From NCBI GenBank assembly GCA_037443685.1, contig JBBINX010000007.1:1-54813 (forward strand): a DNA stretch of 54,813 nt. Reading direction: 5' to 3'. This document shows, in pieces, positions 1 through 54,813 of the stretch. This stretch comes from Ignavibacteriales bacterium (lineage in GTDB: Bacteria; Bacteroidota; Ignavibacteria; UBA10030; BY39). The notes below the pieces were generated by a model. That model had not been told where the DNA came from. It did not search any database and was given only the letters and a program-made list of their open reading frames with translations. The position numbers were made by a program, and so were the translations under genes. Position 1 is the first letter of the stretch; every line of letters begins with the position of its first letter.

Positions 1-2705
1 TAAATACTATTACTTTTCTTTCACGCGAGGAGGGAGTGGCAAAATATGAAAAGACGACGCTTAATATTTCGGACAAAGGGACGTTTAAGTTCTCAATTCC
101 CAACATAAAATCGACAACTCATTATTACGTTTCTTCCGGAGATGCGAGCAGTCCCGTTTATAAAATTTCAGTTCTCGAACGTCCTATCATTCGCTCTCTT
201 CAATTAAGTTTGAATTATCCCGCTTATACCCGAATTCCCCCCAAAATTTTAGAGGAGAATATTGGCGATGTAACAGCTTTACCGGGGACTCGAATTGCTT
301 TTAACATAATATCCAGTAAAAAATTATCATTGGCTGAACTGCACTACAATGATGGCGGCGTTACTAAGCTTATACTGTCCGATGCTGAAGCAAAAGGTAG
401 TTTGGTTTTATTAAAAGAAAAAAAATATACCATACTTCTTAAAGACGAATCCGGTCTAACTAATATTGAACCTGTAGAATATCAACTTAAATTAATCCAG
501 GATGAATTTCCGACTGCCTCAATAATTCTTCCCGGTAAAAGTGTAGATATAACCGAAAATTTAAAACTTCCCCTACTAACTCGTATCAGAGACGATTTCG
601 GATTTACACATTTACGACTTGCACATCGACTTACACAATCGCGATACGAAAAACCAGCGGAAGAATTTTCTTTTGTTGAAATCGCCCTCACATTAAAAGA
701 TCAAGTTACGCAGGAGGTGTGGTACGAATGGAATTTGAGTGGACTCAACCTCGTTCCCGAAGATGTTTTAACGTATTATATCGAGGTATTTGATAACGAC
801 AATGTGAGCGGACCAAAATCGGGAAGGAGTGAAACGTACTTAGTGCGACTTCCATCGTTAGACGAAGTATTTGCAGACGTTGCGCAAAGTCAGCAACAAA
901 CTTTAGAAACGATGCAAACAATGGCAAAAGAAGCCGAAAAGATGAAGAAAGAGTTAGATGAACTTCAGCGCGAAGTAAAGAAGAACCCGCAAAAAATGGA
1001 TTGGCAGCAGCAAAAAAAAGCAGAAGAACTCACGACGAAGTACAATGAGATGAGAAAGAAAGTAAGCGAAACTGCTCAAAAAATGGAAGAAATGATACAG
1101 AAGATGGATGAGAATAAATTGCTTTCGAATCAAACTATGGAAAAATTCCAAGAGATGCAGAAACTTATGGATCAGATTAACAATCCTGAGCTACAGCAAG
1201 CTATGAAAAAACTTCAAGAGTCGATGAAGCAGATGACACCCGAACAGATGAAACAAGCAATGCAGCAGATGCAATTGTCGGAGGAACAATTCAGAAAAAA
1301 CTTGGAGAGGATGATCGAGCTGCTGAAACGTATCGCCATCGAACAAAAGATAGATGAGTTGATAAAACGAACCGAAGAGTTAATTAAGCAGCAGCAGGAA
1401 CTTCAAAACCAAACGGCGAGAACAAATCCGAAGGATGAGCAGAAGTTATCAGATTTAGCCCGCCAGCAAGAAGACATGCAAAAGCAGATTGACAAGTTAG
1501 AGCAGGAGGCAAAAAGTTTGAAGGAAAAGATGGAAGAATTTCCGGAAGACATGCCAACCGAAAAGATGGATAAAGCTCAAAAAGATTTGGCAAACAAAAA
1601 ATTACAGCAGAAAGCTAAAAAGTCGGCGCAGCAAATGAAGTCGGGCGAAATGAAGCAGAGCGACCAGACCCAACAAGAAATGCAAGAAGATTTGGAAGAC
1701 TTTATGTCGCAAATGCAGGACGTAAAGGAGTCGCTGCAGGAACAGATGCAGAAAGAAGTGTTGAATAAAATGCGCAAAGCTGTGCAAGACCTGCTTGAGT
1801 TATCGAAGAAACAAGAAGCATTGAAGCAGGAAACTCAAAAACTCGATCCGAATTCTCAGCGTTTCAGAGAAAACGCACAACAGCAAATGGATATGATGGG
1901 CGATTTAAACAATGTTGCTAACTCGATGGGCGAGATTTCTAAAAAATCATTCGCAATCAGTCCCGATATGGGGAAAGAAATCGGCAATGCAATGAAGCAA
2001 ATGGCGCAATCGTTACAGAATATGGAACAACGGAATCCACCTGCCGCATCGCAGAAGCAGAGCGAGGCGATGGGTTCGTGCAACCGCGCTGCGATGATGA
2101 TGCAGGGTGCTATCAACTCAATGAAACAGGGTGGAGGTAAAGGAATGGGCATGGCGGGTTTGATGCAGCGACTCGGACAAATGTCTGGTATGCAGATGGG
2201 AATTAACCAACAAACCGGACAAGCTATGGGGCAGGGACAAGGATTAACGCAACAACAGATGGCGGAATATGGGCGTATTGCAGGACAGCAGGGTGCTGCA
2301 AGAAAAGCTTTAGAGCAATTAATCGAGGAAGCAAAGAATGCTGGTGAGTTGAGTAAGTTATTAGGCGACCTCGAACGTATTGCGAAAGATATGCTCGAAG
2401 TTCAAACCGATTTAGAGCAAAGTAATGTAAATCCTGAAACTATTAAGAAACAAGAAAAAATATTATCGAGGATGCTCGATTCTCAACGCTCGATGAGAGA
2501 AAGAGATTTCGAGAAACGCCGTCGTGCGGAGGTTGGTAAAGATTATAAGTATCCAAGTCCTGCAGATATCGACTTGACCTCGCAAGACGGAAGAAATAAA
2601 CTCCGCGAAGAATTGCTGAAAATGTTAGAAGAAAAATACTCTAAGGACTATGAAGATTTGATAAGGAAGTATTTTGAAGCGCTGGAAAAAGAGAAGTTAG
2701 AATAG
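1..2705 (+). CDS. DUF4175-like large coiled-coil protein (5' truncated by window edge)
   Basis: Frame is open from the window start. Ig-like 'YPAY..' and 'DDFG..L' segments and 'DND.VSGPK' precede a very long Q/M/E/K-rich coiled coil ending 'YEDLIRKYFEAL', typical of this family. Confidence 0.7.
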   Translation, partial: NTITFLSREEGVAKYEKTTLNISDKGTFKFSIPNIKSTTHYYVSSGDASSPVYKISVLERPIIRSLQLSLNYPAYTRIPPKILEENIGDVTALPGTRIAFNIISSKKLSLAELHYNDGGVTKLILSDAEAKGSLVLLKEKKYTILLKDESGLTNIEPVEYQLKLIQDEFPTASIILPGKSVDITENLKLPLLTRIRDDFGFTHLRLAHRLTQSRYEKPAEEFSFVEIALTLKDQVTQEVWYEWNLSGLNLVPEDVLTYYIEVFDNDNVSGPKSGRSETYLVRLPSLDEVFADVAQSQQQTLETMQTMAKEAEKMKKELDELQREVKKNPQKMDWQQQKKAEELTTKYNEMRKKVSETAQKMEEMIQKMDENKLLSNQTMEKFQEMQKLMDQINNPELQQAMKKLQESMKQMTPEQMKQAMQQMQLSEEQFRKNLERMIELLKRIAIEQKIDELIKRTEELIKQQQELQNQTARTNPKDEQKLSDLARQQEDMQKQIDKLEQEAKSLKEKMEEFPEDMPTEKMDKAQKDLANKKLQQKAKKSAQQMKSGEMKQSDQTQQEMQEDLEDFMSQMQDVKESLQEQMQKEVLNKMRKAVQDLLELSKKQEALKQETQKLDPNSQRFRENAQQQMDMMGDLNNVANSMGEISKKSFAISPDMGKEIGNAMKQMAQSLQNMEQRNPPAASQKQSEAMGSCNRAAMMMQGAINSMKQGGGKGMGMAGLMQRLGQMSGMQMGINQQTGQAMGQGQGLTQQQMAEYGRIAGQQGAARKALEQLIEEAKNAGELSKLLGDLERIAKDMLEVQTDLEQSNVNPETIKKQEKILSRMLDSQRSMRERDFEKRRRAEVGKDYKYPSPADIDLTSQDGRNKLREELLKMLEEKYSKDYEDLIRKYFEALEKEKLE

Positions 2706-2729
2706 AATGAATTAGTAAAAAAATCAAAA

Positions 2730-4388
2730 ATGAAGAACATCCCAAATACTATTTTACTATTTACATTTTTATTAGTTCCACTTCAAAGCTTTTCTCAAGT
2801 CGAAGCTGCAATGTACTATCTAAACTTCCCACGTTCAGTTGCATCTATTGGACTGGGAGAACAGGGCGTTGCATCGCGAAATAATTTGGACGCCTTAAAT
2901 TTTAATCCAGCTAACTTGATATTTGCTAAAAATATACAGGGATCATTTTTCCGGAATCCATTCTACATGTATGGTTGGAATCTGCCATTTACATCTATTA
3001 ATTCTTCTTTTCAAATTCCTGAAATAGGATATTTTGGGGCGGAGTATCTAAATTGGGATTTGGGAAAATTTATTGTCACTTCTTCAGCGAGCCCAGAAAT
3101 TGTAAAAACAATTGAAGCATACGAACGCAGCTTCTCAATCGGTTTCGCTCGGAATATTTCAGATGAGCTTGCGGTTGGAATTCAAGCCAGGTACGCAAAA
3201 ACACGTCTCGCAATTTCATTCGATAAGTTTTTTATTAGCGGTGGTTTAAATTACGCTACTCAAATATTTAATAGACCGTTGGTTTTAGGTTTCTCACTGA
3301 CGAACTTTAGCACAGCAATAGAATTTAAAATTGAAAGTTTCACTAACTCCGACCCACCACCATCTGATATGAAGCTCGGTTTGAGTTTTACTCCAATTGA
3401 AAACCATTTTCATTCAATAAATTTTCAATTTGAATTATCAAAGTATATTGTCGAGCGGGAAGGATTTAAAGGACAATCAGCTTTTAAATCTCTGTTCACA
3501 GATTGGCAGGATTTTCCCGAAGATGTTACGGTTCATACAGGTTTAGCTTTTAGCTGGCAGCCTTTAGACCTTGGCAATAACTTCTCGTTCTTTCAGGAAT
3601 TTTATTTTGGAAACATTTCTTCAGGTCCCAAATCAGGTATTGCTAATTTCTTCACGCACGGCGCTGTTATTGGATTGAAATATAATGGTGTATCTATTTT
3701 AACTGGATATACTGGGTGGTGGCACAATGTTCATTCTACCAATTATTATTTCCCACAAAAACTACCAAGAGAAACTTTTCAGTTTAATATTGGAGTTGAT
3801 CAGGCAATGATTTTCAGCAGTATTGAAAAAACTACGCTTGCTAAAAAATTAGAAAAAATAATTCTATCTACAGGTCCTAATTATACCTTCAGAATCGGTA
3901 GATCAAAAGCAGAGAGTTTTGCTCATTTGGGTTTAAAATTAAAAAACAGCTTGTGTTATTCTATCGAGACAGATTTTTATGTAGATGAAAACAACGCATT
4001 GATTTCAAATTTTTCATATCAATCAGTTCCTATCGATATATCCATCGGGTACTACAACCCTCCTTGGACTTATGCTAGTAATATTGAAACATTTTTGTTC
4101 TCGTCTTTATATCGCTTCCATCCTTTGGAAACATTCCAACCGCTCTTTATTCAAGGTGGTTTAGGAATAATAAGAGCAAACCCTGTCATGTTAACCTATC
4201 CGAAATACGATTACAGAACATATTTAACCGCTGGTGTAGGAGCTTTAGTTGAATTATCGGAAAATATTTATTTGAAACCGGGGCTTAACTTCACATCAAT
4301 TTTTAGCAAGGTTAGCGGAGCGTCACCTCGTTTAGGCGGTTATAACCAGTTTGATGTTACTATTAAGGGGGGGTATAAGATAAAATAA
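2730..4388 (+). CDS. PorV/PorQ-like outer-membrane beta-barrel with an extra C-terminal OMP barrel domain
   Basis: Signal peptide; N-terminal 'YLNFPRSVASIGLGEQGVA...ALNFNPANL' resembles the PorV-family 'FL.I.P.AR..GMG......NPA' motif; alternating aromatic beta-strands. Confidence 0.6.
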   Translation: MKNIPNTILLFTFLLVPLQSFSQVEAAMYYLNFPRSVASIGLGEQGVASRNNLDALNFNPANLIFAKNIQGSFFRNPFYMYGWNLPFTSINSSFQIPEIGYFGAEYLNWDLGKFIVTSSASPEIVKTIEAYERSFSIGFARNISDELAVGIQARYAKTRLAISFDKFFISGGLNYATQIFNRPLVLGFSLTNFSTAIEFKIESFTNSDPPPSDMKLGLSFTPIENHFHSINFQFELSKYIVEREGFKGQSAFKSLFTDWQDFPEDVTVHTGLAFSWQPLDLGNNFSFFQEFYFGNISSGPKSGIANFFTHGAVIGLKYNGVSILTGYTGWWHNVHSTNYYFPQKLPRETFQFNIGVDQAMIFSSIEKTTLAKKLEKIILSTGPNYTFRIGRSKAESFAHLGLKLKNSLCYSIETDFYVDENNALISNFSYQSVPIDISIGYYNPPWTYASNIETFLFSSLYRFHPLETFQPLFIQGGLGIIRANPVMLTYPKYDYRTYLTAGVGALVELSENIYLKPGLNFTSIFSKVSGASPRLGGYNQFDVTIKGGYKIK

Positions 4389-4458
4389 ATTTGAAACTTC
4401 ATTATTCCGACTTACACAGCTCGACTGGAAATTTTGTTTAAAAGGAAATATGATTTTT

Positions 4459-4486
4459 TCTGACATCAGACATCTGATATCTAAAT
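4459..4486. repeat. Degenerate heptamer tandem repeat (TCTGACA-like x4)
   Basis: tctgaca-tcagaca-tctgata-tctaaat between convergent genes. Confidence 0.5.
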
Positions 4487-4505
4487 ATTCCCACAAAGCT
4501 TTCTC

Positions 4506-5396
4506 TTACCTCAAGAATAAAATTGCTACACCAGTAACTGCTACAATAGCTCCAAGTATGGCGCGCACCGATAACTTCTCTTTATAAACAATCCAAACCA
4601 TTGGAAGCATGAGAATAGGTACTGTCGCCATTATTGTTGCTGCAATTCCGACCTTTGTATATTCGATTGCGATGAGACTAAAAGAAATACCAAAGAAAGG
4701 CCCGAGAACCGCTCCTAAAGCAATGAGCATAGAACCTTTTCTATCCTGATAAAAAACACGAACAGGATTCTTATAGCGCTTTGTCATCATCGCGATGGGA
4801 AGAAGGAAGATTAATGATGCAATGATACGAACCTCAGTCGCAACAAACCCGTTTACTCGACCTTCGAGAAATGCTATCTTAGCGAAAATCAGTCCGGCGC
4901 CCTGCCCTATCGCACCAAGTACAGCATAAAAAATACCAGCAGACGTTGGGAGTGTTGTTGCTGAAGATTTTGCGCTTCTTTCAAGAACAACTATACTGAC
5001 TCCTAATACGGTTACTCCTATGCCCAAAATTCCGAAAGTAGAAAGAGTTTCATTCAGAACAAAGTATGCAAGTAACGCAGCGATCGTTGGAGCCAAAGAC
5101 ATTACCAACATACTGTAGCGGGCACCGATTTCCTGAAATGCTTTGAATAAAAAAGTGTCACCTAAAGTTAATCCGATAACACCAGAAATACTCAGATATA
5201 AGATTTGTGTACCTGAGAGATTTACATCGAAACGCACAAAAGCTATAAGGAGAGCAAGATATATCGATGCTAGAATGAGCCGCGTGATGTTTACCTGATA
5301 CGAGCCCAACCTTTTTGTTGCAGCGGCAAACACAATTGAACCACTTGCCCAAAGAAACGCCGTGAAAAGCGCACTTAGTTCACCGAGGAAAGGCAA
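4506..5396 (-). CDS. DMT/EamA family transporter
   Basis: About 10 TM helices in two EamA repeats; TTG start, with only one base between it and the arsM stop. Confidence 0.85.
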   Translation of the reverse strand: MPFLGELSALFTAFLWASGSIVFAAATKRLGSYQVNITRLILASIYLALLIAFVRFDVNLSGTQILYLSISGVIGLTLGDTFLFKAFQEIGARYSMLVMSLAPTIAALLAYFVLNETLSTFGILGIGVTVLGVSIVVLERSAKSSATTLPTSAGIFYAVLGAIGQGAGLIFAKIAFLEGRVNGFVATEVRIIASLIFLLPIAMMTKRYKNPVRVFYQDRKGSMLIALGAVLGPFFGISFSLIAIEYTKVGIAATIMATVPILMLPMVWIVYKEKLSVRAILGAIVAVTGVAILFLR

Positions 5397-5397
5397 C

Positions 5398-6165
5398 TTA
5401 TTTCAACCCCAAAACCGTTATTGAAAAAAGTCCACCACCCGATTCTAACTTGTAGTCGTATTTTTTTTCAGATAAGATGGTAATATTTTTAAACCCGACA
5501 TATTCGATAATACCGATGTATTCTTCCCGGCTAAGAGCGCCGCTAATGCAACCTGCCCAAAGGGCGGCATCGCTGCGTTCTTTTTCGGATATCGCTCCAT
5601 CGACGATAATATCCGATACAATAAATTTTCCATCCGGCTTCAACACACGAAAAATTTCGCTGAATGCTTTCTTCTTATCCGGAACCAGATTTATCACACA
5701 ATTACTGATTACTCTATCGACAGAATTGTTATCTACGGGTAGAGCTTCGATTTCTCCATAGCGAAATTCTACATTCGAGGCATTAACCTTCAACTTATTT
5801 TCATTCGCCTTACGAACCATCTCTTCGGTCATATCAACACCGATAACTTTACCAGAACTTCCGACACCTTTCCAAGCCACAAAGCAATCTATACCGGCTC
5901 CTGATCCTAAATCGAGGACAGTCATTCCTTCTTTTAAATCGGCAAACGCAACGGGTGTTCCACAACCGAGACCGAGGTCGGCACCCTCAGGAATCACCGC
6001 TCTATCGCTATCTTTGTATTGTGTGGACATGTCGAATATCACATTACCGTTAGTATCGCCGCATGAGCAGCAGGACTTTGATGTAGCTTCAATTTGAAAC
6101 TCACCCCTAGCAATCTGCCCGTATTTCTGCTTTACATTTTCTTTTATTTTGTTGTAGGTATCCAT
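5398..6165 (-). CDS. arsM: Arsenite S-adenosylmethyltransferase
   Basis: 'VKQKYG', CC motif, 'LGLGCGTP', SAM motif 'VLDLGSGAGID', 'ISNCVINL.PDK', 'WAGCISGAL'. Confidence 0.85.
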   Translation of the reverse strand: MDTYNKIKENVKQKYGQIARGEFQIEATSKSCCSCGDTNGNVIFDMSTQYKDSDRAVIPEGADLGLGCGTPVAFADLKEGMTVLDLGSGAGIDCFVAWKGVGSSGKVIGVDMTEEMVRKANENKLKVNASNVEFRYGEIEALPVDNNSVDRVISNCVINLVPDKKKAFSEIFRVLKPDGKFIVSDIIVDGAISEKERSDAALWAGCISGALSREEYIGIIEYVGFKNITILSEKKYDYKLESGGGLFSITVLGLK

Positions 6166-6399
6166 GTTTATAACCTACTAAAAATAATGGAAGTATGCAA
6201 AAAAAATGGACTCCAGACATATAGATATGGAAGCGTTTTCAAATCCGATGCGAGCCATTGGAGGATCGTTATTAATATATCGTCATTTCAACGATTTCTA
6301 TTTTAATGAAACATTTTTTACATTAACATGTATTTTTGATATCTTATTAAGGCTGTTAAATGAACATATTAAATCACTAAACAAAACATGGAGGATATA

Positions 6400-7749
6400 A
6401 TGATCCGAATCACCGGAATTCTTTTGCTTGCCTTCGCAGCATTTCTTTTAATTAAAACCAATTGTATAGCTCAAGAATCCAAAATTTTTCCTTACCAAAT
6501 TAATCAAGTAGTAATGGAAAACAGCTTGAAAATTGTCTCGATACCGTTCCCCAGCCCTGGAGTTGTTGCGTATTATACCGTGGTCAGAGCGGGGTCGAGA
6601 AACGAAGTCGAACCCGGATTGTCTGGCTTTGCACATTTCTTCGAGCATATGATGTTTCGCGGAACCGAAAAGTATGATAAAAACAAGTATAACGAAATAC
6701 TAAAAGAGATGGGCGCTGATAATAATGCTTTCACAAGCGACGACGTTACAGTTTATCATACACTCGCTAGCTCTGACGCTTTGGAAACTATCATGGATAT
6801 GGAAGCTGATAGATTCATGAACCTGAAATACAGCGTTGAAGATTTTAAAACTGAAGCGGGAGCAATATTAGGTGAGTACAACAAAAACTACTCAAGCCCT
6901 TTTATGATAATGTATGAAAAACTGAGAGAAGCAGCATACGAAAAACACACTTACAAACACACCACAATGGGATTTTTAAAAGATATACTCGATATGCCAA
7001 ATCAATATGAGTATAGCTTGAAGTTTTTTGATCGTTGGTATCGACCTGAGAATTGCGTAGTTGTTGTCGTTGGTGATTTCGATCAGACAAAATTAATTGA
7101 ACTTGCTAAAAAATATTATTCAAATTGGAAGCGCGGCAGCTATACATTAAACGTTCCACTCGACAAACCGCAGAAAAAAGAAAAGTATATTTACATTCCT
7201 TGGAAAGCTAAGACACTACCCATGCTCTCCATCGGATACCACGGTGCCGCATTCAGCACCACCGATATTGATATGCCGACGTTGGATATAATCTCGCAGC
7301 TTGTTTTCTCGCAGACTTCGCCGCTGTTTAAACAGTTAGTTATTGAGAAACAGTGGGTAGAATTTGTGGAAGGAAGTCAAGGTGATTCGCGCGACCCTGG
7401 TTTATTCACCATCTGGACACGCATAAAAGATGCAAAGAACATCAATGCAGTACGCGAGGCAATATATTCAGCGCTCGACGATATTAAAATCACTCCAGTT
7501 AGTCAAGAAAAATTAGCTACTGTTAAATCAAACCTCAAGTACAGCTTCGCTATGTCGTTAGATAATGCCGATGCTGTCGCGGGGAAAATTAGTCATTACA
7601 TACAGTTGACCGGTGACCCTGAAAGCGTCAACCAGATTTACACGCTCTACGATAAAGTTACCGCCGAGGATGTAATGCGAGTAGCAAGAAAATATTTCAC
7701 TAAAGAAAACAGAACCGTTGTGTTATTAACAGAGGAGGGTTCAAAATGA
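6400..7749 (+). CDS. M16 (insulinase/pitrilysin) zinc peptidase, catalytic subunit
   Basis: Inverted zinc motif HFFEH in 'G.AHFFEHMMFRGT' plus 'NAFTS.D.T.Y'; signal peptide; GGAGG RBS before ATG 6400. Confidence 0.9.
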   Translation: MIRITGILLLAFAAFLLIKTNCIAQESKIFPYQINQVVMENSLKIVSIPFPSPGVVAYYTVVRAGSRNEVEPGLSGFAHFFEHMMFRGTEKYDKNKYNEILKEMGADNNAFTSDDVTVYHTLASSDALETIMDMEADRFMNLKYSVEDFKTEAGAILGEYNKNYSSPFMIMYEKLREAAYEKHTYKHTTMGFLKDILDMPNQYEYSLKFFDRWYRPENCVVVVVGDFDQTKLIELAKKYYSNWKRGSYTLNVPLDKPQKKEKYIYIPWKAKTLPMLSIGYHGAAFSTTDIDMPTLDIISQLVFSQTSPLFKQLVIEKQWVEFVEGSQGDSRDPGLFTIWTRIKDAKNINAVREAIYSALDDIKITPVSQEKLATVKSNLKYSFAMSLDNADAVAGKISHYIQLTGDPESVNQIYTLYDKVTAEDVMRVARKYFTKENRTVVLLTEEGSK

Positions 7750-9248
7750 AAATCTTAAAATTAACATTATCGTTGGTATTATTTGCGGGAATAATTATGA
7801 TGAATATCAATTGCGCTAAAAATATCGAAGTATCCGAATTGTATGCACCAGAATCACCGCTGATTACTATCCGCGCTTGGTTTAATGCAGGGTCGATAAA
7901 CGATACTCCGGGAAAAGAGGGCATTAATGCCCTTACCGCTCTGACGATAGGCGAGGGCGGAACCAAAGAATTAACTTACCAACAAGTTTTAGATAAATTG
8001 TATCCGTGGGCAGCAAGCATTCATCCACAAACAGATAAAGAAGTAACTATCTTCATAGGCGAAGTACACAAAGACCATTTAGATGAATTTTATAAAATAT
8101 TCTCAGATTTGATTTTGAATCCACGATTTGACGAAGCCGATTTCTTGCGGAACAAAGACCTGCTCTTAAACCACCTCGAAAATACTCTCCGCGGCACCGA
8201 CGATGAAAACTTAGGTAAACAAGCGCTGAACACTTTTATGTACGACAACCATCCATATAGACATACCGAAGTAGGTACTATTCAAGGATTGAAGTCGATT
8301 ACTTTGGATGATGTAAAAGAATATTACAAGCGTGTTTATACAAAAGAGAATATGAGAATTGGAATCGCAGGAGGATATCCGAAATCTTTGGTTGATAAGA
8401 TGAAAACTGATTTCGGGAAATTGTCTTCGGGAAAATCCGTTGCAATAAAATTACCCGACCCCGAACCTATAAAAAACATGGAAATTATGTTCGTCGAAAA
8501 ACCAGCCCGCGGCACGGCAATCTCGATGGGCTTCCCGATTTCTTTGACCCGCAAAGATAAAGATTTCTATCCGCTGATGCTTGTGAATTCGTACTTTGGT
8601 GAACACAGAACATTCAACGGTGTGCTGATGAACCGGCTGCGCGGTGATAGAGGTTTAAACTATGGTGATTATTCGTATATAGAGCATTGGGTTCAAGACG
8701 CCGGTTCACGCTTTCAATTGCCCAATACTCCGAGACATCAGCAGTATTTTAGTATCTGGATTCGGCCCGTTCAACCTGAAAATGCACATTTTGCTATTCG
8801 AAATGCAACGTACGAGTTGAAAAAGCTTGTTGATGAAGGTATGACGCAAGAGCAGTTAGATGCGACGAAAAAATTTCTCATTAACTACTCGAAGCTTTGG
8901 GCACAGACTACGAGTCGTCGACTCGGGTATCAGATGGACTCGGAATTTTATGGGAGTGACTTTTTTATAGATCGAATTGAAAAAGAGTTGAAAGCTCTAA
9001 AATTAGCTGACGTAAACAATGTGATCAAAAAATATTTGAATGCTGAAAATATTAAAGTTACAGTGGTTACAAACGACGCCGCTTCACTAAAAGAAGCAAT
9101 GTTTAATAATACACCATCGCCAATAAAATATTCTTCCCCAGTTTCGCAAAAGATTTTAGATGAAGATAAAATTATTGAAGTATTTCCGTTGGCAATAAAT
9201 GTAGAAAAATCGAAAATATTACCGGTGAGCGAACTATTTGAGAAGTAA
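7746..9248 (+). CDS. M16 peptidase non-catalytic partner subunit
   Basis: M16 features ('AGSINDTPGKEG', 'LRGDRGLNYG') without HxxEH; overlaps the upstream stop; possible lipoprotein signal (NINC). Confidence 0.85.
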   Translation: MKILKLTLSLVLFAGIIMMNINCAKNIEVSELYAPESPLITIRAWFNAGSINDTPGKEGINALTALTIGEGGTKELTYQQVLDKLYPWAASIHPQTDKEVTIFIGEVHKDHLDEFYKIFSDLILNPRFDEADFLRNKDLLLNHLENTLRGTDDENLGKQALNTFMYDNHPYRHTEVGTIQGLKSITLDDVKEYYKRVYTKENMRIGIAGGYPKSLVDKMKTDFGKLSSGKSVAIKLPDPEPIKNMEIMFVEKPARGTAISMGFPISLTRKDKDFYPLMLVNSYFGEHRTFNGVLMNRLRGDRGLNYGDYSYIEHWVQDAGSRFQLPNTPRHQQYFSIWIRPVQPENAHFAIRNATYELKKLVDEGMTQEQLDATKKFLINYSKLWAQTTSRRLGYQMDSEFYGSDFFIDRIEKELKALKLADVNNVIKKYLNAENIKVTVVTNDAASLKEAMFNNTPSPIKYSSPVSQKILDEDKIIEVFPLAINVEKSKILPVSELFEK

Positions 9249-9260
9249 GATTAAGTACAA

Positions 9261-9407
9261 GAGACTTCTGAAAAGTTGTATTTAAATACAAAGTAATTCA
9301 GTATCGACAACGCCCGATTCACTTTTCTCTCAAGCATTATCCCTGTGAGTGAGTCGGGCGTTTTTTTTAACTTAGATTATTTCACGCCTGTCTTGAGGCG
9401 AGGTCTC
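9261..9407. mobile_element. Degenerate MITE-like element related to the 38064-38225 element
   Basis: Left end GAGACTTCTGAAAA (9261-9274) is identical to the end at 38064. Right end TTTCA...GAGGTCTC is interrupted by a 15-bp hairpin insert. Confidence 0.4.
9309..9368 (+). terminator. Rho-independent terminator of the M16 operon (long loop)
   Basis: 15-bp stem AACGCCCGATTCACT / AGTGAGTCGGGCGTT, 24-nt loop, T8 tract. Confidence 0.7.
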
Positions 9408-9647
9408 GCGGTTGATTAAAATAGTTCTCTCGTCAATCGATTTCTTCCCGATACAAGTTTGGGACAAGACAAAATTAAACTATAGAACCTGCTTATTTAG
9501 CCGGTTTTCGGTGTCCCGCCTCGCGTTACTTCATAGACGGCAGAACGAATCGAGAAAACCAATTTTTTATCACTCTCGGACAGAGGGCGCCAAGGGCAGG
9601 TTTTGTTCAGGAACGCAGATAGCGCAAAGTAAAATTTAACATTCCGC

Positions 9648-9696
9648 AGCATCGTTCACGATGCTTTGTCGTTAGCATCAGCGTTTACGCTGATGT
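9648..9696. repeat. Two related REP-like palindromes
   Basis: AGCATCGTTCACGATGCT (9648-9665) and CATCAGCGTTTACGCTGATG (9676-9695). Confidence 0.6.
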
Positions 9697-9763
9697 GATG
9701 TTTTTTATGCTCGACTTTTATAAACTGGCGAGGGCGTAGAGGATACAAAAGGTAAAATGTTTA

Positions 9764-10390
9764 TTACCCTATTTTATCTCTCACAGTCTTTAACACTTCT
9801 TCGCTTAATAATTTGTTCGTTCTAAAAATCGATTCGACTTCTTCTGTTTTCCATCCCACAAATTCGGGATCGTTGATTCCTGAAAGATTTATTTTTACGT
9901 TAAGCGTGGCGCCTTCGGCTGCAGCTTGCAGCATTAGTGCTGCAACGCCCGCATCGCTAACCGAATTTACATTTCCCTTTTCTGCTACAATTTTTGTTAA
10001 AGCTAATGCATCAACACAGTGCTTCATCACTTCTAAAGGTACTAACGCCGCCTCTTTAGTTGCCGATTGAATAGCCGCGCTTCTGATTGCTTTTTGAGAT
10101 TCGCTCTCTTTCGGCAGACCGAAAGATTCCATAACTTTGTTAAATACTTCGGTATCTTTGTCAATCAATTCGGTGAACCGCTGTCGAATATTTTCCGATT
10201 GTTCATGGACTTTTTTCATTTCGGTTTCAACCTCAGCGTATTTCTTTTTACCTATGGTCAAGTTACAGACCATTGATGTAAGTGCCGCACCTAAAGCTCC
10301 GGCTAAAGCTGCAACACTTCCACCACCGGGCGCCGGTGAATTGGAAGCAAGTTCATTCAAAAATTTTTCGACTGTTTTCTGTGTTAACAT
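9764..10390 (-). CDS. fchA: Formimidoyltetrahydrofolate cyclodeaminase (FTCD C-terminal domain)
   Basis: 'FLNELASNSPAPGGGSVAAL', 'GNVNSVSDAGVA', 'LNVKINL'. Confidence 0.9.
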   Translation of the reverse strand: MLTQKTVEKFLNELASNSPAPGGGSVAALAGALGAALTSMVCNLTIGKKKYAEVETEMKKVHEQSENIRQRFTELIDKDTEVFNKVMESFGLPKESESQKAIRSAAIQSATKEAALVPLEVMKHCVDALALTKIVAEKGNVNSVSDAGVAALMLQAAAEGATLNVKINLSGINDPEFVGWKTEEVESIFRTNKLLSEEVLKTVRDKIG

Positions 10391-10450
10391 TTCAATATTC
10401 CTTTATAATGATTTCAAGACGATTCAGTAAATTGATCTAGTTATAGTAAG

Positions 10451-10609
10451 GAGTTGTCCAAAAAAATGTTTCGACTTCGTTCTATTGTTCGACAAGCTCA
10501 GGATTTCACTACGCTCAACGTGACGCTATGAGCTGAATTTTAGTCATCCTCAGCGGCCTGTTTTAGGAGAGAGTCAAAGGGTGTTCCCTTTTGCTCTATT
10601 GGACAGCTC
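10451..10609. mobile_element. MITE-like element containing TTCGAC(A/T)..GCTCA repeat motifs
   Basis: Terminal inverted repeats GAGTTGTCCAA / TTGGACAGCTC (1 mismatch); internal 'ttcgacaagctcagg' and 'gtcatcctcagc' repeat-like halves; non-coding. Confidence 0.55.
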
Positions 10610-10648
10610 ATAATAAAGCTTAAAGTGTGTCCTAACCACTTTAGTGGT

Positions 10649-11692
10649 TTACAGCATAAATTCTATAATCTTCTTATACGGATCGAATACTTCAAACTGA
10701 CTTAAACCTAAATTCTGTATGGCTAAATAAATAAGGTCCATCTCAGATACGTTCAATTTTTTTATATTTTCGCCGATATAAAATTTTCCAGCTTCAAACA
10801 ATGCCTTTTGCGGTATCAGACCGACTATTTCGCTGCCGGTCACTTCTACACCCAACTTTGTTGCCTCTTTTTTTACTTCTTCAAAAGCGACGTGGGGTGG
10901 AGTAATATTGAAGTTCGTTAGATTAATTGATACTTGTGCCAAATTGAAACGTTCCAACAAAACCCCCATTGCCTTTGTTGCTTTTAATGAGCCGGGAATG
11001 TTCACAACCTTTCCCGTTTCATCTTTTACTACTTCTCCGGCTTCGTTCTTCATCGGTCTGCCGCTTTCACGAATACGGAGTGCAATTTCGTGTGCGATGT
11101 TCTTGTCGTTCGTTTTTAAATTTACATTGTAAGCAATTAGGAAAAATCTGGCGCCGGTTACAATCGCACCCGATTTCGGATTAAACTGATTCTCTCCTTC
11201 AACCGGAAAATCGGGAAACCAGTTTGCTGCTTTTAGTTTTTCGCTCAATCCTTCATATTCACCCTTGCGGATGTTTGCTAAGTTTTTTCTTTCGGGTTTT
11301 ATCGCAGCTTCTTCGTAAAGGTAAACCGGTATTTTAAGCTCTAAGGCGACTTGTTTTCCATACTCTTTCGAAAGCCGGATACAGTCATCCATCGATATAT
11401 TTGTAACTGGAATAAAGGGAACTACATCCACAGCGCCAAGACGCGGATGCTCACCCTTATGGTATCTCATGTCTATGAGCTCGGAGGCAGCTTTAGTTGA
11501 TCGAAAAGCGGCTTCTTTTACCGCATCAGGTTCACCGACAAAAGTAATTACAGTGCGATTATAATCTTTGTCAGGTTCTACGCTTAAAAGCTTTACGTTC
11601 TCTCTGGAATCGATACTTGCCGCAATTGCATCTATGATATTATGGTCTTGTCCTTCGCTAAAATTTGGTACGCATTCTACAATTTGTTTCAT
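10649..11692 (-). CDS. ftcD: Glutamate formimidoyltransferase
   Basis: 'ECVPNFSEG', 'NRTVITF', 'HKGEHPRLGAVDVVPFIP', 'IRKGEYEGL', 'GARFFLIAYNVNL', 'GSEIVGLIP'. Confidence 0.95.
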   Translation of the reverse strand: MKQIVECVPNFSEGQDHNIIDAIAASIDSRENVKLLSVEPDKDYNRTVITFVGEPDAVKEAAFRSTKAASELIDMRYHKGEHPRLGAVDVVPFIPVTNISMDDCIRLSKEYGKQVALELKIPVYLYEEAAIKPERKNLANIRKGEYEGLSEKLKAANWFPDFPVEGENQFNPKSGAIVTGARFFLIAYNVNLKTNDKNIAHEIALRIRESGRPMKNEAGEVVKDETGKVVNIPGSLKATKAMGVLLERFNLAQVSINLTNFNITPPHVAFEEVKKEATKLGVEVTGSEIVGLIPQKALFEAGKFYIGENIKKLNVSEMDLIYLAIQNLGLSQFEVFDPYKKIIEFML

Positions 11693-11716
11693 CTAATTCT
11701 CTTTTTATTGTTATTA

Positions 11717-12979
11717 TTAAAATTCTAAAAGTACGCCATTTTTCACCACTCTATAAACATGGTTTTCACCGAAGTGATAAGGGAGAAATTTATAATTCGG
11801 AATATCCAAAATTATTACGTCGCCGCGTTTGCCAATATCTATGCTTCCAATTTCATCCGACAGGTTCAAAGCCGCCGCCGCATTAATTGTGGAAGCGGTA
11901 ATTACTTCTTCTGGCGACATCCGCATGTGTGTGCAAGCGATTGTCATCATCATCTGCATCGAATACGACATACATGAGCCAGGGTTGAAGTCGGATGCAA
12001 TTGCGACAGGAACGCCGTTGTCAATTATTTTTCTTGCCGGTGCGTATTGATGATTCAGGAAGAAAGAAACACCAGGTAGTAAAACGGCGACAACACCCGC
12101 TTGTTTAAGTGCTTCGATTCCATCATCCGAAATATGCTCGAGATGATCGGCGGATACAGCACCAATTCGTCCCGCTAACTCTGCGCCAGCAAACGAATTA
12201 AGCTCGTCTGCGTGAATTTTCGGAAGCAGTCCGAATTCCTTTCCTGTTTTCAAAATCTTCTCTGAATCCTCAACACTAAAATAGCCCTTTTCGCAAAATA
12301 CGTCGCAGAAGATTGCCAATTTTTTTTTGCTAATATATGGTATCATCTTCTCGCAAACTAATTTAACATATTTATCGGGTTGGTTTTTATGCTCAGGTGG
12401 AATCGCGTGCGCTCCTATAAACGTCGGAACGATATTTATGATTTCTTCGTCCTGAAGCTCTTTGATAACTTCCAACATTTTAATTTCTGTATCTATATTC
12501 AAGCCGTATCCACTTTTAATTTCCACAGTTGTAGTCCCTTGGCGCAGCATAGCATTCAAATATTTACGTGCGGGTTTTTTCAAATCTTTTTTTGATGCCG
12601 TGCGGGTATCCCGAACACTGCTTAAGATGCCTCCTCCTTTTTCAGAAATCTCCTGATACGTTGCGCCTGCAGACCGCATCGCAAATTCTTCTTCGCGACT
12701 TCCGCCGAAGATGAGATGCGTGTGCGGGTCCACGAAACCGGGCATCACGATTTTTCCGGAACAATCGAACTCGTCAATATTTTTGTCGCGGGCTACCGTC
12801 GACACCTCACTCATCTTACCGTACCACGAGATGCGCCCGTCTCGGATGATTAAAGCAGCGTTTTCGATAATACCGAAGTTACGCATTGCATCGCCGATGC
12901 GGGTTCGTTTTTGTTCAGGATGATCGCCCACCGATGAAACTGTTATGAGTTGTTTTATATTTGTTAATATTAGATTCAT
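11717..12979 (-). CDS. hutI: Imidazolonepropionase
   Basis: 'PGFVDPHTH', 'GTTTVEIKSGYGL', 'DVFCEKGYF', 'HADEL', 'SADHLE', 'ASDFNPGS'; start moved to ATG 12979. Confidence 0.95.
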   Translation of the reverse strand: MNLILTNIKQLITVSSVGDHPEQKRTRIGDAMRNFGIIENAALIIRDGRISWYGKMSEVSTVARDKNIDEFDCSGKIVMPGFVDPHTHLIFGGSREEEFAMRSAGATYQEISEKGGGILSSVRDTRTASKKDLKKPARKYLNAMLRQGTTTVEIKSGYGLNIDTEIKMLEVIKELQDEEIINIVPTFIGAHAIPPEHKNQPDKYVKLVCEKMIPYISKKKLAIFCDVFCEKGYFSVEDSEKILKTGKEFGLLPKIHADELNSFAGAELAGRIGAVSADHLEHISDDGIEALKQAGVVAVLLPGVSFFLNHQYAPARKIIDNGVPVAIASDFNPGSCMSYSMQMMMTIACTHMRMSPEEVITASTINAAAALNLSDEIGSIDIGKRGDVIILDIPNYKFLPYHFGENHVYRVVKNGVLLEF

Positions 12980-13101
12980 AAAACTTGTAAAAGATAATAA
13001 AATGAAGCGGATATTGCAAAAAGAGGAAACTGAATATTTTGTTTTGCCATCAAAAAAAGTTATCTTTTTATTGAGAACGAAAATATTTTGAAAGGATTTC
13101 A

Positions 13102-13770
13102 TTGTTCGAGCAACTTTATATTTTACCAATACTTTTATTTTCAGTTGTAATTCATGAAATAGCCCACGGTTATATGGCTCTACGATTGGGAGATTCAACC
13201 GCTAAAGATATGGGGCGCTTAACTCTAAATCCGGTACCACATATCGACCCAATTGGCTCAATTGTAGTCCCTCTTTTTTCTGTGTTAATGACAGGGCGTG
13301 TTTTTATAGCTTGGGCAAAACCGGTTCCTGTGAATCCTTTAAATTTCAGGAATTTTCAGCGGGACGATATTCTCGTTTCGGTTGTTGGACCAATGTCTAA
13401 CATACTGCTAGCTTTTGTTTGCACAATTTTGACAATAATTGTTCTACACCTACAGTCAACAATTCAAGCATTTAATTCTGAATTATTGCTTGAAACATGG
13501 CTTTTCTTATCAAAAATGTTTTATGGAGGGATCTTTCTAAATATAATTCTTGCTGTCTTTAATATGATTCCTATTCCTCCGTTAGACGGATCGCACGTCC
13601 TTGCATCGTTGCTGCCTGATTCGGTAAGTGATCAATTCCGCAGCATCGGTTTTTTTGGTATTTTTATCATTCTCTTTTTAATGCGTGTCGAAGGTTTCAG
13701 AACGATATTTTTCGGAATAATCGACACGATTGCTTTTCCATTCATGTTGTTATTAAAGGTATTCGCATAA
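13102..13770 (+). CDS. Site-2 protease (M50 intramembrane metalloprotease)
   Basis: HEIAH, 'GRLTLNP..HID', 'GPMSN', 'FNMIPIPPLDG'. Confidence 0.9.
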   Translation: MFEQLYILPILLFSVVIHEIAHGYMALRLGDSTAKDMGRLTLNPVPHIDPIGSIVVPLFSVLMTGRVFIAWAKPVPVNPLNFRNFQRDDILVSVVGPMSNILLAFVCTILTIIVLHLQSTIQAFNSELLLETWLFLSKMFYGGIFLNIILAVFNMIPIPPLDGSHVLASLLPDSVSDQFRSIGFFGIFIILFLMRVEGFRTIFFGIIDTIAFPFMLLLKVFA

Positions 13771-13809
13771 TAGATTTTATAAATTTTCAAATCAAAATAA
13801 AAAGACGTT

Positions 13810-14811
13810 ATGAAACTTTATGATGTTGTAATTGTGGGAGCGACTGGATTAGTTGGAAGAAAAATCATTGAAGTGCTCGAAGAACGAAACTTTCCGGTTG
13901 GGAAATTACGTTTGCTTGCGACTGAAAAATCCCTCGGTGCGCAAATAGATTATAAGGGGAAAACTTATGATGTTGAAAAATTAACATCTGAGTCGTTTAA
14001 AGGATATGAGTTTGTATTTTTTTCTGCAGGTGGACCTATTAGTAAAGAGTACGCCCCCGTTGCTATCCGATCCGGTGCATTGGTGATAGACAACAGTAGT
14101 TTCTTTCGAATGGACGAAAATGTCCCGCTCGTTGTCCCCGAAGTAAACCCTAAACAGGTTCTCAAACATAGAGGTATAATCGCAAACCCGAATTGCTCGA
14201 CAATACAAATGGTAGTTGCGTTGAAACCGCTGCACGACAGATGGAAGATTAAAAGAATTGTAGTTGCAACTTACCAAGCGGTTACTGGCGCAGGTCAGTA
14301 CGCGATTAATCAGCTTGAAGGTGAACTACAAAATTTACCTGTGCGATACCAAAAATTTCCACACCCCATTGCTTATAACTGTCTGCCTCATATAGATATA
14401 TTTTACGATCACGGCTACACACGCGAAGAGTGTAAAATGGTGAATGAAACAAAAAAAATTATGGAAGACCCGACGTTAAAAATTACTGCAACTTGTGTGA
14501 GGGTTCCTACGATAGGCGGACATAGCGAAGTGGTAAATGTTGAATTCGAAAAGCACTTCGAAATTTCTGAAGTTAAAACAATCCTTGACACAGCACCGGG
14601 TATAATCGTTCAGGATAACCCTCAGCAAAATATTTATCCGATGCCGATTTGGGCTCACAACCGCGACGAAGTGTTTGTTGGAAGAATCCGTAAAGATGAA
14701 ACAGTGAAGAATGGACTCAATCTGTGGATAGTCTCGGATAATTTGAGAAAAGGTGCCGCAACAAATGCTGTTCAGATAGCGGAAGAATATATATTGAGAA
14801 AAGGTTCATGA
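13810..14811 (+). CDS. asd: Aspartate-semialdehyde dehydrogenase
   Basis: 'GATGLVG', 'DNSS.FRM...VPLVVPEVN', catalytic 'NPNCST', 'DNLRKGAA.NAVQIAE'. Confidence 0.97.
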   Translation: MKLYDVVIVGATGLVGRKIIEVLEERNFPVGKLRLLATEKSLGAQIDYKGKTYDVEKLTSESFKGYEFVFFSAGGPISKEYAPVAIRSGALVIDNSSFFRMDENVPLVVPEVNPKQVLKHRGIIANPNCSTIQMVVALKPLHDRWKIKRIVVATYQAVTGAGQYAINQLEGELQNLPVRYQKFPHPIAYNCLPHIDIFYDHGYTREECKMVNETKKIMEDPTLKITATCVRVPTIGGHSEVVNVEFEKHFEISEVKTILDTAPGIIVQDNPQQNIYPMPIWAHNRDEVFVGRIRKDETVKNGLNLWIVSDNLRKGAATNAVQIAEEYILRKGS

Positions 14812-16640
14812 AAAAACCATTTCGCGAAAGATTAAAAGATGGACCAATACTATGCGACGGCGCGATGGGAACGGTTCTCGATTTATACGAATACGATGAG
14901 ATGCCGCATGAAATACAAAACCTCAAAAATCCGGATATTGTTGAACGGATTCACCGGGAGTATGTTGAAGCCGGTTCAGAAATTATCGAAACAAACACAT
15001 TTTCGGCAAATCGCTACCGTCTCGCTGAATATCATCTCGAAGATAAAATAAAAGAAATAAATCTAAAAGGTGTAGAAATTGCCCGCCGAGCTGCAAGTGA
15101 TACTGTTTACGTAGGGGGGGCAATCGGTCCAACAGGCAGACTTCTCGAACCAATCGGCAAAGTAAAACGGCAGGAAATTCGCGATGCATTCAAAGAGCAA
15201 ACCGAATATTTACTCGAAGGCGGTATTGATTTGATTATGCTTGAAACTTTTGTGAGCACGCAAGAGCTCGATGAAGCAATCGAAGCAGTAAAATCGTTAA
15301 CTGACGTTCCGCTTGTTGCTCAAAAAGCATTTTCCGAAGACGGCTCGATACTTGCAGGTGATTATCCTATCGAGGTCATGGAACATATCGTTGCAAAAGG
15401 TGCAGACATCGTAGGTGCAAATTGCACTGTCGGTCCCCAGCGCATGTTCTCGATTATCAGAAGCATATATAAAGAAGGTGTTATCCTTTCGGCACAGCCG
15501 GCTGCAGGAATTCCAACCTTACAAGACGGTCGCTCCATTTACCATACATCGCCCGAATACTTGTCGGCTCATGCACGTGAACTCATTGAAAGCGGAGTAA
15601 CCCTGATCGGTGCTTGTTGCGGTTCAACACCAGCACACATTAGAGCAATTAGAGATGCGATTAAAGACGTTAAAGTCAATAAAATCGAAATTAAATCTTT
15701 GGCGAAAACTGAACTTCCTACTGTTTCAGCAAACGAGCTACTTTATTATAAAGAAAAATTCAAGCGGTCTAAATTTGCACGCAACATCGGAAAAAAAATT
15801 CTGACTTCTGTAGAACTTGATATTCCGCGTGGCTTAGATATGCGCTCGGTTTTAGAAAGCGCTCAAAAATTACATGAGTTTGGTATCGATGCAGTTAATA
15901 TCACAGATGGCGCTCGAGCACGACTACGGATGAGCCCGATTGCAATATCTCAATTATTAGCTCAGAAGGTTGGTATCGAAACAATCACTCACCTTGCGAC
16001 GCGCGACAGGAACATGATTAGCTTACAAGCCGAACTTCTCGGCGCTCACGCTCTCGGAATCAAAAACTTACTCTGTATCACCGGCGACCCAACTCATATC
16101 GGAGATTATCCGCAAGCGACCAGTGTTTTTGATATTGACTCAATCGGTTTAATTCGCGCTGTTAGTTCAATGAACCGCGGTACAGATTTAATGGGACATA
16201 CTATTGGTGAACCGACATCTTTCTTAATCGCCTGTGCGGCTAACCCAAAGGCCTTTGACATAGAAAGAGAACTTGAGCGGCTTGATATGAAAATTGAATC
16301 TGGTGCAGAAATAATTTTCACTCAACCACTGTTCGAGTTACAAACTCTGGAACAATTTCTTAAAAGGATAGAACATTTGCATCTGCCTTTAATGTTAGGT
16401 ATTTTACCTCTGCGTAGTTACCGGCATGCAGATTTCCTTCATAATGAAATTCCGGGAATAAGTATTCCTGAGAACATAAGAGAAAAAATGCGTTCAGCTG
16501 GAAATGAAGCGGCAAAAGTTGGCGTTAAGCTCTCAAAAGAATTTCTCAAAGAAGCAAAACATATTGTGCAGGGTGTTTATATAATGCCGCCATTCGGAAA
16601 ATATAATGTGGTAATGGAGTTGATGGAAGTCGTAAGATAA
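14808..16640 (+). CDS. yitJ: Bifunctional homocysteine S-methyltransferase / methylenetetrahydrofolate reductase
   Basis: 'DGAMGT', 'ETNTF.AN', 'GANC..GP', 'GACCG.TP.HI', then an MTHFR domain ('NITDG', 'RDRN', 'TGDP', 'TQP.F'). Confidence 0.92.
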   Translation: MKKPFRERLKDGPILCDGAMGTVLDLYEYDEMPHEIQNLKNPDIVERIHREYVEAGSEIIETNTFSANRYRLAEYHLEDKIKEINLKGVEIARRAASDTVYVGGAIGPTGRLLEPIGKVKRQEIRDAFKEQTEYLLEGGIDLIMLETFVSTQELDEAIEAVKSLTDVPLVAQKAFSEDGSILAGDYPIEVMEHIVAKGADIVGANCTVGPQRMFSIIRSIYKEGVILSAQPAAGIPTLQDGRSIYHTSPEYLSAHARELIESGVTLIGACCGSTPAHIRAIRDAIKDVKVNKIEIKSLAKTELPTVSANELLYYKEKFKRSKFARNIGKKILTSVELDIPRGLDMRSVLESAQKLHEFGIDAVNITDGARARLRMSPIAISQLLAQKVGIETITHLATRDRNMISLQAELLGAHALGIKNLLCITGDPTHIGDYPQATSVFDIDSIGLIRAVSSMNRGTDLMGHTIGEPTSFLIACAANPKAFDIERELERLDMKIESGAEIIFTQPLFELQTLEQFLKRIEHLHLPLMLGILPLRSYRHADFLHNEIPGISIPENIREKMRSAGNEAAKVGVKLSKEFLKEAKHIVQGVYIMPPFGKYNVVMELMEVVR

Positions 16641-16660
16641 AATAAAGATTATATAATAAA

Positions 16661-17437
16661 TTGAGCACAAACAAATCTTCATATATTAATGCAATAATTG
16701 ACGTTTGCCACCGCTTATACAATAAGGGGTTCGTCTCAGCAAATGACGGCAATGTAAGTATCCGTCTTCAATCGATAGAATCGGGGCCTGATAGCTGTAC
16801 ATTTCTTACAACCCGTACAGGTATTAACAAAGGATTGGTAACACCTGATGATATCATCGAAGTAGACAATGACGGAAGAGTTGTGTCTGGTATTCACTCC
16901 CCCTCGACAGAGCTTGCAATGCATCTCTATATTTATTCAAAGCGTCAGGATGTGAATGCAGTTGTTCACGCACACCCGCCTTACGCAACAGGATTTGCGA
17001 CTGCTCGACAACCGTTAACCGGCTGCTTATATCCCGAAGTAATTGTTGGACTTGGCGCTATTCCACTGGCAGAATATGGAACACCTTCAACAATCGAAGT
17101 AATTAAATCAATTAAACCGTTTGTGAATCGCGCCGATGCAATACTACTTGCGAACCATGGAGTCGTAACCTACGGCAAAGATCTGTTGGATGCATACTTC
17201 AAGATGGAAAAAGTGGAACACGCAGCACATATTACTTTTGTTGCAAGAATGTTAGGAGGTGAGAAGTTGCTCTCAAAAGAAGACGTGGAAAAATTGAAAG
17301 CAATAAGCATACAAAGCTATGGGAAAGATTTAACAAAAAAAATCTCCTGTCAATTTGCTGATAATGAAAATTCCAAAATGAAAACAGAAGAAGACACTAA
17401 AGAATTCATCAGAAAAGTATTAAACAATCGTGAATAG
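16661..17437 (+). CDS. Class II aldolase/adducin family protein (FucA-like)
   Basis: 'DGNVSIR', 'PSTELAMH', 'AVVHAHPP', 'LLANHG'. Confidence 0.88.
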
Positions 17438-17450
17438 TGAGTATAGAATC

Positions 17451-18575
17451 ATGAAGAAAAAAATTAGGATTGGAATAATCTTCGGTGGCAGGTCTGCCGA
17501 ACACGAGGTATCGCTCGTATCTGCAACCTCGGTAATTGATGCACTCGATAAGAAGAGGTATGAGATCGTTCAAATCGGTATCACACTCGACGGACAATGG
17601 ATTAGCTCTACCGACGCACTCAGTATTTTAAAAATTAGAAAGAATATTAACAAGCAAACGCAAAATATTATTATACCCGACCCGAACCACCGCTCTTTGG
17701 TAAAACTGTTCGCGAGGAAAAAAAATGAAGAAAAACTCGATGTCGTTTTCCCTGTTCTTCACGGAACATTCGGTGAAGATGGAACGATGCAGGGATTACT
17801 TGAGATGGCAAATATACCGTATATTGGCGCCGGAGTTCTCGCTTCATCAGTTGCGATGGATAAAATTGTAGCTCGCCGGTTATACGAATCTGCCGGTATT
17901 CCAGTAACTCATGATATCTGGTTTTTATGGAAAGATTATCAAAATTCGAAGATTAGAATTATTGAAAAGATTGAGAAAGCATTATTATACCCCTGTTTTG
18001 TGAAGCCCGCTAACTCTGGTTCAAGTGTTGGCACCTCGAAGGCGCACAACCGCAGAGAACTTCTCAAAGCAATAAAACTTGCCGGCGAGTACGACAGAAA
18101 AATTTTGGTAGAGAAGTCGGTCGAAAATGCTCGTGAGATAGAAGTAAGTGTGTTGGGAAATGACGATCCGATTGTTTCCGTACCAGGGGAAATTATTTCT
18201 TCAAATGAATTTTACGATTACAATGCAAAGTACGTTGATGGAAAATCACGGACCGAAATTCCTGCCAAGTTGCCTATAAATATTGTAAAAAAAATACAGG
18301 AATACGCAATTCGAGGATTCAAAGCGATTGATTGTTCGGGTATGGCCCGTGCAGATTTCCTTGTCGAAAGCAAAACAAACAATATATACCTCAACGAACT
18401 AAACACGATACCCGGCTTTACATCAATAAGTATGTATCCAAAACTTTGGGAAGCGTCGGGAATTCCGTATCCAAAAATACTCGATAGATTGATCGAGCTT
18501 GCATTTGAACGACATGAAGAGAAAGCAAAATTAAAAACTGCTTATAAACCGAAATCAAATTGGTATAAGAGTTAA
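17451..18575 (+). CDS. ddl: D-alanine--D-alanine ligase
   Basis: '[11 protein letters not shown]', 'LHGTFGEDG', '[11 protein letters not shown]', '[14 protein letters not shown]'; alternative GTG start at 17430. Confidence 0.96.
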
Positions 18576-18587
18576 GAAGCAAACCAG

Positions 18588-19526
18588 TTATTTTATCGCG
18601 TTCTTAATAAAACCTTTTGCTTTTATTAAAAGTTTTTGGGCTTTATTTTTATCTACATTTTTTATAATCATAACAATTGCTGTTTTTACGTGTCCGTGAG
18701 CTTTTTTTAAATATTTTTCTGCTCCGTCGTAATCAATTCCTGTAGTCATTATTAAAACTCGCTTTGCCCGCTCTTCTAATTTGCGGCTATTCATTTTAAG
18801 GTCAACCATCATATTGCCATAGACTTTGCCGAGCTGAATCATTGTTGTGGTTGTTAGCATATTCAAAACTAATTTCTGAGCTGTTCCGGATTTCATACGG
18901 GTTGAACCCATTATCACCTCGGGACCAACATTAGGACAAATAGCAACATCGATTGACTTATTAAGATTTGAAAATATTTTTTGCTTTAGTAGCGACCTTG
19001 GATTGGTTGTAATCATAATTGTCACAGCTCCGACCGATTTTGCATACTCGAGTCCTGCACACACAAATGGAGTCCGGAAACTTGCAGCAATACCACACAC
19101 AATATCTTTATTAGATATTTTTAATTTTTGTAAAGATTTAATTGCTTCATCGCGTTGATCTTCTGAGCCTTCTTTCGAGCGGAACACAGCTTTTTTACCA
19201 CCGGCAATTATTGCTCGTACTAGTTCGGTGTTAGTTCCGTAGGTAGGCGGAATTTCAACTGCATCTAAAACGCCTAAGCGGCCGCTTGTACCAGCGCCAA
19301 TATAAATAAGTCGCCCACCTGATTTGAGCGATTTGACAATGAGTTTAACCGCCTTAGCAATATGCTTAATTTCTTTTCTAATCACGGTAGGAACGGTTGT
19401 ATCTTCTTTATTTATTACTCGAAGAATATCTTCTGTCGATAAACTATCGATATTATGAGACGACGAGTTGCTTTTCTCTGTAGAGAGTAAGCTAAGCTGT
19501 TTTAATAGGTTGTTTTTAGCTAACAT
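18588..19526 (-). CDS. murQ: N-acetylmuramic acid 6-phosphate etherase
   Basis: 'GAGTSGRLGVLDAVE', 'GPEVIMGSTRMKSGTAQKLVLNM', 'GKVYGNMMVD'. Confidence 0.95.
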   Translation of the reverse strand: MLAKNNLLKQLSLLSTEKSNSSSHNIDSLSTEDILRVINKEDTTVPTVIRKEIKHIAKAVKLIVKSLKSGGRLIYIGAGTSGRLGVLDAVEIPPTYGTNTELVRAIIAGGKKAVFRSKEGSEDQRDEAIKSLQKLKISNKDIVCGIAASFRTPFVCAGLEYAKSVGAVTIMITTNPRSLLKQKIFSNLNKSIDVAICPNVGPEVIMGSTRMKSGTAQKLVLNMLTTTTMIQLGKVYGNMMVDLKMNSRKLEERAKRVLIMTTGIDYDGAEKYLKKAHGHVKTAIVMIIKNVDKNKAQKLLIKAKGFIKNAIK

Positions 19527-19572
19527 ATGATTAATTGAGCAGGCGTATGTGTGTTGATGCTTTGTGAATTGT

Positions 19573-20256
19573 TTAAAAGTTTACAATAATTACTTTTTTA
19601 TCTCGCAATGCTTTGCTGCTCGTTCCGGCAACAAATATATCTTTAATTATCATTTCTCTATACTTACCATAAAGTTGAGCTTGTTTTAATTCGTTCACTA
19701 AGTCTCCCCCTTTTAGCACGACGAGGGTAGAACTAATATTGCTTGTACTATATTTTTTTACAAATGGGTACGACCATTTAATCAAATCTTTTAATGGGGC
19801 TACTGCTCGACTTAGAATGATATCGTAATGGTTTACATGTTCTTTATTTAAATTTTCAACACGAGACCAAATAGCACTTGTATTTTTCAATTCAAGTTTA
19901 GAAATAAATTCGTTTATAGCGTTGATCTTTTTTTTAATAGAATCAACGAGTGTTAAATTGATTTCGGGTAACAGAATTTTTATAGGTATTCCGGGTAAAC
20001 CACCACCAGTTCCTAAGTCAAGTATTAAAGCTTTTCGGGGAAAGCTCACATTAAGAATAATCGAAACCGAGTGGATAATATGATTTTCCCATATATTATC
20101 TATATCTTTCCTGGAAATTAAATTAACAACATTATTTTTTTGTAAAAGTAAATTAACATACGCTTCCATTTGATCGAGTTGAGTATTATTAACTTCGATA
20201 CCATTTAGTTCTGCAATTTTCTTAAAATAAAGTTTGTCTTGAATAATATTTTCCAT
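19573..20256 (-). CDS. rsmG: 16S rRNA m7G527 methyltransferase
   Basis: 'NLISR', 'HIIHS', 'DLGTGGGLPGIP', 'SRAV', 'LKG'; downstream of mnmG. Confidence 0.93.
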   Translation of the reverse strand: MENIIQDKLYFKKIAELNGIEVNNTQLDQMEAYVNLLLQKNNVVNLISRKDIDNIWENHIIHSVSIILNVSFPRKALILDLGTGGGLPGIPIKILLPEINLTLVDSIKKKINAINEFISKLELKNTSAIWSRVENLNKEHVNHYDIILSRAVAPLKDLIKWSYPFVKKYSTSNISSTLVVLKGGDLVNELKQAQLYGKYREMIIKDIFVAGTSSKALRDKKVIIVNF

Positions 20257-20261
20257 AAGTT

Positions 20262-20277
20262 CGTTTCACGTGGAACT
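20262..20277. promoter_or_regulatory. parS site (ParB binding)
   Basis: cGTTTCACGTGGAACt matches TGTTNCACGTGAAACA and sits in the 22-bp rsmG/mnmG gap. Confidence 0.8.
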
Positions 20278-20278
20278 A

Positions 20279-22186
20279 TTATCGATGTAAATACACCATC
20301 AGTGCGGATATGTCGGCAGAAGTAACTCCAGGAACCCTAGATGCCTGCCCAATTGATTGTGGTTTTATCTTGTTTAACATTTCTCTACCTTCTTTTGAGA
20401 TAGCTTTCATCCTATTAAAATCGTAATTAATTGGTATTGGAATTGACTCTAATTGCTCAAATTTCTTAATTTGCTCATTCTGCCGGTGAATATAACCCTC
20501 GTACTTTATTTCGATGTCTACCTGTTCAAAAACTTGGTTTCTTATTCGTTCGTCTAACAATTCAAATCTCTCAACCAATTCAATATTTCTCAAAGAGGTT
20601 AAGTTCAACAGATCTTTCATTTTAGTATTGGTTCGTTTAAGTGCTTGATATAAGCTGTCTTTTTGGATAAATGGCATTTCGCCGATAGATGTTAAATAGG
20701 AGTTTATCTCCTGAGGTGAAATATATTTTGTTTTAAGAAATTTAAGAAATTCGCCTATCCAGATTTCTTTTAAACGAAGTCTCTGATAAGCTGTTTCGGG
20801 TATTAATCCAAATTGGTATCCATACTTCATCAACCTTTTATCTGCGTTATCTTGACGGAGAATCAATCTGTATTCAGCTCGTGATGTAAACATCCTGTAT
20901 GGTTCATCAGAACCGATATTAATTAAATCATCTATTAGAACGCCGATATATGCTTCAGAACGTTTCAGTATAAATGGCTCCTTGTTTTGAATTTGCAAAG
21001 CTGCATTGATACCCGCGACGATACCTTGGGCGGCAGCTTCTTCGTATCCTGATGTACCATTTATTTGTCCTGCAAAATATAGACCTTTGATAAGCTTGGT
21101 TTCTAATGTGTGTTTTAATTGATACGTTGGGAAATAGTCATACTCCACTGCGTAACCAGGACGTAATAATTTTACATTTTCTAGCCCGGGTATTGTCCTA
21201 AGAGCTCTTTCTTGTACATCGGCTGGGAGACTTGAGGAAAAGCCATTAACATATACAACATTAGTATTGTATCCTTCTAATTCTAAAAATATTTGGTGTC
21301 TCTCTTTATCTTCAAACCTGTAAATTTTATCTTCAATAGAAGGACAGTACCTAGGACCCTTCCCTTTAATAACTCCTGTAAATAACGGAGATTTGTCGAA
21401 TCCTGTTTTAAGGATATCGTGGGTTTTTGGGTTAGTAAAAGTTAAATACATTGGAATCAGCTGATTTGTAATCTTGTCAGTTTGAAATGAAAACGGCATT
21501 GGTGGATCATCGCTTTTATGGATTTCAACTTTAAAAAGGTCGATAGTATTAAAATCAATTCTTGGTGGTGTGCCGGTCTTCAGTCGGCCGCACTCAAATC
21601 CTAATTTTTCGAGGTTTCCACTCAAATTATTTGCAGCTTGTTCTCCGTACCGACCGCCAACTGTAGTTTCCAATCCAGTATACATTATTCCTCGTAGAAA
21701 TGTTCCTGCGCAAATAATCACAGAATGACCGAATATTATTCTTTCTTTGTGTGTTTTTACGCCCTTGACCAATATTTGTCCGGCACTCGGCTTTTCGGTA
21801 ATCACTTCATCAACGATATCTGCTAAAATATCTAGTCCATCTTGATCAAAAACCCGCCGTTTCGATTCGTTGGAATATGCTTGTCTATCGGATTGGCAAC
21901 GTGGTGACCATACCGCAGGACCTTTTGATTTATTAAGCATTTTAAACTGGATACCAGTAGTATCGGCAATTTTTGCCATTTCGCCACCTAGAGCATCTAT
22001 TTCTCGCACAAGGTGCCCTTTCGCAGCGCCACCTATTGCAGGATTACAAGACTCTTCACCGATTTTAGATATATCCATGGTTATCATAACGGTTTTTAAG
22101 CCCATTCGAGCGGTAGCTAACCCCGCTTCAATTCCCGCGTGTCCACCGCCAACTACAATCACATCATATTTATTTGCCAAATTCAT
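20279..22186 (-). CDS. mnmG: tRNA uridine-5-carboxymethylaminomethyl modification enzyme MnmG
   Basis: 'GGGHAGIEA', 'SCNPAIGG', 'RLKTGTPPR', '[11 protein letters not shown]', '[16 protein letters not shown]', '[14 protein letters not shown]'. Confidence 0.98.
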
Positions 22187-22191
22187 TTTAT

Positions 22192-22207
22192 TGTTTCACG
22201 TGAAACT
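22192..22207. promoter_or_regulatory. parS site (ParB binding)
   Basis: TGTTTCACGTGAAACt (15/16 consensus) in the 23-bp mnmG/mnmE gap. Confidence 0.85.
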
Positions 22208-22209
22208 TG

Positions 22210-23607
22210 TTATTTACCAATGCAGAATTTTGAAAAAATGTCATTTAATATATCGTCAGTTGTAACTTCACCCGTAATAGTTCCGAGTGAATTTATTGCA
22301 GCGCGAATATCAATCGAAATAAATTCACCGCTTAAATTATTATTTACGCTAACCATAGCTAACTCTAAACTTTTTTTAGCATTAACCAATTCCTGACGAT
22401 GTCTTTCAGCGGATATTAATATTCCTCCTTCGGGAGGTAATGGGTTGTTTGAAAACACTGTATCAAATGCTAATTTCTTCAACACATGAATTCCAGTGCC
22501 CGTAATAGCAGAAACTTGTCCAATAGGAAAAACTTGAAATTGTGATGAAATTGGGTTAAGTAGCAATTTTTCTTTTTGAACCAAGTCGATTTTATTGAGA
22601 ACAATTAAAACAGTTTTTCCGTCAGATATTAGTTGATTTATCAATCTAACTTCTTCTTCAAAAGTGTCTTGACTGATATCCACTAAAAATAATACAATAT
22701 CAGATTCTTTAATTTTTTTATGTGACCTCCGAACGCCTTCAATTTCAATATTATCAATCGACGAACGAATTCCAGCAGTATCAGTCAATTTAAATAAAAT
22801 ACCATTGATGATAAAGTTTTCTTCAATAATATCTCGTGTTGTACCAGGATGTGGCGTAACGATTGCGCGATCTTCTCCAAGTAATAGATTCAATAAACTT
22901 GACTTTCCAGAATTGGGTCTTCCGGCGATAACTACTTTTATTCCTTCGCGACAGAGTCTCCCTTGTTGATATGTATCTATTAGGTTTTGAAGTTTTGATA
23001 AAATATTTAATAATGTTTCAATTATTGAGCTTTTTTCAGTTAAAATGATGTTTTCTTCGACAAAATCCAATTCTAACTCAATCAAACCAATTAAGTTGAT
23101 AAGTTGTGAATTAATGTTGATAATTTTATGGGATAGATTTCCCTCTAATTGAGAAATTGAAACCTTGTGGGCTAAATCTGAACGTGCTTTAATCAGATCA
23201 GCAACAGCCTCAGCTTGTGCGAGGTCGATTTTTCCGTTCAAAAAAGCTCTTTTTGTAAATTCGCCTGGTTTCGCCATGCGGATGCCAGAATCCAAAATTA
23301 TTTGTAGAATTTTATTAGTAACAAACCACCCACCGTGACAATTAATTTCTACCATATCTTCAGAAGTATAAGAGTTCGGATTCCTGAATACGGAAACCAA
23401 TACCTCATCAATAGCTTCCTCGCTGTGGTTTGTGATGCATCCGAAATGTATTGTATGAGAATTTGCTGCGGCAAGGTGGATTTTTCCTTTAAATATTTTA
23501 TCAATAAGCTCTATACATCCATCACCGCTAACGCGTACTATTGAAATCGCACCCTCACCTACCGGAGTAGATATTGCTGCTATTATTTCTTGATTGTATT
23601 TTAACAT
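22210..23607 (-). CDS. mnmE: tRNA modification GTPase MnmE
   Basis: 'AISTP.GEGAI', 'GEFTKRAFLNGK', G1 'GRPNSGKSS', 'GTTRD', 'DTAG', 'NKID', C-terminal 'FCIGK'. Confidence 0.98.
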   Translation of the reverse strand: MLKYNQEIIAAISTPVGEGAISIVRVSGDGCIELIDKIFKGKIHLAAANSHTIHFGCITNHSEEAIDEVLVSVFRNPNSYTSEDMVEINCHGGWFVTNKILQIILDSGIRMAKPGEFTKRAFLNGKIDLAQAEAVADLIKARSDLAHKVSISQLEGNLSHKIININSQLINLIGLIELELDFVEENIILTEKSSIIETLLNILSKLQNLIDTYQQGRLCREGIKVVIAGRPNSGKSSLLNLLLGEDRAIVTPHPGTTRDIIEENFIINGILFKLTDTAGIRSSIDNIEIEGVRRSHKKIKESDIVLFLVDISQDTFEEEVRLINQLISDGKTVLIVLNKIDLVQKEKLLLNPISSQFQVFPIGQVSAITGTGIHVLKKLAFDTVFSNNPLPPEGGILISAERHRQELVNAKKSLELAMVSVNNNLSGEFISIDIRAAINSLGTITGEVTTDDILNDIFSKFCIGK

Positions 23608-23811
23608 TAATGTTATTTAATTTACTAAAATTTGTTAGGTTAAGCAATTAGTAAGAATAAGACCAAATTTTCAGATACATTTAAATATCTGAACTATTGA
23701 GCAAATAAATAAATGATAAATGTGGGTGGGGCACTTTGGGGTGGATGTCAAAATATTTATACAAGATAACTTGTCTCTTTAACGCGGTCTTTAGCCGCTC
23801 ATAATAGAAAT

Positions 23812-23845
23812 AAAAAAAAGCCATACTTTTTATAGTATGGCTTTT
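23812..23845 (-). terminator. Rho-independent terminator after tRNA-Pro
   Basis: Minus strand reads AAAAGCCATACT-ataaaa-AGTATGGCTTTTTTTT. Confidence 0.85.
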
Positions 23846-23847
23846 AG

Positions 23848-23922
23848 TCGGAACGGCGGGATTTGAACCCGCGACCCCTTGCACCCCAAGCAAGTGCGCT
23901 AGCCGGGCTGCGCTACGTTCCG
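23848..23922 (-). tRNA. tRNA-Pro (GGG)
   Basis: Cloverleaf CGGAACG...CTTGC-TTGGGGT-GCAAG...GCGGG-TTCAAAT-CCCGC-CGTTCCG-A; CCA not encoded. Confidence 0.97.
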
Positions 23923-24069
23923 AGTATAGATTATTTAGTTTTGTATTTTGTAACACTTGCAAAGCCTATACAGCTTCTTCTAGGCTTGTATATTTTGCAA
24001 TACGAATTATTTCTACGATAATGTCTGCGTGATATTTATTAGACACTCTTTATCAGCTCAATATAATAC

Positions 24070-24468
24070 TTACTGTGTCAACCTTACTAACATCTCTTCA
24101 AAGAACCTTTTTATCTCAATTAAATCGTTCCGTAAACGATTTTCGATAGGTTTCGGCGGAGCTTCTGTTTGCTCGGTAATCGGAGGTATTAACTCAAGCT
24201 GCTCGCCCCCCTCATCGTTAGGAATATACGATTGTAAAACCTGCTTGGCACCCTCAATAGTGTAGCGCTCGTCCCTCAACAGCTTTTTTATATGCAAAAT
24301 CGTTTTAATATCACGGTTTGTATAAATTCGATTGCCTGCACGATTTTTTGCCGGCTGAAGATGTTCGAATTCAGATTCCCAATATCTTAAAACATATTGT
24401 TCAAGGTCTGTTATTTTACTAACCTCGCTAATTGAGTAGTAAAGTTTTTTTATGCCGAGTTGTTTCAT
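24070..24468 (-). CDS. MerR family transcriptional regulator
   Basis: 'YYSISEVS....LEQYVLRYWESEF..L.P.KNRAGNR.Y', 'YTIEGAK'. Confidence 0.9.
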   Translation of the reverse strand: MKQLGIKKLYYSISEVSKITDLEQYVLRYWESEFEHLQPAKNRAGNRIYTNRDIKTILHIKKLLRDERYTIEGAKQVLQSYIPNDEGGEQLELIPPITEQTEAPPKPIENRLRNDLIEIKRFFEEMLVRLTQ

Positions 24469-24535
24469 ATAACACTCACAATGTTTGTAAAATACAATTG
24501 TATAATAAGCAAATTCAGATTTAAAGGCAAACGGT

Positions 24536-24919
24536 TCAATTCATGCTTTCTATAATCACAAACGCTATTACAACAGTTTCAGAGTGTGAAATAGAGATGA
24601 AAACTTTTTGCTCTGTGAGTAATTCTTTCATTTTTCCAGACAATATAATGGCCGGTTTGCCAGAGGGGTCGTTCGTAACTTCCACGTCTTTCCACCTAAA
24701 CCCGCTGCTCCACCCGGTTGAAATCGCTTTTGCTACGGCTTCTTTTGCGGCGAACCGTGCGGCAAGGTGCTGTACAAATTCTTTTTTCGATTGTGCGTAT
24801 TGTAGCTCGGTTTCAGTAAAAACTTTTTCCAAAAACCTGTTACCGTAGTCATTAACTGATTTTTTGAATCGCACAATTTCTACAACATCTATTCCTATCC
24901 CCGAAATCATATTCTTCAC
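24536..24919 (-). CDS. acpS: Holo-[acyl-carrier-protein] synthase
   Basis: 'GIGIDVVE', 'AARFAAKEA..KA', 'GKP', 'SISHS'. Confidence 0.95.
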   Translation of the reverse strand: MKNMISGIGIDVVEIVRFKKSVNDYGNRFLEKVFTETELQYAQSKKEFVQHLAARFAAKEAVAKAISTGWSSGFRWKDVEVTNDPSGKPAIILSGKMKELLTEQKVFISISHSETVVIAFVIIESMN

Positions 24920-25599
24920 AATATATTTTCTGATTTAACAATTTCTATTAACTCTTGGACATCGTCGATTTCATAATCGGCACCGGAGTTTATGGTTCCA
25001 AATGTATCACCGTATCGTGCAAAAACTGTTTTCATACCAACTTTTGCAGCACCGACAACATCGCGCTCAGCCCAATCTCCAACCATCAGAGCTTCGCCCC
25101 CATTCACACCGAGTGCATCAAGAACCTTTTGAAACGGTACTGGACTTGGCTTTCTCTCACCAGTGTCATCGAACGTAACGATACAATCGAATATATGATG
25201 AAGGTTTAGATAACAAAGCCGCAGCCAAGCTTCTCGTGAAGGTGCATCTGATACTACCGCTAATTTCATCCCTAACTTTGTAAGCTCTATTAGTGTTAAA
25301 TAAACGTGTGGATAAGGAACTAATGCAGCTTCGCGAGCACGACGGTATGCAATTATTCCTGCTGATAATATTTTATAATCAACTTTCTGAAAGATATCGT
25401 ACATCAACTGGTCGAACACACTCTGAAATTCCATTCCGCGTTCTTTATAGATAGCATCGATACGTGAGTGAACTTCCGCTTTCGGTAACTGTAAACCCGC
25501 ATCTATCATCGAGTTAACGGCAGCGTCTATCGCGAGACGTTTCATTGCCATAAAATCTACTAACGTATTGTCCAAATCGAATACTACTGCACGTATCAT
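24916..25599 (-). CDS. HAD family hydrolase
   Basis: 'FDLDNTL', 'VSD', 'KPSP', 'MVGD...DV.GA'. Confidence 0.9.
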   Translation of the reverse strand: MIRAVVFDLDNTLVDFMAMKRLAIDAAVNSMIDAGLQLPKAEVHSRIDAIYKERGMEFQSVFDQLMYDIFQKVDYKILSAGIIAYRRAREAALVPYPHVYLTLIELTKLGMKLAVVSDAPSREAWLRLCYLNLHHIFDCIVTFDDTGERKPSPVPFQKVLDALGVNGGEALMVGDWAERDVVGAAKVGMKTVFARYGDTFGTINSGADYEIDDVQELIEIVKSENIL

Positions 25600-25898
25600 T
25601 TTATTTTTTCCTTCTTGATTCGGTTTTTTTCTGCTTCACCCTGTTTGCGTACAACCTCATCTTCGATATATTGGCGCACCGCCGGTTTCAAAAAAACATT
25701 CTCGAGGCCGATTTCATAAATTCCTTGCGCTAATACCGAAGCTTTTCGATTATCAAATATTTTTTTATTAACCACAAGAATTTTTTGGGTTTTCAAAATG
25801 CAAAATCCACCGTCAAAATCTCCTTTTTCATATCTTACTTTGATTCCGAGTTGGGCGGCTAATTCTTCTAATTCTTTTAATAATATTTCCTGATTCAT
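25596..25898 (-). CDS. Conserved hypothetical protein
   Basis: 'GIKVRYEKGDFDGGFC' small protein; ATGA overlap with the upstream gene supports a start at 25898. Confidence 0.7.
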   Translation of the reverse strand: MNQEILLKELEELAAQLGIKVRYEKGDFDGGFCILKTQKILVVNKKIFDNRKASVLAQGIYEIGLENVFLKPAVRQYIEDEVVRKQGEAEKNRIKKEKIK

Positions 25899-26434
25899 AC
25901 CGATGTGTCGTTCCGTTTTAACGGTTGAAAAATTACTAACCAGATGATGGTATAATAACAAAACTGAGCAATTATAGGTACGCCCGACAATGCAGCTATT
26001 CTGTGAATTAGCAATTTCCTGAATTCAACCAGCTCACCTTGCGTGAACAAGTCTTGATATATCATCCTGCCGTCTAACACCAATGTGTAAATTTCGACTG
26101 GTGTAAAGAGATAAAATAAAATTGCGCTCATCATTAGCCAACCATTCTGTCTCAATTTTAACCGTGTCGTTGCTAAAAATGATATTCCAGCCATCCAGAC
26201 AACGACGTATGAGATAAATATGATGATAGAACTTTTTGCTATCAACCCAAAAATGGAACGTTCTACCAATGGATTGATATTTGGCTCAAAGTCGAGTGTT
26301 CCCATAATTAGAATATCGTTTCCGATTACGGCTCTGATATTTATTCCACCGAGCCAAAAAATTGTTCCGATAAGGATAACTAATAGAGAAACTTTGGCAG
26401 TTCGAGTTTCTTCTGGTATAGGTATTTGATTCAT
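25895..26434 (-). CDS. Hypothetical integral membrane protein (about 4 TM)
   Basis: Four hydrophobic segments; first gene of the leftward operon. Confidence 0.7.
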   Translation of the reverse strand: MNQIPIPEETRTAKVSLLVILIGTIFWLGGINIRAVIGNDILIMGTLDFEPNINPLVERSIFGLIAKSSIIIFISYVVVWMAGISFLATTRLKLRQNGWLMMSAILFYLFTPVEIYTLVLDGRMIYQDLFTQGELVEFRKLLIHRIAALSGVPIIAQFCYYTIIWLVIFQPLKRNDTSV

Positions 26435-26536
26435 GTTGGAATAAAATAAAATAATTTAAGAATATTTCCAAAATGTTGGAATTCTTGATTTTTATTGTAA
26501 TACTTCAGATATTTTAACATTATGAGGGTTATTGCT

Positions 26537-27034
26537 ATGAAAAAGATTATCATTACACTATTAATCATATCTATTGCAGGGTGCAGTTCGCAGAAGCCTG
26601 TATTTAAAAACGAGGATAAAGTTGTACAGGATACGGTAAAAGTTGAGCGAGCAGTTCTGCAACCAACTTTGAACGCGTCGACAGCAATCAAAGAAAACAG
26701 CACACTCGTTGCAGCCGTTGTTGACTCGGTTGAATCGTTAGACAGCATAGGATATAAAATCATAGCACGGCTGCAGACTGCTATCCCGGCGTTGTCACAC
26801 GAAAGCATACTTGAGCCAGGACAAACCATCACAATTTATCCTGCTTTTATACTGAACGAAAATAAAGAAATAGATGCTGGAAATCTTACCAACAACAAAC
26901 TTATAGAATTAAGGACGATAAAACGAAAAGGATATTTTATCGGCAATGTCAGTTTAGCGGCTGATAATAAATATTACATCACGGCGGTAGAAGTGTTTTC
27001 GAATCCTCCTGAAGAGATTAATAATGAATTTTAA
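26537..27034 (+). CDS. Hypothetical lipoprotein
   Basis: MKK + hydrophobic stretch + lipobox IAG-C; overlaps the next gene. Confidence 0.7.
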   Translation: MKKIIITLLIISIAGCSSQKPVFKNEDKVVQDTVKVERAVLQPTLNASTAIKENSTLVAAVVDSVESLDSIGYKIIARLQTAIPALSHESILEPGQTITIYPAFILNENKEIDAGNLTNNKLIELRTIKRKGYFIGNVSLAADNKYYITAVEVFSNPPEEINNEF

Positions 27035-30029
27035 AAAAATAAATATATTTATATTTTCCCTGGTTTTCTTAGCCTCGTTACTTATAAATTTAGACGAGAA
27101 AAAAAACAGTGGCATCTATTCAAACAACCCATCATATTACAGGTCAACTAATCGAATAAAAGCGGGAAAGCCAAAAGCGGATAAACCCGGCGAAGCAGTA
27201 AAATGGATGTTCGAGCAGAGGGCATATCCCACCAAGGGCATACCAACAGACTGGAGAAATCGCGCACTTACACACATAAATAATAATAATCTATTAAAGG
27301 ATTCAAAAACCGCTATAAATTGGACGGCAGTCGGTCCGTATAATATCGGTGGAAGGGTTCGTGCGATTGCAATATCTAACCAGAATCCTGATTTAATCTA
27401 TGCAAGCTCAGTTAGTGGTGGCATTTTTAAATCGACTAATGGCGGATCATCATGGGTACCAATAAGTGATTATGCGTCTAACCTTGCAATTTCTTCGATA
27501 GTAATCGACCCTAATAACAATAATATTATTTATGCAGGTACGGGAGAAGGCTTTTTCAACTACGACGCTGTACGCGGCGAGGGGATTTTGAAAACTAATG
27601 ACGGAGGTATTACTTGGAGTCTTCAGAAAAATTTTTCGGGTACAACTGAGTTTCCATACTTCATCAACGATTTATATTTGCGTCCCGATAGCACTAATAT
27701 TCTATACGCTGCCACAAACAACGGACTTTTTAGAACGACTAATTCAGGAAATAATTGGAGCTTCATTCATCAGGGTTCTTTCTCCATCCGAGCCACTCAA
27801 GTAGTTGGCGACCCCTTAACCCCGGCTACTTTTTATATATGCTATGGCAATCATACCCAAGATGGAATTTATAAAACTATAAATGGGGGTAAAACTTTTA
27901 CAAAATTATCCAGCGGTTTTCCAACTGCAGGATATAATCGAATTGCATTAGCTGTTTCGAAAAGCAATCCTAATATTTTATTTGCTTCTTTGGATTCTGC
28001 ATCAACACATTTTACACACAGCATTCAAAAATCCACAGACGGCGGTATAACTTGGACAGCAGTCGCTAAACCAATTGATCTAATGTTAGGCGGTTCACAT
28101 TTAGGCGGACAAGGTTGGTATAACAACGTTATAGCTGTACATCCTACTAATCAGAATTTGGTGTTTGCTGGTGGAGTTAATCTTTTTAAATCAACTAACG
28201 GAGGTGCCAGTTGGTCGATGAGTACTTATGGTTATCCGCCCTCAGCATATCCTTACGTCCATGTCGATCATCATGAAATAAAATTTCACCCCACCGATCC
28301 TGCTATTATATATTTTGGAACTGACGGCGGAATATTTAAAACAACGAATACAGGTACTACTTTTATTGAATTAAACAACGGATTTGAAACTACACAATTT
28401 TATAGCGGTGCGGTACATCCTACCTCCGATATTTATTACGGTGGAACACAAGACAACGGAACATTGAAATCGAATACTCTTCCAAACTGGTCGATGGTGT
28501 TTGGCGGTGATGGCGGTGCAACGGCAGTCGATTTCAATTCACCGAATATTGTTTACACTGAATATATAAATCTACATATTAGGAAATCCACAAATTCGGG
28601 AACAACTTGGTTAAGAGCAATGGCAGGCATTCCCGCAGGAACGGGAGAGTATGACGGGACTACTGACAGAGTTTTATTCATCGCACCTTTTGTTATGGAT
28701 CCGACTAATTCTTCTATACTTGTTGCTGGAACATACAAACTTTATAGAACTACTAATTCAGCAGTATCTTGGATAAGCATGAGTAATGATTTGACTGGAG
28801 ACGGAACTGGTGCAATCGGTTCAAAAATTTCTGCAATTGCTATTTCAAAAACATCTTCTTCAACGATTTATGTAGGAACTACGGGCAGCAGCACTTCGGC
28901 TTCGAGAGTTGTGGTTACAACAAATACGGGTGTGAGCTGGGCTACAATTAGCAAACCACCTCTTCCTAATCGTTATGTAACGAGTTTAGCCATTCACGAG
29001 AATAATTCTGATGTTGTTTGGGTTGGCTTCTCGGGCTACAACACTAACACAACGACAACACCAGGTCATATTTTTAAGAGTACAAATAGAGGGTCTTCTT
29101 GGACTGACGTAAGCGGCAACCTTCCAGATATTCCTATCAATACAATTATAGTCAACCCAAACTATGAGAAGAATATCTTGATTGGAACCGACCTTGGGAT
29201 TTTTGAAACTAATGATGGTGGAACGGTTTGGACCCAACAAAACTATGGAATGGCGAATGTAGTTGTTGCCGACCTAGACTTGCGCAGCGATTATTTTGTG
29301 TTTGCTGCAACGCACGGGAGAGGTATGTTTAAAGCGCGGCTAACAGTTTTTGCACCGAATGATACAATCTATCCGGGTGATACAAACAACGATGGCATCG
29401 TCGATGCGAGGGATATACTTCCGATTGCGCAATATTACGGGAACACCGGATATCCGCGTATTAATCCGTCGCTCAATTGGTCGCCCCAACAACTTAGTGG
29501 ACCATTTTCTCCGATACAAGCCGCATACGCTGATTGTAATGGTAACGGTACTGTTCAAGCAACTGATGTTCAGGCAATTATTCAAAATTGGTTTTTCACT
29601 CGCAACCCCATTTCTATGCAACCAACCAATCGTGTAACTACTTGTGAAGAACTACTAAATTCAATTGGAACGCATCCAACTTCCAGTCCGATGAAAGAAA
29701 TTCGAAGTGAAATTATCCGTTACAGGTCTGAATTACTCAACGTCCCAAACGAATGGAAATTAGACCAGAACTATCCAAATCCATTTAACTCGAGTACAAA
29801 GATAAGATTTAACACACCAGAAGAAGTTACATCGGTCAAACTAATTATCTACGATATAACAGGAAAGTTGATAAAGGAAATGGGTAAGACCAATGTCCTT
29901 CCAGGATATAATTATTTTGAATGGGATTCGACAAACGATAGCGGCCTCCCCGTTTCGAGCGGTGTTTTTTATTATACTCTGACTTCAGATAAAATCCGAC
30001 TCTCAAAAAAAATGATTTTAATTCGATAA
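27024..30029 (+). CDS. T9SS-secreted BNR/Asp-box (VPS10/GH74-like) beta-propeller protein with dockerin-like domain
   Basis: Many 'FKSTNGG..W' Asp-box repeats, 'HVDHH', 'ATHGRG'; paired Ca loops 'GDTNNDGIVDARD' / 'ADCNGNGTVQATD'; CTD 'LDQNYPNPFN...IYDITG...SSGVFYY...KKMILIR'. Confidence 0.85.
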   Translation: MNFKKINIFIFSLVFLASLLINLDEKKNSGIYSNNPSYYRSTNRIKAGKPKADKPGEAVKWMFEQRAYPTKGIPTDWRNRALTHINNNNLLKDSKTAINWTAVGPYNIGGRVRAIAISNQNPDLIYASSVSGGIFKSTNGGSSWVPISDYASNLAISSIVIDPNNNNIIYAGTGEGFFNYDAVRGEGILKTNDGGITWSLQKNFSGTTEFPYFINDLYLRPDSTNILYAATNNGLFRTTNSGNNWSFIHQGSFSIRATQVVGDPLTPATFYICYGNHTQDGIYKTINGGKTFTKLSSGFPTAGYNRIALAVSKSNPNILFASLDSASTHFTHSIQKSTDGGITWTAVAKPIDLMLGGSHLGGQGWYNNVIAVHPTNQNLVFAGGVNLFKSTNGGASWSMSTYGYPPSAYPYVHVDHHEIKFHPTDPAIIYFGTDGGIFKTTNTGTTFIELNNGFETTQFYSGAVHPTSDIYYGGTQDNGTLKSNTLPNWSMVFGGDGGATAVDFNSPNIVYTEYINLHIRKSTNSGTTWLRAMAGIPAGTGEYDGTTDRVLFIAPFVMDPTNSSILVAGTYKLYRTTNSAVSWISMSNDLTGDGTGAIGSKISAIAISKTSSSTIYVGTTGSSTSASRVVVTTNTGVSWATISKPPLPNRYVTSLAIHENNSDVVWVGFSGYNTNTTTTPGHIFKSTNRGSSWTDVSGNLPDIPINTIIVNPNYEKNILIGTDLGIFETNDGGTVWTQQNYGMANVVVADLDLRSDYFVFAATHGRGMFKARLTVFAPNDTIYPGDTNNDGIVDARDILPIAQYYGNTGYPRINPSLNWSPQQLSGPFSPIQAAYADCNGNGTVQATDVQAIIQNWFFTRNPISMQPTNRVTTCEELLNSIGTHPTSSPMKEIRSEIIRYRSELLNVPNEWKLDQNYPNPFNSSTKIRFNTPEEVTSVKLIIYDITGKLIKEMGKTNVLPGYNYFEWDSTNDSGLPVSSGVFYYTLTSDKIRLSKKMILIR

Positions 30030-30041
30030 GGACGATGGTTA

Positions 30042-30605
30042 ATGAAGAAAACTATATTCTTAATAATATTATTACTATCCGTTGTTTTTTCTAATGGATG
30101 CAAAAAAGATCTCGTTAGTCCGCCACCAACCGTTGAAGATTTTTCATTTCCTCCGAGTACAAAGTTTGCAATTACAATTTACAGCTCTCAAACCGTTATC
30201 AATAAAGGAGATAACATCGATATCAGATTAGTATTTTACAATGTACAAAGTCTGTTCGGGACGGCGATAGAGTTAAACTACCCGAACAATTTGATTGAGT
30301 TCACGGATGACTCTAAGATGCTTTTAGGGCAGTTCTTTCAAATAAGAGATTCAACTTTGGTATTAAAGAAAGTCGAACAACTACAAGGGCGGGCAAGCGT
30401 TGGAATATCATACATTAAGGGAAGTGGATTGACTGCTAACGGCAGCGGCGTAGTTTTTAAGCTTAAGGGACGGGCTATCGCTGCAGGTGTTGCGCAGATT
30501 GATATCAATAAAAATAAATTGCAGATGTTAAGAAACGACGGCACATCGATTAATAATTTCTCAGACATTCTCATCGAAAATTTAACGCTTAATATCCAGT
30601 TTTGA
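30042..30605 (+). CDS. Cohesin-like domain lipoprotein
   Basis: Lipobox SNG-C; 'GDNIDIRL..YNVQSLFG....LNYP...IEF' and 'NGSGVVFKL..RAIAAG...I' follow the cohesin beta-sandwich pattern. Confidence 0.7.
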   Translation: MKKTIFLIILLLSVVFSNGCKKDLVSPPPTVEDFSFPPSTKFAITIYSSQTVINKGDNIDIRLVFYNVQSLFGTAIELNYPNNLIEFTDDSKMLLGQFFQIRDSTLVLKKVEQLQGRASVGISYIKGSGLTANGSGVVFKLKGRAIAAGVAQIDINKNKLQMLRNDGTSINNFSDILIENLTLNIQF

Positions 30606-30681
30606 TTTCACGATATTTTTTCATTATCTTAACACAAATTACAGTAACCTTACAACTAATAATAAAGCTGGAGATTAACCG

Positions 30682-32307
30682 ATGCCTCGGTTAGATACGC
30701 TGTTTTTGTTTGTAATTTTTATTGCACTTGTACTTTCTTCTTGTTCTAAAAGAGAAACCGCTATTACAACAAAAGATCAGTTATACATTTATCTTGATAC
30801 GCTTGAGCTTAAATATGAGGAAGCGTGTATCGCAACTGGCATTGCCAATTGGAATTTATACTCAAGAGATGGAAAATCAAACCTCAATGCAGTAAAGAAA
30901 AAATTCGCTGCAATTTTTTTAGATACACTTAACCGGAAAATAATTGAAGAGTGGCGCGCTAAATCGGGGTCGCTTGCCGACGAGATGCTGACTCGTCGCC
31001 TCGAACTTTGGTCGCGTACGTTCATAGGAGGAATTGTTTATTCCGATTCGCAAATATCGGTTCTCGAAAACAGCTTACAGGAACGGATTACTAATTTTAA
31101 TTTCCGGTTTGAAAGCCAAAATATCACTTTAGCTGATTTATCCAATCGGCTGAAAACCGAAAACAGCGAAAAACAGCGGCGTAAACTTTGGCTTACAACA
31201 AGTCAGTTATCGGGAAAGGCAGCAGACGATTTAATTAAGCTTGTAAAGCTGCGAAACGAAAAAGCTGTTTCTCTTGGCTTTTATAACTACTATTCTCTCT
31301 CGCTTTATCTTCAAAGTATCAGGGAAGATTGGTTGCTCACAATTTTAAATGAGTTAGAAGAGAAAACAAGGAATAAGTTTAAAGAATTCATCGAATCCTC
31401 AAAAAAGAAATTGAAGATAAAAAAGTTTCACGCTTGGGATTTTGACGCAGCTCTTTACAGATGGGCAACTATCTCAGATAATAATTTTCCAAAAGATTCG
31501 GTCTTAAATATCCTCCACCGCTTTCACCGTAACATCGGTTTCGAAGTTGACTCGCTTCCTATAAAAGAAATTATTAGAGATATTCCTTTTGGTGGTATAA
31601 ATGTTGGCATTCAAATACCCAAAGATTCCCGCCTGATAATCAATCCAATAAACGGTAAATGGTTTTATAACCGTGCGTTTCATGAATACGGCCACGCACT
31701 GCAAGTCGTACACACAAAAGTAAATTATCCCATATTGAAAGGTTACGAATGGATTCCTGGAGCATCAAGCGGTGCGTATTCCGAGGGTGTTGCGGAACTG
31801 CAAGCTGAATTCATTGACGATTATGAATGGTTAAAGACTTTTACAAATGCGTCGCAGGACGAAATCGAAAGATACATCGCAAGTAAAACATTTTCCGACT
31901 TATACTACTTACGCAGTACGCTAAAAGATTTCTTCTTTGAGTATGAGATGTATAAGAATCCGGAAAGAGATTTAGCAGAGGTGGAAAGGGAAATGTATTT
32001 TAAATATTTACTCGTCGAATTAGACGAAGGTACTCCGCACAGGTTTGCATCATCAATTTTGTACACGATATATCCGTGCTACTTTCAGAATTATGTTTTA
32101 TCGCACCTGATAGCTACACAGGTTTTCGAAGTGTTGGTGAACAAGTTTGGTGCTAATAGAATTTCGGATTCAAACGTTAGCAAATGGATTATCTCACATT
32201 TCTATGAAAAAGGGGAAACTGAAGATTGGCCCAAAAGGATCCGAGGTGCTTCCGGAAAATCGCTCGAAACAGGTGCGTATTTACGAAAATTAAAAATTAT
32301 GGATTAA
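30682..32307 (+). CDS. Gluzincin metallopeptidase (M3/M2-like), lipoprotein
   Basis: HEYGH, downstream 'SEG.AE', 'YP.YFQNY', 'LRNEKA..LGF.NYY'; lipobox LSS-C. Confidence 0.8.
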   Translation: MPRLDTLFLFVIFIALVLSSCSKRETAITTKDQLYIYLDTLELKYEEACIATGIANWNLYSRDGKSNLNAVKKKFAAIFLDTLNRKIIEEWRAKSGSLADEMLTRRLELWSRTFIGGIVYSDSQISVLENSLQERITNFNFRFESQNITLADLSNRLKTENSEKQRRKLWLTTSQLSGKAADDLIKLVKLRNEKAVSLGFYNYYSLSLYLQSIREDWLLTILNELEEKTRNKFKEFIESSKKKLKIKKFHAWDFDAALYRWATISDNNFPKDSVLNILHRFHRNIGFEVDSLPIKEIIRDIPFGGINVGIQIPKDSRLIINPINGKWFYNRAFHEYGHALQVVHTKVNYPILKGYEWIPGASSGAYSEGVAELQAEFIDDYEWLKTFTNASQDEIERYIASKTFSDLYYLRSTLKDFFFEYEMYKNPERDLAEVEREMYFKYLLVELDEGTPHRFASSILYTIYPCYFQNYVLSHLIATQVFEVLVNKFGANRISDSNVSKWIISHFYEKGETEDWPKRIRGASGKSLETGAYLRKLKIMD

Positions 32308-32316
32308 TTTTTAGTT

Positions 32317-34503
32317 ATGATAAAAAAATATTCATCCGATTTTTATAATAGAATAATTGATATGGCCGACGAGTTAATTTTCCAAACAGACTACGATGGA
32401 AAATTTCTCTTCGTAAATCCGGCGACTCTGAAAACTACTGGCTACAATAGCGAAGAACTTTTTAGAACAATATTATTCAAACTTATCCCTCCCGAATATT
32501 CAAATACTGTCAAAGAATTTTTTTCCAATCAAATCAAAAATAAAATCGAAAAAACCTATTTCGAATTTCCCATAACTTGTAAATCGGGCAGAGTAATCTG
32601 GTTGGGACAAAGCACCGTGTGGGCGGAGGATGTTGCCGAGCTAAAAGGATTGCAGTGTATTGCGCGCGACATTACTCCGCGCAAGCTTGTTGAACAAGAA
32701 ACTTTAATGCTTGCGAAAATATTAGAGCAAACCACAGAGATGATTCTGATAACCGATAAGAAGGGTATAGTACAATATGTTAATTCTGCATTCGAGAAAA
32801 TTACGCAGTACACGAAATGGGAAATTATAGGTAAAAGAGTTGACGTATTGAGAACCGATGAAGAAACCCAACAATACATCGACGAAGCTTGGGGGAAAGT
32901 TCTTAACGGACAGGTTTGGCGCGGGATTATTAAGAACCGAAAAAAAGACGGCACTGTTTACGATGAAGAACTGACAATCAATCCGGTATTCAACGAATTC
33001 GGAGTCATCATAAATATTGTTGAGATTAAAAGAGATATATCCGAAGAAATAAAACAAAAAGATGCTTTAAGTAAAGCTGAAGAAAGGTTTAAAAGTCTAT
33101 TCGAAAATGCTATCGAAGGAATATACCAATCTTCTGTTGACGGTAAATTGCTCATGGCAAACCGGGCTCTTTTAGAGATGTTGGGATACGAGAGCATCGA
33201 CGAGTTAGAATCGAAAGACCTCGCTGATATTTATGTTAACCCCGAGGATCGCGCTGCTTTTCAGAAGATTATGGATAAGGACGGCAAAGTTATCGATTAC
33301 GAGATAAAGTTGAAGCGCAAAGATGGATTCGAAATATTCGTGCTCGAAAATTCACGTGCAGTTACTGATAACAAGGGGAATATAATATACTACGAAGGCA
33401 TTATACAGGATATTACCAAAAGGAAGGAAACAGAAAATGCCATAAGGAAACTGATCGCTCAGAAAGATAAATTCCTTTCGATTGTATCACACGACCTACG
33501 TGCGCCGTTCAACAGCATACTCGGTTTTACCGAAATTCTATTGGATGAAACTTCAGAGTTTAATACCGAAGAGAAAAAAGAGTTCCTCGTGTTTATTAAA
33601 CAAGCTGCTGAGCAGCAACTTAATCTGCTCGGTAACTTATTAGATTGGTCACGCATCGAAACGGGCAGGATCCGTTTCGAACCGAAACCAACCGACTTAA
33701 AAATGTTGGTTGAGAAATCTATTATTTCGTTAAAGGGAAACGCACTCAGGAAGCAAATTAACTTGTATTCAAACATCCAAGAAAATATTACGGTTAACAT
33801 TGACGAAAATTTAACACTTCAACTCTTCGGTAATTTATTATCGAACGCACTAAAATTTACACCTCAGAATGGCAGCGTGTGGGTTGATATTAATGACTCA
33901 CGAGTCGATTTCGTAAGTGTATCAGTAAACGACAATGGAATTGGCATCCCACATGAAGATTTTGATAAATTGTTTAGAATCGATACGAAATACTATTCGC
34001 GGGGAACCGAGGGCGAAGAAGGGTCGGGATTAGGACTTGCGCTCTGTGCAGAAATCGTTAAAAAACACGGCGGTAAAATCGAGGTAAAAAGTGAACTCAA
34101 CAAAGGTACTTCTTTCATTTTTAATTTACCGGCTGTTCGTAAATCTGTTCTTATCGTTGACGACAACAAAGGCGACCGCTCTTTAGCGATGCTCTACGTC
34201 CAACAATTATATCCTGATATTATCGTAATTGAAGCTCATAACGGTTACGAAGCGATGTCGTTAACAATGTCGCGCATCCCGTCGATCGTTCTTGCCGACT
34301 TTGCCATGCCTGGAATGGACGGTTTACGACTATTACAGGAATTAAAACAACAGCCACAAACTCGAAACATACCGGTAATAATAATTACTTCGTTCGAATC
34401 GAAAGCCGATGCAGTCTCGTTAACAGAGTATGGCGTAACAGAAATTTTAATTAAACCCATTGCTAAAGAAGAGTTACAACAAGTATTAGCCAAATATATA
34501 TGA
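32317..34503 (+). CDS. Cytoplasmic hybrid histidine kinase (3 PAS + HisKA + HATPase + receiver)
   Basis: PAC ends 'RDIT', 'RDIS', 'QDIT'; H-box 'SHDLRAP'; N-box 'NLLSNALKF'; G-boxes; REC 'VDD...LADFAMPGMDG...KP'. Confidence 0.92.
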   Translation: MIKKYSSDFYNRIIDMADELIFQTDYDGKFLFVNPATLKTTGYNSEELFRTILFKLIPPEYSNTVKEFFSNQIKNKIEKTYFEFPITCKSGRVIWLGQSTVWAEDVAELKGLQCIARDITPRKLVEQETLMLAKILEQTTEMILITDKKGIVQYVNSAFEKITQYTKWEIIGKRVDVLRTDEETQQYIDEAWGKVLNGQVWRGIIKNRKKDGTVYDEELTINPVFNEFGVIINIVEIKRDISEEIKQKDALSKAEERFKSLFENAIEGIYQSSVDGKLLMANRALLEMLGYESIDELESKDLADIYVNPEDRAAFQKIMDKDGKVIDYEIKLKRKDGFEIFVLENSRAVTDNKGNIIYYEGIIQDITKRKETENAIRKLIAQKDKFLSIVSHDLRAPFNSILGFTEILLDETSEFNTEEKKEFLVFIKQAAEQQLNLLGNLLDWSRIETGRIRFEPKPTDLKMLVEKSIISLKGNALRKQINLYSNIQENITVNIDENLTLQLFGNLLSNALKFTPQNGSVWVDINDSRVDFVSVSVNDNGIGIPHEDFDKLFRIDTKYYSRGTEGEEGSGLGLALCAEIVKKHGGKIEVKSELNKGTSFIFNLPAVRKSVLIVDDNKGDRSLAMLYVQQLYPDIIVIEAHNGYEAMSLTMSRIPSIVLADFAMPGMDGLRLLQELKQQPQTRNIPVIIITSFESKADAVSLTEYGVTEILIKPIAKEELQQVLAKYI

Positions 34504-34505
34504 AT

Positions 34506-35000
34506 ATGATAAAATTATTTTTCATAGTTGTATTAATTCTTACTATCAATCTTGTAGGTTGCGGAGGGGTGGAGAAAAAAACAACCGATTCGCACACACG
34601 ATTAATCCAACTTGCAAAAGAAACCCTGGAGATCGTTGCGCAGATTGAAGAACATGAAATGCGTTATGCCCAAAAAAAATCGTTGAATGATTGGACTATT
34701 GCCTATCAATTGAAAAGGGCGGGGGTTGATAGCTTATTAATTCAGTTGAACGATAAAATTTTAGAAGGGCGTTTTTTTGAAAAACTACCAGAGGAAGGGC
34801 TCACACAAAAAGCAAAAATTTTCCTTCACGCAGCCGAGAATATTAAAATCTATATTAATACCACAAATGTTGATATGACTCAATTAGTTGGTGGTAAGCC
34901 ACCGCCAGCATTTGATGTTTACAGTTCAGAACGATATTTAAAACCAGCAACCAGCGAACTACAAAAAATTTTAGATAACGAAAGCAAATCGTCAAAATAA
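34506..35000 (+). CDS. Hypothetical lipoprotein
   Basis: Lipobox LVG-C; helical protein; in operon orientation. Confidence 0.65.
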   Translation: MIKLFFIVVLILTINLVGCGGVEKKTTDSHTRLIQLAKETLEIVAQIEEHEMRYAQKKSLNDWTIAYQLKRAGVDSLLIQLNDKILEGRFFEKLPEEGLTQKAKIFLHAAENIKIYINTTNVDMTQLVGGKPPPAFDVYSSERYLKPATSELQKILDNESKSSK

Positions 35001-35032
35001 AACTATTTTTTAATAAAATAATAGGAGAATTT

Positions 35033-35599
35033 ATGAAAAAAATACTTTTAACAGGTCTTACAGCCGGCATTGTTATTACTATCTGGCAATTTGCAGCGTG
35101 GATGATTCTACCATTTCACAAAGATACTATTAAGCCGTTGTCGAACGAAGAATCCGTAACTGTAGTTTTAGAAAACTCAATTACCGAAGAAGGCGTCTTT
35201 AGTATTCCTTATTCCCCGCAACAGATGGACAATCAGGAAGAAGTGAAGAAGTGGGAAGAAAAAATCCGCAGCGGACCAATAGCAACGATATTTTATCGTC
35301 CGACTGGCGACGATCCAGCAATGACGTCCCAGTTTATTATCGGAATTATCATACAAATTATCGCTGCTATGATTGCAGCGTGGTTGCTTTCGCGAAGTAC
35401 TGCTGCTTCTCAATCGTATATTTCCCGTGTCTGTTATGTAGGTATTTTAGGTATATTTGCATCTATTATAACTCATGTTTCATACTGGAACTGGATGTAT
35501 TTTCCTTTCAAATACACAACCGCGATGATGTCTGATTTGATAATCGGCTGGATTATAGGCGGATTCGTGATTGCAGCGTTTATAAAGCAGGCAAAATAA
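35033..35599 (+). CDS. Hypothetical membrane protein
   Basis: AGGAG RBS; 4 TM segments; 'YWNW..FP' motif. Confidence 0.75.
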   Translation: MKKILLTGLTAGIVITIWQFAAWMILPFHKDTIKPLSNEESVTVVLENSITEEGVFSIPYSPQQMDNQEEVKKWEEKIRSGPIATIFYRPTGDDPAMTSQFIIGIIIQIIAAMIAAWLLSRSTAASQSYISRVCYVGILGIFASIITHVSYWNWMYFPFKYTTAMMSDLIIGWIIGGFVIAAFIKQAK

Positions 35600-35722
35600 C
35601 AAATCAATAACCAAGCTCGCGCCCTAAATATTTTTATATCATTTTTTATCATTTGCTTGAAAGCAACTGCGATAGCTGAATAAAAAATTTATTAAAGTTC
35701 TTTTTTAGTTTATTTTCTTGCA

Positions 35723-35738
35723 GTTCACTATAGTGAAC
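35723..35738. promoter_or_regulatory. Perfect 16-bp palindrome, candidate operator
   Basis: GTTCACTATAGTGAAC in a 400-bp AT-rich intergenic region. Confidence 0.4.
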
Positions 35739-35951
35739 CCGATAATGAAAATTTTTTCACAGTTGGCTTTTGCCACACACATTGATTAAACAGGAAGAAA
35801 AACTTATATTAAAAACGAAAAGTTTAGTAAAAAAAAGTGAAAAAATAAAACGAAAATAAAGAAATCATCAGCCGCCGAGAATAAAATGGAATTATTCTCA
35901 GTAAGTATATTTTCTTGAAAGGTATAAGAAATTAGTATAGGGAAATATAAA

Positions 35952-35980
35952 TTGACTTTAACAATTCTGTTTGTTATTTT
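35952..35980 (+). promoter_or_regulatory. Putative sigma70 promoter
   Basis: TTGACT-17bp-TATTTT upstream of the CDS at 36003. Confidence 0.45.
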
Positions 35981-36002
35981 TCTAACAATCAATTAGGTAG
36001 AG

Positions 36003-36545
36003 ATGCCAAAACTTACTATCGATGAAATACGGCAACGTTTTTCTTCAGCCACAGATTTTAATGAAATATTCGATGCTTTCGAATCTGCGCTGAATGAAAA
36101 TGTTCAAGACATCGAGCTTTACCGTTTATTATTCTGGAATGACTCGCTTACAACCGATGAGTTGTGTCTCTTCGGTGAAAAATTATCTCAAGTATTTCCT
36201 AACCTTGCCTATGATGTATATATGTGGCTCGCTAAGGTTTTTGAAGTTACTTACTCGATGTACGATAATTACGAATTAACACTCCAATATTTCAACAAAG
36301 CAGCATCCGTCAAACCGGACGAGGTAGAAACTTACATTGCCGCAAGCGATTGTTATGAGCCCGACCTAAACATTCCACCAATCGACTATCTTTTAGATTT
36401 TTTGAAACATGGTTTGGAATATGTGAAAGATAAAACATTACTTTATAGACGCCTCTCCGAGTTGTACGAAAAAGCAGGCGACGACGAACAGAGCCTATAC
36501 TATCGGAAGAAAGCCGAAGAGGACGAAGGTCTTTCGCCCGAATAA
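36003..36545 (+). CDS. TPR-like helical hypothetical protein
   Basis: Acidic helical-repeat pattern ('YFNKAA..KP', 'LSELYEKAGD....YYRKKA'). Confidence 0.7.
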   Translation: MPKLTIDEIRQRFSSATDFNEIFDAFESALNENVQDIELYRLLFWNDSLTTDELCLFGEKLSQVFPNLAYDVYMWLAKVFEVTYSMYDNYELTLQYFNKAASVKPDEVETYIAASDCYEPDLNIPPIDYLLDFLKHGLEYVKDKTLLYRRLSELYEKAGDDEQSLYYRKKAEEDEGLSPE

Positions 36546-37438
36546 TGAAATCCGCTAAGGGCTACATCTTTGTTTTAGGAGCGACAATCTTCTGGGGGGT
36601 ATCTGCTACATTCGCAAAATTCCTTTTCACTCGAGAAATTGAACCGCTCCTGCTTGTACAATGGCGAATAACTATTTCGGCTTTGATTCTACTCTCATAT
36701 TTTCTACTCTTCAACAGACCGCTGCTTCGTGTGAAGGTCAAAGATTTATACATGTTTGCTTTGCTCGGGATTTTAGGTATCGCTGGATCGAACTTCACAT
36801 ATTATTTTACAATACAACAAACCAACGTTGCAACAGCAATTCTAATTCAATATCTTGCACCACTTTTAGTACTATTGTATGCCGCTGTTTCCAAAGAAGA
36901 ACAAATAACGGGAATTAAAGTGAGCGCTGCTGTAATATCAATTACCGGTTGTTTTCTTGCAATTACGGGAAAAGATTTATCTTTGATTCATATAAGCAAA
37001 ATTGGTTTAATAACCGGCGGAGCATCCGCTGTATGCTGGGCTTTCACGAATGTTTATCTCCGCCACATCCTGAAGCAATACCAAGTATGGACAGTATTGA
37101 TTTACTCGTTTCTTGCCGGGGCGGTCTTTTGGCAATTTATTAATCCACCGTGGACAACTATCCAATCCAATCATTCGTTGGAAACTTGGGGAATATTTTT
37201 TGGTATTGCTATAGTGTCTGTACTGATTCCACATACTTTATACTTTACGGGATTACGTTACATCGGTGCATCAAGAGCTATCATAACAGGCACTTTCGAG
37301 CCGATTGTAGCTATCGGTTCCTCCTTTATCATCTTAAGCGACTTGATGGCTCCGGTTCAACTGTTCGGCGCCGCAATGGTGATTGGTGCAATTTTAATCT
37401 TACAACTTAAACGAGATTCATCTGAAGAAATCGGTTAG
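36545..37438 (+). CDS. DMT/EamA family transporter
   Basis: About 10 TM; 'FWGVS', 'QYLAP', 'EPIVA'. Confidence 0.87.
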   Translation: MKSAKGYIFVLGATIFWGVSATFAKFLFTREIEPLLLVQWRITISALILLSYFLLFNRPLLRVKVKDLYMFALLGILGIAGSNFTYYFTIQQTNVATAILIQYLAPLLVLLYAAVSKEEQITGIKVSAAVISITGCFLAITGKDLSLIHISKIGLITGGASAVCWAFTNVYLRHILKQYQVWTVLIYSFLAGAVFWQFINPPWTTIQSNHSLETWGIFFGIAIVSVLIPHTLYFTGLRYIGASRAIITGTFEPIVAIGSSFIILSDLMAPVQLFGAAMVIGAILILQLKRDSSEEIG

Positions 37439-37443
37439 GAGAT

Positions 37444-38022
37444 ATGACAGAAAAGAGAGAGAAGAAAATAAAAAGTGTATTAATGAAACGGCAGCCTGAT
37501 TTGACTTTGGTGATCGAAAATATTCACGATCCTCATAACGTAAGCGCAATGCTGCGTTCCGCAGATGCAGTAGGTGTTAAAGAAGTCCAGCTTGTTTATA
37601 CCGTAGAAAAATTTCCGAGGTTAGGTAAAAAAAGTTCTGCCAGCGCAACAAAATGGGTGGAACGAAGAAAATTTGGTACGATTAAAGAATGTTACGACCA
37701 ACTGCATAAAGAAGGATTTAAAATTTATGCAACTCATCTCGGCAAAGACTCAAAATCACTTTATAGTATGAACCTTACTAGAAAAATCGCACTTGTTTTC
37801 GGCAATGAGCATCACGGTGTATCGGATGAAGCCGCAGAGTTAGCTGACGGGAATTTTCAAATTCCGATGGTAGGGATGATTCAGAGTTTGAACGTTTCGG
37901 TTGCCTGCGCTGTTACTCTGTATGAAGCGATGCGACAGCGGGTTGTAAAAGGGGCTTATAACAAATCCAAGTATCGTTCACGTGATCTAAAAAAGTTTTT
38001 TAATGAGTGGTGCAAAAAGTAA
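37444..38022 (+). CDS. trmH: tRNA (guanosine-2'-O)-methyltransferase, SpoU family
   Basis: 'RQPDLT...ENIHDPHNVSAMLRSADAVG', 'FGNEHHGVS', 'IPMVGMIQSLNVSVA'. Confidence 0.9.
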   Translation: MTEKREKKIKSVLMKRQPDLTLVIENIHDPHNVSAMLRSADAVGVKEVQLVYTVEKFPRLGKKSSASATKWVERRKFGTIKECYDQLHKEGFKIYATHLGKDSKSLYSMNLTRKIALVFGNEHHGVSDEAAELADGNFQIPMVGMIQSLNVSVACAVTLYEAMRQRVVKGAYNKSKYRSRDLKKFFNEWCKK

Positions 38023-38063
38023 ACTGGTGTAAATATCGGATATATAACACTGAATCCCGAATA

Positions 38064-38225
38064 GAGACTTCTGAAAAACAGAAAATATAACACGGTTGAA
38101 CACTTATTAAACAGACTATTGCCGATTGTAATCCGTATATAACAGTCTAATCCGTGTTTTTCAGTCCCGATCGCTATCGGGATTAAATTATTTTTTCATC
38201 GCAGATTTAATTTTTCAGAAGTTTC
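38064..38225. mobile_element. MITE with 15-bp terminal inverted repeats and 5-bp target duplication
   Basis: GAGACTTCTGAAAAA / TTTTTCAGAAGTTTC (1 mismatch), flanked by GAATA on both sides (38059-38063, 38226-38230); internal palindrome TCCCGATcgctATCGGGA. Confidence 0.7.
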
Positions 38226-38303
38226 GAATAATGAAGTATTGAGGTACAAATAACAAATATTAAGTGAAAGACCGAATAACGATCAACAATTAAAGGTATA
38301 ATT

Positions 38304-38876
38304 ATGAAAACAGATAAATTAAAAATAAACGATAAGATTCCGGAGTTTAAAAACTTACCAGGTGTCGACGGTAAGAACTATAGCTCTGCTGATTTTTTAA
38401 ATAAGAAAATACTCGTTGTGGTATTTTCGTGCAATCACTGTCCGTATGTGAAAGCTTATGAAGAAAGGATTATTGCATTCCAGAAACAGTATGCGGATAA
38501 AGGAGTTCAGGTAGTTGCAATTAACTCGAACGAAACAAAGAATTATCCCGAAGACAATTTCGACGAGATGGTAAAAAATGCAAAAAAGAAAAACTTCAAC
38601 TTTATTTATTTAAGGGATGATGATCAATTAGTGGCTGATGTATTTGGAGCAACACACACGCCTGAGTTTTTCGTATTTTCCGCCGGAAGCGGATCCGCCC
38701 CTGGAGGGGATGAAGAGCGGAAACTTCGTTACCACGGCAAAATGGACGATAACTGGCAAAATCCTACTGCAGTCAAAGCTAAATATTTGCAGGATGCGAT
38801 AGACGAAATTCTTTCTGGTAGAGAAGTTAAAACTCCCGAAACTTTCTCAATCGGATGTACGATTAAGTGGCGGTAA
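38304..38876 (+). CDS. Thioredoxin-fold (peroxiredoxin-like/AhpC-TSA) protein
   Basis: 'CNHCPYV', 'AINSN', 'TPEFFVF', 'GCTIKW'; carries a 10-aa palindrome-derived insert. Confidence 0.9.
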   Translation: MKTDKLKINDKIPEFKNLPGVDGKNYSSADFLNKKILVVVFSCNHCPYVKAYEERIIAFQKQYADKGVQVVAINSNETKNYPEDNFDEMVKNAKKKNFNFIYLRDDDQLVADVFGATHTPEFFVFSAGSGSAPGGDEERKLRYHGKMDDNWQNPTAVKAKYLQDAIDEILSGREVKTPETFSIGCTIKWR

Positions 38877-38923
38877 CATATGTCGAGTTATCTGTTGTCC
38901 TTTAAGTCCGTAAAATTTAAAAC

Positions 38924-38951
38924 TCGGGTGTCGTCGACCACCCGATGACAC
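38924..38951. repeat. REP-like hairpin / possible terminator between convergent genes
   Basis: TCGGGTG-tcgtcgac-CACCCGA, with an overlapping alternative stem GTGTCGTCG/CGATGACAC. Confidence 0.5.
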
Positions 38952-39062
38952 AAAAAATTTGTTTTTAACGAAGTTACTGTTACAAGCTGGTTACACCACC
39001 TTATAAACGGGATAAAATGTGACAATCTCTGTTTTTACTCACTGTAAGACCTCTTGTCTTAC

Positions 39063-40295
39063 TCACTTTTTCTTAACCAACAAATCTTTCACGGCATCTT
39101 TGTGAACCATAAAGCTCAACATCTTCAGTTTTACGAAATCTTCTTCATAAAAATAGTAACCGGGATGATTGTTATTGCGGGAACTAGATCCAGAATCTTT
39201 TATTAAATACCAATCCTTGCCGTCTTTCTCAGTATAACCAACCATATGAATACCGTGGTCGTCGCCTGTTGTACCATTGCCGAATCTGAACTGCCGAGCA
39301 TCATCGTTGATGTATGAAGACGGAATGTCGAAACTTGGAATCACCGCAAGTCCAATATTCCCGTAAATACCCGCTTCCGATACATCGCCACCAATACAGA
39401 CCGTGTAACCGTTTCGTATCGCACTTTTTATCGCTTTCATCCAATCGGCAAGTGGTACGTTGTAATAATCTTTACTATGCCACCAGTTGTCCGGCACCTC
39501 GTATTCGACAAACTCATAGTACGGTTTTTCCATTAACGACATAACATCTATGTAATCGTCTAGATTTAGTTTCACAACTTTTTCTAAATATTCTTTTGGC
39601 GTAAACTGTTTTCCGTCAATGGTTACGGTTTTTGGCGGCTCACCGATGAAATGGTTCATAATTGATTTTACTGTTGAGATAGCTTCTTCTTCATTCCAAG
39701 CGCCTGAAGTTTTTAAGGATTGTATGTACTTGTTCAACTCTTCATACATTTTGCTGTGATCGTGGAATGGCTGCCCCGGTTGCATACCCGTATAAGCTTC
39801 TGCTGGCACGATGCCGTACATTTTCCACATTCGTACAACTGCATTGGATTCAGAACCTTCAGCGAATGCCGAGTTGCCTCTTTCACGAATAAATCTTCGT
39901 GCCTTTTCCATATACTCATAATAGACAGTGAACATTTCAGAAAGCTTGATTTCTCTTTTTGTCAACCGATAAATTTCGGATTCGAAGTAACTTGAAGTAC
40001 AGAAACACCAGCAAGTATTCGTGTTTCCCTGTGAGATTGGTTTGTTGTGCCAGTATTTATTAAAATCGTTAATACTTGCTGGCGCATTTACCGTAGAGAA
40101 ATCGAGTTTGAAACTTTTTTTTGCAGGTGTTTCTTTCTTGTAGAATTTATCGAGGGAATATTTTATAGAATCCATGAAGGCATTCTTTGAATCGACGAAA
40201 ACAGATTTATCTTTTCTATCTGTCTGAGGAAGAGTATTGTTGCTCATTAGAGCAATCAAAAATAAAAAGACCATGAAGTAATAATATTTCTTCAT
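39063..40295 (-). CDS. C1B cysteine aminopeptidase (bleomycin hydrolase/PepC-like), secreted
   Basis: 'QGNTNTCWCF', 'DDHGIH.VG', 'YLIKDSG'; signal peptide from ATG 40295. Confidence 0.88.
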   Translation of the reverse strand: MKKYYYFMVFLFLIALMSNNTLPQTDRKDKSVFVDSKNAFMDSIKYSLDKFYKKETPAKKSFKLDFSTVNAPASINDFNKYWHNKPISQGNTNTCWCFCTSSYFESEIYRLTKREIKLSEMFTVYYEYMEKARRFIRERGNSAFAEGSESNAVVRMWKMYGIVPAEAYTGMQPGQPFHDHSKMYEELNKYIQSLKTSGAWNEEEAISTVKSIMNHFIGEPPKTVTIDGKQFTPKEYLEKVVKLNLDDYIDVMSLMEKPYYEFVEYEVPDNWWHSKDYYNVPLADWMKAIKSAIRNGYTVCIGGDVSEAGIYGNIGLAVIPSFDIPSSYINDDARQFRFGNGTTGDDHGIHMVGYTEKDGKDWYLIKDSGSSSRNNNHPGYYFYEEDFVKLKMLSFMVHKDAVKDLLVKKK

Positions 40296-40373
40296 ATATA
40301 ATCCTTTCAGAAAAAATTTATAAGATATGTGGACAAACGGCAAAACCCAATTGCTGTAATCAAATAAAAAGGA

Positions 40374-41129
40374 TTATCTCATCCCCAATCCCAATATTGT
40401 AGATAGGGCTATCCATAAAATCCATAAACCGAATGCAACAGCCAAACCGGTTCCTGTTGATTTGTTAGTAATTTTCGAAATTCCATAACCAACGAGGGCA
40501 GTTTGCCAAATTGAGAATATGTTTAAATGAAGGAGCACTGCATGCATTTTATTATTCATGTCTAAAGTGTCGAGCATAAAAATTGCCGGACTCAATGAGG
40601 CATACACCGACTCAAAAGCATAAATCATAAGTATGTTTACAATTATTCCTAAAACTCCTACAAAAGCGGCAAGCCCATATATCTCCAATACCTTTTTATA
40701 TTTTCCAGAAAATTTGAATCCGATTTTTAAAACTAACCACAAAATTAACGCAGCAGCAAAGTATGATATAAGTATCATTACCGATGCTGAAATACCGCCG
40801 TAAGCCAAGAACATTCCTAAGCTCGTATTTTCCATATACTCCATAGTTTTATTGGCTTGCTCTTGAGTCATTTTGCCCTGTTTAACTAATTCCTGCATTT
40901 TACTTGATTGAAGATCGTTGATTTGATTACGGGCAGCGTCGTTATAGAAAATTGCTGTAACATTTATCAATGCAAATATGATCAGCAACACTAACGGGAC
41001 AAACCACGAACTTGTTTTAACAGGATTTACCGCCACCTCTTGGAATAACTCCGTAGGTGTAGTAAATACATTTGCCATGCGGGTTGTTAATGGTGTGATT
41101 TGAAGATTAGGTGATTCTATCTCGGTCAT
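40374..41129 (-). CDS. Yip1 family membrane protein
   Basis: 'VFTTP.ELF' start, 5 TM, 'NIFSIW...L...G'; AGGAGG RBS. Confidence 0.8.
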   Translation of the reverse strand: MTEIESPNLQITPLTTRMANVFTTPTELFQEVAVNPVKTSSWFVPLVLLIIFALINVTAIFYNDAARNQINDLQSSKMQELVKQGKMTQEQANKTMEYMENTSLGMFLAYGGISASVMILISYFAAALILWLVLKIGFKFSGKYKKVLEIYGLAAFVGVLGIIVNILMIYAFESVYASLSPAIFMLDTLDMNNKMHAVLLHLNIFSIWQTALVGYGISKITNKSTGTGLAVAFGLWILWIALSTILGLGMR

Positions 41130-41172
41130 TGTACCTCCTTAGTATTGTTCAACTTTCATTTTGAATTGTGAA

Positions 41173-41201
41173 AAGATAATAATAAATTAAGAAAGTGTCA
41201 A
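41173..41201 (-). promoter_or_regulatory. Putative sigma70 promoter for the Yip1 gene
   Basis: Minus strand TTGACA-17bp-TATCTT. Confidence 0.55.
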
Positions 41202-41274
41202 TAAACAAAAAAAGTTAATCTACCCGCTTCAGAAAAAGTTTAACCATGGACAAATGACAATATGATTGATTTTC

Positions 41275-41303
41275 TTGACTTTTAATAGAATATAGATTAT
41301 ATT
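41275..41303 (+). promoter_or_regulatory. Putative sigma70 promoter for the transglycosylase gene
   Basis: TTGACT-17bp-TATATT. Confidence 0.5.
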
Positions 41304-41374
41304 TAGAGTGTTTTTTTAAGAACATTGTTGTACTACGTTGAACAACAACAGGTTACAGCAATTTGGATTTTATT

Positions 41375-42076
41375 ATGAAAATATATTTTAAAATAGTTCC
41401 TTTCATTATCATTGGAACCTTGTTGATTCCTGTAAAATTATCAAACTCGTATCCTTTTACAGTAAACATTGCTCATGCAACAGAACAAGGAACGGCTGAC
41501 TACCGAGATAACTTATCTGTTAGGATGAGCCAATATCAAAAATTTGTAAAGGACGAGGTTAGCGATGTCCCGAATGCTTTGGGGATAGACTGGCGACTGA
41601 TTATGGCGATAATAAAACAGGAATCGAGATTTGACGAGAATGCTATTAGTAACAAGGGTGCCCAAGGTTTAATGCAACTGATGCCGATAACGCAGAGGGA
41701 GTTTATGAATGACTCTATTAACGGTTTCCATCCTCATCAGAATATTAAAATGGGTATAAGTTATTTCTTAAAATTATATGCATTGTTTGAATTTGCACCA
41801 AAAGAGGATCGTCTCAAGTTGACACTGGCCGCCTACAATGCAGGACCAAGTAGGATTTACGATGCACAAGATATTGCTGCATATTTAGGAGAAAACCCGT
41901 TCTCTTGGCGGGCGATCCAAAACGCACTGCCGCTGCTATCGAAGCGTTACTATACGCTGCACCAGTCAATCTGGGATGGTGGGAAACCCAGAAATGGCTA
42001 CTTTGGTAGCTGGCGGCAGACAGTTTTATACGTTCAAAGCGTTATTAAAAACCACGAAGAATTACTCGTTCAATAA
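41375..42076 (+). CDS. Lytic transglycosylase, stand-alone MltF-like SLT domain
   Basis: 'DWRL..A...QESRF...A.S..GAQGLMQLMP', 'LAAYNAG..RI.DA'. Confidence 0.88.
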   Translation: MKIYFKIVPFIIIGTLLIPVKLSNSYPFTVNIAHATEQGTADYRDNLSVRMSQYQKFVKDEVSDVPNALGIDWRLIMAIIKQESRFDENAISNKGAQGLMQLMPITQREFMNDSINGFHPHQNIKMGISYFLKLYALFEFAPKEDRLKLTLAAYNAGPSRIYDAQDIAAYLGENPFSWRAIQNALPLLSKRYYTLHQSIWDGGKPRNGYFGSWRQTVLYVQSVIKNHEELLVQ

Positions 42077-42172
42077 TATTTTACCAAGTTCTCAGCTTTC
42101 TATTGGCTAAACAAGAAAGCGTTCTGGGATTTTAACTCATCAGTAAGGATAACAATATATTTGGAGGAAATG

Positions 42173-42787
42173 ATGAGTACAGAAGTGAAAATAAAAATTG
42201 CCATTGCAGTAAGTGATAAAATTTATTATAATTTAATAACCGAACTGATTACGGGCAATCCACGTTACCAATTAGTTGGCACTTACAAAAAAACCGCTGA
42301 TATAATGGACAATATCGAATCCGACCAACCAGATATTTTGATAATAGAAAAATATCTCCACGATAAATCTACTTATGATCACATAAATAGAATTATTTCC
42401 TTAAGAGGCCAAATGCGGATACTAATAGTTGCTCAGAATGAAGAATATGAGGATTATTTACAAGGAATCGGGGCTGGTGCATTCGGGTTTGTTCCAAAGT
42501 TAATTGCTCCTGAAAAATTTTTTAAAACGATTGACGATGTTCATGAAAGCGGGGTAGCGATGAATAACCAACTCATCCGAACGATTATTAAAGTGTTAGA
42601 AAAGGCCTCGATCCTTCCTGAAGGAATTCCACTTTCTATGAGGGAGATACAAGTGAAATCTTTACACTTCCAAGGGCTAAATTGTAAAGAAATAGCAGAT
42701 AAATTGTATATAAGTCCCTCTACTGTAAGGACTCATATACGAAATATTAGGATAAAGCTTAAAAAATCCTCGGGAAACAGATCATGA
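42173..42787 (+). CDS. NarL/LuxR-family response regulator with atypical receiver
   Basis: C-terminal HTH 'LSMRE.....GL..KEIADKLYISPSTVRTHIRNI..KL'; receiver-like N-terminus ('GAFGFVPK'). Confidence 0.85.
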   Translation: MSTEVKIKIAIAVSDKIYYNLITELITGNPRYQLVGTYKKTADIMDNIESDQPDILIIEKYLHDKSTYDHINRIISLRGQMRILIVAQNEEYEDYLQGIGAGAFGFVPKLIAPEKFFKTIDDVHESGVAMNNQLIRTIIKVLEKASILPEGIPLSMREIQVKSLHFQGLNCKEIADKLYISPSTVRTHIRNIRIKLKKSSGNRS

Positions 42788-42869
42788 GGGTGTTGCCAAT
42801 TTTGTAACACTCTTACGATGGGAATGAGCCGTGAAAATTTTTGATTAGAAAATTACCTTAAACAAGGTA

Positions 42870-42898
42870 TTGACAAACCAGTTTATATTTTGTATAAT
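42870..42898 (+). promoter_or_regulatory. Perfect sigma70 promoter with no downstream ORF
   Basis: TTGACA (42870-42875), 17-bp spacer, TATAAT (42893-42898). Confidence 0.75.
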
Positions 42899-42904
42899 TG
42901 CACT

Positions 42905-42998
42905 AATTTTATAGAGCCAAAGGTCGTTAATAAATAACAGGCAGTCGCCTCGGGAGGCGGATGAAATGTTAACTAATAGATCTTTGGCTTTGTTAATT
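42905..42998 (+). ncRNA. Candidate rod-shaped small RNA
   Basis: Three nested helices with G-U pairs that work only on the + strand, directly downstream of a consensus promoter. Confidence 0.5.
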
Positions 42999-43544
42999 TT
43001 ACGGCAGAAGTATGGCACAAGATAGGACTGTCGTCCATAAGCCATTCTTATCACCTTCAGCCGATTGGGTAATATTATAAGTTTTAATTATTTTTCCACT
43101 CATTTTGTACGTTTTTTCTCGCTCATCCCATGCATCGTCAGGATTAAATTCAAGACCTAAGGTGGAGGCGAGCATAGTCGCTGCTAAATCTTCGGCATAT
43201 TCGCCTGCTTTCTCATCTGTTTCTCCAAACGGATGATGTTCCGACAGGTAACCATATTGAGTTGAGTCTGCCGGGGTGGCTACACCAATCGAAGCAGCTA
43301 TCAAGCGGTTTGGTTCATTTGTTGAATTCCTTGCCATTACACAAAATGTAATTTGTCCCGGCTGTAATAATCTTGCACCTTCATCAGCTGATATCCTTTT
43401 ACCGCCCGGCGGAAATATACTCGATACCGTTACTAAGTTACATTTTTCAATCTTCGCATCGCGTAATGCAAGCTCAAACGATTGTAAATAATCCTTGTGT
43501 TTACCTACACCTTTTGTAAAAAATATTTTAGTTGGAACATACAA
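42999..43544 (-). CDS. pdaD: Pyruvoyl-dependent arginine decarboxylase
   Basis: '[20 protein letters not shown]' (SS self-cleavage site), 'YGYLSEHH', '[11 protein letters not shown]'. Confidence 0.92.
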
Positions 43545-43591
43545 TTTATCATCTCCTTGCCCCGGTAAAATTAGGGACTGTATAATTATTA

Positions 43592-44806
43592 CTAGTTATT
43601 TTTTTTTGTTACTTTTAAAAATTTTCGTTTACCAATTTTTAATATTAAACTTTCGGTAAGCGATACAACTTGGTTAAGTTCCGAAACTTTGTTCCCGTTG
43701 ATGCTGACCCCGCCCTGTTCAATTAGGCGTCTTGCCTCGCTGCGAGATGTTGCTAATCCGGTATCGCTTAACAATTGTATAATGTCAATCGATTCGTGAT
43801 TGGTTTGCACGAAATATTCTTCAATATCTTCGGGAATGTTTTTCCTTATAAAAATTCTATCGAATTCTTCCTCCGCTTTCTCAGCTGCTTCTTTTGACCA
43901 ATAAATTGTGACTAATTCACGAGCTAACTGCCGTTTTGTATCTCGCGGTTTTAAACTAATTTGATTCTTTATCTTTTTCAAATCTTCTTCAGCAACATTT
44001 GTAGCGAGGAGAAAGTAATCGTATATCAAATTGTCAGGTATTGAAAGAGTCTTGCCGTAGATATCTTTCGGTGATTCAGTTATGCCGATGTAGTTATCGA
44101 GCGACTTGCTCATCTTCTCGACACCATCTGTTCCGACTAATATAGGTAAAGTGATAGCTACCTGTGGCTCTTGTCCATATTCTCTTTGAAGATCTCTTCC
44201 CACCAACAGGTTGAACTTCTGGTCTGTACCACCTAACTCCACGTCTGCCCTTATTGCAACGGAATCCATAGCTTGTGCGAGCGGGTAAAGAAATTCGTGA
44301 ACACTAATTGGTTCACCAGCGCTGTACCGTTTCTCAAAGTCATCTCTTTCTAACATTCGTGCTACCGTGTATTTGCTTGCTAACATAATTACATCGGCAA
44401 AAGTCATCTCACTCAACCATTCGGAATTATACAAAATTTTAACCCTTTTAGTTGATAGTATCTTAGTTGCTTGATCAAAATAGCTCTGGCCATTACGGCG
44501 CGTTTCTTCTATCGTCAATGAAGATCGCGTTTTGCTTTTTCCCGACGGGTCTCCAATCATTCCAGTAAAATCGCCTACAATCAAAATTGCCTCGTGACCT
44601 AAATCTTGAAAATGTCTAAGTTTTCTTAGAACTACAGAATGGCCAAGGTGTAGGGCGGGTCGGTTCGGGTCGCAACCAAGTTTAACGATAAGCGGTATCT
44701 TGGTTTTTATGGACTTTTCTAATTTCTCGACGAGGCTTTCTTCTGGAATTATCTCGGACGAACCTCGCCGGATGAGATCCATTTGTTCATTGATGGGTGG
44801 AAACAA
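43592..44806 (-). CDS. tyrS: Tyrosine--tRNA ligase
   Basis: 'LGCDP...LHLGH', '[10 protein letters not shown]', KMSKS, C-terminal S4 domain. Confidence 0.97.
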
Positions 44807-44823
44807 TTCTTATTAAATTCTCC

Positions 44824-45300
44824 TTATTTTGCATATTTACGTTTAATGTCACGTTCAACATCACGCTTCGCAATTGCCTCACGTTTATCGAATGTTTTTT
44901 TTCCGCGTGTAACCGCTAACTCAATTTTTACAATATTTTCTTTTAAATAAACCTTTATCGGAATAAGCGTTACGCCTGGTTCTTGAGTCTTTCCCGATAA
45001 TCTTCTTATCTCTTTTCTGTGAAGAAGCAGCTTCCTGTCGCGTCGTGGGTCGTGATTATTTATACTCCCTTGGTCGAACGGGCTTATGTGCATGTTTAAA
45101 AGCCATACTTCACTATTTTTAATAATCGCGTAGCTATCTTGTAAGCTTGCATTTCCTAGTCGTATCGATTTAACCTCAGTTCCTTTTAAAGCAACCCCAA
45201 CTTCGTGAGTTTCTAATATTTGAAAATCGTGGGTCGCTTTTCTGTTTGTTATCAGAATTCTTTCAACATTTTTACCGCTCTTAGCGCCGGGATTATTCAT
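44824..45300 (-). CDS. smpB: SsrA-binding protein SmpB
   Basis: 'NRKA.HDF', 'L.GTEVKSIR', 'RKLLLHRKEI', 'GKK.FDKRE'. Confidence 0.95.
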   Translation of the reverse strand: MNNPGAKSGKNVERILITNRKATHDFQILETHEVGVALKGTEVKSIRLGNASLQDSYAIIKNSEVWLLNMHISPFDQGSINNHDPRRDRKLLLHRKEIRRLSGKTQEPGVTLIPIKVYLKENIVKIELAVTRGKKTFDKREAIAKRDVERDIKRKYAK

Positions 45301-45444
45301 CGTGTCATTTATCTTTTCGGTGGTTATTATAACCATTTTGCCAAATAAAATCAATCAAATTTATAATTTTTTATTTGAGTGGTTTTTTGTATATTCTTTT
45401 GCATCAATAAAAACATAGGATAACAATAATAAATAGAGGATAAA

Positions 45445-46500
45445 ATGAATATAAGAGATATTGAAAAATTTTTAGGTGGAGAAGCCAACGATCTGCTGAA
45501 TCACAAATGCGGAACTGTGCCGAAAGAAAATCTGCACTTGCCGTGTCCTGATTTTGTTGATAAAATTTTTGAACAGTCCGACCGCCCTATTCCTGTGTTA
45601 AAAAGCTTACAAACATTATTCAATCACGGGCGATTAGCTGGAACCGGATACCTCTCAATTTTACCGGTTGATCAGGGAATCGAACATACTGCGGGTGCGT
45701 CGTTTGCTCCAAACCCAATTTACTTTGATCCAGAAAGCATAGTTAAACTTGGAGTAGAAGGCGGCTGCAACGCTGTAGCTTCTACACTCGGTGTATTGGG
45801 TGCTGTGGCGCGAAAGTATGCCCATAAAATACCGTTTATCTTGAAATTCAATCATAATGAATTGCTCACTTATCCAACCAAATACGACCAAATAATTTTT
45901 GCAAATATTAGGCAAGCTTACGAGATGGGAGCTGTGGCGGTTGGTGCAACTATTTATTTTGGCTCGACCGAATCAACTCGTCAAATCCAGGAGGTAAGCA
46001 ATATGTTTCATCAAGCGCACGAGATGGGTATGGCAACAATTCTTTGGTGTTATTTGAGGAACCCTGCCTTTCAAACTACAGAGAAAGATTATCACGTTGC
46101 CGCAGATTTAACCGGACAAGCGAATCATTTGGGTGCTACGATAAACGCTGATATCATAAAACAAAAACTTCCAGAAAACAACGGGGGATTTACCACGTTA
46201 AAATTCAGTAAATCGCACAAGAAAATGTACACCGATTTGTGCACAAACCATCCGATTGACCTTACGCGTTATCAAGTCGTAAATAATTATATGGGACGAA
46301 TTGGATTGATTAATTCGGGTGGTGCTTCAGGAGCAAACGATTATGCCGAGGCCGTACGAACTGCCGTTATCAACAAACGTGCAGGTGGTATGGGGCTAAT
46401 CTCAGGAAGGAAGGCATTCCAGCGCCCGATGAATGAAGGGATTCAAATTCTGAATGCGATCCAAGATGTTTATCTCTGCAAAGATGTAACAGTTGCTTGA
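45445..46500 (+). CDS. fbaB: Class I fructose-bisphosphate aldolase (DhnA/FbaB)
   Basis: '[10 protein letters not shown]', 'GATIYFGS', 'ADIIKQK', 'INSGG', 'LISGRKAFQ'. Confidence 0.96.
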
Positions 46501-46601
46501 TTAGTCCAAACTGTCAGCTTAACCTTTTTGTTAATTATTGTTCATCTCAGAGTCTTTAACAAATTCTTCGCGGCATTTGCGGTAAAAAATTTTTTAGTAA
46601 A

Positions 46602-49037
46602 ATGACAAAATCAATAAAAATCTCTATCGGAATTATCGCAAGTTTACTAATAATTCTCATCGCATTATTTTTTTTCTTCCGTTATTTAGTTGTTAAATCT
46701 TTTCCGGAATACGATAGAACAATTTCGGTAAAAGGGCTGCAAAACACCGTGAAGATATATCGGGATGAGTTTGGAGTTCCGCACATTTTTGCAGAGAATG
46801 AACACGACTTGATGTTTGCTGCAGGTTATGTGCACGCGCAAGATCGGCTCTGGCAGATGGATATAACAAGACGCACAGGCGAGGGACGATTATCGGAAGT
46901 TTTAGGTTATACAACGGTTGATTTTGATAAGTTGTTCCGAACGTTGAACATCTCCGATGTCGTTGGCAGGATTTATGAACATATCCAACCCAAAGTCATT
47001 TCGGCTTTGCAAGCTTACGCTGACGGTATTAACGCATACATCAACGACCACAAGGGAAAGTATCCAATAGAATTTGATATGATCGGTTACGAACCCGAAT
47101 TGTGGACAGTAAAACACAGCTTGCTTCTCTCGCGGTTAATGGCTTGGGATTCAAATATAGCGTGGTGGGTCGATTTAGCTATGGGAAAGTTAGCAGAAAA
47201 AGTCGATATTAAAAAATTGAGCGAGATTTTTCCGAATTATCCAGCTTCCGCACCGACAATTATTGAATTACATCATCATTTACAAGGGAAAAAACCGACA
47301 GATAAAAAATTCTCCGCTTCGGTAACTAATTTTATGAATGTCGTTCAATCTTTTAGAAATTATTTTGGAAACGATGGTTCAGCAATTGGAAGTAATTCGT
47401 GGGTTATTGATTCGACTTTATCGGTAAGTGGCAAACCCATTTTAGCAAACGACCCACATTTGAGTTTGCCAGTTCCTTCAAAATGGTACGAGATGCATCT
47501 ATCGGCGCCCGACTGGGACGTTGCGGGTGTCTCACTACCTGGTTCACCTTTTATTATCATCGGAAGTAACAATCGGATAGCGTGGGGACTAACAAACGGA
47601 ATGATTGACGAAACCGATTTCTATATCGAAAAAATAGATTCTATAAAATCGACTAATTATATCTGCGAAAATAAATCCATACCTATCGCTGTAAGTGAAG
47701 AAACCATCTACATAGGAAAAGACGACAGCGTAGTAATAAATGTTCGCCGAACACACCACGGTCCGATAATCAGCGACATTCATTCTGTTACAAATAATTC
47801 TGCAACAGATGCGAACCAGGGAACTGTATCTATGAGATGGGTTGGGTTTGAAGTTAGCTCGGAACCCTCTGCATTGTATTTAATTAACAAATCACAAAAC
47901 GCGGAGGATTTTGAACGCGGTATCAAAGAGTTCGCTGTTCCGGGACAGAATGTAGTTTATGCAGATGTTGACGGAAATATCGGATATTGGACGGCGGCAA
48001 AAATACCTGTCCGTGGTAAACAGAACCCAACTTTACCACTGCCGGGCTGGTCAACAGAGTTCGAGTGGAAAGGTTTTATCTCGTTTGAAAAACTCCCCAA
48101 ACTTTGGAATCCGAAAGAGGGTTTTATAGCTACAGCAAACAACAAGATTACAGAAAACCAGCCATTCTTTATTTCCAATCTTTACATGCCACCATCCCGC
48201 ATAGAACGGATAAAAGAATTATTAACCAACAACAAAAAATTTTCTGTAGAAGATTTTAAAAATTTTCAATCGGACTATACATCGCCGCACGCTAAAAGTA
48301 TTACGGAAGTATTAATAGAGTCTTGTAAAAATTTTAACGATACAATTACTGCTTTTCAATATTTACAAAACTGGGATTACAAGCACCGTCCCACGGATAT
48401 AGCGTCTGCCATCTTTAACATGTTTTTTGTGAAATTGCTACACAATATTTTCATGGATGAAATGGGAAGCGAGTTGTTGGAAGACTATATATTCTTTTCG
48501 GCGCTTCCAATTATTGCTGTTGACGGGTTGATAAAATCTGCAAATTCAAGCTGGTTTGATGATATTAACACCGAAGAAATTGAAACAAGAGATGATATTT
48601 TCCGAAAAAGTTTTACAGAAGCAATCGACGAACTTGAAAAAAAGTTAGGTCCCGAAATGAAAAATTGGCAATGGGGAAAACTGCACACTGTAACGTTTAC
48701 ACATCCTTTCGGGTCGCGTCCGCCGCTCGATAAAGTTTTTAACATCGGTCCTTTTCCCGTCGGTGGCTCAATGTCAACCATCAATAACGGCGAGTATAAA
48801 TTTAACAAACCGTTTCGCAATCACGTAGGTCCTTCTACCCGGTTAATTATGGACTTATCTCGGTTGTCGGAATATTTTAGTGTTTTACCGACGGGTCAAT
48901 CCGGTCAGCCGCTTCATAAACATTACGACGACCAGACACAATTATGGCTAAACGGTGTTTACAAAACTGTAAAACGTGAAAAGGAATGGATAGAAAATTC
49001 AGCGTGGAATAAACTCGTGTTAGTTCCGCAAAAATAA
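46602..49037 (+). CDS. Penicillin acylase family Ntn-hydrolase
   Basis: 'RDEFGVPHI', 'HAQDRLWQMD', nucleophile 'GSNSW', 'LANDPHL', 'TANN', 'GQSG.P...HY.DQ'. Confidence 0.93.
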   Translation: MTKSIKISIGIIASLLIILIALFFFFRYLVVKSFPEYDRTISVKGLQNTVKIYRDEFGVPHIFAENEHDLMFAAGYVHAQDRLWQMDITRRTGEGRLSEVLGYTTVDFDKLFRTLNISDVVGRIYEHIQPKVISALQAYADGINAYINDHKGKYPIEFDMIGYEPELWTVKHSLLLSRLMAWDSNIAWWVDLAMGKLAEKVDIKKLSEIFPNYPASAPTIIELHHHLQGKKPTDKKFSASVTNFMNVVQSFRNYFGNDGSAIGSNSWVIDSTLSVSGKPILANDPHLSLPVPSKWYEMHLSAPDWDVAGVSLPGSPFIIIGSNNRIAWGLTNGMIDETDFYIEKIDSIKSTNYICENKSIPIAVSEETIYIGKDDSVVINVRRTHHGPIISDIHSVTNNSATDANQGTVSMRWVGFEVSSEPSALYLINKSQNAEDFERGIKEFAVPGQNVVYADVDGNIGYWTAAKIPVRGKQNPTLPLPGWSTEFEWKGFISFEKLPKLWNPKEGFIATANNKITENQPFFISNLYMPPSRIERIKELLTNNKKFSVEDFKNFQSDYTSPHAKSITEVLIESCKNFNDTITAFQYLQNWDYKHRPTDIASAIFNMFFVKLLHNIFMDEMGSELLEDYIFFSALPIIAVDGLIKSANSSWFDDINTEEIETRDDIFRKSFTEAIDELEKKLGPEMKNWQWGKLHTVTFTHPFGSRPPLDKVFNIGPFPVGGSMSTINNGEYKFNKPFRNHVGPSTRLIMDLSRLSEYFSVLPTGQSGQPLHKHYDDQTQLWLNGVYKTVKREKEWIENSAWNKLVLVPQK

Positions 49038-49047
49038 GGAGGTAAAA

Positions 49048-49773
49048 ATGTTTTCAGAAAAATTAATTCAAAAATTAAAGTCAGCTGATTCGGTTGTAGT
49101 ATTAACAGGAGCAGGTATTTCGGCTGAGAGCGGAGTGCCGACGTTCCGAGGAAACGAAGGACTCTGGAAAAAATTCAGACCCGAAGAACTTGCTAACTTC
49201 GATGCTTTTATAAGAAACCCTGAATTAGTTTGGGAATGGTACAAATACCGTAAGCAAATTATTGCAGGAATTAAACCCAACCCCGGTCATTATGCTCTCG
49301 TAGATTTGGAGAAAATTTATAATACATTTACATTAGTTACACAGAATGTTGATAATCTTCATCGCAGGGCAGGGAGTAAAAATGTTTACGAGTTACACGG
49401 TAACATACAGCGCAATTATTGCATCGATTGCAGTAAAGAATATTCAGACGAAATAATTTTTTCCAAAGCGGAGGTTCCACGCTGTGATGTGTGCTTAGGA
49501 TTGATTAGGCCTGGAGTTGTTTGGTTTGGCGAGATGCTTCCCGCAAACGAGTGGAATGCTTCAGAAAAAGCTGCATCGTCTGCCGCTCTCTTTTTTTCTG
49601 TTGGTACTTCCGCAGTTGTTTACCCGGCTGCTTCACTGCCATACATTGCTAAACGGAACGGAGCGTTCGTCGTTGAAGTCAATCCGGAAACTACACCACT
49701 TACCGATATTGCGGATGAATTTTTGATGGGGAAATCTGGCGAAATATTGCCAGCCCTTGTAAATGTTTTTTGA
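49048..49773 (+). CDS. cobB: NAD-dependent protein deacylase (sirtuin)
   Basis: 'TGAGISAESGVPTFRG', 'TQNVDNLH.RAG', 'LHG', CxxC...CxxC, 'RPGVVWFGE', 'GTSAVVYPAA'. Confidence 0.95.
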   Translation: MFSEKLIQKLKSADSVVVLTGAGISAESGVPTFRGNEGLWKKFRPEELANFDAFIRNPELVWEWYKYRKQIIAGIKPNPGHYALVDLEKIYNTFTLVTQNVDNLHRRAGSKNVYELHGNIQRNYCIDCSKEYSDEIIFSKAEVPRCDVCLGLIRPGVVWFGEMLPANEWNASEKAASSAALFFSVGTSAVVYPAASLPYIAKRNGAFVVEVNPETTPLTDIADEFLMGKSGEILPALVNVF

Positions 49774-50173
49774 GATTTTAGAGGTATCATAAAAAAATAA
49801 TAGAATTCATACTCCAACCAGGGTTAACCCAAAAGTGGTGCTTACTATTTTGTTATTCCCATAAAAGTGGGGATCCAATAAACACTGTAATAAAGTTTTC
49901 AGTTATCCATCACAAAAAAAAATTGTTCTAACAAGTAGTATCACCCCAAACTTGGTGAATGGCGCCAAATGCCCCCCACATATTTCAGCATCCCGTTTGG
50001 AGAATAGCGGAAGTGCTTAAGATAACGACAGTAGTGTGTCTCGCATCGGCAATTTTTACCTGATTTGTAAAATTTATTTAATCAATCAGTATTATTTACC
50101 TACCTAAATCAATTGCCAAATATTCACCTGTTAAAAACAGCCAATTACTTCAAATTTTGAAGGAGTTTCCTTA

Positions 50174-50189
50174 TGGCACAACCATTGCA
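50174..50189 (+). promoter_or_regulatory. sigma54 (-24/-12) promoter of the pilin gene
   Basis: TGGCAC-aacca-TTGCA with exact consensus spacing, about 95 bp upstream of the pilin ATG. Confidence 0.75.
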
Positions 50190-50284
50190 GTCCATCCAGC
50201 ATAGAAAATAATAAGGAAAACATTAGTAACACAGTAAGTAACAACAAAACAAACACACAACAAACAAATTAAGGAGATTTAAAA

Positions 50285-50665
50285 ATGGGTCAACAACAAC
50301 TTTTATTAATCATCTTGGGCGTTATCATAGTAGGTATTGCTATCGCTGTCGGTATAACAATGTTTTCAGCAGGCAGTGTTCAATCTTCTAAAGATGCTAT
50401 TATTAACGACCTGAATAACCTTGCTGCAAATGCATACCAATATCGTATCCGTCCTGCCTCAATGGGCGGTGGCGCGGGTCAATATACCGGTTATACTATT
50501 CCAACAAAATTACAACTCACCGAAAACGCTACATATACACATGTTGTAGGTGGACCGGATGCAATTACATTTACAGCAACGCACACTGATTATGGAACAG
50601 TACAAGCCACACTCAATGCAACTGGTCAATTGACTGGTTGGGCATACACGGATGAATTCCAATAA
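50285..50665 (+). CDS. Type IV pilin-like protein 1 (probable major pilin, MGQQQ type)
   Basis: MGQQQ + about 20-aa hydrophobic helix + small globular head; AAGGAG RBS; upstream of pilC/pilB; followed by a terminator. Confidence 0.75.
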   Translation: MGQQQLLLIILGVIIVGIAIAVGITMFSAGSVQSSKDAIINDLNNLAANAYQYRIRPASMGGGAGQYTGYTIPTKLQLTENATYTHVVGGPDAITFTATHTDYGTVQATLNATGQLTGWAYTDEFQ

Positions 50666-50693
50666 CCAAATCTACAGAAACTTTTAGTCCGAT

Positions 50694-50750
50694 GCGCTGC
50701 CAAATGAAATTTTTTCTAACTACTCCTGTATTTGGCAGCGTTTTATTTTA
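50694..50750 (+). terminator. Intra-operon terminator/attenuator after pilin 1
   Basis: GCGCTGCCAAATG / TATTTGGCAGCGT stem, 22-nt loop, followed by a T-rich tail. Confidence 0.65.
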
Positions 50751-50777
50751 TGACGCGAATAACAGAAAGGTTTCTTT

Positions 50778-51158
50778 ATGGGTCAACAACAACTAATGTT
50801 ACTCATACTCGGCGTAATCATCGTTGGAATCGCAATTACAGTCGGAATCTATTTGTTTACAGCTACCTCTGTAAGCTCTAATAAAGATGCAATTATAAAC
50901 GATATGATGAACCTCGGGCAGTATGCGTATAGATATCGTTTGAAACCTGAACCTTTAGGCGGCGGTAGCAGGTCGTATCTTAACTTTACCCTACCCGCTA
51001 ATCTTGCAGATAACGACAATGCAACATATACATATGTGGTAGAAGCTAATTCTATTCTATTTACAGCGACTTCCAAATTCGGATACGGAACTATTTCTGT
51101 AGAATTGAATGACATAGGACAACTTGGTACTTATACTTTTACCGATGATTTTATGTAG
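50778..51158 (+). CDS. Type IV pilin-like protein 2 (paralog)
   Basis: Same length (126 aa) and clearly similar to pilin 1 ('KDAIIND..NL...AY.YR..P...GGG...Y', 'NATYT', 'FTAT', 'GQL'). Confidence 0.75.
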   Translation: MGQQQLMLLILGVIIVGIAITVGIYLFTATSVSSNKDAIINDMMNLGQYAYRYRLKPEPLGGGSRSYLNFTLPANLADNDNATYTYVVEANSILFTATSKFGYGTISVELNDIGQLGTYTFTDDFM

Positions 51159-51209
51159 AGAAATACAAAAAATATTATTATTGGTTATTATTTATAGAGG
51201 ATAAACAAA

Positions 51210-52589
51210 ATGCCAGAATTTCGATTAGAAGGAATATCAACAAACGGAAAAACAGTACAAGGTATTCTCGAAGCTGACAACCCCAGGCTCGCAAAGGAAA
51301 AAGCTAACCAGATGGCTGTGCAGCGGAAGTTTAAAGTTCTAAAGCTGACTATACGGGGTACTTTTCTTTACAAAGTACAGAAGGGGAATGAAAAACCTGT
51401 TACTGGTGAACAAAAAGCTTTTACAAAAGAAGAGGTTCAGGAAGCCCTTTCGAAAATGGGCTTTCGTGTTTTATATGTCCGGAAAAAACTATTCGATTTA
51501 AAACCTAAACCACCTATGTCGGATATTGTAACATTCGTCCGTGTAAGTGCAGACTTGATACGACAAAAATTACCATACAACGAAATTCTGCAATTAATGG
51601 CAAATGATATCGAGAATAAGACACTCAGGGACACGATACGTGAAATAAACACAGAGCTGAAGCAAGGAAAAGACAGCGAAAAAGTTTTTGTAAAACAAGA
51701 ACCAGTATTCGGAAAATTTACTGCTCATATGTTAGGTCTTGCCTCAAAGAGTGGAAATATGGCTGAGATTTATGAAAGCACTGCAAAATTTCTTGAACGC
51801 CAGGCGCAATTTAAGAAAGATTTAAAAAGTGCATTAATTACGCCCATAATTACATTAGTTGCGCTTTTCGGTGCTGTTGTTTATTACATCGGTTGGATTT
51901 TCAAGCCGATGGCTGAGATATTTGCAAAGATGAAAATTGATTTACCTCCGATGACTAAGCATACACTCGATATAAGCTATTTGATACTCGATAACCTGAT
52001 TATTATTTTATTAATAATTTTCGTGCCTACTGTTATCGCAATACGGTTCTTTACTACACCACGTGGAAAGTACGTGCTCAACAAACTCATCTGGAAAATT
52101 CCGGTTATCGGGTCGCTGCTACATAAAACAAACATTGAAATATTCTGCCGTGTATTTTACGCGCTCTATAGCGGTTCAGGTGAAAATATCGATGTTATAA
52201 AAATGGCTGCCGAAGCTTGCGGAAATAAGTATATGGAAGACCAAATTAAAACCGTAGCAATTCCAATGATGGTCGAGAGGGGTGCCGGTATTACCGATGC
52301 TTTCGAGGCAGCGGGTGTTTTTACCAGAACAGCTATTTCACGTTTCCATAGTGGCGCCGAGACCGGAACCGTAAAACATACAGCTCATCAATTGGCTGAA
52401 TATTATGAAAAAGAAACCAGCTATAAAATGCGAAATGCTATCGAATTTATACAGCTCTGGATATCAATGATTATAATGGTAGTGCTAACAGGATTAACAC
52501 TTGTTTCATCCGAAACAGCATTTATAAAACCGAAGCGTCCAGGTATGGGTTTTATCGAAATTCAAAACATCATAAGTTGGTTTACTTAA
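51210..52589 (+). CDS. pilC: Type IV pilus platform protein PilC/GspF family
   Basis: Two T2SSF repeats ('SGNMAEI', 'LPPMT', 'IPVIG', 'GAETG...QLAEYYE'). Confidence 0.88.
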   Translation: MPEFRLEGISTNGKTVQGILEADNPRLAKEKANQMAVQRKFKVLKLTIRGTFLYKVQKGNEKPVTGEQKAFTKEEVQEALSKMGFRVLYVRKKLFDLKPKPPMSDIVTFVRVSADLIRQKLPYNEILQLMANDIENKTLRDTIREINTELKQGKDSEKVFVKQEPVFGKFTAHMLGLASKSGNMAEIYESTAKFLERQAQFKKDLKSALITPIITLVALFGAVVYYIGWIFKPMAEIFAKMKIDLPPMTKHTLDISYLILDNLIIILLIIFVPTVIAIRFFTTPRGKYVLNKLIWKIPVIGSLLHKTNIEIFCRVFYALYSGSGENIDVIKMAAEACGNKYMEDQIKTVAIPMMVERGAGITDAFEAAGVFTRTAISRFHSGAETGTVKHTAHQLAEYYEKETSYKMRNAIEFIQLWISMIIMVVLTGLTLVSSETAFIKPKRPGMGFIEIQNIISWFT

Positions 52590-52590
52590 T

Positions 52591-54375
52591 ATGCCCGAAA
52601 TTGACATTACTGATAAAATAGGCTATACTCTTCTCAAGAAGTGCATCATTGATTATGATGTATTAGAACAGTCGCTTCGCATAAAAGATACAGAGGATAA
52701 AAAAAAACGCCGTAATTTGGGACAAATTCTTGTATCAGATTTTAACATCGATCACGATGCTGTGTTTCGTGAAGTTGCCAATATATACGCCTTTCGTGAA
52801 ATCTATCTTGCCGACGAGGTTCTCGATCAAGCCCGTATTGACTTCATAAAGAAAACAGTCGAAGGCTTGTCGGATACTTATCGTTCGATGCTGATAGAGA
52901 CTAAAATTTTACCCTTAAAGTTCGACGATAAAGTTTCTGAGAAACTGATAATCATAGCAGCAGACCCTACCGATAAACGCATACCAATTATAGCCCGGAA
53001 TTTCGGTGTTAAAAAATACGAGGTTTGTTACTGTCGCCTTAAAGAAATTACAAATGTATTAGAGAAAATATTCCCACCGGAAAATGAATTTTTAAAACTC
53101 CTCGAAACATCGGATATTGGTATTAATGTAAAAGAAGAAGAAGGCGTTGACGAAGAAGCCCTCGAAGCTGAAATTAGTAAAAGTGCTCTGATAAATCTAG
53201 TCGAAGGAGCTTTAGTTGAAGCAGTTCGTCAGGGTGCCAGCGATATCCATATTATTGCGAGAGAAGGAAACCGAACCGATTTCCTGTTTAGATTAGACGG
53301 TAACTTAAAGCTTTGGCACACTCAGGAAAACACGATGCCCGAAGCAATCGCCGCAGTAGTAAAAGACCGCTCAAAAAATATCGACCGATTTGAACGTGAA
53401 ATGTCACAAGATGGTTTTATACAGCGTCTTATCGATGGTCATCAAATGCGTTTCCGCGTTTCAATTATGCCTATTGTAGCTACCGAGTTCAGCCATAAAT
53501 TAGAAAGCATTGTAATTCGAGTTCTGGACGATCGAAAAGTAATTACAGATTTGAATAAACTCGGCTTACAAGGACCTGCACGCGATTATTTCTACAAGGC
53601 AATTTCAAAACCACAAGGAATCGTCATATTAACCGGTCCCACAGGTAGTGGAAAGAGTACAACTCTGATTGCAGCGCTACATCAGGTTATCGATCCTAGC
53701 GTAAACGTATTAACAGTAGAAGATCCCGTTGAGTATATCATTAAAGGTGCGCGGCAATTAAAAATTGGACCTAAGATGGATTTTGATAGTGCTATCCGTG
53801 GTATTTTACGCCATGATCCCGATATAGTGCTTGTTGGAGAAATGCGCGATAAAACTACCGCAGAAATTGCGATTAAACTTGCAAACACAGGTCACTTAAC
53901 TTTTTCCACGCTCCACACTAACGATGCACCTAGTGCTATTTCACGTCTATTTAAAATGGGTGTGGAACCGTTTCTTATAGCTTACGCTATCAATATAGTG
54001 GTTGCTCAACGACTTATACGGACATTATGCAAAAATTGCAAAAAACCATTGAAGTTAAACGAATCGGAAAGAGAAATCTATAGAAAATTTGGTTTTACTG
54101 AAGAAATGTTGGACGTAAGCACATTTTACCAGCCAATCGGCTGCGAAAAATGTAATCAGGGCTGGAAAGGACGATGCGCAATTCACGAAGCTCTATATTT
54201 CACACGCGAAATTAAACAACTGATAGTAAGTGCTGGAAACGAAATAGATGAAAATGCAATCAGAGCACAAGCCGAAAAAGATGGCGTATGGACGTTACGC
54301 AGAGCCGGTATGGAACGGATGATGGAAGGTGTAACAACATTCGAGGAAATACTTGCCACAACTACCGAAGATTAG
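52591..54375 (+). CDS. pilB: Type IV pilus assembly ATPase PilB/GspE family
   Basis: 'ASDIH', Walker A GPTGSGKS, 'TVEDPVEY', 'LRHDPD..LVGEMRD', 'TGHL.FSTLHTNDA', 'AQRL.R.LC..C'. Confidence 0.93.
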   Translation: MPEIDITDKIGYTLLKKCIIDYDVLEQSLRIKDTEDKKKRRNLGQILVSDFNIDHDAVFREVANIYAFREIYLADEVLDQARIDFIKKTVEGLSDTYRSMLIETKILPLKFDDKVSEKLIIIAADPTDKRIPIIARNFGVKKYEVCYCRLKEITNVLEKIFPPENEFLKLLETSDIGINVKEEEGVDEEALEAEISKSALINLVEGALVEAVRQGASDIHIIAREGNRTDFLFRLDGNLKLWHTQENTMPEAIAAVVKDRSKNIDRFEREMSQDGFIQRLIDGHQMRFRVSIMPIVATEFSHKLESIVIRVLDDRKVITDLNKLGLQGPARDYFYKAISKPQGIVILTGPTGSGKSTTLIAALHQVIDPSVNVLTVEDPVEYIIKGARQLKIGPKMDFDSAIRGILRHDPDIVLVGEMRDKTTAEIAIKLANTGHLTFSTLHTNDAPSAISRLFKMGVEPFLIAYAINIVVAQRLIRTLCKNCKKPLKLNESEREIYRKFGFTEEMLDVSTFYQPIGCEKCNQGWKGRCAIHEALYFTREIKQLIVSAGNEIDENAIRAQAEKDGVWTLRRAGMERMMEGVTTFEEILATTTED

Positions 54376-54517
54376 TATCAGAATAGTATTTATGATATAC
54401 ACTTTTGTAGATATTACAAGGTGTAATGGTAATTTTTACCTTTCTATCCTAATATTTTACATTTACTCTACTCCCGAAAGTTATATCTTTAAATCTCCAA
54501 ATCTTAATGTACCTGCA

Positions 54518-54533
54518 TGGCACATCCATTGTT
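54518..54533 (+). promoter_or_regulatory. Second sigma54-like promoter
   Basis: TGGCAC-atcca-TTGTT, nearly identical to the 50174 site but with GT instead of GC at -12. Confidence 0.45.
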
Positions 54534-54763
54534 CTTTTATTGGTGATATTTAGCACTTTCATAATGGTTTTTTATGACATAGAAGACGGTAAGTGACTCG
54601 GGTCAAACTGTGATTCGTAAATAAATAGCATAATTTAATGAAACTTTTAGAATATTGAACAAACAGAGTCGGATATCAGAACACAATCGTGACGATATTG
54701 AATAAAAATAGGTGAATTTTTGAATATGACTAAGAATAAATTGTAATAGAGGAAACTGGAAAT

Positions 54764-54813
54764 ATGTCAACTAACCAAACTTTGCTCACAATTGGAGCTC
54801 TGGCACTCTTCAT
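54764..54813 (+). CDS. Start of a probable minor pilin-like protein (3' truncated)
   Basis: MSTNQTLLTIGALALF...: Gln followed by a hydrophobic helix, as in the upstream pilins; purine-rich RBS region. Confidence 0.5.
   Translation, partial: MSTNQTLLTIGALALF

Follow-up and report, generated by a model that had tools for sequence, protein, structure and literature searches.

A two-gene cassette in an uncultured Ignavibacteria bacterium (Ignavibacteriales) probably encodes a cognate, non-cellulosomal cohesin–dockerin pair that retains a T9SS cargo on the cell envelope. The cassette lies within a 54,813-nt stretch of DNA (contig JBBINX010000007.1, assembly GCA_037443685.1), hereafter the window. 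We propose that the cargo would be exported by Sec and then, via its CTD, by the T9SS, and that removal of the CTD would leave a Ca-binding dockerin and its linker as the new C-terminus. This dockerin would then plug into the single cohesin of a lipoprotein encoded immediately downstream, whose lipid and short Pro-rich tether would fix it in the outer membrane. The cargo would thereby be kept non-covalently at the envelope, with the outer face as the likeliest side. A preliminary description of this DNA had suggested that T9SS cargo is docked on a lipoprotein anchor in a diderm; the predicted cohesin fold and the gene linkage bear this out, and binding is supported at the level of a structural model.

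The locus comprises three adjacent ORFs, all on the + strand, encoding a first lipoprotein (lipoA), the cargo and the cohesin lipoprotein, as had been described. lipoA overlaps the cargo gene by 11 bp, and the cohesin lipoprotein gene starts 12 bp past the cargo stop, the spacing originally reported. Its features are as follows.

26537..27034, + strand: lipoA lipoprotein, 165 aa (ORF; alternative start at 26522, giving 170 aa)
27024..30029, + strand: cargo gene, 1001-aa secreted protein (ORF, Pfam, NCBIfam)
27306..29333, + strand: Asp-box/BNR β-propeller, residues ~95-770 (Sortilin-Vps10 and PSII_BNR matches)
29373..29585, + strand: dockerin module, residues 784-854 (Pfam Dockerin_1)
29586..29771, + strand: conserved dockerin-CTD linker, residues 855-916 (invariant columns, tblastn)
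29772..30029, + strand: T9SS type A CTD, residues 917-1001, and stop codon (TIGR04183)
30042..30605, + strand: cohesin lipoprotein, 187 aa (fold and profile searches)

The cargo is built of an N-terminal signal peptide, an Asp-box double propeller, the dockerin, the linker and the CTD, in that order, and its orthologs in eight relatives are 63-71% identical. The dockerin scored 38.4 bits against Pfam Dockerin_1 (PF00404; cut-off 22.9), or 43.4 bits in a scan of the genome, and its extent agrees closely with the dockerin-like module first placed at about 29373-29591. It consists of duplicated F-hand repeats, that is, two 12-residue D-x-N-x-[DN]-G-...-D Ca loops each with a helix, and both loops noted earlier, DTNNDGIVDARD and DCNGNGTVQATD, were found in the cargo translation. 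The Ca-loop residues D786, N788, D790, D797, D837, G840, G842 and D848 are invariant in nine orthologs, as are C838 in the second loop and C874 in the linker. An extra insert of ~17 residues parts the repeats, with 71 residues (213 bp) for 54 model positions compared with 168-174 bp in other dockerins, and we classify the module as a distinct long-insert subtype. A search of the assembly for further dockerins returned this one alone, both as a Dockerin_1 match and as a paired-loop motif; because the only dockerin adjoins the cohesin lipoprotein, the pairing is not a chance one.

Behind the dockerin, the tail identified previously as a T9SS CTD passed TIGR04183 (24.9 bits, cut-off 23; NCBIfam), fell slightly below the cut-off for Pfam Por_Secre_tail (PF18962; 25.7 bits, cut-off 27), scored 37.2 bits against FlgD_ig and aligned with the CTD segment of the PorU model (E 6.7e-9). 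The genome encodes T9SS machinery, with SprA (836 bits), PorU (958 bits) and PorV (269 bits) all above their cut-offs. The Asp-box β-propeller, also recognized from the outset, matched Sortilin-Vps10 (E 1.2e-25) and PSII_BNR in Pfam, and GH74 xyloglucanases in the PDB (E 1.3e-11 with the single sequence, 4.4e-15 with a profile), the latter mainly over the first ~100-300 residues; the NCBIfam F510_1955 glycosylhydrolase model gave 146 bits, under its cut-off of 175. The propeller can thus be called GH74-like and Sortilin-Vps10-like, and any enzymatic activity is putative. A Pfam search for a CBM found no match in either the cargo or the cohesin lipoprotein. The pair is non-cellulosomal: a cellulosome has a multi-cohesin scaffoldin with a CBM on which several dockerin enzymes assemble, whereas a cassette supplies one cohesin and one dockerin, and the assembly contains no second dockerin.

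The 187-aa lipoprotein has a signal peptide, a lipobox Cys20 (nt 30099-30101) whose conservation across 62 homologs is 90% or higher, a Pro-rich tether of ~20 aa and a single predicted cohesin β-sandwich at residues ~43-187 (nt 30168-30602). Its cohesin identity is not obvious, since the single sequence matched no Pfam or NCBIfam family; a shallow six-sequence profile likewise found no cohesin in the PDB. With a 62-sequence profile the best 29 PDB matches were all cohesins (best E 2.5e-9), and Pfam Cohesin (PF00963) was matched by three of the six and 43 of the 62 homologs (best E 2.6e-15). An AF2 model (pLDDT 96.0, pTM 0.83) gave 108 Foldseek matches at E <= 0.001, the top matches listed being all cohesins, with TM-target values of 0.61-0.79 for single-module chains; the best was 2xdh (E 1.7e-9, TM-target 0.78, 20% identity). 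The preliminary description had read the protein as essentially one cohesin-like β-sandwich, a reading that a different fold would overturn, and the model and its structural matches place it in the cohesin fold. On profile and predicted structure, we conclude that it is a divergent cohesin, with 8-20% sequence identity to solved members. A search of 1.84 billion clusters put its family at 64 representatives with E <= 1e-10.

We next turn to conservation, surveyed across 277 genomes of the order. The lipoprotein is carried by 32 genomes, 31 of them assessable, and co-occurrence of the gene pair in relatives, on which the original proposal depended, was confirmed: the gene directly upstream contains a dockerin module in 30 of the 31. 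Within the window's own family (f1, 11 genomes) the lipoprotein is present in ten, and all ten have a dockerin ORF directly upstream. In G005 nothing is left but a remnant of residues 769-962, the cohesin gene being missing along with lipoA and the propeller. Among the 22 carriers outside f1, 21 show a CTD match in the ORF next upstream, in which Dockerin_1 was found at E <= 0.05 at 19 of 21 assessable loci (seven of these 19 below the Pfam cut-off). A tblastn search with residues 775-912 recovered the dockerin-linker module at 31-50% identity at 21 of the 22 loci, 20 of which hold it in the gene next to the lipoprotein; the exception, G524, has an adjacent ORF without a dockerin and the module ~3 kb upstream. 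At most loci the gap between cargo and lipoprotein genes lies between -4 and +29 bp.

What precedes the dockerin varies. Of the 22 carriers outside f1, 12 have a BNR-like N-terminal cargo and nine an unrelated one; dockerin and linker travel together across different cargos. Because the cargo differs among carriers, we take the unit to be a two-gene cassette of dockerin-linker-CTD and cohesin lipoprotein, and for the same reason it is not specifically a device for anchoring hydrolases. In each of the genomes G001-G004 a single dockerin occurs and no canonical Pfam cohesin was found, which leaves the adjacent lipoprotein as the only cohesin candidate.

A model of the dockerin region with the lipoprotein, the kind of check foreseen at the start, gave ipSAE values of 0.88, 0.90 and 0.89 compared with 0.00 for the best control. 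In calibration, 116 of 157 solved complexes attained the mark applied, as did 2 of 215 mismatched pairs, although our runs, unlike those of the calibration, used their own alignments and Ca. At least 85% of contacts agreed between runs, with partner pLDDT of at least 76. The modelled dockerin contacts fall in residues 794-807 and 846-856, in helices 1 and 3, and those of the cohesin on one sheet face (residues 72-77, 106-110, 119-127 and 159-167). The model supports binding of the dockerin to the adjacent lipoprotein cohesin; since solved cohesin–dockerin complexes exist, the pass may reflect what the predictor learned from them, and it indicates likeness rather than binding. Of the 24 cohesin contact residues, 12 do not vary among the six closest homologs, compared with 37 of 144 other residues. 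Across 28 pairs, cohesin distances correlated with dockerin distances given the CTD (partial Mantel r = 0.657, reached by 0 of 5000 permutations) and less with the CTD given the dockerin (r = 0.220), in a test on related genomes in which the CTD is noisier because it is shorter. Cohesin divergence follows the dockerin more than the CTD.

The pair could instead bind in the periplasm, with an inward-facing lipoprotein capturing the folded dockerin before T9SS export, whether to escort the cargo, to hold it in place for a time or to control its quality. An inward orientation is the default for outer-membrane lipoproteins that lack a full export signal, and T9SS cargo is believed to acquire its fold in the periplasm ahead of export, which suits such a lipoprotein; the evidence of linkage and binding also fits this reading equally well. 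Against it, we know of no precedent for a tight periplasmic tether on a protein destined for export, and after CTD removal the dockerin would be the membrane-proximal C-terminus, a position that suits an anchor acting after export. The signal itself argues on both sides. The 'CKKD' N-terminus noted in the preliminary description is real, C-K-K from the lipobox Cys on being invariant in the six closest homologs, and is to be compared with the published surface lipoprotein export signal C-X-K-(D/E)2-X, defined in Capnocytophaga, Bacteroides and Flavobacterium (PMC5080379). Here the fit of C-K-K-D-L is partial, with K at +3 and D at +4 agreeing and +5 not, for a signal not defined in Ignavibacteria, whereas several family members have a full C-K-K-D-D or C-S-S-D-D that fits it. 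The genome has no SusD by which to calibrate the signal, and the lipobox of this copy is a non-canonical S-N-G-C that a regex census of the genome missed. We consider periplasmic capture unlikely, though deserving of some weight, and take the outer face to be the likelier placement of the cohesin lipoprotein. To its extreme variant, in which cohesin and dockerin meet in the periplasm and the lipoprotein anchor rides out with the cargo to the surface, we give hardly any credence.

It is rather improbable that the two modules are no longer a binding pair, the dockerin being a Ca-stabilized structural element before the CTD, the cohesin-fold lipoprotein binding carbohydrate or another ligand, and adjacency reflecting co-regulation. 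Non-cellulosomal cohesin- and dockerin-like modules are reportedly widespread and mostly uncharacterized (Peer and colleagues are said to have found this in 2009), and the dockerin contact residues vary, with 4 of 17 identical throughout the nine orthologs, a pattern that may point to weak constraint instead of co-evolution. Set against this are the adjacency kept across different cargos, the closer tracking of dockerin than of CTD by the cohesin, the invariant Ca-loop residues and a modelled interface made of canonical elements with very low expected error.

We regard it as highly improbable that the true partner of the dockerin is instead a three-cohesin, scaffoldin-like protein on contig C4, with the lipoprotein binding something else. 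This 678-aa protein, encoded in the same genome as the cassette (G000), has three Pfam-grade cohesins (35.3, 22.3 and 23.3 bits) and a C-terminal tail that is T9SS CTD-like by eye, in an assembly with only one detectable dockerin, and it could compete for that dockerin. However, canonical cohesins occur in just 5 of the 11 family genomes and the dockerin in all 11, and the cargo dockerin is of the long-insert subtype. Moreover, in G006, G007 and G010 the three-cohesin ORF adjoins an ORF of ~1550-1800 aa with its own canonical-length dockerin and a cohesin; in G000 it starts 91 bp from the contig end, and the position of that neighbour lies past the end.

The favoured arrangement, a surface lipoprotein cohesin holding a T9SS cargo, has a close likeness in Clostridium thermocellum OlpA, OlpC and SdbA (PDB 3ul4, 4dh2 and 2b59), single-cohesin proteins with SLH modules on the Gram-positive wall. 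There too an envelope-fixed protein receives the dockerin of a secreted protein, and all three structures are among our Foldseek matches, such cohesins being also the best profile matches; their cargo uses Sec alone, whereas here the dockerin precedes a T9SS CTD and the anchor is a diderm lipoprotein. The Archaeoglobus fulgidus cohesin 2xdh is likewise a cohesin outside a cellulosome, but in an archaeon, with no lipid anchor and no T9SS context. T9SS cargo retention and release are known chiefly via covalent A-LPS in a few cultured Bacteroidota; in Porphyromonas gingivalis, PorU, PorV and PorZ attach type A cargo covalently to A-LPS. As in that route, for which PorU and PorV homologs are present here, a CTD-bearing cargo would be kept at the surface after loss of its CTD, but by a non-covalent protein plug encoded beside it rather than by a covalent glycolipid link.

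We also consider it possible, if on balance slightly doubtful, that dockerin-linker-CTD and cohesin lipoprotein form a plug-and-socket cassette that is portable and not tied to any one cargo. It would provide FCB-group bacteria with a further retention route for T9SS-secreted proteins, one that is non-covalent, genetically self-contained and independent of A-LPS. If so, T9SS hosts would have a modular alternative to A-LPS and a compact natural surface-display pair, cohesin–dockerin biology would enter diderm envelopes beyond cellulose degradation, and a family of ~185-aa 'hypothetical lipoproteins' would gain a functional annotation. Our literature search found no paper describing a lipoprotein cohesin with a T9SS dockerin cargo. 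Two systems come close. A cellulosome-like complex combining cohesin–dockerin with a T9SS CTD for attachment to the surface was inferred from genomes alone in 'Ca. Stygibacter' (Cloacimonadota), likewise an FCB-group diderm, where a 3755-aa multi-cohesin scaffoldin carries the CTD and the enzymes bear dockerins (PMC8542988). The topology here is the reverse, with the CTD on the dockerin cargo, a small lipoprotein as the cohesin and one of each module per cassette. In Chlorobium chlorochromatii, of the related Chlorobiota, the adjacent genes Cag_2037 and Cag_2038 encode complementary cohesin and dockerin modules, whose interaction was modelled with AlphaFold 3 and for which surface retention was proposed; that cohesin is on a giant RTX protein (T1SS proposed) and the dockerin on a Big-repeat filament, with neither a lipoprotein nor a T9SS tail on the dockerin protein (bioRxiv 10.64898/2026.03.19.712371).

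lipoA had been counted as a member of a three-gene system. It is missing from all 22 carrier loci outside f1, so the system is a two-gene cassette rather than a three-gene one; the cargo and cohesin pair remain from the original trio. The protein matched no Pfam family in our search; it has a lipid anchor at Cys16 (165-aa form), a disordered tether of ~35 aa and a predicted OB-fold domain (AF2 mean pLDDT 75.4, above 90 over core residues 55-157) whose structure matches were to generic OB-folds alone (best Z 7.6; Foldseek E >= 1.8e-3). lipoA is syntenic in all eight f1 relatives with full contigs, and is an accessory specific to this family, outside the conserved core.

The locus consists of three ORFs on one strand, spanning positions 26522/26537-30605 of the window, and the coordinates and motifs recorded in the preliminary description are correct.

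lipoA: start 26522/26537, + strand, 165-170-aa lipoprotein
Cargo protein: + strand, 1001 aa, start overlaps the end of lipoA by 11 bp
Predicted cohesin lipoprotein: + strand, 187 aa, start 12 bp past the cargo stop codon

The propeller repeats of the cargo match Sortilin-Vps10/BNR (Pfam, E 1.2e-25), residues 784-854 match Dockerin_1 (38.4 bits against a Pfam cut-off of 22.9) and the T9SS sorting domain scores 24.9 bits with TIGR04183 (cut-off 23) and 25.7 with Pfam Por_Secre_tail, slightly below the latter's cut-off of 27. To GH74 xyloglucanases the propeller shows weak similarity (E 1.3e-11 to 4.4e-15), mostly confined to the N-terminal blades, and its score with the NCBIfam glycosylhydrolase model falls short of the cut-off; the propeller may have an enzymatic or a binding function. 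Two cysteines, C838 (window 29535-29537) within the second Ca loop of the dockerin and C874 (29643-29645) in a conserved linker ('CEEL'), are invariant in 9/9 orthologues, and may form a disulfide tying the linker to the dockerin. Promoter-like sites showed no excess (14 versus 14.5 in shuffles) in a scan that excludes Bacteroidota-type promoters.

Homologues and predicted structure identify the 187-aa lipoprotein as a divergent cohesin. No Pfam family matches either this protein or lipoA, and no NCBIfam model matches the 187-aa protein. A word-indexed search recovered five close homologues, three of which match Pfam Cohesin as single sequences. A profile search through 1.84 billion cluster representatives yielded 261 matches at E ≤ 0.001, 64 of them at E ≤ 1e-10; proteins of ~185 aa are frequent among the matches, alongside multi-domain proteins with several matching stretches. 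Pfam Cohesin matches 43 of 62 short homologues (best E 2.6e-15), and a 62-sequence profile retrieved from the PDB solved cohesins exclusively, down to E 0.08, the best being ScaB (3l8q, E 2.5e-9). This result supersedes that of a shallow 6-sequence profile, whose PDB matches included no cohesin and were limited to farnesyl-PP synthase (E ≥ 0.54). From the 62-row alignment, AlphaFold2 built a model with mean pLDDT 96.0 and pTM 0.83, for which Foldseek reported 108 PDB matches at E ≤ 0.001; the top matches listed are cohesins only, and first among those listed is 2xdh, a non-cellulosomal cohesin from Archaeoglobus fulgidus (E 1.7e-9, TM-target 0.78). The HMM and structure searches agree with the earlier claim that this lipoprotein is cohesin-like. 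At least 90% of the 62 sequences share the lipobox cysteine. The copy in the window has a non-canonical lipobox, S-N-G-C (window 30042-30101), that the standard lipobox regex skips; orthologues have L-T-G-C, V-A-S-C and F-S-S-C.

The cargo-dockerin and cohesin-lipoprotein gene pair is a conserved core unit. In the family of the window's genome (f1, 11 genomes), the cohesin lipoprotein is single-copy in 10 genomes, and a Dockerin_1 match lies in a ~1005-1028-aa ORF directly upstream on the same strand in 10/10, the ORF of G009 ending at a contig end; in several pairs, the stop of the cargo gene overlaps the start of the cohesin gene. The eleventh genome, G005, of the same genus, has between kept flanking genes only a ~194-aa remnant (residues 769-962; locus L024, contig C209:2997-4273) consisting of the dockerin, the linker and part of the CTD. 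The loss here takes in lipoA, propeller and cohesin gene alike, and reflects either one deletion of all three or an artefact of the assembly. Genomes G001-G004 each contain a single dockerin and zero canonical Pfam cohesins.

Across the order, the lipoprotein family was found in 32 of 277 genomes, and dockerins of any kind in 183. A class-wide sample contained the family in 8 of 401 genomes, every one inside this order; because metagenome scans (alignment A1; P0013) gave no confirmed relatives, its breadth past the order rests on this sample.

Carriers of the cohesin lipoprotein, by family of the order
f1: 10, window included
f2: 14 of 68
f3: 6 of 86
f34: 1 of 3
f6: 1 of 44
f4: 0 of 55

Outside f1, the adjacent upstream ORF has a T9SS-tail match in 21 of 22 carriers, the exception (L038) having a truncated tail. 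We detected Dockerin_1 at E ≤ 0.05 in 19 of the 21 assessable non-f1 loci, 12 of which exceed the Pfam cut-off (the locus left out, L048, is truncated at a contig end), and its position is constant, directly ahead of the CTD. Upstream proteins differ in their N-terminal part: 12 of the 22 loci have a BNR-like one, nine have an unrelated one (with Big_1, FG-GAP, HYDIN-like Ig and TIG matches) and one is unclassed. A tblastn query of residues 775-912 recovered the dockerin-linker module (31-50% identity) from 21 of the 22 loci, and from inside the adjacent gene in 20 of the 21 assessable ones. The atypical genome, G524 (L040, C38:1067-5051), has beside the cohesin lipoprotein a BNR-like ORF with a CTD and without a dockerin, and the module lies ~3 kb upstream, a layout that rearrangement, a tandem cargo gene or misassembly could explain. 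Altogether the module is next to the cohesin lipoprotein in 30 of 31 assessable carriers, which goes against the refutation named beforehand, unlinked genes in relatives. A second, partial lipoprotein-like match in G011 (L053), with no CTD/dockerin gene upstream, was excluded from the counts.

As counter-examples, we sought dockerins of the cassette's own subtype, with a long stretch between the repeats, in genomes without the lipoprotein, and obtained three candidates. G508 was rejected as a contig start cuts the locus, G438 as its dockerin is of an unrelated subtype and G415 as it encodes a fused cohesin-dockerin-cohesin-CTD ORF. The G415 ORF (L054, C217:2294-5587, - strand) is 1098 aa long, with two cohesin-like domains flanking the long-insert dockerin and a CTD-like C-terminus, and is a fused form of the cassette parts in a genome without the separate lipoprotein.

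The predicted pairing of the cargo dockerin with the lipoprotein cohesin is strongly supported by comparative genomics. The two had been expected to dock, and a complex prediction with the mature cohesin, dockerin residues 775-910 and two Ca ions gave ipSAE values of 0.88, 0.90 and 0.89 versus 0.00 for the best of three controls. In calibration, 116 of 157 solved complexes and 2 of 215 mismatched pairs attained this ipSAE mark; our run used custom alignments and a ligand, unlike the calibration set, and since cohesin-dockerin complexes have already been solved, the pass indicates likeness to them rather than proof that this copy binds. The runs share at least 85% of contacts, with partner pLDDT of at least 76. 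Modelled contacts fall on dockerin residues 794-807 and 846-856, the helices following each Ca loop, and on residues 72-77, 106-110, 119-127 and 159-167 of the cohesin lipoprotein, a single sheet face; this geometry we take to be the canonical cohesin-dockerin arrangement. Conservation across the modelled interface is mixed, with 12 of 24 cohesin contact residues invariant versus 37 of 144 elsewhere (six closest homologues) and 4 of 17 dockerin contact residues invariant (nine orthologues).

Co-evolution was assessed on 28 pairs, leaving out L017, L040, L048 and L052 (part missing or not adjacent) and L053 (a partial paralogue). The correlation of cohesin distances was r = 0.872 with those of the dockerin module and r = 0.774 with those of the CTD, which are noisier because the CTD is shorter. 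With CTD held constant, cohesin and dockerin gave a partial correlation of 0.657, a value reached in 0 of 5000 permutations; with dockerin held constant, cohesin and CTD gave 0.220. We regard these values as supportive only, because the genomes are related rather than independent and because of the added noise in the CTD.

Our best reading, which we consider fairly probable, is that the T9SS cargo would be kept non-covalently on the lipoprotein cohesin via its dockerin; the modelled cohesin-dockerin binding is likelier than this whole mechanism. A periplasmic role of the cohesin lipoprotein is a real alternative, and outward exposure is plausible. The Bacteroidota lipoprotein export signal is given as C-X-K-(D/E)2-X in PMC5080379; the corresponding residues are C-K-K-D-L in the window's copy and CKKDD, CSSDD and similar in relatives. 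We found no SusD homologue in the window's genome, hence none to calibrate the signal. A regex census of that genome gave 45 candidate lipoproteins, 3 with X-K-[DE], and was set aside because the relaxed lipobox of the cohesin lipoprotein itself escaped the regex.

Retention on the lipoprotein cohesin also has to be weighed against another partner, as the window's genome encodes a 678-aa ORF with three Pfam-grade cohesins (C4:62266-64302, - strand, or L002:1108-3144). This secreted protein has cohesins set apart by Ig-like stretches and a T9SS-like tail judged by eye, and only 91 bp lie between its ORF start and the end of contig C4. That it is the real partner of the cassette dockerin is very improbable, as the three-cohesin system occurs in just 5 of 11 f1 genomes whereas the cassette dockerin occurs in 11 of 11, and in G006, G007 and G010 the equivalent ORF adjoins one of ~1550-1800 aa that has a canonical-length dockerin of its own plus a cohesin. 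The three-cohesin ORF looks like part of a second, separate scaffoldin-type system, whose dockerin partner is probably unassembled in the window's genome.

A search of the full-text literature found no paper on the pairing of a lipoprotein cohesin with a dockerin-bearing T9SS cargo. In Cloacimonadota, a genome-based inference places the CTD on a multi-cohesin scaffoldin (PMC8542988), whereas here it is on the dockerin cargo; in Chlorobium chlorochromatii, a neighbouring cohesin/dockerin pair has been modelled, the proteins being T1SS-linked (2026 preprint, bioRxiv 10.64898/2026.03.19.712371). Two rumen studies report dockerins with undefined roles in Bacteroidetes (PMC7480376; PMC6487960), and Bacteroidetes genomes have been said to be without cohesins and dockerins (PMC5831590). 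A lipoprotein cohesin with a dockerin-bearing T9SS cargo would be a variant of the known cohesin-dockerin interaction.

The first gene, lipoA, is an accessory of the locus and was found in 0 of the 22 non-f1 carrier loci. Its NCBIfam matches are solely weak ones to the N-terminal signal region, far under cut-offs (E 0.009-0.075), and in the Atlas it matches unnamed lipoprotein clusters only. In the lipoA model (mean pLDDT 75.4, core > 90), a disordered tether of ~35 residues joins the lipid anchor to an OB-fold domain, and structure matches are to generic OB-folds only (best Z 7.6, in the common-arrangement range; Foldseek E ≥ 1.8e-3). Downstream of the cassette (window 30682-34503) lie genes for a 541-aa M3/M32-like metallopeptidase with a lipoprotein-type N-terminus and a 728-aa PAS/histidine-kinase/receiver hybrid. 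Both follow the cassette in all f1 relatives, with ~2.4 kb inserted ahead of the peptidase in G001 and G002; the M3-like peptidase occurs in 0 of the 22 non-f1 carrier loci.

The window's genome (2.13 Mb, 131 contigs, 94% complete), whose public-genome relatives are uncultured Ignavibacteria/Ignavibacteriales MAGs, encodes SprA (836 bits), PorU (958 bits) and, adjoining PorU, PorV (269 bits), all above cut-offs. Sequencing runs listed for the window's DNA comprise four DNA runs of a single subsurface-metagenome study, among which its source may lie, and no RNA set. About 30 of its ORFs, the 1001-aa cargo among them, match the CTD part of the PorU model. A 560-aa open frame at window 2787-3704 (+ strand) matches the PorV model weakly (51.7 bits against a cut-off of 250) and probably encodes a PorV/PorP/FadL-like barrel.
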